Shown here: positions 1 through 20,000 of the stretch, in pieces
Position numbering within the stretch: position 1 is the first letter of the stretch
Layout of the letters: every line of letters begins with the position of its first letter
Virus record (IMG/VR): IMGVR_UViG_3300017780_003486
From: an uncultured virus (IMG/VR IMGVR_UViG_3300017780_003486)
Taxonomy: Duplodnaviria > Heunggongvirae > Uroviricota > Caudoviricetes
Reading direction: 5' to 3' (one strand)
Length of the DNA: 20,000 nucleotides
Position numbers and translations under genes: made by a program
The notes under the pieces: model-generated
Told to the model about the DNA's origin: nothing
Databases searched by the model: none
Seen by the model: the letters and a program-made list of their open reading frames with translations, nothing else

Positions 1-686
1 TGATCCCAGAAGCCTCGGTTGACGCTCATCTTCCCCATGATCGCGTAGCGCGCCTTCATCCCGTGGAAGGATTTGAAGCCGAGTATCGACTCGTCGAGAA
101 AGCGGAACTGCATATAGGCGTCGAGAGGCGAGCGCGGTGTCGGAAGGCCGGAGAGAATACGGCGATAGTCGAAACGCGGCCCGAGTTCGTCAACGATGAA
201 CTTCGCCCGATCCGCGTCCGGTCCTTTGATCTTCGTCGACTCGTCGATGAGCCCATACGACTTCCGTTGATAGGCGAACTTCAGAGCGAGTTCGCGAGCC
301 CGGTCGACACCGGACATCGCTTCGACGTTCATAAGAAGAGCGCGCGGCCGGTTCGTCTCGTACATGAAGTCATCGAGTTCGCGAGCCCTCGTCTTCTTCC
401 CACGATCTGAGGCCGACCACGTGTAGGTGAGGAGCCTCCTTCGAAGATCGTCGGATAGATGATCATCGAAGGCCGTGTTCCACGTATGATAGACGCCAGC
501 CGGAGCGATACCAAAGAAGTCGTTAGCGTCTCCGTCGAGTTCGATCTGGCCGAAGTCGGCGAGCGAGAGCGGCGTCTTCCCGGTTCTCATCGCCATGAGG
601 AGAGCGAAGGACGCTCTACCTCTCATCTTCTTGAGTCCTTCCTTCTGGTGAGACCAGAGCGGGACCTTCGGAACATAAACCGCCAT
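1..686 (-). CDS. SNF2-family (SF2) phage DNA helicase, N-terminal part (runs off window start)
   Basis: Not in the ORF track; translated by hand from ATG at 686 (RBS-like AAAGGGG): MAVYVPKVPLWSHQKEGLKKMRGRASFALLMAMRTGKT...IAPAGVYHTW...LIDESTKIK...RRILSGLPTPRSPLDAYMQFRFLD. Contains the Q motif, Walker A (TGKT), motif Ia, motif II (DES) and motif III (SGxP). Confidence 0.9.
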   Translation of the reverse strand, partial: MAVYVPKVPLWSHQKEGLKKMRGRASFALLMAMRTGKTPLSLADFGQIELDGDANDFFGIAPAGVYHTWNTAFDDHLSDDLRRRLLTYTWSASDRGKKTRARELDDFMYETNRPRALLMNVEAMSGVDRARELALKFAYQRKSYGLIDESTKIKGPDADRAKFIVDELGPRFDYRRILSGLPTPRSPLDAYMQFRFLDESILGFKSFHGMKARYAIMGKMSVNRGFWD

Positions 687-687
687 A

Positions 688-1056
688 TCAGAGTCCCCTT
701 TCTTCGTCGTGACGCTCAAGCTCTTCTATGGCCGCGTCGTTGGCGCGCTTTCTACAGGGCCGGCAGACGAGATAAATCGGACCTCGTACTCCCTCTTCAT
801 AATCGCGGGTCTCGCAAAGATCGTCGAACGGGAGATTACACCAGTCGCAGTTTCCCTTCCGTCCTTCGAGTCGTGCTTCGCGTTCCGCCGCAAGGCATTC
901 GGAGCAGAGGTCGTTCAGCTCGGCTCCCATCGAGTCCGTCTCTCCCTGAACGCGAGCGACGGCCGGTCTATCCGGGTGAATGTCGCAGGTCGCGCCTTCG
1001 GGGAGATTATGTCGATGTCCCGGCATCGTACTCGTCGGGCCTATTACGTCGGCCAT
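688..1056 (-). CDS. Cys-rich putative zinc-finger protein
   Basis: 122 aa with CDIH, CSEC, CDWC and CRPC pairs; RBS AAGGA; tightly packed with its neighbours. Confidence 0.75.
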   Translation of the reverse strand: MADVIGPTSTMPGHRHNLPEGATCDIHPDRPAVARVQGETDSMGAELNDLCSECLAAEREARLEGRKGNCDWCNLPFDDLCETRDYEEGVRGPIYLVCRPCRKRANDAAIEELERHDEERGL

Positions 1057-1057
1057 G

Positions 1058-1282
1058 TCAGTTATCCTTCCTATCGATCTCGATCACTTCCTCGGCTTCC
1101 TCGTTGAGACGAAGTTCGAGCGCGTCGGCGATGAGTTCGTTTGCGCTCTCTTCTTCGATGTTCGCGATTGTTGCTATATGGGTATCCGCTTGAACGATCA
1201 ATACCCAATCGCTCCCTTTCACGTGGGCCTCGATGATCCTCGTCAGCTCGACGATCTCGTCGTGGGTCAATCCGATGCTCAT
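1058..1282 (-). CDS. hypothetical acidic protein
   Basis: 74 aa; ATGA overlap with the upstream gene; GGAGG RBS. Confidence 0.7.
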   Translation of the reverse strand: MSIGLTHDEIVELTRIIEAHVKGSDWVLIVQADTHIATIANIEEESANELIADALELRLNEEAEEVIEIDRKDN

Positions 1283-1584
1283 CCGATACGATCCTCCAAC
1301 CAGAATTGCGTCGGAACGGGACCGGCCCTTTCCGACTTCCGAAGAACGAACGGCTCGCCGTTCTCGTCGATCTTACGGGAGAGCGACCGCATAGTCCCCA
1401 TGATCGACTGTCTCGCGTGGAACGGAGGAGCTTCCCCGTAGACCTTCGCGATAAGCTGAACCGACGATAGGCGACGATCCGTTTCGGCCTTTAGCGCGTC
1501 GAGTGCCTTAGCCTCTCCCGGCGAGTACGGGATGACCGGGGCCTTCGTCTTCGTCGCCGTCTTCTTCTTAGCTGCGGTCGGCAT
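1279..1584 (-). CDS. putative winged-helix-like DNA-binding protein (paralog of 18073-18354)
   Basis: 101 aa; AAGGAG RBS; shares PYS..E...L...R.L..K...N.EPF...K..R.GP....WLE with the 18073-18354 product. The fold is inferred. Confidence 0.7.
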   Translation of the reverse strand: MPTAAKKKTATKTKAPVIPYSPGEAKALDALKAETDRRLSSVQLIAKVYGEAPPFHARQSIMGTMRSLSRKIDENGEPFVLRKSERAGPVPTQFWLEDRIG

Positions 1585-1843
1585 TGCCGTTCTCCTTCGA
1601 TGAAAGGATTTCGATTGCGCGCGCCTTACGACGCCTGAACTCGAACTGCTCGGGGGTCGGGATGTCGTTCGCTAGACATACCGCGATCCCTTCTTCCGTG
1701 ACCGTCGTCGATCCGTCTTCGTTCTCGACGATGAAGCCGCCAACGCGAAGCCTCGTCGCGACCTCGCGGAACTTCGATAGATCGGCCTTCGGGTTTTCCG
1801 AAACGACGGCGAGTGTCTTTAGCATCGCGTCTGCCATACTCAT
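1568..1843 (-). CDS. hypothetical protein
   Basis: 91 aa; AAGGAG RBS; ATGA overlap with the upstream gene. Confidence 0.7.
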   Translation of the reverse strand: MSMADAMLKTLAVVSENPKADLSKFREVATRLRVGGFIVENEDGSTTVTEEGIAVCLANDIPTPEQFEFRRRKARAIEILSSKENGNADRS

Positions 1844-3099
1844 AGCGCGTTCTCCTTCTTCCTAGCGGTTATCCGTACTTCTCTCGTCGCCCAGCCTAGC
1901 GACTCGTCGCCGCGAAGGTGGTTCTTGATCTTCGTCGAGAAACTACCGCACGTCTCGCACGTCCGGTGATCGAGGTCTTCGGAATAAGTCCACCGATGGA
2001 TGCACATCGGTCCTACGTCGGTGAGGTAAGTACGCCAGTGCGATTGGACCTCGTGACGTTTCTTCCTCCCGCCGCCAGCGATCTTCCTCGCGACGTAGCG
2101 AACGCGGCTCTTGACCCTTGGGAGGTTCAGCGTCACGACGTGCTTTTCGAAGCCCGGCCTCCCGGTCCCGTTTGCCGAACGTATCCGGGAACCGGTCGCG
2201 GTTCGCGGTTCGCTTACGACGATAGGGACCTCCGAGAGCATACAGAGGACGGTCGAAATCCAGCGCGTCATCCCGGCGTTCTCCGCAACGTCGGTCGCGA
2301 ACTGATCGAGGATACTATCGCGACTAACGCCCCGAACTCCGGGAGCCTCGTTTACCTTGACCATCAGTCTTCGGAACGCATCGCTATAGGCGATAGCCGC
2401 GTGCCTCGTAAGATAAGACGGGACGGAGTACGAGAGGCCGACGAAGTCTTTCGGACCGCTAAAGCCTCTCGGTCCGTTGCCGCGAACGTATCCCCAGACG
2501 CTTGCGGAGAGGTCTTCGGCCGATAGCCCTTCCTTTCCGGTAACGTCTACTTGCCCGCCGTGGGTCATACGCCACGACTCGATACCGCCGATCACCGACC
2601 GGTTGATATCGCCCTGTCCATCGGCGTCGAAGACAATCGCCATCGGGTGGACGACATATAGCGTCGTGTCGATCCCGCGAGAGTTCCTGATCTCGGCCTG
2701 TCCGATGAGCTGAATAGAGAAGGCGTTCGCGTTCTTCCTATCGCGGACTAGGAGGAGCGCGGCGATATCCCGAACGCGATCCGATACGGGACGATCCGGG
2801 GCCTCGCTCATCGCTATGGAAGCGGCGACCTTCACCCTCGGGTTATACTCCATCCATACGACGTCATACGGAAGGATCGTTCCTTGGACGCGAGCGAGAG
2901 CGTCTTCCGGAGTAACGACGGAGGCGCGAGCCGAGAGCTCAACGAAGTCGTCGTCGAGACGGAACTTCTTCGCCTTCATCATCAGGACCCGGTACTCGGC
3001 CATCGAGGCTTCGAGCGTCTTCTTCGTCGACCCGGTTACGTCGAGTGCTTTCGCGAAGCCGTATGTCGATGAGACGAAGCGTTCTGCTAGGTCTTCCAT
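1840..3099 (-). CDS. hypothetical phage protein with C-terminal HxVxxHWR...CxH...CxxC...HxRG motif
   Basis: 419-aa ORF; the basic C-terminal HEVQSHWR/HLRGD motif is familiar from uncharacterised phage proteins; possible Zn ribbon insert. Confidence 0.75.
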   Translation of the reverse strand: MEDLAERFVSSTYGFAKALDVTGSTKKTLEASMAEYRVLMMKAKKFRLDDDFVELSARASVVTPEDALARVQGTILPYDVVWMEYNPRVKVAASIAMSEAPDRPVSDRVRDIAALLLVRDRKNANAFSIQLIGQAEIRNSRGIDTTLYVVHPMAIVFDADGQGDINRSVIGGIESWRMTHGGQVDVTGKEGLSAEDLSASVWGYVRGNGPRGFSGPKDFVGLSYSVPSYLTRHAAIAYSDAFRRLMVKVNEAPGVRGVSRDSILDQFATDVAENAGMTRWISTVLCMLSEVPIVVSEPRTATGSRIRSANGTGRPGFEKHVVTLNLPRVKSRVRYVARKIAGGGRKKRHEVQSHWRTYLTDVGPMCIHRWTYSEDLDHRTCETCGSFSTKIKNHLRGDESLGWATREVRITARKKENAL

Positions 3100-3512
3100 A
3101 TCACTCTTCCCTCCTTATACAGATGCGGCTTCTCCGCGATCCTCGCGGCGATACGCTTTCGAACGATCTCCTCTGCGGAAACCGTCTCCTTCCAGTCACC
3201 GAAGAAGCGTGGCGGGATACGACCGCCGAAGCCGGGATCGCGGCTTTCGTCCGGTTGGTATCCGCGCCTGATCATCTCGCGCTGAAGCGCGGCATACCTC
3301 CGCTGGAGATAACGGAGCTTGTCGAAGAAGAAGAGGACGTGCCCCTTCCCTAGCGTGAAGGTCTTCGGTATCCGCGCGACGACCTCGGCCGGAGTAGCCG
3401 TTCGAAGAGAACGTCGAAGCGCGGCGGGAACCATCGGGAGTTCCCGGTACTCCGCTATCAGATGTCTTCGATGAAGACGCTTCGGATGGATGCCGGCGTT
3501 GATCCGCGTCAT
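3087..3512 (-). CDS. denV: pyrimidine dimer DNA glycosylase / endonuclease V (T4 DenV-like)
   Basis: MTRIN N-terminus (catalytic Thr2), HLIAEYRELP (catalytic Glu) and FTLGKGHVLFFFDKLRYLQRRY..L..EM..RGY all match T4 endonuclease V motifs; AGGAG RBS. Confidence 0.93.
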   Translation of the reverse strand: MTRINAGIHPKRLHRRHLIAEYRELPMVPAALRRSLRTATPAEVVARIPKTFTLGKGHVLFFFDKLRYLQRRYAALQREMIRRGYQPDESRDPGFGGRIPPRFFGDWKETVSAEEIVRKRIAARIAEKPHLYKEGRVIWKT

Positions 3513-3731
3513 CTAACTCCTCCCGATGATAACCGTGTTGATCCGAGCCTTCGGATCGATGAGGCACTTCTCCTGATCGACATCGAAGAGCCCGACGAGT
3601 TCGTGACCGGAGTTCGCCCCGGTCTTAACCCAGAAGTCGCCCCTCATATAGAAGGCTTCTCCGATTTTGATTTCCTCGAACCTCCCGGAGCGATGAGGTT
3701 CGAGCGTCATTCTAGAAACGTCTTGCGCCAT
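3513..3731 (-). CDS. hypothetical protein
   Basis: 72 aa; abuts both neighbours in a tightly packed operon. Confidence 0.6.
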   Translation of the reverse strand: MAQDVSRMTLEPHRSGRFEEIKIGEAFYMRGDFWVKTGANSGHELVGLFDVDQEKCLIDPKARINTVIIGRS

Positions 3732-3734
3732 CGG

Positions 3735-3947
3735 TCAGGTCCCCCACAGCGAGAACAGGTCAGCCATAGCCTCTTCGGCCGACTGCCCAACGATAGGAGC
3801 GTTCTGCTCCGTAACGCGAAAAACAGAAGGAAGGTTCAGAATGAACGCGCCGCGATCCTCTTTCGATAGCAAGTAGAATGTCGTCAACTCCACGCCGCTA
3901 TCGGCCTTTCGAATTGTTACGGGATACAGGTTTCGCTCTTGTGTCAT
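3735..3947 (-). CDS. hypothetical protein
   Basis: 70 aa; GGAG RBS; packed operon. Confidence 0.65.
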   Translation of the reverse strand: MTQERNLYPVTIRKADSGVELTTFYLLSKEDRGAFILNLPSVFRVTEQNAPIVGQSAEEAMADLFSLWGT

Positions 3948-3950
3948 CGG

Positions 3951-4163
3951 TCAGGCTCCGTTCTTCCGTTCGCGCTGGATCGCGCCGACGTATGGGACGA
4001 GGAGCCTATCGACTTCCTCGCCAAGCGAGGTCGCATCGGAATATAGGACTCGAAGAAGCGCTTCCTTCCGTATCCCTTCCGGTTGACTCCTTTCGACGAT
4101 GAGGATAGCCGACGCGAGTTTATCTGATTGGATAACGAGTTCCGTGATTGGATGAAACTTCAT
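3951..4163 (-). CDS. hypothetical protein
   Basis: Start reassigned to ATG 4163 (MKFHPITELV...), which follows GAAAGGAAAG; 70 aa. Confidence 0.65.
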   Translation of the reverse strand: MKFHPITELVIQSDKLASAILIVERSQPEGIRKEALLRVLYSDATSLGEEVDRLLVPYVGAIQRERKNGA

Positions 4164-4224
4164 ACGCTTTCCTTTCCCTGCGGGTGATCGGTACTCGACC
4201 ACCCGCGCTTCTAGAGTTCGACGA

Positions 4225-5358
4225 TCAGGCGGCCTTCTTAACGTCGAGCGCGGTCGCTTCGAGGACCTGCTTCCAGTCGGCCTTGCCCCAGTTCATCATC
4301 TGACCACCGGCTTCCTCGAACTCGACCGCGCGGTCGTAGTTCTTCGCCGTATGAGCCTGATGCGTAACGGCGTTCAGGAGACCCCAAGCGGAGAGGTCAC
4401 CGCCTTCGATCAGCGACTTGAGGATGCCGGACGACTCTTCGTCCGACACGCCGACCTTCTGCGAGAGAACGACGACGGCGGCCTGCGGGTCCTTCTCGAC
4501 CTTGATGCCGGTCAGCGTCTGAGCGTGTTCGATCTGCTTCCGGAAGCGGTTCTCGTCGACCGCCGACTTGACCATGTCGCGGACCTTCGAGAGAACGAGC
4601 TTGTCGTCGAGCTTCCGGGTCGAGTCCGACCAGAGGTCTTCGTTGTCGTCGATCTTCCGGCCGACGTGGTTCGCGCGGAAGCGATCCATACCCTTCATCC
4701 CGTTGAGGCAGATCAGGCGCCAGATCACCGACGAGACCGAGACCGAGCCGCAGCCGACTTCGGAGTTCGTGATCAGGACACCGGCCTGAACCACGTCGCC
4801 CTTCTTGATCTCGCCCTCGATAGCGGGCGTGACGGCTTGGATGTACATCCGCTTGTCCGTGACCTCGCACGAAACGATCTTGACGTTCGGAAGCTCCGCG
4901 AGGATCGGAAGCGCAACGTCGGCGATCTCGTGGTTATCGATCCGGCTATAGCGGTTCGAGAGGAAGCCGCGAGCGTTCCCGTGGAGAGTGCGGAGCATCC
5001 GCTTGTCGGCCTCGCGTTCGAGGTCGTGCTTGAGCCACGAGTTGACGTTCATCGCCAACAGGTCGGGTTGCTTCTCCAACATCCGGTCGTAATACTTCGC
5101 CGGGATGCCGACGTAGGTTCCGAGCTGATTGTGGACGAGATCGAGCATCGGGAAGCGCTCGGCCTCCCGCGTTCCGTAGAGTTCGAGAACCGGCCGACGC
5201 TTCTTGATCGGCGTCTTCGCGTTACCGATGGGCGGCTCTTCATAGTCGTCGATCTGCATAGCGAGGCCCTTGCGGGTCTCGACGATGAAATCCTTCCGGG
5301 CATCGCGGTTGAACTCGATCTTGCGCGCGAAGTCGGCGAGGCTAATTCCCTTTTGCAT
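4225..5358 (-). CDS. DUF932/DUF945-like phage protein
   Basis: 377 aa; RGFLSNRYSRIDN, ITNSEVGCGSVSV, IWRLICLNGM and SAWGLLNAVT motifs are typical of the DUF932 family; AGGAG RBS. Confidence 0.8.
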   Translation of the reverse strand: MQKGISLADFARKIEFNRDARKDFIVETRKGLAMQIDDYEEPPIGNAKTPIKKRRPVLELYGTREAERFPMLDLVHNQLGTYVGIPAKYYDRMLEKQPDLLAMNVNSWLKHDLEREADKRMLRTLHGNARGFLSNRYSRIDNHEIADVALPILAELPNVKIVSCEVTDKRMYIQAVTPAIEGEIKKGDVVQAGVLITNSEVGCGSVSVSSVIWRLICLNGMKGMDRFRANHVGRKIDDNEDLWSDSTRKLDDKLVLSKVRDMVKSAVDENRFRKQIEHAQTLTGIKVEKDPQAAVVVLSQKVGVSDEESSGILKSLIEGGDLSAWGLLNAVTHQAHTAKNYDRAVEFEEAGGQMMNWGKADWKQVLEATALDVKKAA

Positions 5359-5380
5359 TTCGTTCTCCTGCTCTTCCTAT

Positions 5381-5442
5381 GGCCTATCTCGTCAGCGCCG
5401 GGTGGCCGTATCCGGCGGACGCTCCCGGAGGAGCGTTTCGAT
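5381..5442 (-). ncRNA. type II hammerhead ribozyme with loop I/3'-tail pseudoknot
   Basis: Sense RNA: AUC-GAAA-CGCUCC(UCCG)GGAGCG-UC^-CGCCGG(AUACGGCCAC)CCGGCG-CUGACGA-GAU-AGGCC. The core is intact (CUGANGA, GAAA, GUC triplet, G10.1-C11.1) and stems I-III all pair. Predicted cleavage is between 5418 and 5417. Confidence 0.9.
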
Positions 5443-5804
5443 TATCCTTCTTCGTCGCTCGGGAGCGGTTCGATCCGCTTCCAAGCCTGATCGGGACCGC
5501 GCGGCGATCCGATATCGGCGATGCGCTTCTCCGATAGAAGCTCGCGAATGAGGTCCCACTGGTCTCGATGGACCTCCATACCGTCACAAGCCGAAGCGAC
5601 TTGGACGATGATCCGTTTCTCGACTTCCTTCTTCGCCATATCGATATCGTTGAAGAAAGCCGGTTCCTTCTTCGAAGACCAAACGCGGTCTTCGTTCTCT
5701 TCGAGAGTGAACCGATACGGACCGACCGGAGTTCGAATGATCCTCCAGTATATCCGGCCGAAGATTTCGGATCGGTACGCCTTGACGACGCCAGCGTCGT
5801 TCAT
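5442..5804 (-). CDS. hypothetical protein
   Basis: 120 aa; GGAGG RBS; ATGA overlap; its TAA stop overlaps hammerhead stem II. Confidence 0.7.
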   Translation of the reverse strand: MNDAGVVKAYRSEIFGRIYWRIIRTPVGPYRFTLEENEDRVWSSKKEPAFFNDIDMAKKEVEKRIIVQVASACDGMEVHRDQWDLIRELLSEKRIADIGSPRGPDQAWKRIEPLPSDEEG

Positions 5805-6052
5805 TCAACCCTCCATCCGAACGTCTTCCATCCCGCTTGATGCGGAGTCCACTCGCGGACCGAAGACGCCGATACGAGCTTGACGTATCGGCGCTCTGGT
5901 CCGTATTCGTTCAGCTTCGACGCCTCTTCGATATTCGCCGGGTAAGCCCGGTCGTGAGAGAGCATATCGAAAGGGAACGTGCCGGCTCCGCTCACTACGA
6001 ACTCGTAGCGAACGGCCGGGACCGATAGCCGGTCAAGTCTTCGGAGGTTCAT
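5801..6052 (-). CDS. hypothetical phage protein (FxVxGxGxFPxDML motif)
   Basis: Start reassigned to ATG 6052 (ATGA overlap, GAGG RBS); 83 aa. Confidence 0.65.
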   Translation of the reverse strand: MNLRRLDRLSVPAVRYEFVVSGAGTFPFDMLSHDRAYPANIEEASKLNEYGPERRYVKLVSASSVREWTPHQAGWKTFGWRVE

Positions 6053-6312
6053 TGGTGCTGATACCTCTTCCGTTCGATGGACGGCCAATGCCGCTGGGCT
6101 TCTTCGTACTTCAGTTTCGAGCCCCGGAGCGATACGGCTACAGCAGCGCTGCCAACCTCCTCTCCATCTTCGTGGTCGACTATCCCTTGATAGGCAACCT
6201 GAGTATTCGTCCCATCGTCTTCGACGAGAACGGCTAGGAGTATCCGCCGCTTCGATCCCCTACCGAGATAGGGGACCGTGGGGCTATGGATACCGATGAT
6301 CTTGCGGCTCAC
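6049..6312 (-). CDS. hypothetical protein
   Basis: 87 aa; GTGA overlap with the upstream gene. Confidence 0.6.
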   Translation of the reverse strand: MSRKIIGIHSPTVPYLGRGSKRRILLAVLVEDDGTNTQVAYQGIVDHEDGEEVGSAAVAVSLRGSKLKYEEAQRHWPSIERKRYQHQ

Positions 6313-7397
6313 TTCTTGGCCGCCTTCTTCTTCGCCGCTACCTTCTTCGGAGCGGCCTTCGGAGCGGCCTTCGGAGCGGCCTTCTTTGGGGCCGCCTTCG
6401 GGCTCGCCTTCGGACTCGCCTTCTTCGCCGCTACCTTCTTCGGTGTCGCCTTCGGACTCGCCTTCTTCGGTTCGGCCTTCTTGATGCCGACGTTCGTCAC
6501 GATCTGCGGTCGCGGCGTCTTCTTCTCCGGCTCCGTCTTCGTCGCGGCCGGAGGAGTAGCAGCCGGGGCGGCCTTCTCCGGGAGACCGTCGCGGAGCGTA
6601 AAGGCGTGTCCCTTCAGGGTCGCCTTCCCATCCTTGATGAGAAGAGCGCGAAGCGCCTTACGTTCGGAGTCCGCGATGCCGAGAGCCTTCAGCGCGGTCT
6701 TGATCGTCCCGTAAGACTTCCCGCCGACCGTCACGGCGATGCTCCCGGAAATCCCACCGCCTTCCTTCTTCGCTCGCGGCGTCGTCTCGCCGTTCGCTCG
6801 CGCGGTCTTATTCGCCTCGCGCTCGGCTTTCCTCTTCGCCTTCGCGTCTCGTTTCGCTTGTCTCTCGCGCTCGCGAACAACCTGCGCCGCCTTCTTCCGG
6901 ACCTCGGCCGACTCGGGAGCCGCCTTCTTCCTGACCTCGATGGTCTCGGCGGTCACGATCGTGATGCTCGCGTCGGCGATCTGCCCGCTAAGGACGTAGA
7001 GTTCGGGCGTGTACCAGTCGTTGAACGCTTCGAGGTTATCGAATAACTGCGACCTCGTACCGGCTTCGGTAACGAGATTGACTTGGACTGGCTTCATCGG
7101 GTCCTGCGGCGTGATCTTATCGATAGGCATTTGAAACTCCTTCGCTTTCGGCATAATCCATTCGCGCTCGGTATTGAGCAGACGCTTCAGTTCTTCGGGG
7201 CTCTTCTTCGGTCTGTTCGACCGGAGGAACTTCGGTATGACCCAGACGCAATCCGGGTGATGGTAGGAACCGGCCGGGGCTCCGCACTCTTCGCAAGCCC
7301 TGAGGCCAACGGGAGTATCGGACAAAGTCGGTTCGGAAGCGACGACCGGAGCCGCCGTCTTCTTAGGTGTCGATGACGATTTCTTCTTGGCGACCAT
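6309..7397 (-). CDS. Lys/Ala/Pro-rich histone H1-like protein with N-terminal Zn-finger-like motif and small HTH-like domain
   Basis: C-terminal PKKAAPKA-type repeats; CEEC...HHPDC; VTVGGKSYGTIKTALKALGI segment. Start at 7397 (GGAG RBS) or 7412. Confidence 0.75.
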   Translation of the reverse strand: MVAKKKSSSTPKKTAAPVVASEPTLSDTPVGLRACEECGAPAGSYHHPDCVWVIPKFLRSNRPKKSPEELKRLLNTEREWIMPKAKEFQMPIDKITPQDPMKPVQVNLVTEAGTRSQLFDNLEAFNDWYTPELYVLSGQIADASITIVTAETIEVRKKAAPESAEVRKKAAQVVRERERQAKRDAKAKRKAEREANKTARANGETTPRAKKEGGGISGSIAVTVGGKSYGTIKTALKALGIADSERKALRALLIKDGKATLKGHAFTLRDGLPEKAAPAATPPAATKTEPEKKTPRPQIVTNVGIKKAEPKKASPKATPKKVAAKKASPKASPKAAPKKAAPKAAPKAAPKKVAAKKKAAKK

Positions 7398-7467
7398 CGG
7401 AGGACTCTCCATCGGTGAAGGAAGACGAGACGAGAAGGACGATGAGGACGGCGACGATCCACCGCAT
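7363..7467 (-). CDS. small membrane or signal-peptide-bearing protein (34 aa)
   Basis: Below the ORF-track cutoff; ATG directly follows the upstream TAG, with GAAAGGA RBS: MRWIVAVLIVLLVSSSFTDGESSDGRQEEIVIDT. Confidence 0.5.
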   Translation of the reverse strand: MRWIVAVLIVLLVSSSFTDGESSDGRQEEIVIDT

Positions 7468-7743
7468 CTATGCGATCCTTTCCGGGTACGCCTCGGGGAA
7501 CGAGGTCATCAGTTGGATGGCCGCCTCGTCGGCGATCTGGATGGCCATATTCCTCCGAAGACGAAGACGAATGTAGTCGTCGTCCGTCAGGAGGTTCTCA
7601 AGAGCCCGAGCCTCTTCCTCGCGCTTTTCTTCGCGAAGCTGGATCGCCTTCCGTCCGATCTCGAAGCGAACGCCGTGACTCGTGAGAGGACGGAGCCGCA
7701 TCTGCTTGCGGAGTTTTTCGACTTTCTTCTGTAGGGTATTCAT
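7468..7743 (-). CDS. hypothetical protein
   Basis: 91 aa; AGGAG RBS right after repeat A. Confidence 0.75.
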   Translation of the reverse strand: MNTLQKKVEKLRKQMRLRPLTSHGVRFEIGRKAIQLREEKREEEARALENLLTDDDYIRLRLRRNMAIQIADEAAIQLMTSFPEAYPERIA

Positions 7744-7756
7744 CTCTTCTCCTGCT

Positions 7757-7817
7757 CCAGCGAAAGCGCTGGCGGATCGAGCGGAGCCGAAGCGCCGCTC
7801 TCACCGTTAGGGCTTTC
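7757..7817 (-). repeat. structured intergenic element, copy A (variant GAAAGC/GCTTTC)
   Basis: Sense: GAAAGCCCTAACGGTGAGAGCGGCGC-TTCG-GCTCCGCTCGATCCGCCAGCGCTTTCGCTGG. Confidence 0.95.
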
Positions 7818-8227
7818 TAGTTCTTCGTATAGACCGCGAGGCGATAATAGATCGGGCTGATGCCTTCTACCTCTTCGGTGGTTCGGAAATGGCGCCTGAC
7901 CTGCGCCTTCGCGAGTTCTTCGGGAGTGAGGTCTTTGACCGCTTCCTCGGCTTCACGAATGAATGCCGGCGGCGGATGTCCATCGCCCTCTTCCCAGTAC
8001 GTCGCCAAGAACTTCGCGACGAGCAACCGAAGATCGCTCGGCGGTTCGATAACGAGTAGCGACGTGTCGAACCGTTGCGATGCGTGATTGGTCCCGGCCT
8101 CTCGTATATAACACGCCGTCTGGTTCCGTCCGGGAACGATGCGAACGATTTCCCAGAGCGTTTCTCCGACGCCTTTCCCGCCAGCGAGCTTGACGCGGAC
8201 CTTATCGCCTATCTTGAATTTCGTCAT
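7817..8227 (-). CDS. hypothetical protein (N-terminal SH3/KOW-like FKIGDKVRV motif)
   Basis: 136 aa; lies between repeats B and A; AGGAG RBS. Confidence 0.75.
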   Translation of the reverse strand: MTKFKIGDKVRVKLAGGKGVGETLWEIVRIVPGRNQTACYIREAGTNHASQRFDTSLLVIEPPSDLRLLVAKFLATYWEEGDGHPPPAFIREAEEAVKDLTPEELAKAQVRRHFRTTEEVEGISPIYYRLAVYTKN

Positions 8228-8243
8228 CGAGTTCTCTCCTATA

Positions 8244-8304
8244 CCAGCGGAAGCGCTGGCGGATCAAGCCCCGGATCATCGAGGCTCTCACCGTTAGAGC
8301 TTCC
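8244..8304 (-). repeat. structured intergenic element, copy B
   Basis: Sense: GGAAGCTCTAACGGTGA-GAGCCTCG-ATGATC-CGGGGCTT-GATCCGCCAGCGCTTCCGCTGG; two G-U pairs in the variable stem. Confidence 0.95.
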
Positions 8305-8930
8305 TAGAGAGCTTCTTCGTTAGCGCGAGGCCGAGCAAGCTCGTGAGCCTTGAGCCCGATACACCGCTTGCAGTTGACCTCCTCCCACTTAGACCGGACG
8401 CGCGCCTTCGACTGCCGGAACGAAAACCGGTTCCCGCTCGATACTGCCGTGCAGAGCGGACGACCGAAACCGCTACGGCTGAAGTGGATCGGCGCTGGCC
8501 GCTTCGGCTTCGTCTTCTTCTCTATCGTATCCTCCTCCGAAGGCCCGAGCGGCGCTCCCTTCGGTCGGAAGCGCATACCGGAGATATGGCCGCGACTGAA
8601 GTTATGACCGTCCTTCGTCCGAAGGAGCCAATCTCTGACGGCACTTTCGAGGTCGCCGGAAATCCGGATGCCGTAGTCGGGGCCGCGCACGCCGTTGGTC
8701 CCCCACTCAAGGCCGTGCGAGGTCTCGTAAGCGAAGGAGCGAACCTGCCGAACGATGTCGGCGGCGCAGAGATAGAACGTCCGCGTGTACCAGCGGCGAC
8801 CGTACTTTCCGAAGTCGCCATCCGGGTGGTCCTTCTCCTGCTTCGCGCGATCCTTAAGGTTGTCGGCCCAGAGGAAGTCCCACGCGGCGGGGATCGCCTT
8901 GGCGATGTCGAACGAAAAACGCTTTCCCAT
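8304..8930 (-). CDS. hypothetical protein with C-terminal His/Cys motif (H...C...CxxC)
   Basis: 208 aa; AGGAGG RBS; its TAG overlaps repeat B. Confidence 0.75.
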   Translation of the reverse strand: MGKRFSFDIAKAIPAAWDFLWADNLKDRAKQEKDHPDGDFGKYGRRWYTRTFYLCAADIVRQVRSFAYETSHGLEWGTNGVRGPDYGIRISGDLESAVRDWLLRTKDGHNFSRGHISGMRFRPKGAPLGPSEEDTIEKKTKPKRPAPIHFSRSGFGRPLCTAVSSGNRFSFRQSKARVRSKWEEVNCKRCIGLKAHELARPRANEEAL

Positions 8931-8942
8931 AATCGTGTCCTC

Positions 8943-9191
8943 CTATCGAACGGCGGTGGTCGAAAGCGAATAGATCGGCCGCCAGACGACGTGTACTTCG
9001 TCCGTCCCGCTCGGGCCGTAGAGGAAGCAAGGGAGTGACGTGTTCTCCGTCTCCCGTTCGATACGACGAACCGCGTCGATGTGTAAGCGAAGGTAGCGCG
9101 CGATCACCGGCAGCGGAGCGCGCATCACAAACGAGAGGTCGTTCTTATCGCTCTTCGGGGCGACCGACAGATCGTACAACTGAATGGCCAT
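8943..9191 (-). CDS. hypothetical protein
   Basis: 82 aa; AAAGGA RBS after repeat C. Confidence 0.7.
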   Translation of the reverse strand: MAIQLYDLSVAPKSDKNDLSFVMRAPLPVIARYLRLHIDAVRRIERETENTSLPCFLYGPSGTDEVHVVWRPIYSLSTTAVR

Positions 9192-9210
9192 AGGTTACGT
9201 CCTTTCTATT

Positions 9211-9271
9211 CCAGCGGAAGCGCTGGCGGATCGAGCCCCGGATCGTCGGGGCTCTCACCGTTAGAGTTTCC
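9211..9271 (-). repeat. structured intergenic element, copy C
   Basis: Sense: GGAAACTCTAACGGTGA-GAGCCCCG-ACGATC-CGGGGCTC-GATCCGCCAGCGCTTCCGCTGG. Confidence 0.95.
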
Positions 9272-10243
9272 TCACTTCTTCTCGACTTGGAGGTCGAGGC
9301 CGATCTTGTCGCCGGCAACCCGTCCGACGCTGAACGCTTCTCCCTTCTTCGCGTTCTTCGCGTTCTCGCGAGCGTTCTTCTTGTAGTATTCGCGAGCGGC
9401 CTTCTTCGCGTCCTCTTCGCTATAGCCGTGGCTCCGATAGAACGCTTCGACCCAATCGACGCCTTCGCTTTCGAGGCGTTCGGCGACGAGGCGACGCTCG
9501 CGCTCAGACGCCTCGCGGCCTTTCCTCCGGGCCGCCGTCGTTCCGGCCGGGAGGCCATAGCGAAGATCGGCGTTGAGGTCTTCTTCCGAGCCGTAGACAT
9601 CCGAGAGGAGGACAAGGCCCGTGCCGGGAGTAGCGCTACCCGTCGCGGCGGTCGCCTTCCGACGAGCGGCCTCCGCTTCGGCTTCTTCGCGCTCCCGCTT
9701 CGCGCGCTGGGCGAAAAGACGTTCAGAGAGACGCGAGACCGCGCCGTCAAAGAAGAGCGCGTTGTCGGAGGTCCCGTGGTCGTATCCGTGACGCGCGGCC
9801 TCGCGCCCAATCGACTTGACGAGATAGTCGTAAAGGGCAATCGTTCCTTGGATGTTGATCGTCCGCCCGATCAGAACGTGGAAGGTCGACTTCTTGAGCC
9901 CGAGATGTCGGCGGCTCTTGAGCGTCCGCTCGACGAGCTTCTCCTGCACGAAGTGGATGCAGAAGTTCCCCTTCGCGAGAGCGGCCATAAGCTCGCGCTG
10001 CCACTTGTACATCGCGCGCCGATCCGTCTCGGCCTTCTCGCGATCCGTCATCGCGTCGGCGTTACGCTCCGAAGCCGTGACCTGCGCGAGCGACAAGCCG
10101 TAGTCCTGAAGGAGTTCCTGTACCTTCGCCGCAGCGCTCTCGGCTTCGGCGGCCGACGAGTTCTTATTCTTATCGGCGAGGGCGAGGAGCTTCTTGATAC
10201 GCTCGATCACTTTCTCGGTCGGCATCTGCTGTTGGTTCGTCAT
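9272..10243 (-). CDS. DUF2786 domain protein
   Basis: N-terminal KVIERIKKLLALA...AEAESAAAKVQELLQDYGLS is the DUF2786 pattern; C-terminal AFSVGRVAGDKIGL; AAGGAG RBS. Confidence 0.85.
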   Translation of the reverse strand: MTNQQQMPTEKVIERIKKLLALADKNKNSSAAEAESAAAKVQELLQDYGLSLAQVTASERNADAMTDREKAETDRRAMYKWQRELMAALAKGNFCIHFVQEKLVERTLKSRRHLGLKKSTFHVLIGRTINIQGTIALYDYLVKSIGREAARHGYDHGTSDNALFFDGAVSRLSERLFAQRAKREREEAEAEAARRKATAATGSATPGTGLVLLSDVYGSEEDLNADLRYGLPAGTTAARRKGREASERERRLVAERLESEGVDWVEAFYRSHGYSEEDAKKAAREYYKKNARENAKNAKKGEAFSVGRVAGDKIGLDLQVEKK

Positions 10244-10258
10244 CTATCTCTCCTTATC

Positions 10259-10319
10259 CCAGCGGAAGCGCTGGCGGATCAAGCCTCGTACTATCGAGGC
10301 TCTCACCGTTAGAGCTTCC
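10259..10319 (-). repeat. structured intergenic element, copy D
   Basis: Variable stem GAGCCTCG-ATAGTA-CGAGGCTT with consensus flanks. Confidence 0.95.
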
Positions 10320-10666
10320 TACGGCGAAGCGTCCCATCCGGCAGCGCGTTCGGCCGCGCGGATACCGGAAAGGTCGTATGACCGCTCGCGCCTCCGGTCG
10401 GCAAGGCCGACGGCACGCTCGACTTCTTCGAGAGGCCATCCGACGTATCGAGCGAACCGCTCGCGCGCCTTCGCCTCGTTCATCGTCTTCTTGACCGGCC
10501 GTCCTTCGACCTTGCACCAGACGACGAGGCCGAGATGGATCGTCGTCTTCCTCTTTCCTTTCCTCTCTACCGTGTACTCGACGAAGGAGTACGGGTCGTG
10601 GCGCGGTCCCTCGTCGCCGTTCTTGACCGTGATCGAACCGCTCGTCGTCTTATAGCGTTCATACAT
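10319..10666 (-). CDS. hypothetical basic protein
   Basis: 115 aa; lies exactly between repeats E and D; AGGAG RBS. Confidence 0.75.
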   Translation of the reverse strand: MYERYKTTSGSITVKNGDEGPRHDPYSFVEYTVERKGKRKTTIHLGLVVWCKVEGRPVKKTMNEAKARERFARYVGWPLEEVERAVGLADRRRERSYDLSGIRAAERAAGWDASP

Positions 10667-10680
10667 TCGTCTCTCCTATC

Positions 10681-10742
10681 CCAGCGGAAGCGCTGGCGGA
10701 TCGAGCCCCGGATCGCGTCGGGGCTCTCACCGTTAGAGCTTC
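10681..10742 (-). repeat. structured intergenic element, copy E
   Basis: Variable stem GAGCCCCG-ACGCGATC-CGGGGCTC; the TAA inside the element is the methyltransferase stop codon. Confidence 0.95.
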
Positions 10743-11245
10743 ACGAGTTGCGTAGCGAGACAGATGTTTCTCTCGACGATCCCGCAGATCAATTGGAAAC
10801 CGATCTTAAGGCGCCAGTCGATGCGTCCGCCTTCCCGATCATATGTAGTGTCGGTGAAGAGGTTCTTGAACGTCTCTTCCGTCCACGACGATTTGTGATC
10901 GAGGTTCTGATGCTGTAGTTGCGAATTATAGTACGGCACCACGATAAGCGCGGAACCGCCCGGCTTCAGAACTCGATTTATTTCCTCGACGACTTTCGTA
11001 GCGGTCGAGCCGTCGAGATGTTCGAAGAAGTGATAAGCGACCACTCCCGCCACTTCTTCGTCTCCGAACGGGATCGTATCTCGTCGAGCATCCCAATCGG
11101 GAAGATCGAGGTTGGTCGTTTCGTAGGGAAGGGCCTTTCGACCGGAGCCGAGGTTGATTATCGGCCCGGATGGAAAAGAAAGGATGGCCGGAACGTCCCG
11201 GCTCATCCCCCAGCGAAACAGGTCTTGAAAGCGAACTTCCTTCAT
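10733..11245 (-). CDS. class I SAM-dependent methyltransferase (Methyltransf_11-like)
   Basis: INLGSG (motif I), NLD, IPFGDEEV, HFFEHL and EINRVLKPGG..IVVP motifs; AAGGAGG RBS. Confidence 0.85.
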   Translation of the reverse strand: MKEVRFQDLFRWGMSRDVPAILSFPSGPIINLGSGRKALPYETTNLDLPDWDARRDTIPFGDEEVAGVVAYHFFEHLDGSTATKVVEEINRVLKPGGSALIVVPYYNSQLQHQNLDHKSSWTEETFKNLFTDTTYDREGGRIDWRLKIGFQLICGIVERNICLATQLVKL

Positions 11246-11248
11246 TGA

Positions 11249-11590
11249 CTAAGCCTCCTTAACGATCTGAAAGGTAACGGAACGCTTGCCGTTCTCGAAC
11301 ACGGCCCGACCGCTCGCCTTCAACGACTTGCGAAACCGGGCACACTGGGCGGCGGTCCCGAGCTTCAGCGACTTGAAGGCGCTCCAGGCGCTATCGTACT
11401 TCTTGCCGCCGACCTTAACGGCGTGGCGGGTGGCCCGCGCCTTCATAACCTTGTCCGACGCGGCCTTCTTCGCCGTCTTCTTCGCGACCTTCTTGACCGC
11501 GACCTTCTTGACCGCGACCTTCTTCGTGTTCTCGGCCGAAGCCTTGACGACGTTGGCGACGACGGCGACGTTGTTCTTCTTGGCGTTCAT
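11249..11590 (-). CDS. histone H1-like Lys/Ala-rich DNA-binding protein
   Basis: KKVAVKKVAVKKVAKKTAKK repeats followed by a VKVGGKKYDSAWSAFKSLKL domain; AGGAG RBS. Confidence 0.75.
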   Translation of the reverse strand: MNAKKNNVAVVANVVKASAENTKKVAVKKVAVKKVAKKTAKKAASDKVMKARATRHAVKVGGKKYDSAWSAFKSLKLGTAAQCARFRKSLKASGRAVFENGKRSVTFQIVKEA

Positions 11591-11640
11591 AGTAGTCTCC
11601 TATTTCGAAGTACCCGCTCGTCCTCTCGGGATCGGAGCGT

Positions 11641-11697
11641 CCAGCGGAAGCGCTGGCGGATCGAGCGGCCGTAGCCGCTCTCACCGTTAGAGCTTCC
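11641..11697 (-). repeat. structured intergenic element, copy F
   Basis: Variable stem GAGCGGC-TACG-GCCGCTC (cUACGg tetraloop). Confidence 0.95.
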
Positions 11698-11792
11698 TAG
11701 TAGTTCCGCTCGTCGTTCTCCGGGTCTCCGATAAGCCAGAGGACGAGAGCTGCCGCGATCCACGGCGAGAGTAGTTGAACAGCGAGCCACAT
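11697..11792 (-). CDS. small membrane protein (31 aa)
   Basis: Below the ORF-track cutoff; AGGAGG RBS; MWLAVQLLSPWIAAALVLWLIGDPENDERNY; its TAG overlaps repeat F exactly as for the other genes. Confidence 0.65.
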   Translation of the reverse strand: MWLAVQLLSPWIAAALVLWLIGDPENDERNY

Positions 11793-11804
11793 CAGACGGT
11801 CCTC

Positions 11805-12005
11805 CTAGTACCGGGTGCCGTAGTAGAGCCACGGATTGTTGGGGTGGCGCTTGTTCATCACGCGATGAAACTCACGTACGATGCCGTCACTGACATTCAA
11901 CTCTCTGACGATCTCGCTCTTGCTGAAGCGAGCCAGAAAGACGTTGGTGAAGACGTAGATGACCTGAAGGTAGATGGCCTGAGACAGTTCGTTCATAATG
12001 TTCAT
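11805..12005 (-). CDS. hypothetical protein
   Basis: 66 aa (or 63 aa from the second Met, which is better spaced from AGGAGG). Confidence 0.65.
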   Translation of the reverse strand: MNIMNELSQAIYLQVIYVFTNVFLARFSKSEIVRELNVSDGIVREFHRVMNKRHPNNPWLYYGTRY

Positions 12006-12009
12006 CCTC

Positions 12010-12147
12010 CTAAGCGATCAGATATCCGTACCGATTGTACCAGCCTCGTCTCGTCTTGATCGGTCGGCTCCGGGTTCCTTTTCGAGACGCGGCGAATTCA
12101 CATTCGAGCCGTATCGCGTCACATAGCGCTTTCAGATCGAACGTCAT
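12010..12147 (-). CDS. small basic hypothetical protein (45 aa)
   Basis: Below the ORF-track cutoff; ATGA overlap and GAGGAG RBS; MTFDLKALCDAIRLECEFAASRKGTRSRPIKTRRGWYNRYGYLIA fills the gap exactly. Confidence 0.6.
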   Translation of the reverse strand: MTFDLKALCDAIRLECEFAASRKGTRSRPIKTRRGWYNRYGYLIA

Positions 12148-12371
12148 CGCGCGCTCTCCTCTTCGTTAAGGCGACGAACCACCGCGTCGATATCGGCCTG
12201 TCGGTCGCCGCTCTTAACGATCTTGAGGTTCTTCCGGCGAACGCCGAGCCCTTCGTCGTAGAGGTCGTCTGCTTCGTCCGCGACGGTCGCGCGGTCGTAG
12301 TCGCCGAAGTGGATCGCCCACGGGCTCTTATCGTCGTCTCGCGTCACGAGCGTGTAATACGTCTTCGCCAT
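12144..12371 (-). CDS. hypothetical phage protein
   Basis: Start reassigned to ATG 12371 (MAKTYYTLVTRDD...WAIHFGDYDR), after AAGGAG and repeat G; 75 aa. Confidence 0.8.
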   Translation of the reverse strand: MAKTYYTLVTRDDDKSPWAIHFGDYDRATVADEADDLYDEGLGVRRKNLKIVKSGDRQADIDAVVRRLNEEESAR

Positions 12372-12389
12372 CGTCGTCTCCTTCGTTAC

Positions 12390-12450
12390 CCAGCGGAAGC
12401 GCTGGCGGATCGAGCGGCACCGAAGCGCCGCTCTCACCGTTAGAGCTTCC
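12390..12450 (-). repeat. structured intergenic element, copy G
   Basis: Variable stem GAGCGGCGC-TTCG-GTGCCGCTC (cUUCGg tetraloop, one G-U pair). Confidence 0.95.
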
Positions 12451-12740
12451 TAGTAGTTGACTTCGTAGTAGCGACGACCATCGCGACCGAGAGAACGAAG
12501 GACCTTCGCTTGGTGGAGTGCTTTGACCGCTTCGGTGAGGTCGACCGTCTCGACGTTGTTAAGTGCCGCTCCGATCCGGTTGATCTGATCGATGTCGATC
12601 ATCGCGTAATACATAACCCGGAAGACCCGAGCCGCGAGTGCGGTCGACGGCGACCAGTTCGCCTTTACCTCTAAGAAGCCGTCGAGCAGTTCGAACGTCT
12701 TCGCTTCTTCTTCGGACCGCTTCGAATAATCCTTAGCCAT
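12450..12740 (-). CDS. hypothetical protein (possible wHTH-like C-terminus)
   Basis: 96 aa; lies exactly between repeats H and G; AAGGAG RBS. Confidence 0.75.
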   Translation of the reverse strand: MAKDYSKRSEEEAKTFELLDGFLEVKANWSPSTALAARVFRVMYYAMIDIDQINRIGAALNNVETVDLTEAVKALHQAKVLRSLGRDGRRYYEVNY

Positions 12741-12760
12741 CGTCGTCTCTCCTTCGTTAT

Positions 12761-12817
12761 CCAGCGGAAGCGCTGGCGGATCGAGCGGCCGCAGCCGCTC
12801 TCACCGTTAGAGCTTCC
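12761..12817 (-). repeat. structured intergenic element, copy H
   Basis: Variable stem GAGCGGC-TGCG-GCCGCTC (cUGCGg tetraloop). Confidence 0.95.
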
Positions 12818-13071
12818 TAGTTCTCGTCGTTAAGCTCGCTATCGGCGAACTCTTCCCAGAGGAAGCGCTCGGCTTCCTCGATGGTCCCGAATGTCCGGTC
12901 GTCTCCGGCGAGGCTCACTTCGTAATGAGCGCTGGTCGACCCTTCGTTCGGCACGCCGATATAGAAGGCGTCGAGGTAGAGGTATCCGGCGAACTCCGCG
13001 AAGCCGCTCGTGTACGGCGCGAGGTTCGAGACGTACTTACGCGATGCCTTGAACTCTTCGAACGTCGTCAT
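12817..13071 (-). CDS. hypothetical acidic protein
   Basis: 84 aa; lies exactly between repeats I and H; AAGGAG RBS. Confidence 0.75.
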   Translation of the reverse strand: MTTFEEFKASRKYVSNLAPYTSGFAEFAGYLYLDAFYIGVPNEGSTSAHYEVSLAGDDRTFGTIEEAERFLWEEFADSELNDEN

Positions 13072-13090
13072 GGTCTTTCTCCTTCGTTAC

Positions 13091-13151
13091 CCAGCGGAAG
13101 CGCTGGCGGAGACCGACACGACGGATCGTGTCGGCTACCGTTAGAGCTTCC
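13091..13151 (-). repeat. structured intergenic element, copy I (fully replaced inner stem)
   Basis: Sense: GGAAGCTCTAACGG-TAG-CCGACACGA-TCCG-TCGTGTCGG-TCT-CCGCCAGCGCTTCCGCTGG. Confidence 0.95.
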
Positions 13152-13157
13152 TGATCG

Positions 13158-13352
13158 TTAGCGCTTCTTGCCGCCGATGTTCGGCTGCGGGTTGAACTCC
13201 TTCGGCTTACGTTCGAACGTCGCGCCCTGATCGTAGTTCTCGACGAGCTGTTCGGCTTCCTTATGAGCCTTCGCCGAGTAGAGCGACCACATCGGCGTGT
13301 GCAGAACCTTCTGAGCATTACGATACGACTTGGATGAAATCCGATAAGCCAT
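13158..13352 (-). CDS. hypothetical protein (first gene of the repeat-punctuated array)
   Basis: 64 aa; AAGGAG RBS after repeat J. Confidence 0.75.
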   Translation of the reverse strand: MAYRISSKSYRNAQKVLHTPMWSLYSAKAHKEAEQLVENYDQGATFERKPKEFNPQPNIGGKKR

Positions 13353-13373
13353 GTTCTTCTCCTTCTTCGTTAC

Positions 13374-13435
13374 CCAGCGGAAGCGCTGGCGGATCGAGCG
13401 TCGTTAGTATCGACGCTCTCACCGTTAGAGCTTCC
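13374..13435 (-). repeat. structured intergenic element, copy J (5'-most, no upstream gene)
   Basis: Variable stem GAGCGTCG-ATACTAA-CGACGCTC with consensus flanks. Confidence 0.95.
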
Positions 13436-13439
13436 TCTT

Positions 13440-13480
13440 TTAAGTTAGTAGCATAACCTCAGTCGCGACGGCTTCATAGA
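13440..13480 (-). promoter_or_regulatory. possible sigma70-type promoter for the accessory array
   Basis: -10-like TATGCT at 13455-13450 in a local AT-rich patch just upstream of copy J; the -35 match is poor. Confidence 0.3.
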
Positions 13481-14139
13481 GCGCATCGGTTCGTTATGCA
13501 TCGATCTCTCTTCGCTAAACTCCGCGTCTCGCACTCGGACGGGGAACGGCCTCCGCGCTTAAGAGCCTCTATCGTTCCGGCGACTAGAGCGACGGGGGAA
13601 CGATTTCAGGACTTATCTATTCAGCGACTTGGGGCGGGATAGGAAGAGGCTAGACCCGTCCCGATCCGAACGCCGAGGCCGCTTCTCCTTTCGGCCTACA
13701 GAGGAGGACGAGGAAAGGAGAGCAGAGCCATCGGCCCAGAAGGGGCGATAGGGTCTAGGGTTCTTTAGCCGGGGCCGCCTAGAGTGCTAATCGAACCTCG
13801 CCGTTTTGGCTGCAAGCGGTTCGAAGAGCCTAGCAGGGCGCTTCTAATTTTTCCCCGGTTCCCTCCAGCGGCCTCCACGCGACCCTAAGTTACGGAGGGG
13901 AACCAGCGAGGCCCGGAGGCCCCGCCCCTCCGACGTTCCCGCCGGAGGTAGGCTCATTATAGAAAGAAAGAGGAAGGAAGGAAGGCCCGAAAACCGATTT
14001 TTTAGGCCCCATATATAGTAGGGGTCCGGGCCGCCCCGGTCCGGGAGCCCTCCCGGAGCTCAGGAAAGGCCCAAAATCGACAAGGCTAAAAGCCTTACGC
14101 CATCGGCATTAAAACGAAACCACGACCAAAACAGGCGTT

Positions 14140-14691
14140 CTATCGACTCCCGGCCGGGGATCGGGGCCTAGTAGGGGCCGGGCCGGGGCTCCCGGCCGGG
14201 GCTCCCGGAAGGCGTCTAATCGATCCTCCGGCGACCGGGGCGATAACCTCGCGCCATTTCGGGAGCGGAGCGAATAGAAGGACCTCGCGGATAGCCTTCC
14301 AGTTCCATCGCGAAGGTCCTCCAGTCTCGACGAGTATCGCCTTCGCATCGATGCCTCTCTCCAGTACCTCACGCGCCTGAACTCCGAAGAAGAGATAAAG
14401 CTCATCGACCTCTTCACCAAGCCGTGGGCCTTCGCGCGTCTCTCGTCTCGCGGCGATGAATGATCGTCCGCCAGCGATGGCGCGACGAGTATGCCAGCCG
14501 ACCTGCTTGGGCCTCATCCGAATGGTCTTGCCGTAGACGCGCTTGTTCTCGATCCAGAACTCGACGCCCTCGTCGCACCCGTTGGTATCGGGTACGCCTT
14601 GGACCGTCATACCGGTTTCGATAGGGAGAAGATGCATACCGCGAAGATGCGCGTTGTAGATCGACCGTAGGCCGCCGTCCGTCCCGCTCAT
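14140..14691 (-). CDS. PD-(D/E)xK nuclease, VRR-NUC / Holliday junction resolvase-like
   Basis: Start reassigned to ATG 14691 (ATGA overlap). GVPD...GVEFWIENK...MRPKQVGWH...AGG is the VRR-NUC-type pattern; low-complexity C-terminal tail. Confidence 0.75.
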   Translation of the reverse strand: MSGTDGGLRSIYNAHLRGMHLLPIETGMTVQGVPDTNGCDEGVEFWIENKRVYGKTIRMRPKQVGWHTRRAIAGGRSFIAARRETREGPRLGEEVDELYLFFGVQAREVLERGIDAKAILVETGGPSRWNWKAIREVLLFAPLPKWREVIAPVAGGSIRRLPGAPAGSPGPAPTRPRSPAGSR

Positions 14692-15425
14692 CGCGTCCAC
14701 CAGTACTTCGCCGTGAAGACCGTATCGGCATCGAAGTCTCCCGGCTTCCCTTCTTCCTTCCGTAGTAGCCAAGAGAGGTAGTCTCGCGGAACGTCCGACC
14801 AGAGAAGTCCGCGATGCTTACCGAAGCGAACGGTCTTCAGAAGGATCGGTTGCTTCGTAAGTTCGATCAGTTCTTCGGCGGAGCGAACCGCTAGAAGCTC
14901 TAGAAGAATATGCGCCGTTACCCAGGCATCGGGAAGCGCTCGGTGGGGAGGAAGTCTCATAGCGTGCGTCGCCCGAACGTCCTTCATAATCTTTTCGTTC
15001 AGGCCGGGGATCGAGTAGCGGATCGTCTGATTGCCGTGGCTGGCGAGGTCTGGCCAGATTTGGCGAGAACAACGGTAGGTACAAATCCACGGACCTTCCG
15101 GAAAGAACTGCCGGTCGTATTCCGAGTTATGGGCGGCTCTCGCGTGAGGTTCGGGTTTCGCCATCGTCTTGAGCGCGTCTTCGAACGAAGGCGCATCGGA
15201 AACGTCTTCGTCCGAAATGTGGTGAACGCCGCGAGCTTCCGGGGGAATAGGGACTCCGGGATTGATAAGCGATGAACGGACTCCACCGATCCCGCGAACG
15301 ATCCCCCAACGAGACTTTCCGAGCGCGAGAGCGACCGAAGCGAGTTCGACAACGCGCGGCTTCGCTTCGCCTTCGCGTCCGAGTCCGGTCGTCTCGGTAT
15401 CGACGACGTGGATAAGACTAACCAT
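14688..15425 (-). CDS. DEDDh 3'-5' exonuclease, exodeoxyribonuclease X / DnaQ-like
   Basis: Start at ATG 15425 (GGGGAG RBS). ExoI VVDTETTG, ExoII AHNSEYD, ExoIII HRALPDA; ExoX-type C-terminal FGKHRG..WSDVPRDYLSWL. Confidence 0.9.
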   Translation of the reverse strand: MVSLIHVVDTETTGLGREGEAKPRVVELASVALALGKSRWGIVRGIGGVRSSLINPGVPIPPEARGVHHISDEDVSDAPSFEDALKTMAKPEPHARAAHNSEYDRQFFPEGPWICTYRCSRQIWPDLASHGNQTIRYSIPGLNEKIMKDVRATHAMRLPPHRALPDAWVTAHILLELLAVRSAEELIELTKQPILLKTVRFGKHRGLLWSDVPRDYLSWLLRKEEGKPGDFDADTVFTAKYWWTR

Positions 15426-15891
15426 TGATCCAATCTCCCCAGAGGTTATGAACTTCGCGCTTCCTCTTCCTCGCGTACTCGACGCAACGGAACGTCCCGC
15501 CTTCACGGCTTCCGTCGTGGAGCGCGATGACGGCGGAGGAGCGGTCGACCATCCATTCGTTTCGCTTATGCATCTTCCAAGCGGCATATACGCCGTCGCT
15601 CACGAAGACGACTTCCTCGGCTCGGCTTAGGAGGAGTCGATAGCGCTCCTTCGTGGCCTCGGGCCAACGCGCCTCCTGTCCGGGGAACGGCACCGCCGCC
15701 TTGAACGGGACATCGAGGCGAACGCAGGCCGCCGCAACGGCGAGGTCGAAGCCGAGCGCCATACCGACGATCATCCCGCTTGGCTTCAGCCTCAGTAGAC
15801 CTTTCTCCGCAACCGCGATGAGGCGCGCGGTTACTTCATCGCTATAACCGCCGAGCTTATCGGGGCGGTGTCCGGTAGCTGCCATGATCAT
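15418..15891 (-). CDS. SLOG superfamily protein (YspA/DUF1273-like)
   Basis: Start at ATG 15891 (GGAGG RBS). ATGHRP, GMALGFD, AAVPF, RNEWMVDRS..VIALHDG..GGT..CVEYA motifs. Confidence 0.88.
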   Translation of the reverse strand: MIMAATGHRPDKLGGYSDEVTARLIAVAEKGLLRLKPSGMIVGMALGFDLAVAAACVRLDVPFKAAVPFPGQEARWPEATKERYRLLLSRAEEVVFVSDGVYAAWKMHKRNEWMVDRSSAVIALHDGSREGGTFRCVEYARKRKREVHNLWGDWING

Positions 15892-15904
15892 AAGACGATC
15901 CTCC

Positions 15905-15954
15905 AAAAAAAAGTGCCGCTCCCTTCCGCGAGGGGGTTTGCGGAAGAGAGCGGC
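15905..15954 (-). terminator. rho-independent terminator
   Basis: Sense: GCCGCTCTCTTCCGC-AAACCCCCTC-GCGGAAGGGAGCGGC-AC-TTTTTTTT (15-bp stem with one U-G pair, U8 tract). Confidence 0.8.
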
Positions 15955-16020
15955 GGGACAGAGTTTCAGGCTCGGAGCCGGGCAGGAACCGACTTGAGCT
16001 TTCGGTCCTTCTGTCCTTTT

Positions 16021-16914
16021 CTACATCGGACCGTCGCCGCCTTCGCCGTCGCCGCCACCGGTCGCGTTGTCCATCGTCCGGTTGTCGACGCCGACCTCAC
16101 CCTTCGAGAAGGCGTTATAGAGTGCGAGGCCCGCTTCGTAGTCCTCGCGCGTTTCGATCCAGCCGGCATCCTCGACGTTGAAGAGGAACCAACTCTGGCC
16201 GACCGGGTTCGTCTTCAGCTTCGTCGTGAGACGATAGAGCTTCGCGAAGCTCGCCGCCTTCGTAACGCCGTCCGGGAGGAAGACGTTGTTCATGCGGAAC
16301 ATCCACTCGCGCGAGACCTGGTGCCCGGACGAAACGAGCGGGATAACATACGCGGGCTTCGATCCGTCTTCGCGGAAGACGCGGCCGATGTGATAGCGGG
16401 TCTCGATGATCTCGTTGCCGTTCGGCATGACCCACTTGACCTTGTTCTTGTTCTTCGGGTCTTCGCGCTTCACGGCCTCCTTCGGAACCACCTTGTGCTT
16501 GGTCACGAAGCCGCCGCCCGAGTCGCGCGGGACCCATTCGACGAAGTCCTTGTCGAAGATGCACGGCTGGAAGAGGATGCCTTCTTCGCCGACGACGAAC
16601 GGATCGTCAGAGTTCTTGAGCCAGATCATCGAGGCTTCGGCACCTTCGATGTACTTCGGATCGCGCGGCTTGGCCTGCGGGCTGCCGTCCTGAAGGATCG
16701 TGATGATCGGGATCAGGTTGTCGGAAGCATCGGTCGAGACGCCGAGACCCGCGTGCTGCTGCATCGTCGCGAGCAGATCGTTCGGCGGTCCGGAGTTCTC
16801 GGCCGACGCGACCTCGCGCTTCGGTGTCGTCGCGACCTCCTGGCGACCGCGCGCCGGAGCGGCGGTTCGGGACTGCTGCGACTTCGCGTTCTTCTTATCG
16901 ATGGGCTTCGCCAT
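16021..16914 (-). CDS. putative phage ssDNA-binding / replication protein
   Basis: Start at ATG 16914 (AGGAG RBS); 297 aa. IPIITILQDGSPQ..KYIEGAE..EWVPRDSGGGFV..GNEIIETRYH motifs and an acidic Gly-rich C-terminal tail, in a replication module. Function is inferred. Confidence 0.6.
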   Translation of the reverse strand: MAKPIDKKNAKSQQSRTAAPARGRQEVATTPKREVASAENSGPPNDLLATMQQHAGLGVSTDASDNLIPIITILQDGSPQAKPRDPKYIEGAEASMIWLKNSDDPFVVGEEGILFQPCIFDKDFVEWVPRDSGGGFVTKHKVVPKEAVKREDPKNKNKVKWVMPNGNEIIETRYHIGRVFREDGSKPAYVIPLVSSGHQVSREWMFRMNNVFLPDGVTKAASFAKLYRLTTKLKTNPVGQSWFLFNVEDAGWIETREDYEAGLALYNAFSKGEVGVDNRTMDNATGGGDGEGGDGPM

Positions 16915-16916
16915 TT

Positions 16917-17357
16917 TCACTTCTCCTGTTCTTCGACATATCGCTTCTTCGTATCGTCCCAGACCTTGCGGCCGGGGAACTCCTTCAGAAGAAGGAGGCA
17001 AAACTCTCTCGCCTCCTTCTCCGCGAGGGCGGCGCTCTGACCGCGTGCCCTCTTGCTCATCTTGACGAACTCGACTCTCGTCATAGAGACCTCGGTGGAG
17101 GTCTTGAGTACGCGCCTCATCCGATGGTTCTCGAAAGAGTCGACGCCCTTCTCTCCGACCCAGTAGAACGTCTGACTCTGAAGAGCGTCCCATTCGAACT
17201 TCGAAAGCTGGTCTTCGCATAGGCAGACGCTCCACCACCAATGTCCGTCCGGTTCCTCGGTCGAGAAGCCTCCCCATCTAACCTCGATGGAGAAGCCGTT
17301 CGCCTCGGATCGCCAGCCGGTTCGGCCGTGAACGAACTCGTCGATGGACGGTCTCAC
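16917..17357 (-). CDS. hypothetical protein
   Basis: 146 aa; GTG start in a GTGA overlap; AAGGAG RBS. Confidence 0.65.
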   Translation of the reverse strand: MRPSIDEFVHGRTGWRSEANGFSIEVRWGGFSTEEPDGHWWWSVCLCEDQLSKFEWDALQSQTFYWVGEKGVDSFENHRMRRVLKTSTEVSMTRVEFVKMSKRARGQSAALAEKEAREFCLLLLKEFPGRKVWDDTKKRYVEEQEK

Positions 17358-18076
17358 TTCTTCTCCTTCAGCGGCTTGATATCGGCGACCGTGCCGACGA
17401 ACGCGCCGATCTTTTCGAGGTCGGGGACAAACTTGTCGTTCTCGACCTTCCGCTTAAGCCACGCCGTGAGGGAGTTCCACGGCACGCCGCGCTCGATGAC
17501 CGGAGTCGGGACGCGAACGGCTTCGACCTTCTGCTTCGCTCCCTTCTTCGCCTTGCCGACCTTCTTGACGATCTTGAGTTTCGAGACCTTCTCGATGAAG
17601 TCGCCCGTCGCTCCCTGATCCTCCTTCGGGAAGAAGTAGGTGATCGTGGTCTTGATCAGATCGCCCTCGCCGATTTTTTCGAGATAGGCGAAGGCCGCAT
17701 CGCGGCGCTGTGGCTCCCAGTCCGTTTTGATGTTCGCCTGATAGAAGGGAACGCGAACGCACTCGACGGCCGGGGCGTTTCCTTCCGCTTGGAGGGTGAT
17801 CGCCGGGATGCCGTTGTCCTCCATGAACTGGGGGATATCGAGCGTCCGCGCCTTCGTCAGACGAGCCTTGAGCGCGTCGATCTCTTCTTCCTTCTGCGTC
17901 ACCATCATCTGGATATCGCGAGCCGCGCCGACGAGTACGCGAAGACGGTCGAGTTTGTCTTCGCTCGCAACGACCGGCTTTTCCTTCACCGCCGCGACGA
18001 CTGCCGCTGACGGTCCTTTCGGTTCCTTCGCCGTCATCGTCGGTACGATGGGCGTCTTCAACTTCTTCCTGCTCAC
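17354..18076 (-). CDS. conserved phage replication-module protein of unknown function
   Basis: Start reassigned to GTG 18076 (GTGA overlap, GGAGG RBS). Coiled-coil N-terminus, then LDIPQFMEDNGI...AAFAYLEKIGEGDLIKT...WNSLTAWLK. Confidence 0.7.
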   Translation of the reverse strand: MSRKKLKTPIVPTMTAKEPKGPSAAVVAAVKEKPVVASEDKLDRLRVLVGAARDIQMMVTQKEEEIDALKARLTKARTLDIPQFMEDNGIPAITLQAEGNAPAVECVRVPFYQANIKTDWEPQRRDAAFAYLEKIGEGDLIKTTITYFFPKEDQGATGDFIEKVSKLKIVKKVGKAKKGAKQKVEAVRVPTPVIERGVPWNSLTAWLKRKVENDKFVPDLEKIGAFVGTVADIKPLKEKK

Positions 18077-18354
18077 GTTCGTTCCTCCAACCAATAGGAG
18101 ATTGAGTTAGGCCCCCTCCTCCCTTCCTTCATAATTCGGAAGGGCTCGCGATTTGCCTCGACTTTCTTAGCGAGGGTCCGAAGGGCTCCGCGAACGGAGC
18201 CAGCCGGATCGAAAAGAGGCTCGGTCACCAAGACTCTTTCGGTGTAGCGGCGACTAACCAGCTCGGCCGTCGTCCGCTTTCGCTTCGAGAGGCACTTGAA
18301 GATAGCCTTCTCTGCCGCTGAGTAGGGGACGGCACCCGAGCTGGTCAGTTTCAT
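18073..18354 (-). CDS. putative winged-helix-like DNA-binding protein (paralog of 1279-1584)
   Basis: 93 aa; aligns by eye along its whole length with the 1279-1584 product. Confidence 0.7.
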   Translation of the reverse strand: MKLTSSGAVPYSAAEKAIFKCLSKRKRTTAELVSRRYTERVLVTEPLFDPAGSVRGALRTLAKKVEANREPFRIMKEGRRGPNSISYWLEERT

Positions 18355-18369
18355 CTGGCCTGGACCGGG

Positions 18370-18675
18370 CTAGGCTTCGGCGGCTGCCGGCGCTGCGGGC
18401 TTCACCTTCTTGGTCTTCAGGATGCCGGCGTCGATGCTCTTCGTGATCAGGCCGCGCTTCGCGCTCGTGTTCTTGATCACGTCGGCGACCGTGCAGCCGG
18501 GGTTCTTGCCGACATACTTGGCCATGTCCGCGAACCGCGCGTGCGCCGCGCTTCCTTCCCGGCGCGGGTTCTCGCCGACCGACACGATCTGCATGTCCGC
18601 GCCGTACTTCATCTTTGCCGGAGCCTTCTTCTTCGCCGCGACCTTCTTCTTCGCGGCCTTCTTCTTCGCTGCCAT
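18370..18675 (-). CDS. small basic histone-like protein
   Basis: Start reassigned to ATG 18675 (MAAKKKAAKKKVAAKKKAPAK), followed by an NPRREGSAAHARF domain; 101 aa. Confidence 0.7.
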   Translation of the reverse strand: MAAKKKAAKKKVAAKKKAPAKMKYGADMQIVSVGENPRREGSAAHARFADMAKYVGKNPGCTVADVIKNTSAKRGLITKSIDAGILKTKKVKPAAPAAAEA

Positions 18676-18759
18676 GTTCCTGTCCTTCCTTACTTTCTTT
18701 CTCTCGCCCATTATTGGGGAGCCCACTTAGCTAACCTACGAACTACACGGATGAAAGAC

Positions 18760-20000
18760 CTATGTTGACGAGGATTTGGCCCTATTGCGCTCCTCCGCTT
18801 GGCTCATCTCCCCTAGATACTTGATCGCCGTGATGCGGATCATCCGGAAGTCCTTCGGAACGTCACCCTTGACCGCGAAGATACTCTTCCCGACCTTCGC
18901 CTGTGCGGCGACGTTACGACCGATCTGCTGGAAGTTCCTGTAGGTGATCTTGCAGAATATCTCCCCGGTATCGTCTTCGAAGAAAAGATTGAGCGCGTCG
19001 GCCGGTTCCGGAAGAACCTCCTGTTGTCCGTTCGCCTTTCTACGCGCCTGACGTGCCGGTACGTTCTCGTTAAGCGGTTGAACCTTCGAGACGCGAGCGA
19101 CGATAACGACGCCGTATTCTCCTCCACCGATCTGATCGATAGGGGTCGGCTTCGTAACGATCCCGACTGCCGGGAGGTCGGGAACGATCTTCTCGACCGC
19201 ATCGGCAATGGGCGTGAGCGAGTTCAGTTTCGTCTGGGCGTTCGCGAGCTTCTTCAAGATCGATGGGCGAAGCTCCTTCTTCGCTACGCGAGCGTCGAGA
19301 ATATCGCGAACGGTTGACGGACCGATCCCGTGGATATTCGAAAGCGGCCCGACGAGTACCGGCTTCCCGGAGTCTTCGCCGATCTCCCAACGGTCGGTGG
19401 ATACGGCCGGATCGAACGCGACATAGTTGACGCCGATCTCCTTCATCTCGCGAAGAGCCGCGACCTGACGCATCTGGTCGTCTTCCGCATCGAGTGTAGC
19501 GGCGGCGAACTCGACCGGATAGTGAACCTTGAGCCAGCAGCACCAGTACGATATAAGACCGTAGGCGACGGAGTGGCTTCGGTTAAACGACCACATGCCG
19601 AACTGACACATACGATCCCAGAACGAGTTCGCGAGCCGTTCGGTCATACCGCGCTTGATTGCTCCGGCCTTCCAACGGTCGCCGAACTGGTCGAAGTATT
19701 CCTTTCCGAGAGACTTCGACATCGCCTTGCGGAGCGCGGTCACGTCGTCCCAAGTAAGGTCTCCGATCTCGCGACCGATTGACATGATCTGCTCCTGATA
19801 GACCACGAGCCCGAGGGTACTCTTCAGGTGGGGCTCTAGCATCGGGTGCTCGTACTCGACGCGCTCCTTCCCGGCGCGGCGTCTGATCCACTGGTCGGTC
19901 ATACCCGAGCCCAGCGGGCCGGGACGGACAAGCGCGGTGAGGGCGATCAGGTCTTCGATATGATCGAGCTTCCCGCCAACGTCGTTACGGAGACGGCGAA
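18760..20000 (-). CDS. dnaE: DNA polymerase III alpha subunit (family C, DnaE-like), C-terminal part
   Basis: The frame is open to the window end: IEDLIALTALVRPGPL, TLGLVVYQEQIM, LRKAMSK, SFNRSHSVAY..ISY..WLKVHYPVEF, HhH motif LSNIHGIG, C-terminal OB fold (FEDDTGEI). Confidence 0.93.
   Translation of the reverse strand, partial: RRLRNDVGGKLDHIEDLIALTALVRPGPLGSGMTDQWIRRRAGKERVEYEHPMLEPHLKSTLGLVVYQEQIMSIGREIGDLTWDDVTALRKAMSKSLGKEYFDQFGDRWKAGAIKRGMTERLANSFWDRMCQFGMWSFNRSHSVAYGLISYWCCWLKVHYPVEFAAATLDAEDDQMRQVAALREMKEIGVNYVAFDPAVSTDRWEIGEDSGKPVLVGPLSNIHGIGPSTVRDILDARVAKKELRPSILKKLANAQTKLNSLTPIADAVEKIVPDLPAVGIVTKPTPIDQIGGGEYGVVIVARVSKVQPLNENVPARQARRKANGQQEVLPEPADALNLFFEDDTGEIFCKITYRNFQQIGRNVAAQAKVGKSIFAVKGDVPKDFRMIRITAIKYLGEMSQAEERNRAKSSST

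Follow-up and report, generated by a model that had tools for sequence, protein, structure and literature searches.

A folded RNA of about 60 nucleotides ahead of ten phage genes, in a slot that also takes hammerhead ribozymes

Introduction

Why the self-cleaving ribozymes of bacteria and phages sit between genes is stated as an open question in the available part of PMC6765202, where the proposed role of intergenic hammerheads is the processing of polycistronic RNA. In phage and prophage operons, type II hammerheads (RF02276) are found in intergenic positions, and tandem arrangements of them cleave in vitro (Perreault et al. 2011, PMC3088659, available sections). The window analysed here, a 20,000-nt stretch of DNA from an uncultured freshwater phage, contains one such hammerhead and, ahead of ten genes, a folded RNA of about 60 letters. 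This locus raises the question of what the position between a stop codon and the next ribosome-binding site (RBS) requires. When a second RNA, unrelated to hammerheads, replaces them before the same genes, its action shows what the slot needs. If the repeat cleaves, it represents a new class of ribozyme; otherwise, the slot needs a protected or insulated 5' end and not chemistry. Judged from sequence and predicted folds, the repeat probably helps to split or protect a long message, and it is a candidate ribozyme of a new kind.

Results

Position of the repeat and the hammerhead

The window contains ten repeat copies of 57-63 nt, all on the minus strand (0 expected from 200 shuffles). Genes in the run were called from open reading frames and inspection of RBSs. 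All of the following features are on the minus strand.

4225..5358, minus: DUF932 gene (PF06067, E 4.7e-7), downstream of the hammerhead
5378-5443, minus: type II hammerhead ribozyme (RF02276, 46.7 bits, gathering 37)
5442..13352, minus: 20 mostly small genes, divided by the repeats: six units have one gene, four have several
7757-7817, minus: repeat copy A, a compensatory change in P1 from G-C to A-U
8244-8304, minus: copy B, in sister strain G001 with the P3 hairpin of copy G in place of its own
9211-9271, minus: copy C, downstream gene with a 60%-identical, type II hammerhead-led homolog in L277
10259-10319, minus: copy D, ahead of a DUF2786/DUF7168 gene; L177 has a variant of the motif at this junction
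10681-10743, minus: copy E, upstream methyltransferase gene stops within the motif
11641-11697, minus: copy F, with an extra hairpin; the start codon follows after 50 nt
12390-12450, minus: copy G, homologous L030 junction without an element
12761-12817, minus: copy H, downstream gene with a 38%-identical, type II hammerhead-led homolog in L030
13091-13151, minus: copy I, 3x3 loop variant with a different P3
13374-13435, minus: copy J, first slot past the non-coding leader, no upstream gene
13436..13880, minus: non-coding leader, upstream half with sequence blocks common to the L192 and L166 leaders

Of the nine copies with an upstream gene, eight have the stop codon of that gene at or across their 5' end (1-nt overlap in six, abutting in one, inside the motif in one). 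Copy I begins 6 nt past the stop. The start codon lies 13-21 nt past the repeat in nine of ten copies, copy F being the exception. The hammerhead shares 2 nt with the upstream stop, and 27 nt separate its end from the start codon. It is the single match of the hammerhead descriptor in the window. By this descriptor, its core (5386-5443) has stems I, II and III of 6, 3 and 6 bp in type II order, with a predicted cut between 5418 and 5417 and a possible 4-bp pseudoknot with the 3' tail.

The 21-gene run has 20 junctions. All ten gaps longer than 12 nt contain a repeat or the hammerhead, and the remaining ten junctions are overlaps or gaps of 12 nt or less. The repeats and the hammerhead occupy the first slot and every intergenic gap above this length. 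The layout described in the earlier note, with elements of about 60 nt on one strand of one gene run between stop and RBS, is confirmed by the placement of the ten repeats and the hammerhead. The DNA contigs of a second sequencing run have the same gene order, and no contig joint among them skips a cassette. Sigma-70-like promoters and terminators were not found above chance, and the non-coding leader is presumed to be the promoter region. Sister strain G001 contains no tRNA.

Predicted fold, covariation and variants

The fold of the repeat has four helices, P1 of 4-6 bp, P2 of 3 bp, the variable P3 hairpin and the P4 hairpin on the 3' side, together with a 3x3 loop (U-U, G-A, A-G). The loop of P4 is the pairing partner of P1. 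Covariation is seen in all four helices. In the alignment of 38 copies, 97.0% of 790 cells are paired, compared with 31-46% in slid controls, and 15 of 21 pairs show two-sided change. P1 also covaried among the matches of scans that left it unspecified, as did P4 in the scan that left P4 unspecified. The fold is kept in all five single changes between strains. Fifteen columns are invariant in the 38 copies; many of these are preset by the search patterns, and copies from freer scans show exceptions. In a survey of P3 loops and helix lengths (46 rows, one of them false, L319 8661; several letters preset by the parser), 23 of the 30 P3 loops with four bases are of the UNCG or GNRA type when read on the sense strand. 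The longest unbroken helix has a median of 8 bp (range 5-11), with about 19 bp in total when stacked loops are included.

P4 is absent in the L305 and L308 variants. The 3x3 loop is altered in window copy I, two L177 copies and one L277 copy, and in the L309 group the 2x2 loop is replaced by base pairs. Because of these variants, no loop of the repeat is universal, and in this respect it does not resemble a fixed catalytic core. A 5-bp extension that joins the 5' linker to the P4 arm by full pairing was rejected as a whole (49.5% paired), with two of its pairs holding in 37-38 of 38 copies. Competing P1 and P4 folds are favoured over a pseudoknot in which both form simultaneously.

The rod is more stable than the P4 form by a median of 3.3 kcal/mol (41 rows, 2 of them mis-anchored). 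Removal of the 5' strand in silico gives a P4 probability of 0.84-0.99 in all ten window copies; P4 is already dominant in the intact RNA of three. The same removal leaves a larger share of the next 15 nt unpaired in nine of the ten.

Relation to known RNA families

No Rfam family matches the repeat (E<=1 in the window; E<=10 in 12300-13500). It has no hammerhead core or three-way junction and is matched as a hammerhead neither by Rfam nor by the descriptor. No copy comes near the gathering score of twister, twister-sister, pistol, hatchet, HDV-like or RAGATH families, the best chance match being RAGATH-9 at 15.7 bits against a cut-off of 75.2. Its helix order is unlike that of pistol, twister and HDV-like folds. 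It was also rejected as an intrinsic terminator: no copy has a minus-strand terminator-like site, and a purine-rich RBS follows. Integron attC sites have conserved AAC/GTT core ends. In the repeat, the AAC-like middle position takes all four bases and there is no same-strand GTT end, and an attC identity was rejected.

Occurrence in other phages

A further 38 copies are present in about 13 other phage contig sets, and a single operon can contain ten to seventeen copies. Two later viral scans returned 9 real loci of 23 and 17 of 39, with records partly common to both, and a metagenome scan returned 5 real loci of 80. Viral contigs scanned with strict patterns yielded 2 and 3 matches, all of them due to chance and without the fold. 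None of the 45 loci from a scan of bacterial and archaeal genomes has the repeat fold; many of them resemble RNase P RNA. A search of 82 DUF932 loci and 51 gp34-like loci with model R1 gave no match (best E 0.21). The sole addition from model R2, L078 (29 bits), is on the opposite strand and was not accepted. The repeat was not found in cultured phages or plasmids by BLAST, nor by model search in parts of RHph_Y60 and Pam4. No description of it was found in the literature, in which the supplements of PMC10690425 were covered in part and the rest may hold one; supplement files 3-6 contain no match to the motif strings or record ids.

Interchange with hammerheads at homologous junctions

Eight repeat-led window genes are traceable in relatives, and hammerheads precede the homologs of three of them (two secure, one weak). 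The gene behind copy C is repeat-led in the window and hammerhead-led in L277. In L030, a hammerhead that scores above the Rfam cut-off leads the homolog of the gene behind copy H; the complete L030 genome contains no repeat copies and has three hammerheads in the locus. The gene behind copy E has a 29%-identical homolog in L069 that is flanked by hammerhead-like elements. Replacement is also seen between other phages. A 41%-identical gene is repeat-led in L190 and hammerhead-led in L277, and the first slot after colinear leaders holds a repeat in L192 and a hammerhead in L166. Two L166 paralogs, 67% identical and with nearly the same RBS regions, are led one by a repeat and one by a hammerhead. 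A divergent repeat stands ahead of the DUF932 homolog in L309, L314 and L316; the DUF932 gene of the window is hammerhead-led. At the copy F junction, the repeat is retained in L223 and L277.

Among the eight traceable genes, relatives have a plain hairpin upstream of one, and nothing upstream of two others and of one of two homologs of a third. Across the DUF932 loci of the viral set, a hammerhead lies within 170 nt in 1 of 73 and a repeat in none of the 73. The slot is therefore not exclusive to ribozymes, since it elsewhere takes plain hairpins or no element. The earlier note had proposed that the repeat may be a functional analogue of the hammerhead. Sharing of the same slot is supported by their replacement of one another at homologous junctions; the acceptance of plain hairpins, or of nothing, qualifies the claim.

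An 11-nt identity between the sequence after the hammerhead and that leaving copy A, which the earlier note had pointed out, is real (5363-5373 = 7747-7757) and consists mostly of the RBS. Ten of these letters also stand ahead of a start codon at 2 of 131 other loci (L030 and L055), in L030 at a junction without an element. This identity carries little weight.

Discussion

Proposed role

It is fairly probable that the repeat is a processing or 5'-capping element with a role equivalent to that of the intergenic hammerhead. It would be a sense-strand RNA that marks division points of a long phage message and supplies the next gene with a structured 5' end directly before the RBS. The RNA would first form a rod by pairing of its 5' strand with the P4 loop and part of the P4 5' arm. 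Once this strand is cut off or digested, the RNA would refold into stacked P2-P3 and P4 hairpins. This blunt structure would leave no 5' end unpaired and would lie 13-21 nt ahead of the start codon. A useful cut must lie at or 3' of motif position 11, because the upstream stop is often inside the 5' strand. Pure translational coupling is disfavoured, since the first-slot copies (window copy J and L192) have no upstream gene.

Self-cleavage is the single most likely cutting route and is put forward tentatively. Equally tentative is the suggestion that the repeat may form a new class of small self-cleaving ribozymes, with phages using either this RNA or a hammerhead to cut early messages one gene at a time; the 3' product would then refold so that a protective double hairpin stands at the RBS. 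The repeat and the type II hammerhead share the slot, the genes and a similar length, and differ in the core and three-way junction that the repeat lacks. RAGATH-type motifs, twister-sister, pistol and hatchet were found through context common to ribozymes (PMC6765202, available part). The same discovery logic applies here and is strengthened by gene-by-gene replacement, without an Rfam match to those families. According to the accessible sections of two papers, motifs found in this way often do not cleave (PMC6765202), and ten of ten non-hammerhead motifs tested failed to do so (PMC10085705).

Cutting by a host endonuclease such as RNase III is a slightly less likely route. The early RNase III sites of T7 (R1.1) are similar in being irregular hairpins of about 50-60 nt between early genes, and internal loops at T7 sites can restrict the cut to a single strand, with a protective hairpin left behind (PMC1540722, PMC8708148, in part). 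The repeat differs from R1.1 in its short unbroken helix, GC-rich stems, stronger sequence conservation across unlike phages and second fold (P4). E. coli RNase III needs a helix of 11 bp, and stacked short helices can suffice (PMC1540722, available part); the median unbroken helix of the repeat, at 8 bp, falls short of that length. The stalling of decay that arrives from upstream, with the repeat as a barrier, is less likely still. The 5' blocker that the earlier note named as its alternative fits the predicted second fold just as well. 5'-terminal stabiliser hairpins, exonuclease-resistant RNAs and synthetic RiboJ-type insulators likewise place a structured 5' end right before the RBS; the repeat differs from them in being natural and multicopy, with two competing folds and no Rfam match.

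Alternative explanations

A translation switch or RBS insulator that is operated by the ribosome without any cut is an unlikely explanation. A ribosome ending at the upstream stop would strip away the 5' strand, P4 would form, and the adjacent RBS would be tuned or insulated, much like the translation-coupled pseudoknot of IncI/IncB rep genes. The position of the stop, which ends at motif +1, +2, +4 or +11 in most copies, is consistent with such a switch, as are the greater stability of the rod and the reduced pairing of the next 15 nt upon removal of the 5' strand. However, the stop ranges from -43 to +11, first-slot copies have no upstream gene, the Shine-Dalgarno sequence is unpaired in both folds, and an extra hairpin precedes the RBS in some copies. 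Replacement by a cleaving ribozyme would also be left unexplained. An element that acts on transcription, by blocking Rho-dependent polarity or by put/nut-like antitermination, is improbable. Lambdoid phages carry put/nut-like signals near such operon starts, and the single copy in L305 and L308 is near the operon start, after an HTH repressor gene, in an operon with an ERF recombinase gene; a hammerhead cut would presumably also uncouple Rho. Such an element does not account for ten to seventeen copies in a single operon that each end at an RBS. Moreover, intergenic terminators are not above chance and Rfam gives no match to elements of this type.

That the repeat acts as DNA, for example as a hairpin promoter or a cassette recombination site, with an incidental RNA fold, is very improbable. 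UNCG and GNRA loops and G-U pairs are read on the mRNA strand, the between-strain changes all preserve the fold, and the AAC letters needed for an integron attC core vary among homologs. This reading is largely refuted by these strand-specific RNA signatures. Its support comes from the duplicated blocks of L166 and from the exchange of sequence between copies, as in the P3 of copy B in G001. Conversion among copies fits better as a side effect through which they become homogenised.

Repeats and hammerhead in the window

A pattern search of the window gives ten copies of a motif of about 60 nt (A–J), every one of them on the minus strand; 200 shuffled sequences gave no copy. A type II hammerhead is the sole Rfam match in the window (46.7 bits, cut-off 37); the repeats have no credible Rfam match, even at E-values up to 10.

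5378-5443, minus strand: type II hammerhead
7757-7817, minus strand: copy A
8244-8304, minus strand: copy B
9211-9271, minus strand: copy C
10259-10319, minus strand: copy D
10681-10743, minus strand: copy E
11641-11697, minus strand: copy F
12390-12450, minus strand: copy G
12761-12817, minus strand: copy H
13091-13151, minus strand: copy I
13374-13435, minus strand: copy J

The genes between 13352 and 4225 form a run of 21, with a repeat or the hammerhead in its first slot and in all ten gaps longer than 12 nt; its remaining ten junctions overlap or are 12 nt or shorter. Nine copies have a gene upstream, and its stop overlaps or abuts eight of them. A start codon lies 13–21 nt downstream of nine of the ten copies. 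This agrees with the earlier note, which placed repeats and hammerhead in stop-to-RBS slots of one strand. The 11-nt identity that it reported between the leaders of the hammerhead and copy A is real but mostly RBS, and at 2 of 131 further loci ten of its letters likewise stand ahead of a start.

Secondary structure and covariation

From 5' to 3', the motif consists of P1a (4–6 nt), a 5-nt linker (consensus N-Y-U-N-A), P2a (3 nt), UGA, hairpin P3, GAU, P2b, CCAGC, a 4–8-nt loop (P1b) and GCUGG. Across 38 aligned copies, pairing is present in 97.0% of 790 cells, compared with 31–46% in slid controls; because the copies are related, the shuffle control does not amount to a probability. Both sides change at 15 of the 21 pairs. 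All six P1 pairs covary, also in matches whose 5' side was outside the pattern. P4 is invariant in the 38 copies, whose search patterns included it. When P4 is omitted from the pattern, compensated P4 helices are found in L318, L294/L319 and the L309 group (other phage contigs), and P4 is absent from the L305 and L308 copies.

The linker can also pair with the 5' arm of P4, as U-A in 38 of 38 copies and as C-G or U-G in 37. Copies with a weaker P1 tend to add another linker/P4-arm G-C pair, although these cases are not independent because 8 of the 12 are from locus L190. The whole linker complements the P4 5' arm in the L309 group. One strand thus has two partners. The rod, in which the 5' strand pairs with the P4 loop and with part of the P4 5' arm, exceeds the form with P4 closed in stability by a median 3.3 kcal/mol (41 rows, two of them mis-anchored). 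The predicted P4 probability is 0.00–0.41 in seven of the ten intact window copies and 0.78–0.99 in three; with the first 11 nt removed, it is predicted at 0.84–0.99 in all ten. A pseudoknot may hold P1 and P4 simultaneously.

The repeat is an RNA read on the sense strand. Read on the minus strand, all five tetraloops found in window copies belong to the UNCG type, and wobble pairs are G-U. Between the window and G001, a sister-strain virus record, 15 of 44 differences within 5378-13435 are located in repeats. Ten of the 15 are a single event, in which copy B acquired the copy G hairpin; the other five preserve the fold (A-C mismatch to G-C, G-U to G-C, C-G to U-G, and two loop changes). The copy G hairpin sits in copy B of the sister strain (window 8244-8304 vs G001 19106-19166). 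This exchange is gene conversion among repeats, and such conversion may move gene cassettes around too.

Interchange with hammerheads

Ten window genes are led by a repeat, and eight of them have homologs in the loci compared. Replacement of repeat by hammerhead at homologous junctions, anticipated in the earlier note, is found for three of the eight, one of them (copy E) a weak case:

Copy C gene: homolog in L277, 60% identical; hammerhead with complete core and stems of 6/4/8 bp, 26.5 bits (below cut-off)
Copy H gene: homolog in L030, 38% identical; hammerhead 43.4 bits
Copy E gene: homolog in L069, 29% identical; hammerhead-like element 27.9 bits, below cut-off, fails descriptor

The motif is retained upstream of two homologs (copies F and D), different hairpins precede one (copy J), and two have no upstream element (copies G and B). 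The copy E gene homolog in L030 has no upstream element, and the motif was not found in the complete L030 genome. One further gene, which has neither element upstream in the window, follows the motif in L190 and a hammerhead in L277. The motif is upstream of one L166 paralog (67%) and a hammerhead upstream of the other. Behind colinear leaders, the first slot holds the motif in L192 and a hammerhead in L166.

The DUF932 junction has a hammerhead in the window, L190 and L024, a long hairpin in L177, and a divergent motif in the L309 group (partial match to the model at 23.3 bits; probability of 99.9% for the protein). A hammerhead is present at 1 of 73 DUF932 loci, and most have neither hammerhead nor motif.

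Large hairpins lie both 5' and 3' of the L177 DUF932 gene. In three phages (window 5378-5443, L024 about 9920-9985, L280 5646-5709), the hammerheads ahead of DUF932-family genes agree in the four self-complementary nucleotides of a possible pseudoknot. L166 has two type II hammerheads (1869-1935 and 2150-2216) that are identical to each other, also in their upstream sequence, and are a recent ribozyme-cassette duplication. L069 has a type I/III hammerhead-like array among small genes upstream of its DUF932 homolog (6267-9500).

Distribution of the motif

The metagenome scan with the P4 loop left free yields 81 stretches in 80 loci, five of which are real, with 24 copies together. Two more viral scans, with other parts of the pattern left free, contributed extra members. 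Outside the window and G001 there are 38 distinct copies in about 13 contig sets: L166+L177, L190+L192, L223, L273, L280, the L276 group, L277, L279, L318, the L319 group, L305, L308 and the L309 group. Contigs joined by a plus sign, from one assembly, are probably one phage each. Some members are unlike the window phage: L305 and L308 have a layout with an HTH repressor and an ERF recombinase, and the L309 group DUF932 homolog has its nearest proteins in cyanophage and actinophage. No real match was found in the bacterial genomes, cultured phages and plasmids searched. In L192, a degenerate copy without the 3' tail is directly 5' of a complete copy (1034-1181).

The motif is not in Rfam 15. 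No description of it was found in the literature searched; an unnamed listing in the large alignments of PMC10690425 is possible. The repeat is a real phage RNA family, with a defined fold and slot, that swaps with hammerheads before the same genes, and it is apparently uncatalogued.

Mechanism

Type II hammerhead cleavage gives a 3' product that begins with stem I. The output common to hammerhead and repeat would be a divided message in which the 5' end of each part is paired and lies at the RBS. Processing of the motif would leave P2-P3 and P4 on the 3' product; alternatively, a cut between P2 and P4 would leave P4 alone there and P2-P3 as a 3' hairpin on the upstream RNA. PMC3088659 and PMC6765202 describe hammerheads clustered in phage and prophage operons, with cleavage in vitro, and the processing of polycistronic RNA by them as proposed, not settled. 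The repeats are a variant of this intergenic arrangement; the RNA itself is apparently new.

Self-cleavage by the repeat is a tentative candidate reading, though the likeliest single route. Direct interchange with hammerheads, conserved non-standard loops and a distribution across unlike phages are consistent with it, as is the poor fit of the repeat to E. coli RNase III, which calls for an 11-bp helix where the longest unbroken helix here is a median 8 bp; stacked short helices can also be enough for that enzyme (PMC1540722). However, structured exceptions exist for every loop, plain hairpins also occupy the slot, and motifs derived from ribozyme context often failed to cleave, according to section 5 of PMC6765202 and to PMC10085705. 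A new ribozyme class is conceivable but doubtful. Cutting by a host endonuclease is rather unlikely, and a switch operated by the ribosome is about equally so. The repeat is less likely to be a barrier to decay, a transcriptional role is improbable, and a role at the DNA level is very improbable.

The window phage

The window is a piece of an uncultured phage genome. Its genes include DNA polymerase III alpha, an exonuclease, Pam3 gp33/gp34-like genes, DUF932, DUF2786/DUF7168 and a methyltransferase. Most of the stretch is present in two freshwater DNA runs, of which one is possibly where it came from, and G001 (44.6 kb, about 64% complete) spans it at 99% identity. The closest cultured matches are remote (polymerase about 34–36%; tail tube 36% to Rhizobium phages).

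Non-coding leader blocks are conserved in three phages (window 13436-13880, L192 225-470, L166 2200-2460). These blocks have no match to the sigma-70 consensus and are probably an early promoter or genome-end region. An endonuclease V-type pyrimidine dimer glycosylase gene (PF03013) is located at 3087-3512. Three ORFs are Lys/Ala-rich and histone-like (6309-7397, 11249-11590 and 18370-18726); homologs of the second come after the motif in L223 and L277. Another stable hairpin with an RBS is immediately 3' of the DUF932 stop (4163-4225).

Follow-up and report, generated by a model that had tools for sequence, protein, structure and literature searches.

We describe a previously uncatalogued family of cis-acting structured RNAs in the early/accessory operon mRNA of phages, a family that is widespread in uncultured phages. 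Ten copies occur in the window, that is, in the whole 20,000-nt stretch of uncultured viral DNA analysed here. The parts of the element follow one another in the order P1a, NCUNA, P2, UGA/GAU loop, variable P3, CCAGC, P1b, GCUGG, Shine-Dalgarno sequence (SD) and ATG, and the element probably marks sites of cleavage or refolding in the long messenger RNA. The sequence-only reading had failed to match it to known ribozymes, and cmscan against Rfam, which it proposed as a check, agrees: no family of Rfam 15, ribozyme families included, was matched by the element in the window at E<=10, and laxer filters over 12380-12830 gave no match on it either. No description of the element was found in the literature.

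Ten copies in one operon

A regular-expression search of both strands of the window returned exactly ten copies, all of them on the minus strand and so in the same sense as the operon genes. A gapped pattern matched ten times in the window versus 0.00 times expected from 200 dinucleotide shuffles. A covariance model run with filters off gave ten minus-strand matches of 76.4-86.2 bits; read on the plus strand, the same sites scored 23.4-34.9 bits, and the best match anywhere else in the window reached 15.9 bits. The ten starts claimed from the sequence alone are thus borne out, and the sense consensus written there is correct. Its copy lengths of 57-62 nt need one small extension, to 57-63, since copy E measures 63 nt by the boundaries used here. 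A near-identical viral record of 44.6 kb (G001) contains the same ten copies and no others.

All copies being on the minus strand, the first in the operon is copy J (13374..13435, 62 nt, 85.6 bits), which lies in the 5´ leader without a credible upstream ORF and is followed by an ATG 21 nt downstream. Upstream of it, about 700 nt of leader (13436..14140, minus strand) contain a G+C-rich hairpin at 13895-13930 and no convincing ORF; the operon presumably starts within this region. Copy I (13091..13151, 61 nt, 76.4 bits) is a variant which retains P1, NCUNA, P2, CCAGC and GCUGG and has a 9-bp stem with a UCCG loop in place of the UGA/GAU loop and GAGC/GCUC. Copy H (12761..12817, 57 nt) serves as reference, with P1a at 12817-12812, UCUAA at 12811-12807, P2a (CGG) at 12806-12804, UGA at 12803-12801, the P3 hairpin with its UGCG loop at 12800-12783, GAU at 12782-12780, P2b (CCG) at 12779-12777, CCAGC at 12776-12772, P1b (GCUUCC) at 12771-12766 and GCUGG at 12765-12761. 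Copy G (12390..12450, 61 nt) follows, and then copy F (11641..11697, 57 nt), whose first G is supplied by the UAG of a hydrophobic 31-aa ORF at 11697-11792. In copy E (10681..10743) P1a reads UGAAGC. Next come copy D (10259..10319, 61 nt), where the closing pair of P3 is G·U, and copy C (9211..9271, 61 nt), where a P1a of GGAAAC leaves an A·C mismatch in P1. Copy B (8244..8304, 61 nt) precedes copy A (7757..7817, 61 nt), the last of the series, which carries a compensatory change in P1 (GAAAGC/GCUUUC).

The finer features named by the sequence-only reading stand as well. UNCG loops occur in five copies (UUCG in A and G, UACG in F, UGCG in H, UCCG in I), and the inner hairpin has two G·U pairs in B, one in D and one in G, which would be A·C on the opposite strand. 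Six copies (A, B, D, F, G and H) open with the G of an upstream UAG, a UGA stop adjoins copy C, and the UAA inside UCUAA terminates the ORF upstream of E. From GCUGG to the next ATG there are 13-21 nt, or 50 nt for F, with an SD-like motif before the ATG.

No sigma-70-like promoter was found on either strand of 5000-14200. None of the terminator-like sites on the minus strand coincides with any copy, and two weak terminator-like matches, at A and J, are both on the plus strand. An intrinsic terminator (G+C-rich hairpin followed by a U run) was accordingly rejected, there being no sense-strand site at any copy.

A sense-strand RNA fold with two forms

A wider search for homologues, also proposed from the sequence alone, found members in about 30 other viral or metagenome loci, which together with the window copies make 62 distinct sequences. 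Their base pairing shows that the element is an RNA-level structure on the sense strand, in agreement with the earlier RNA-structure reading: covariation extends through three helices across about 30 independent loci. Pairing holds in 95.3% of cells versus 79.0% in shuffles. Covariation scores 0.452, a level that none of 500 shuffles attains, versus 0.151. When partners are slid out of register, pairing falls to 34-46%. Both sides change in 6/6 pairs of P1, 2/3 of P2 and 6/7 of P3; P1 and P3 differ completely in sequence between phages and still covary. The outer seven positions of P3 comprise 394 Watson-Crick pairs, 19 G·U, one A·C and 10 other combinations, and in 60 of 61 elements the sense strand gives the better fold of the arm. 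Roughly 25 positions are conserved at 90% or more in the 62 sequences, with P1 and P3 varying freely, a conservation partly imposed by the search, as 37 of the 52 non-window sequences match a search pattern and parsing of members required UGA, CCAGC and GCUGG.

Two folds are available to this sequence. Form A, independently predicted by RNAalifold, is one long imperfect hairpin composed of P1, a C-G and a U-A pair between NCUNA and CCAGC, P2, the UGA/GAU loop and P3, spanning 6+2+3+7-9 pairs plus internal loops. Form B retains the P2-P3 arm and turns CCAGC-P1b-GCUGG into a second hairpin abutting the SD. Their mean energies are -30.2 kcal/mol for form A and -27.7 for form B, and form A is the minimum-free-energy fold in eight of the nine window copies other than I. 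GCUUCC supplies the 3´ strand of P1 and also forms the loop closed by CCAGC/GCUGG, which makes the RNA either bistable or pseudoknotted. In members with hairpin loops of 3-5 nt, P1 continues into the CCAGC stem, and the two folds are therefore mutually exclusive. In neither form is the SD paired.

The CCAGC/GCUGG stem is invariant in the alignment tallied for covariation and consequently gains no support from the tally; its support comes from one compensatory variant (L161:8479, CCAGU...AUUGG) and two C-to-U wobble variants. At least four members (copy I, L166:5276-5338, L199:479-538 and L205:1052-1105) lack the UGA/GAU loop and keep the rest.

Carrier phages and gene junctions

Thirteen G001 ORFs of at least 60 aa have any tblastn match in six other carrier records; nine of the 13 match only G008, and none matches G006 or G007. 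The genes flanking the element are diverse orphans, 63 of 83 clusters being singletons and a Pfam domain being present in 2 of 68. Because the carriers share almost no proteins, the acting factor must be the RNA itself or some conserved function of the host.

Orientation of the element follows the genes in every case, and its position between them is narrowly set. In 48 of 58 cases the upstream stop ends between -3 and +16, counted from the base that opens P1a, and in 46 of 57 the next start lies 12-22 nt past GCUGG. Stops often fall within conserved positions (UAG-G, UGA in P1a, UAA or UGA of NCUNA); 24 are found at +3 to +16, the innermost, at +16, being the UGA of CGGUGA. As stops reach +16, only a cut 3´ of that position keeps the stop of every upstream ORF. 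The SD comes within a few nucleotides after GCUGG, and downstream genes all have a strong SD of their own. An upstream ORF is absent for copy J and a few other members.

The same kind of junction is occupied by hammerhead ribozymes. At 5378..5443 on the minus strand, cmscan detects a type II hammerhead (Hammerhead_II, 46.7 bits, gathering score 37) which overlaps the UAA stop of a 120-aa ORF and is followed by an AGGAG motif and the ATG of a DUF932 gene, a stop-to-SD junction within the same transcription unit as the ten copies. In the unrelated phage record G007, a single copy of the element and a hammerhead are two junctions apart, each overlapping a stop codon, with nearly the same start region, CGGAGACUUCCCAUG, after both. 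The element and the type II hammerhead thus occupy equivalent stop-to-SD junctions, here and in an unrelated carrier phage. Co-occurrence was seen in 2 of 7 long viral records, one of which (G001) is a near-copy of the window, and in none of 40 short metagenome loci carrying the element.

Comparison with known elements

Type II hammerheads (RF02276) resemble the element in being about 60 nt long, in filling the gap from a stop codon to the following SD in phage operons, and in consisting of two adjacent hairpins plus a pairing which involves a hairpin loop. In the published account of prophages, hammerheads likewise occur in several copies flanking single genes of changing identity, and were proposed to process long phage transcripts (Perreault et al. 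2011, PMC3088659); bacterial self-cleaving ribozymes are also described as enriched near other ribozymes (PMC10085705). Unlike the hammerhead, the element has no CUGANGA/GAAA/UH core. No copy matches a hammerhead model (CL00010; cmscan, E<=10) in the same scan that finds 5378-5443, the helices P1, P2 and P3 are stacked in series without a three-way junction, the NCUNA position equivalent to G5 may be A, G, C or U, and GAU stands in place of GAA, followed by P2 and not by a stem III hairpin.

Other ribozymes fit no better. Pistol, twister and twister-sister gave no match to the family covariance models at E<=10. The pistol pseudoknot pairs the P1 hairpin loop with the P2/P3 internal loop; the loop-pairing strand of our element lies outside P2, not inside. 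HDV-like ribozymes have the strand order P1-P2-P3-P3'-P1'-P4-P4'-P2', a nested double pseudoknot; that of the element is P1a, P2a, P3, P3', P2b, CCAGC, P1b, GCUGG, and Rfam gives no match. Pistol is described as having three stems, a pseudoknot and 10 highly conserved nucleotides (PMC4604425), and hatchet as having four stems, P1-P4, its P1 hairpin being joined to P2 by three conserved residues and cleavage occurring at the 5´ end of P1 (PMC6561176). Hatchet was rejected since P1 of the element is long-range and encloses P2-P3, there are only three nested helices and no Rfam match, and cleavage at the 5´ end would remove the 24 stops at +3 to +16.

The RNase III signals of the T7 early operon (R0.3, R0.5, R1, R1.1 and R1.3) are similar imperfect hairpins with internal loops, placed in the leader and between cistrons, and the T7 early-operon gaps folded so here. 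They measure 60-80 nt, comparable to the form A hairpin, which like a T7-type site is imperfect, makes about two helical turns and fills an intercistronic gap. Processing by RNase III in T7 leaves a 3´ hairpin on the upstream mRNA. The T7 sites differ in having neither a second competing hairpin nor deep conservation across unrelated phages.

Cassettes of T4-type phages carry PeSLs, which are, like the element, short motifs repeated between small variable early genes and associated with the shuffling of genes as modules, with a role proposed in recombination of gene cassettes (PMC2839356, PMC4122927). As these reports describe them, PeSLs are promoter-plus-stem-loop signals of DNA and transcription; the element, with its conserved RNA fold and no promoter-like site on either strand of 5000-14200, was not accepted as such a cassette.

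Discussion

Our tentative reading is that the element may be an intercistronic mRNA processing and insulation module, a possibility we take seriously without holding it probable. It would act like the hammerheads that flank prophage genes. Each copy fills one intercistronic gap, with P1a at or overlapping the previous stop and GCUGG before the next start. In this reading the polycistronic RNA would be cut within the element, past the embedded stop codons and ahead of the SD, leaving an upstream mRNA that terminates in the P2-P3 hairpin and a downstream mRNA that begins with the CCAGC/GCUGG hairpin; the latter hairpin would form only after removal of P1a or while a terminating ribosome holds P1a open. 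We infer both the cleavage and its site from these arrangements, the agent being either the RNA itself or a host RNase; among the latter, RNase III acting on form A is the obvious candidate. RNase III does not require such sequence conservation, which is a point against it. Copy J lies in the leader and follows no gene, a placement more easily explained by trimming or insulation than by coupling to a preceding cistron. Against processing, the hammerhead association comes from 2 of 7 long viral records, and a ribosome-driven switch without cleavage would account equally well for the stop-codon overlap and the pair of folds.

In such a switch the terminating ribosome would melt form A and the 3´ half snap into the CCAGC/GCUGG hairpin near the SD, altering initiation of the next cistron and coupling or deliberately uncoupling it; about 60 nt would be folded away, with stop and SD near in space. 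The placement of stops, often in conserved positions, the conservation of both mutually exclusive folds and the closeness of GCUGG to the SD all speak for it, as does the fact that genes of the same unit without an intervening element overlap or abut (e.g. UAGAUG at about 7468). We nevertheless consider it somewhat unlikely: an SD unpaired in both folds leaves no obvious gating, every downstream gene has a strong SD, copy J and a few members have no ORF upstream, and the equivalent junctions are held by the hammerhead, a cutter. A quite unlikely reading is that a conserved protein or complex of the host (a ribosomal protein, RNA polymerase or RNase P) binds the element as operator, antiterminator or tRNA-like punctuation mark. 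The conserved positions next to free P1 and P3, and the lack of a protein common to the carriers, would suit it, the former inflated by the search patterns. The invariant CCA after the P2-P3 helix makes CCG-CCA a helix-CCA look-alike for RNase P, but the discriminator base before CCA is absent and P3 loops are not T-loop-like. For RNA polymerase the model is the HK022 put RNA, described as a phage RNA of about 70 nt that folds into two stem-loops, acts in cis while nascent, binds the beta' zinc-binding domain and needs no phage protein (PMC9378689); form B, two adjacent stem-loops in about 60 nt, is alike. Yet put, as there described, occurs twice per genome just after early promoters and stands in no relation to stop codons or SD, whereas our element sits at gene junctions ten times, and processive modification does not need ten copies.

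A DNA-level role, as recombination junction for cassette shuffling, protein operator, phage-polymerase promoter or single-stranded hairpin site of the integron attC kind, is very unlikely. In its favour, the window repeat runs past the fold to include the SD region (GUAACGAAGGAGA in copies G, H, I and J), the copies form near-identical pairs (for example, 98% for F and H), other carriers share the cassette genes piecemeal, with two of these in a different order in G008, and CCAGCG-GAAG-CGCTGG is an inverted repeat at the DNA level. Nonetheless, G·U outnumbers A·C by 19 to 1, folding favours the sense strand, orientation always goes with the genes, sigma-70-like promoters are missing from the region searched, and a sequence-specific DNA site would forbid the covariation of completely different P1 and P3 sequences. 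Integron attC sites end in the inverse core RYYYAAC and the core GTTRRRY. This pair is absent: one GTTAGAG-like word lies on the plus strand with no partner at the other end, which together with the differing P1 sequences led us to reject attC. Recombination at the repeats may well occur as a by-product.

Returning to processing, the element might itself be the cutter. Known catalytic cores are absent from it, and a catalytic role for the UGA/GAU loop is awkward because at least four members lack the loop and keep the rest. Positional equivalence with the hammerhead nevertheless makes self-cleavage plausible as an idea, and we regard it as unlikely, yet worth stating, that the element belongs to a structurally new class of self-cleaving ribozyme, as a bistable or pseudoknotted RNA of about 57 nt, built of P1, NCUNA and the CCAGC/GCUGG hairpin, cut between the P2-P3 arm and the 3´ hairpin, and used interchangeably with type II hammerheads. 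If that were true, this ribozyme would chop phage early operons into hairpin-capped single-gene mRNAs.

Results

Ten copies of the element in the window

As RNA, the element consists of P1a (GGAAGC), UCUAA, P2a (CGG), UGA and P3 (GAGC-variable-GCUC), followed on its 3´ side by GAU, P2b (CCG), CCAGC, P1b (GCUUCC) and GCUGG. A sequence-only reading had placed ten copies in the window (7757..13435); a regular expression finds exactly ten on the minus strand (A to J, J being first in the operon), at the same starts, and none on the plus strand. The genes of this part of the window are likewise all on the minus strand. A gapped pattern yields 10 matches against 0.00 expected from 200 dinucleotide-preserving shuffles. 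When a covariance model made from the window copies was run with filters off across all 20 kb, the ten copies scored 76.4-86.2 bits and the same places on the other strand 23.4-34.9 bits, with nothing else above 15.9 bits. The finer observations of that reading also held: five UNCG loops, G·U pairs in copies B, D and G, six copies that begin with the G of a UAG stop, a UGA stop abutting copy C, an internal UAA terminating the ORF before copy E, and downstream ATGs at 13-21 nt (50 nt for copy F).

The nearest viral record, the near-identical G001 (44.6 kb), carries the same ten copies and none besides. The sole large difference seen between the two is a stretch of ~228 additional bases in G001 (11292-11518, against window ~15889-15891), the rest being 98-99% identical. 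One search of sequencing runs for this sequence returned three DNA runs and no RNA run. The repeat runs beyond the fold in copies G, H, I and J, into a common start region, (G/A)UAACGAAGGAGA...AUG (12371-12389, 12742-12760, 13072-13090 and 13355-13373, respectively). The copies also group into near-identical pairs, such as F/H with 98%, a pattern that suggests spreading by duplication or recombination of whole junctions. Most other direct-repeat families in the window are not non-coding and represent codon repeats within Lys/Ala-rich protein genes (6309-7412, 11249-11590 and 18370-18726, minus strand; GCC/TTC/TTC periodicity on the plus strand).

Two alternative folds

P1b has a double role that the sequence-only reading had not described: it is the partner of P1a, and it also forms the loop closed by the CCAGC/GCUGG stem of a hairpin. 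In form A, P1 is formed and UCUAA contributes its C and U to further pairs, with G and A of CCAGC, giving a single long imperfect hairpin. In form B, CCAGC-loop-GCUGG folds as a second hairpin next to the P2-P3 arm. Minimum-free-energy folding gives form A for eight of the nine window copies compared, and over 61 family members its mean energy is -30.2 kcal/mol, compared with -27.7 kcal/mol for form B, which is the more stable one in 8 members. Full pairing of a 6-nt loop with P1a, as a 6-bp helix of the kissing-loop kind, is sterically conceivable. However, 12 of 62 members have a hairpin loop of just 3-5 nt, with P1 extending into the CCAGC stem, so that at least there the two forms are mutually exclusive. 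We therefore treat the RNA as bistable, with alternative folds, rather than as a static pseudoknot.

Selection for RNA structure

Covariation was evaluated on an alignment of 62 distinct members, with 500 shuffles as control. Standard pairs occupy 95.3% of cells versus 79.0 +/- 0.7% in shuffles, and the covariation score of 0.452 is reached by none of the 500 shuffles (0.151 +/- 0.010). Pairing falls to 34-46% when the 3´ partners are slid by 1-3 columns. Changes on both sides are found at all six pairs of P1, two of three in P2 and six of seven in P3; P1 itself differs widely among phages (GGAAGC/GCUUCC, GGGAGC/GCUCCC, GAGGUU/AACCUC, CUGAGC/GCUCAG, GUGAGU/ACUUGC). The 5´ end of an element matches its own loop with a mean best complementary run of 5.11, which drops to 4.06 +/- 0.11 (maximum 4.42, 200 permutations) when loops are swapped between elements. 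Unguided RNAalifold predicts form A from the same alignment. The outer seven P3 positions of 60 distinct arms comprise 394 Watson-Crick, 19 G·U, 1 A·C and 10 other combinations, and in 60 of 61 cases the sense strand gives the more stable arm. Such strand asymmetry is predicted by a fold in the sense transcript or, strictly, in a sense single-stranded nucleic acid. The structure is under selection, at the RNA level.

The CCAGC/GCUGG stem lacks covariation support because it is invariant in the alignment; it is supported by one compensatory variant, CCAGU...AUUGG (locus L161:8479), and by two C-to-U variants in which a wobble pair is retained. Conservation reaches 90% or more at about 26 of 57 positions, a figure partly set by sampling, since 37 of the 52 non-window sequences match a search pattern and parsing demanded UGA, CCAGC and GCUGG. 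Conserved positions lying outside every search pattern are C8, U9, A11, C12 and the UGG ending the 3´ GCUGG. At least four members (copy I and, on other contigs, L166:5276-5338, L199:479-538 and L205:1052-1105) possess P1, NCUNA, CCAGC and GCUGG but have the UGA/GAU loop and the P3 base replaced; the internal loop of the arm is thus usual, not indispensable.

Position and neighbouring genes

Of 58 elements for which an upstream ORF could be called, 48 have the final base of its stop codon between -3 and +16 relative to the first base of P1a, with peaks at 0 (UAG-G, 13 cases), +3 (UGA inside P1a, 14) and +10 (UAA/UGA of NCUNA, 7). The next start lies 12-22 nt past GCUGG in 46 of 57 elements with a callable downstream start. 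With stop and start distances so confined, the element fits the intercistronic gap almost exactly. An upstream ORF is absent from copy J and from a few further members.

The window is phage DNA and encodes Pam3 gp33/gp34-like proteins, a DnaE fragment and an RNase T-like exonuclease. Most of the small genes that separate the copies are orphans, the exceptions being a methyltransferase, a DUF2786/DUF7168 protein and a basic 113-aa protein. Across the family, a search for a conserved neighbouring gene found none: 63 of 83 flanking-protein clusters are singletons, and a Pfam domain was assigned to 2 of 68 flanking proteins. Similarly, comparison of G001 ORFs of at least 60 aa with six other carrier records revealed no phage protein common to the carriers. 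Thirteen of these ORFs match any carrier at all (E<=1e-6), nine of them only the viral record G008, and two other carriers, G006 and G007, have zero matches at this threshold. With so little relatedness among the carriers, a dedicated partner protein of phage origin is unlikely, and the acting factor must be the RNA itself or a conserved host function.

Several further features of the region were recorded. Relatives of the 113-aa protein adjoin the element on two further contigs (L166, L222). The moderately related phage G008 (14088-16500) has four cassette genes in common with the window (8304-13352), with 42-71% identity. The genes separating them are far fewer in G008, and the order of the 82-aa and 208-aa genes is reversed, which is consistent with gain, loss and shuffling of cassettes. 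A previously unlisted 31-aa hydrophobic ORF (MWLAVQLLSPWIAAALVLWLIGDPENDERNY; 11697-11792, minus strand) has its own SD, and the G of its UAG starts copy F; a second short hydrophobic ORF begins at a UAGAUG overlap near 7465. Upstream of the first copy, ~700 nt (13436-14140) are devoid of a convincing ORF. This stretch contains a TATAAT word near 13955-13960 and a very G+C-rich hairpin (13895-13930), probably the terminator of the preceding operon, with a weak CRISPR-DR29-like match (21.4 bits versus 39 needed).

Hammerhead ribozymes in equivalent junctions

At 5378-5443, on the minus strand like the element copies, an Rfam scan detected a type II hammerhead (46.7 bits against a gathering score of 37). 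It is complete, with CUGACGA, GAAAC and GUC all present. The UAA stop of a 120-aa ORF overlaps with it, and downstream lie an AGGAG motif and the start codon (ATG) of a DUF932 gene. It occupies the same stop-to-SD position as the ten element copies upstream. The unrelated 60-kb phage record G007 carries a single element copy and, two junctions downstream, a type II hammerhead overlapping UAG (L232 5646-5709, minus strand, 38.5 bits). The start regions following the element and the hammerhead in G007 are nearly identical, ACUACCACGGAGACUUCCCAUG and ACCUACCAAUCGGAGACUUCCCAUG. The remaining five long records and 40 short loci gave zero Rfam matches. In G007, a match to Atu_At1, a Rhizobiales sRNA family (L234 16561-16672, minus strand, 72.5 bits, gathering score 60), hints at an alphaproteobacterial host.

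Distribution and novelty of the family

With the conserved core fixed and P1 and the P3 interior unconstrained, pattern scans located the element on 11 viral contigs (13 stretches) and 42 metagenome contigs (49 stretches). The covariance model added 29 (viral) and 96 (metagenome) matches in their flanks, counts which take in overlapping loci and antisense reads. After removal of duplicates there are 92 distinct sequences, 68 having the CCAG(C/U)...loop...(G/A)(C/U)UGG layout and the other 24 being antisense reads and truncated or degenerate copies. Copies per record range from one (G007, rated 100% complete) to ten (the window), with at least eight on one metagenome contig of 2.5 kb. A looser first pattern, whose more than 119 single matches are at chance level, was excluded from analysis, as was L131, a chance pattern match that the covariance model does not recognize.

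Against cultured phages, blastn of the 7-kb region gave no match, and the element alone gave partial matches only (34-43% coverage, E>=0.2), none convincing; the one in Rhodobacter phage RC1 lies inside a structural-module gene. A scan of genome contigs returned three stretches, two without a model match at E<=0.1 and the third with 18.8 bits, none of which identifies a host.

No Rfam 15 family matches the element copies in a scan of the whole window at E<=10, and lax filters over 12380-12830 yielded just two 16-bit matches to an sRNA model, on the opposite strand. Literature searches brought up no description of the motif, the motifs of Weinberg et al. 2015 being compared as far as they are entered in Rfam. 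The element is of a known kind, a structured RNA punctuating a phage operon; its fold is not a known one.

Discussion

We tentatively propose, as a reading that may well prove wrong, that the element is a module for intercistronic processing and insulation; everything beyond two folds at a fixed place, the cut included, is inferred. Since stops reach +16 and the SD follows, a productive cut would be confined to the stretch running from the arm's 3´ side to GCUGG. If it fell at CCAGC or immediately before it, the upstream mRNA would keep the P2-P3 hairpin at its 3´ end, while the freed CCAGC-P1b-GCUGG would fold into a 5´-terminal hairpin on the downstream mRNA. Both conserved folds would then be explained, form A existing before the cut and form B after it. 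A type II hammerhead has the same outcome, stem III ending on one product and stem I on the other. In size and shape, form A is like the early RNase III signals of T7, and cutting by host RNase III is for this reason the obvious alternative to self-cleavage. The core is deeply conserved across unrelated phages, which is more in line with an autonomous RNA or a specific host partner than with RNase III.

A switch operated by ribosomes, with no cleavage, would best account for the overlap with stop codons. Yet SD gating is not visible, the SD being unpaired in folded SD-bearing constructs of window copies H, D and I, and copy J would stay unexplained; we regard such a switch as possible, though rather unlikely. 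The element might also be a site for a conserved host machine, e.g. put-like antitermination or RNase P, which we consider improbable. A recombination or operator site at the DNA level would agree with the extension of the window repeat into the SD region and with the near-identical pairs, but the strand asymmetry and the freely covarying P1 contradict it, and it seems very improbable; recombination at the repeats is a likely side effect.

Some known signals can be dismissed. Likeness to boxA/nut (GCUCU-AAC) is limited to the window phage, since this stretch corresponds to P1 and covaries. A K-turn is excluded by the symmetric 3x3 loop. Copy lengths of 57, 61, 62 and 63 nt, non-multiples of three apart, leave no common frame for stop-codon readthrough or hopping and exclude a small ORF within the element. 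CRISPR-like repeats have no Rfam match here, and the UG27 ncRNA arrays (Minerva preprint) differ in size, with no reverse transcriptase present in our case.

Perreault et al. 2011 (PMC3088659) report that several hammerheads flank single prophage genes of varying identity, and they propose processing of long phage transcripts. The Weinberg group (PMC10085705, PMC5737381) describes bacterial ribozymes as enriched near other ribozymes, and pistol, hatchet and twister-sister as discovered via gene-neighbourhood searches of non-coding regions close to genes with which ribozymes are associated. Natural self-cleaving classes are few, nine to twelve by published counts. Our element lies in the kind of neighbourhood that yielded pistol, hatchet and twister-sister, combines a strongly conserved core with clear covariation, and has no entry in Rfam 15. 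If a host RNase cuts it, or if there is no cut, it is still a compact natural part of ~60 nt, which diverse phages set between unrelated genes, with a stop codon at one end and a ribosome-binding site at the other. The element bears on why phages punctuate their operons with ribozymes, and in operon design it could be a natural counterpart to engineered insulator parts.

What the first reader, a model, noticed from the sequence alone, without database searches (positions are those of the whole stretch)
7757..7817. Compensatory change supports a pseudoknot between the element's 5' end and its 3' hairpin loop
Seen: the consensus 5' GGAAGC is complementary to the 6-nt loop GCUUCC of the CCAGC/GCUGG hairpin. 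Copy A changes both sides together (GAAAGC / GCUUUC). Counter-evidence: copy C has an uncompensated GGAAAC (A-C mismatch) and copy E keeps only 5 bp. Established: a fully paired 6-nt hairpin loop is feasible (pistol ribozyme pseudoknot, kissing loops). Inference: the GGAAGC strand overlaps the stop codon, so a terminating ribosome would open the pseudoknot. That could couple the element's activity to translation of the upstream gene.
Basis: partly seen in the sequence, partly recalled or inferred. Interest (0 to 1): 0.7.

Follow-up and report, generated by a model that had tools for sequence, protein, structure and literature searches.

The report
Repeated ribozyme-like RNA between phage genes

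Summary
The 5' strand/loop pairing is real: 6 of 6 pairs change on both sides in 39 aligned copies. It does not prove a pseudoknot, because the same pairs close a plain long hairpin, the predicted minimum-energy fold. The CCAGC/GCUGG arm is also selected (full partner in 43 of 48 rows, compensatory in distant phages), but it is missing in some phages, and where the spacer is 4 nt the 5' strand pairs into it. The two helices therefore look like alternative states. The long-hairpin state holds an internal loop matching the twister-sister catalytic loop in swapped order (five positions kept in 47-48 of 48 copies, cleavage-site base free), and in related phages hammerheads or twister-like RNAs precede the same genes. 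Best reading (0.55): an undescribed twister-sister-like self-cleaving RNA cutting about 10 nt past the upstream stop, with the 3' hairpin forming afterwards. Three twister-sister features fail (G59, G5-U64, SL4), so it is not filed as a member. Cleavage is untested. Stop-codon overlap is real but shared with the neighbouring hammerheads.

The parts
7757..7817 (-). Copy A of the repeated RNA element (61 nt)
   Evidence: model R1 75 bits (the copy is in the training set)
7812..7817 (-). 5' strand of closing helix P1 (GAAAGC); 7817 is the last base of the upstream UAG
7807..7811 (-). 5' strand of the conserved internal loop, N-Y-U-N-A; inferred cleavage between 7808 and 7807 (twister-sister C62/A63 equivalents)
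   Evidence: conservation; mapping; the site is inference, untested
7804..7806 (-). P2 5' strand (CGG), pairs with 7773-7775; covaries as CGG/CCG, CGA/UCG, UGA/UCA, UGG/CCA
7776..7803 (-). UGA/GAU 3x3 internal loop plus variable terminal hairpin P3 (7779-7800)
   Evidence: 7 of 8 P3 pairs with two-sided changes; GA/GA in 42 of 48
7773..7775 (-). P2 3' strand (CCG); its last G corresponds to twister-sister G5
7768..7772 (-). CCAGC: 3' strand of the conserved internal loop in the long-hairpin state, and 5' arm of the 3' hairpin in the other state
7762..7767 (-).
7757..7761 (-). 3' arm GCUGG; optional in the family, spacer 4-14 nt
7749..7753 (-). Shine-Dalgarno-like AGGAG of the downstream gene (start codon 7743-7741)
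   Evidence: sequence
7817..8227 (-). Upstream ORF, 136 aa, no Pfam or PHROG family
7468..7743 (-). Downstream ORF, 91 aa, no Pfam or PHROG family
8244..8304 (-). Copy B
9211..9271 (-). Copy C (GGAAAC; GGAAGC in X2 and G001); the ortholog of its downstream gene in L090 is preceded by a type II hammerhead
10259..10319 (-). Copy D, before the DUF2786/DUF7168 gene; the relative in L002 is preceded by a twister-P5-like RNA
10681..10743 (-). Copy E (upstream stop UAA lies inside the linker)
11641..11697 (-). Copy F (after a 31-codon SD-led ORF)
12390..12450 (-). Copy G (GGAAGU, a wobble, in X2 and G001)
12761..12817 (-). Copy H
13091..13151 (-). Copy I (divergent 3x3 loop and P3)
13374..13435 (-). 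Copy J, first in the array; no qualifying upstream stop
5378..5443 (-). Type II hammerhead ribozyme in the same kind of slot (stop codon, RNA, SD), before the DUF932 gene
   Evidence: Rfam RF02276 46.7 bits, gathering 37; context

Best explanation
The element is a structured RNA on the mRNA strand of a phage early-gene array and most likely a self-cleaving ribozyme with a twister-sister-like active loop in swapped (LINE-1-type) strand order. SHOWN: helices P1, P2, P3 and the 3' arm helix by covariation; the stop-RNA-SD layout; exchange with hammerhead and twister-like RNAs in front of orthologous genes; position-by-position likeness of the internal loop to twister-sister L1. INFERRED: the long nested hairpin folds first as the RNA is made and is the active form; it cuts between the variable base and the near-invariant A of the N-Y-U-N-A strand, about 10 nt after the start of the element; the 3' product starts with a 5'-OH and a hairpin; the 3' arm then pairs with CCAGC, displacing the short 5' fragment and tucking the pyrimidine-rich P1 strand into a loop so that it does not pair with the SD. 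A ribosome sitting at the upstream stop would hold the 5' strand and favour the same inactive two-hairpin state, which could delay cleavage. The pseudoknot is at most an intermediate between the two states.
For: P1 6 of 6, P2 2 of 3, P3 7 of 8 pairs with two-sided changes; 0 of 500 shuffles reach the covariation score (relatedness not corrected). RNAalifold picks the nested fold with C-G/U-G and U-A pairs in the loop. In 48 distinct copies from 16 contig groups: U (TS U61) 48, A (A63) 47, C (C6) 48, A (A8) 48, G (G9) 48, G (G5) 42; the base at the C62 position is free (A19 G17 C7 U5) and the A7 position varies (C45 G2 A1), as twister-sister mutants tolerate (PMC5660989 passages; Rfam consensus; TS-like loop numbering PMC11620745). 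C6, A8, G9 equivalents came back unasked in 11 of 12 loci of a scan that left them free. Slot exchange: window gene 8943-9191 (element) vs 60%-identical L090 gene (type II hammerhead core); DUF2786 gene: element in window and L038, twister-P5-like in L002; DUF932 gene: hammerhead in window, twister-like in L002. Clustered hammerheads flanking phage genes cleave in vitro (PMC3088659 passages). Modelled 3' product forms the arm hairpin in 38 of 42 copies; SD unpaired 0.60 with the arm vs 0.385 with the arm barred, higher in 23 and lower in 4 of 40. UNCG-type loops and G-U pairs in P3 lie on the mRNA strand.
Against: No cleavage data. The highly conserved twister-sister G59 is G in only 9 of 48; the non-canonical G5-U64 pair is replaced by a covarying Watson-Crick pair (C-G 41, U-A 5), and the matching A12C change leaves almost no activity in the LINE-1 ribozyme while G5A nearly stops twister sister; there is no multiway junction and no SL4 loop. 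U and A of the 5' strand were fixed in most search patterns, so their invariance is inflated. Structured RNAs near ribozyme-associated genes have failed to cleave before (PMC6765202 passage). Only one L002 twister-like RNA has an Rfam hit, below threshold (26.4 vs 37.6 bits), and the L090 hammerhead in the swapped slot was found by motif, not by Rfam. Folding results are nearest-neighbour models without pseudoknots. The plus strand folds as stably.
Confidence: 0.55

Rival explanations
1. Non-catalytic two-state mRNA element: a long irregular hairpin bound or cut by a protein (RNase III-type processing site, recalled from T7 and lambda early mRNAs, or a phage protein), or a translational-coupling switch in which a terminating ribosome opens P1 and the 3' hairpin frees the next SD.
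For: Two near-equal folds: P1 dominates in 36 of 47 copies when free, the CCAGC strand pairs downstream in 43 of 47 when the first 11 nt are blocked, median gap 2.8 kcal/mol. Stop codon within -13..+10 in 43 of 48 rows, overlapping or adjacent in 36. SD-led 4-codon leader in L199. In arm-less L091/L093 the SD follows or overlaps P1. Precedent: ribosome-triggered refolding in ColIb-P9 rep mRNA (PMC4705826 passages).
Against: Modelled SD accessibility changes little on blocking the 5' strand (median +0.10; more than 0.15 in 12 of 41). Does not explain the twister-sister-like loop or exchange with ribozymes. Hammerheads show the same stop overlap.
Confidence: 0.2
2. One reading: a stable pseudoknot (5' strand paired with the loop of an intact CCAGC/GCUGG hairpin) is the working fold, possibly of a new ribozyme or regulator, and a terminating ribosome opens it.
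For: Both helices are selected: arm partner complete in 43 of 48 rows against 122 of 1606 background sites (elements included); compensatory C-G to U-A in L086, L169, L287 and C-G to G-C in L169, L176. Spacers of 10-14 nt (L287, L199, L169) leave room for a classical H-type knot (general knowledge). Type II hammerheads use a 3'-tail pseudoknot and pistol pairs its P1 loop in a pseudoknot.
Against: Arm absent in L091, L093, L094; 4-nt spacers in L051, L087, L088 with the 5' strand pairing into the arm; L086 hairpin extends into the loop. A full arm helix removes the U-A and C-G pairs of the conserved loop. In pistol the hairpin precedes its partner; here it follows.
Confidence: 0.15
3. DNA-level cassette site (attC-like single-strand hairpin, or repeats that shuffle small genes by homologous recombination), with the RNA-like features incidental.
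For: One copy per gene in a run, the layout noted for attC and DUF1874 (PMC5737381 section 23). Plus strand folds into one long hairpin with G-T pairs. X2 differs from the window at 19 sites in the 957-nt cassette 8284-9240 but at 9 in 3270 nt beside it, and G001 copy B carries the P3 of copy G, which suggests exchange at the repeats.
Against: The AAC core recalled for attC is not conserved (CUAA, CUUA, CUCA, CUGA, UUGA). No integrase among 30 window proteins scanned. Single copies in several near-complete phage records. UNCG loops and G-U pairs favour the mRNA strand. Recombination can follow from any repeat.
Confidence: 0.06
4. put-like RNA that binds RNA polymerase and suppresses pausing or termination in the early operon.
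For: About 60-70 nt with two adjacent hairpins in one state; in L091/L093 it lies early in a repressor-flanked leftward operon.
Against: put acts over at least 10 kb from one copy per operon and lies in leaders (PMC9378689 passages); here 10 copies sit at stop codons. No terminator-like site on the minus strand between genes of the array beyond chance (15 found vs 10.4 expected, both strands).
Confidence: 0.04

Closest known systems
Twister-sister ribozyme (Rfam RF02681; structure PMC5660989)
   Same: Internal loop between two helices with C-G and U-A pairs, an A opposite C, a free base 5' of the conserved A and a variable base at the extruded position: 5-nt strand G-C-N-A-G (Rfam GCAAG) and 6-nt strand N-C-U-N-A-C (Rfam GCUCAU). 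Found beside phage genes and other ribozymes.
   Different: Strand order swapped; no three- or four-way junction, no SL4; G59 equivalent not conserved and faces an extra base; Watson-Crick pair in place of G5-U64; extra UGA/GAU loop and optional 3' arm. No RF02681 hit on the element.
TS-like (lantern) LINE-1 and OR4K15 ribozymes (PMC11620745)
   Same: Two stems and one asymmetric loop with a dispensable terminal hairpin; cleavage strand 5' of its partner, by the LINE-1 numbering; the 5-nt strand equals the OR4K15 one at the positions named in the text; L051, L091, L093 copies also match five of six bases of the cleavage strand.
   Different: Human retroelement origin and slow; A12 is C/U here, a change that nearly abolishes LINE-1 activity; C10 is needed there but free here.
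Clustered type II hammerheads flanking phage genes (PMC3088659; RF02276)
   Same: Same slots, same stop-RNA-SD layout, optional 3' tail pairing back; one is in this window.
   Different: No CUGANGA, GAAA or cleavage-triplet blocks in the element (PMC10085705 definitions).
   Same: A short hairpin whose loop can pair with a distant strand.
   Different: Pistol has three stems, a pseudoknot from the P1 loop to the downstream P2-P3 junction and cleavage at GU between P3 and P2; here the partner lies upstream and no stem follows the hairpin.
DUF1874 motif (PMC5737381)
   Same: Structured motif in consecutive intergenic regions, function unknown.
   Different: Multistem; no Rfam hit on the element; its consensus figure was in a supplement that could not be read.
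ColIb-P9 repZ / IncB repBA pseudoknot coupling (PMC4705826)
   Same: Upstream stop codon placed in a structure that refolds near the next SD.
   Different: There the ribosome induces the knot, the SD is weak and buried, and an antisense RNA competes; here most SDs lie outside both folds.

Membership tests
Twister sister (RF02681) | L1 pairs G9-C60 and A8-U61 | tested here: met
   C-G 38, U-G 9, G-G 1 of 48; U and A 48 of 48 (features)
Twister sister (RF02681) | Essential A63 opposite C6; tolerant base at 62; non-conserved extruded base at 7 | tested here: met
   A 47 of 48, C 48 of 48; position 62 A19 G17 C7 U5; position 7 C45 G2 A1. A63 was fixed in most search patterns.
Twister sister (RF02681) | Highly conserved extruded G59 forming a triple with A8-U61 | tested here: not met
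   G in 9 of 48 (U17 C14 A8), and an extra base opposite it
Twister sister (RF02681) | G5 in a trans non-canonical pair with U64 | tested here: not met
   G in 42 of 48, but paired Watson-Crick: C-G 41, U-A 5
Twister sister (RF02681) | Three- or four-way junction with conserved SL4 loop contacting L1 | tested here: not met
   No junction in the consensus fold; no RF02681 hit on the element
Twister sister (RF02681) | Mg2+-dependent self-cleavage 5' of the conserved A | not testable with these tools
   No RNA holder listed for the stretch
TS-like LINE-1/OR4K15 ribozymes | Two stems around a 6+5 loop, no junction, variable terminal hairpin | tested here: inconclusive
   Stems and hairpin present; loop is 6+6 with the extra base, and A12 is replaced by a paired C/U
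Hammerhead (all permutations) | CUGANGA, GAAA and cleavage-triplet blocks | tested here: not met
   Third base of the CUGA-like word takes all four letters and GAAA is absent
Pistol | P1 loop pseudoknot to a downstream P2-P3 junction, GU cleavage junction, three stems | tested here: not met
   Partner strand is upstream, sequence after the arm is not conserved; no Rfam hit
Pseudoknot (P1 and arm helix coexisting) | Both helices covary | tested here: met
   P1 6 of 6; arm 2 of 5 positions, in L086, L169, L176, L287
Pseudoknot (P1 and arm helix coexisting) | Both helices can form at once in all members | tested here: not met
   Arm missing in 3 rows; 5' strand pairs into the arm in 3 rows with 4-nt spacer
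attC sites | Conserved R-box core (recalled) and a nearby integrase | tested here: not met
   Core word varies; no integrase among 30 window proteins; rest of the genome not held
HK022 put | One leader copy per early operon; binds RNA polymerase | tested here: inconclusive
   Copy number and position differ; binding not testable

The most novel reading that the evidence does not exclude
A natural, fast, junction-free and circularly permuted relative of the twister-sister ribozyme, spread across unrelated phages, whose cleavage is gated by the ribosome terminating on the upstream gene and reset through a transient pseudoknot; this would be a new ribozyme subclass and a mechanism linking bacterial ribozyme cleavage to translation.
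Probability: 0.22. Interest if true: 0.9.

Novelty: new variant of a known kind. Interest (0 to 1): 0.72.

Why it matters
The family has no Rfam match and I found no description in 10 literature searches, though two large motif catalogues could not be checked in full. If it cleaves, it is the first natural bacterial-virus permutation of the twister-sister core that I could find, shows which parts of that debated active site are dispensable (G59, SL4), and gives a 60-nt modular cutter with a built-in product-release arm. Ten copies interchangeable with hammerheads and twisters also make the open question of why phages put ribozymes between early genes directly testable, including whether the ribosome at the stop codon gates them.

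Tried and rejected
No whole genome is held for the window. blastn of the element against named phages and plasmids gave no match over 80% of the query. First viral scan 0 hits; second 1 hit, chance-like. Genome-contig scan: 11 of 11 judged chance; 401 genomes of one bacterial class: 6 pattern hits, all chance-like. DUF932 relatives L084, L085 and DUF2786 relatives L002, L003 hold no copy. Dropped before counting: 74 of 80 loci; L095; the L183 group (20.9 bits, inside a coding gene), L245 (29.9 bits, no P3 or P1 by eye) and the other pattern-only hits; duplicates (L037/L038, L088/L089/L097, L086/L096, L391/L411); a decayed copy in L090. No RNA holder listed for the stretch, so expression and cleavage ends could not be seen. 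A word-level likeness to 16S rRNA helix 18 was checked on a fetched gene; model R1 does not hit it; rejected. Weak RF02681 hits in G001 and G004 lie in apparently coding sequence, not on the element. Hammerhead permutations, HDV-like (topology, recalled) and pistol readings rejected. No sigma-70 promoter passed the scan in 4200-14200. The 'twister-like' label was a crude word match that mislabelled some rows; only the L002 cases, inspected, are used. R-scape was not available; a fully paired nested structure count was not completed.

Full report
Setting. The window is phage DNA: a DnaE-like polymerase fragment, Pam3 gp33/gp34-like genes, DUF932, DUF2786/DUF7168 and many small unknown genes, all on the minus strand; the closest named phages are only about 35% alike in the polymerase. 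Runs holding the stretch are freshwater metagenomes (X1 may be the source). Between 7757 and 13435 ten genes are each preceded by a 57-63 nt element. A descriptor of it matches 10 times on the minus strand, 0 on the plus strand and 0.3 times on average in 30 Markov controls. Rfam has no match to it, but finds a type II hammerhead at 5378-5443 in the same kind of slot.

Checking the observation. The loop's end bases can pair in the window copies. The copy C mismatch is absent in a close strain (X2; G001), where copy G instead has a wobble. Above all, the six pairs also close a plain long hairpin that is the minimum-energy fold in 9 of 10 copies, so a compensatory change in them cannot decide between knot and hairpin.

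Homologs. The final set is 48 distinct copies in 16 contig groups, in loci from 37% to 67% G+C, including repressor-flanked operons of apparently temperate phages and a slot before a putative major capsid gene. The rows dropped are listed under Tried and rejected. In the 39-sequence alignment A1, P1 has two-sided changes at 6 of 6 pairs (92% of cells paired), P2 at 2 of 3, P3 at 7 of 8; 0 of 500 shuffles reach the score, without correction for relatedness. Two loose ends in run X1, probably of one foreign contig, add GGGGUU/AACCCC.

Knot or two states. The arm is real: a full partner of the CCAGC strand lies 4-14 nt downstream in 43 of 48 rows against 122 of 1606 background sites, with compensatory changes at two of five positions in L086, L169, L176 and L287 (that table had 48 rows, one a duplicate, and lacked L391). 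But L091, L093 and L094 have none while keeping P1; in three copies with a 4-nt spacer P1 takes the arm's first one or two bases; in L086 the hairpin grows into the loop. L151 is the opposite case: intact arm, weak P1, and the only copy without the conserved A. RNAalifold chooses the nested fold. In pseudoknot-free ensembles P1 dominates in 36 of 47 copies, and blocking the first 11 nt sends the CCAGC strand to a downstream partner in 43 of 47, at a median cost of 2.8 kcal/mol. I read this as two alternative folds; a knot remains possible as an intermediate or in long-spacer copies, and these tools cannot score it.

What the nested fold contains. Between P1 and P2 lies a loop N-Y-U-N-A / C-N-A-G-Y. 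The Rfam twister-sister consensus has GCAAG and GCUCAU around its cleavage site; the crystal structure paper gives G9-C60, A8-U61, C6-A63, an extruded non-conserved A7, a tolerant C62 and an essential A63 (PMC5660989, passages). The element matches these in swapped strand order, the order of the LINE-1 TS-like ribozyme by its numbering (PMC11620745, passages and sections 10-11): U61 48, A63 47, C6 48, A8 48, G9 48, G5 42 of 48, with all four bases at position 62. The C6, A8 and G9 equivalents were recovered in a scan that did not ask for them; U61 and A63 were fixed in most patterns. Against membership: G59 is G in 9 of 48, G5 is Watson-Crick paired (C-G 41, U-A 5), A12C almost abolishes LINE-1 activity, G5A nearly abolishes twister-sister activity, and there is no junction or SL4. 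So it may work like a twister sister but is not filed as one.

Context. Window gene 8943-9191 follows copy C, while its 60%-identical ortholog in L090 follows a type II hammerhead core; the DUF2786 gene follows the element in the window and L038 and a twister-P5-like RNA in L002; the DUF932 gene follows a hammerhead in the window and a twister-like RNA in L002. Hammerhead cores also occur in L025, L082 and L092 (only the L092 and window ones pass the Rfam threshold). Clustered hammerheads around phage genes are known and active, and type II forms use a 3' tail pseudoknot (PMC3088659, passages); polycistron processing is proposed but unproven, and other RNAs found beside such genes did not cleave (PMC6765202, passages).

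Translation link. A qualifying stop ends within -13..+10 of the first base in 43 of 48 rows and overlaps or touches the element in 36, against 535 of 4000 random positions; that control does not correct for tight gene packing, and the hammerheads in the window, L090 and L092 abut or overlap stops in the same way. L199 has a strong SD and a 4-codon ORF ending on the 5' strand right after a promoter-like stretch, which favours real coupling. Modelled SD opening on blocking the 5' strand is small (median +0.10), so coupling through the SD is weakly supported; gating of cleavage is untested inference.

Role of the arm. If the cut falls before the conserved A, the 3' product forms the arm hairpin in 38 of 42 copies with a full arm, and the SD is more open with the arm than with it barred (0.60 vs 0.385; higher in 23, lower in 4 of 40). 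This is a model result, but it explains an arm that covaries, shifts in spacing, competes with P1 and can be lost.

Literature seen. Passages or named sections only, no paper read whole: PMC5737381 (passages, section 23; supplement unreadable), PMC10085705 (parts 1, 3, 4 of 8), PMC9378689, PMC6765202, PMC4604425, PMC3088659, PMC11620745, PMC4705826, PMC5660989, PMC6154101. PMC10690425: listing and abstract start; 3 of 6 held supplement files searched without a hit, the alignment archives not, so the motif could be among its unnamed candidates. RNase III sites of T7 and lambda, the attC core, HDV topology and pseudoknot loop-length rules are recalled, not from calls. Earlier scan findings held nothing like this sequence.

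Verdict. Observation confirmed; pseudoknot partly supported (0.15 as the stable working fold); best reading an undescribed twister-sister-like self-cleaving RNA (0.55); non-catalytic switch or processing site 0.2. New variant of a known kind, interest 0.72.

Noticed in passing
window 5378-5443 (-): Type II hammerhead above Rfam threshold, overlapping the upstream stop, with a likely loop I / 3' tail pairing, before the DUF932 gene.
   Followed up: partly
L002 near 6532, 7910, 9021, 10611, 12544-12607 (+): Five twister-P5-like RNAs between genes, most just after a stop codon; several differ from the Rfam consensus and only one gives a sub-threshold hit.
   Followed up: partly
L051 just upstream of 3657 (+): Hammerhead-like RNA of type II layout with an unusual stem III and triplet before the DUF932 gene; missed by Rfam and by my motif.
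   Followed up: no
L037 just upstream of the DUF932 start, about 4620-4710 on the minus strand: Unassigned structured RNA: a long hairpin followed by a small hairpin whose 6-nt loop equals the twister-sister cleavage strand word; possibly another permutation.
   Followed up: no
window 8284-9240: Strain X2 differs at 19 sites in this two-gene cassette but at 9 in 3270 nt beside it, and G001 copy B carries the terminal hairpin of copy G: signs of cassette exchange and gene conversion between repeats.
   Followed up: partly
L199 about 2430-2500 (-): Promoter-like stretch, strong SD and a 4-codon ORF whose stop lies on the element's 5' strand.
   Followed up: partly
L169 and L176 about 2487-2552 (-): Divergent copies between a head-decoration-like gene and a putative major capsid gene in 128-135 kb phages, followed by further conserved non-coding sequence.
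   Followed up: no
L053 1038-1177 (+): Two copies in tandem with no long ORF between them; the first has lost the adjacent arm.
   Followed up: no
L090 about 4047 on the minus strand: Decayed copy with changes in the conserved loop, not scored by model R1.
   Followed up: partly
window 13436-14108: About 670 bases without an ORF of 50 codons or more upstream of the array, with G+C-rich inverted repeats and A+T-rich stretches; possible promoter region, origin or genome end (assemblies break near 13956).
   Followed up: no
window 6309-7412, 11249-11590, 18370-18726 (-): Three genes with Lys/Ala-rich repeats resembling histone H1-like tails.
   Followed up: no
window 11590-11640 (-): Copy F has a longer spacer to its start codon holding an extra short hairpin and a decayed SD-like word.
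   Followed up: no
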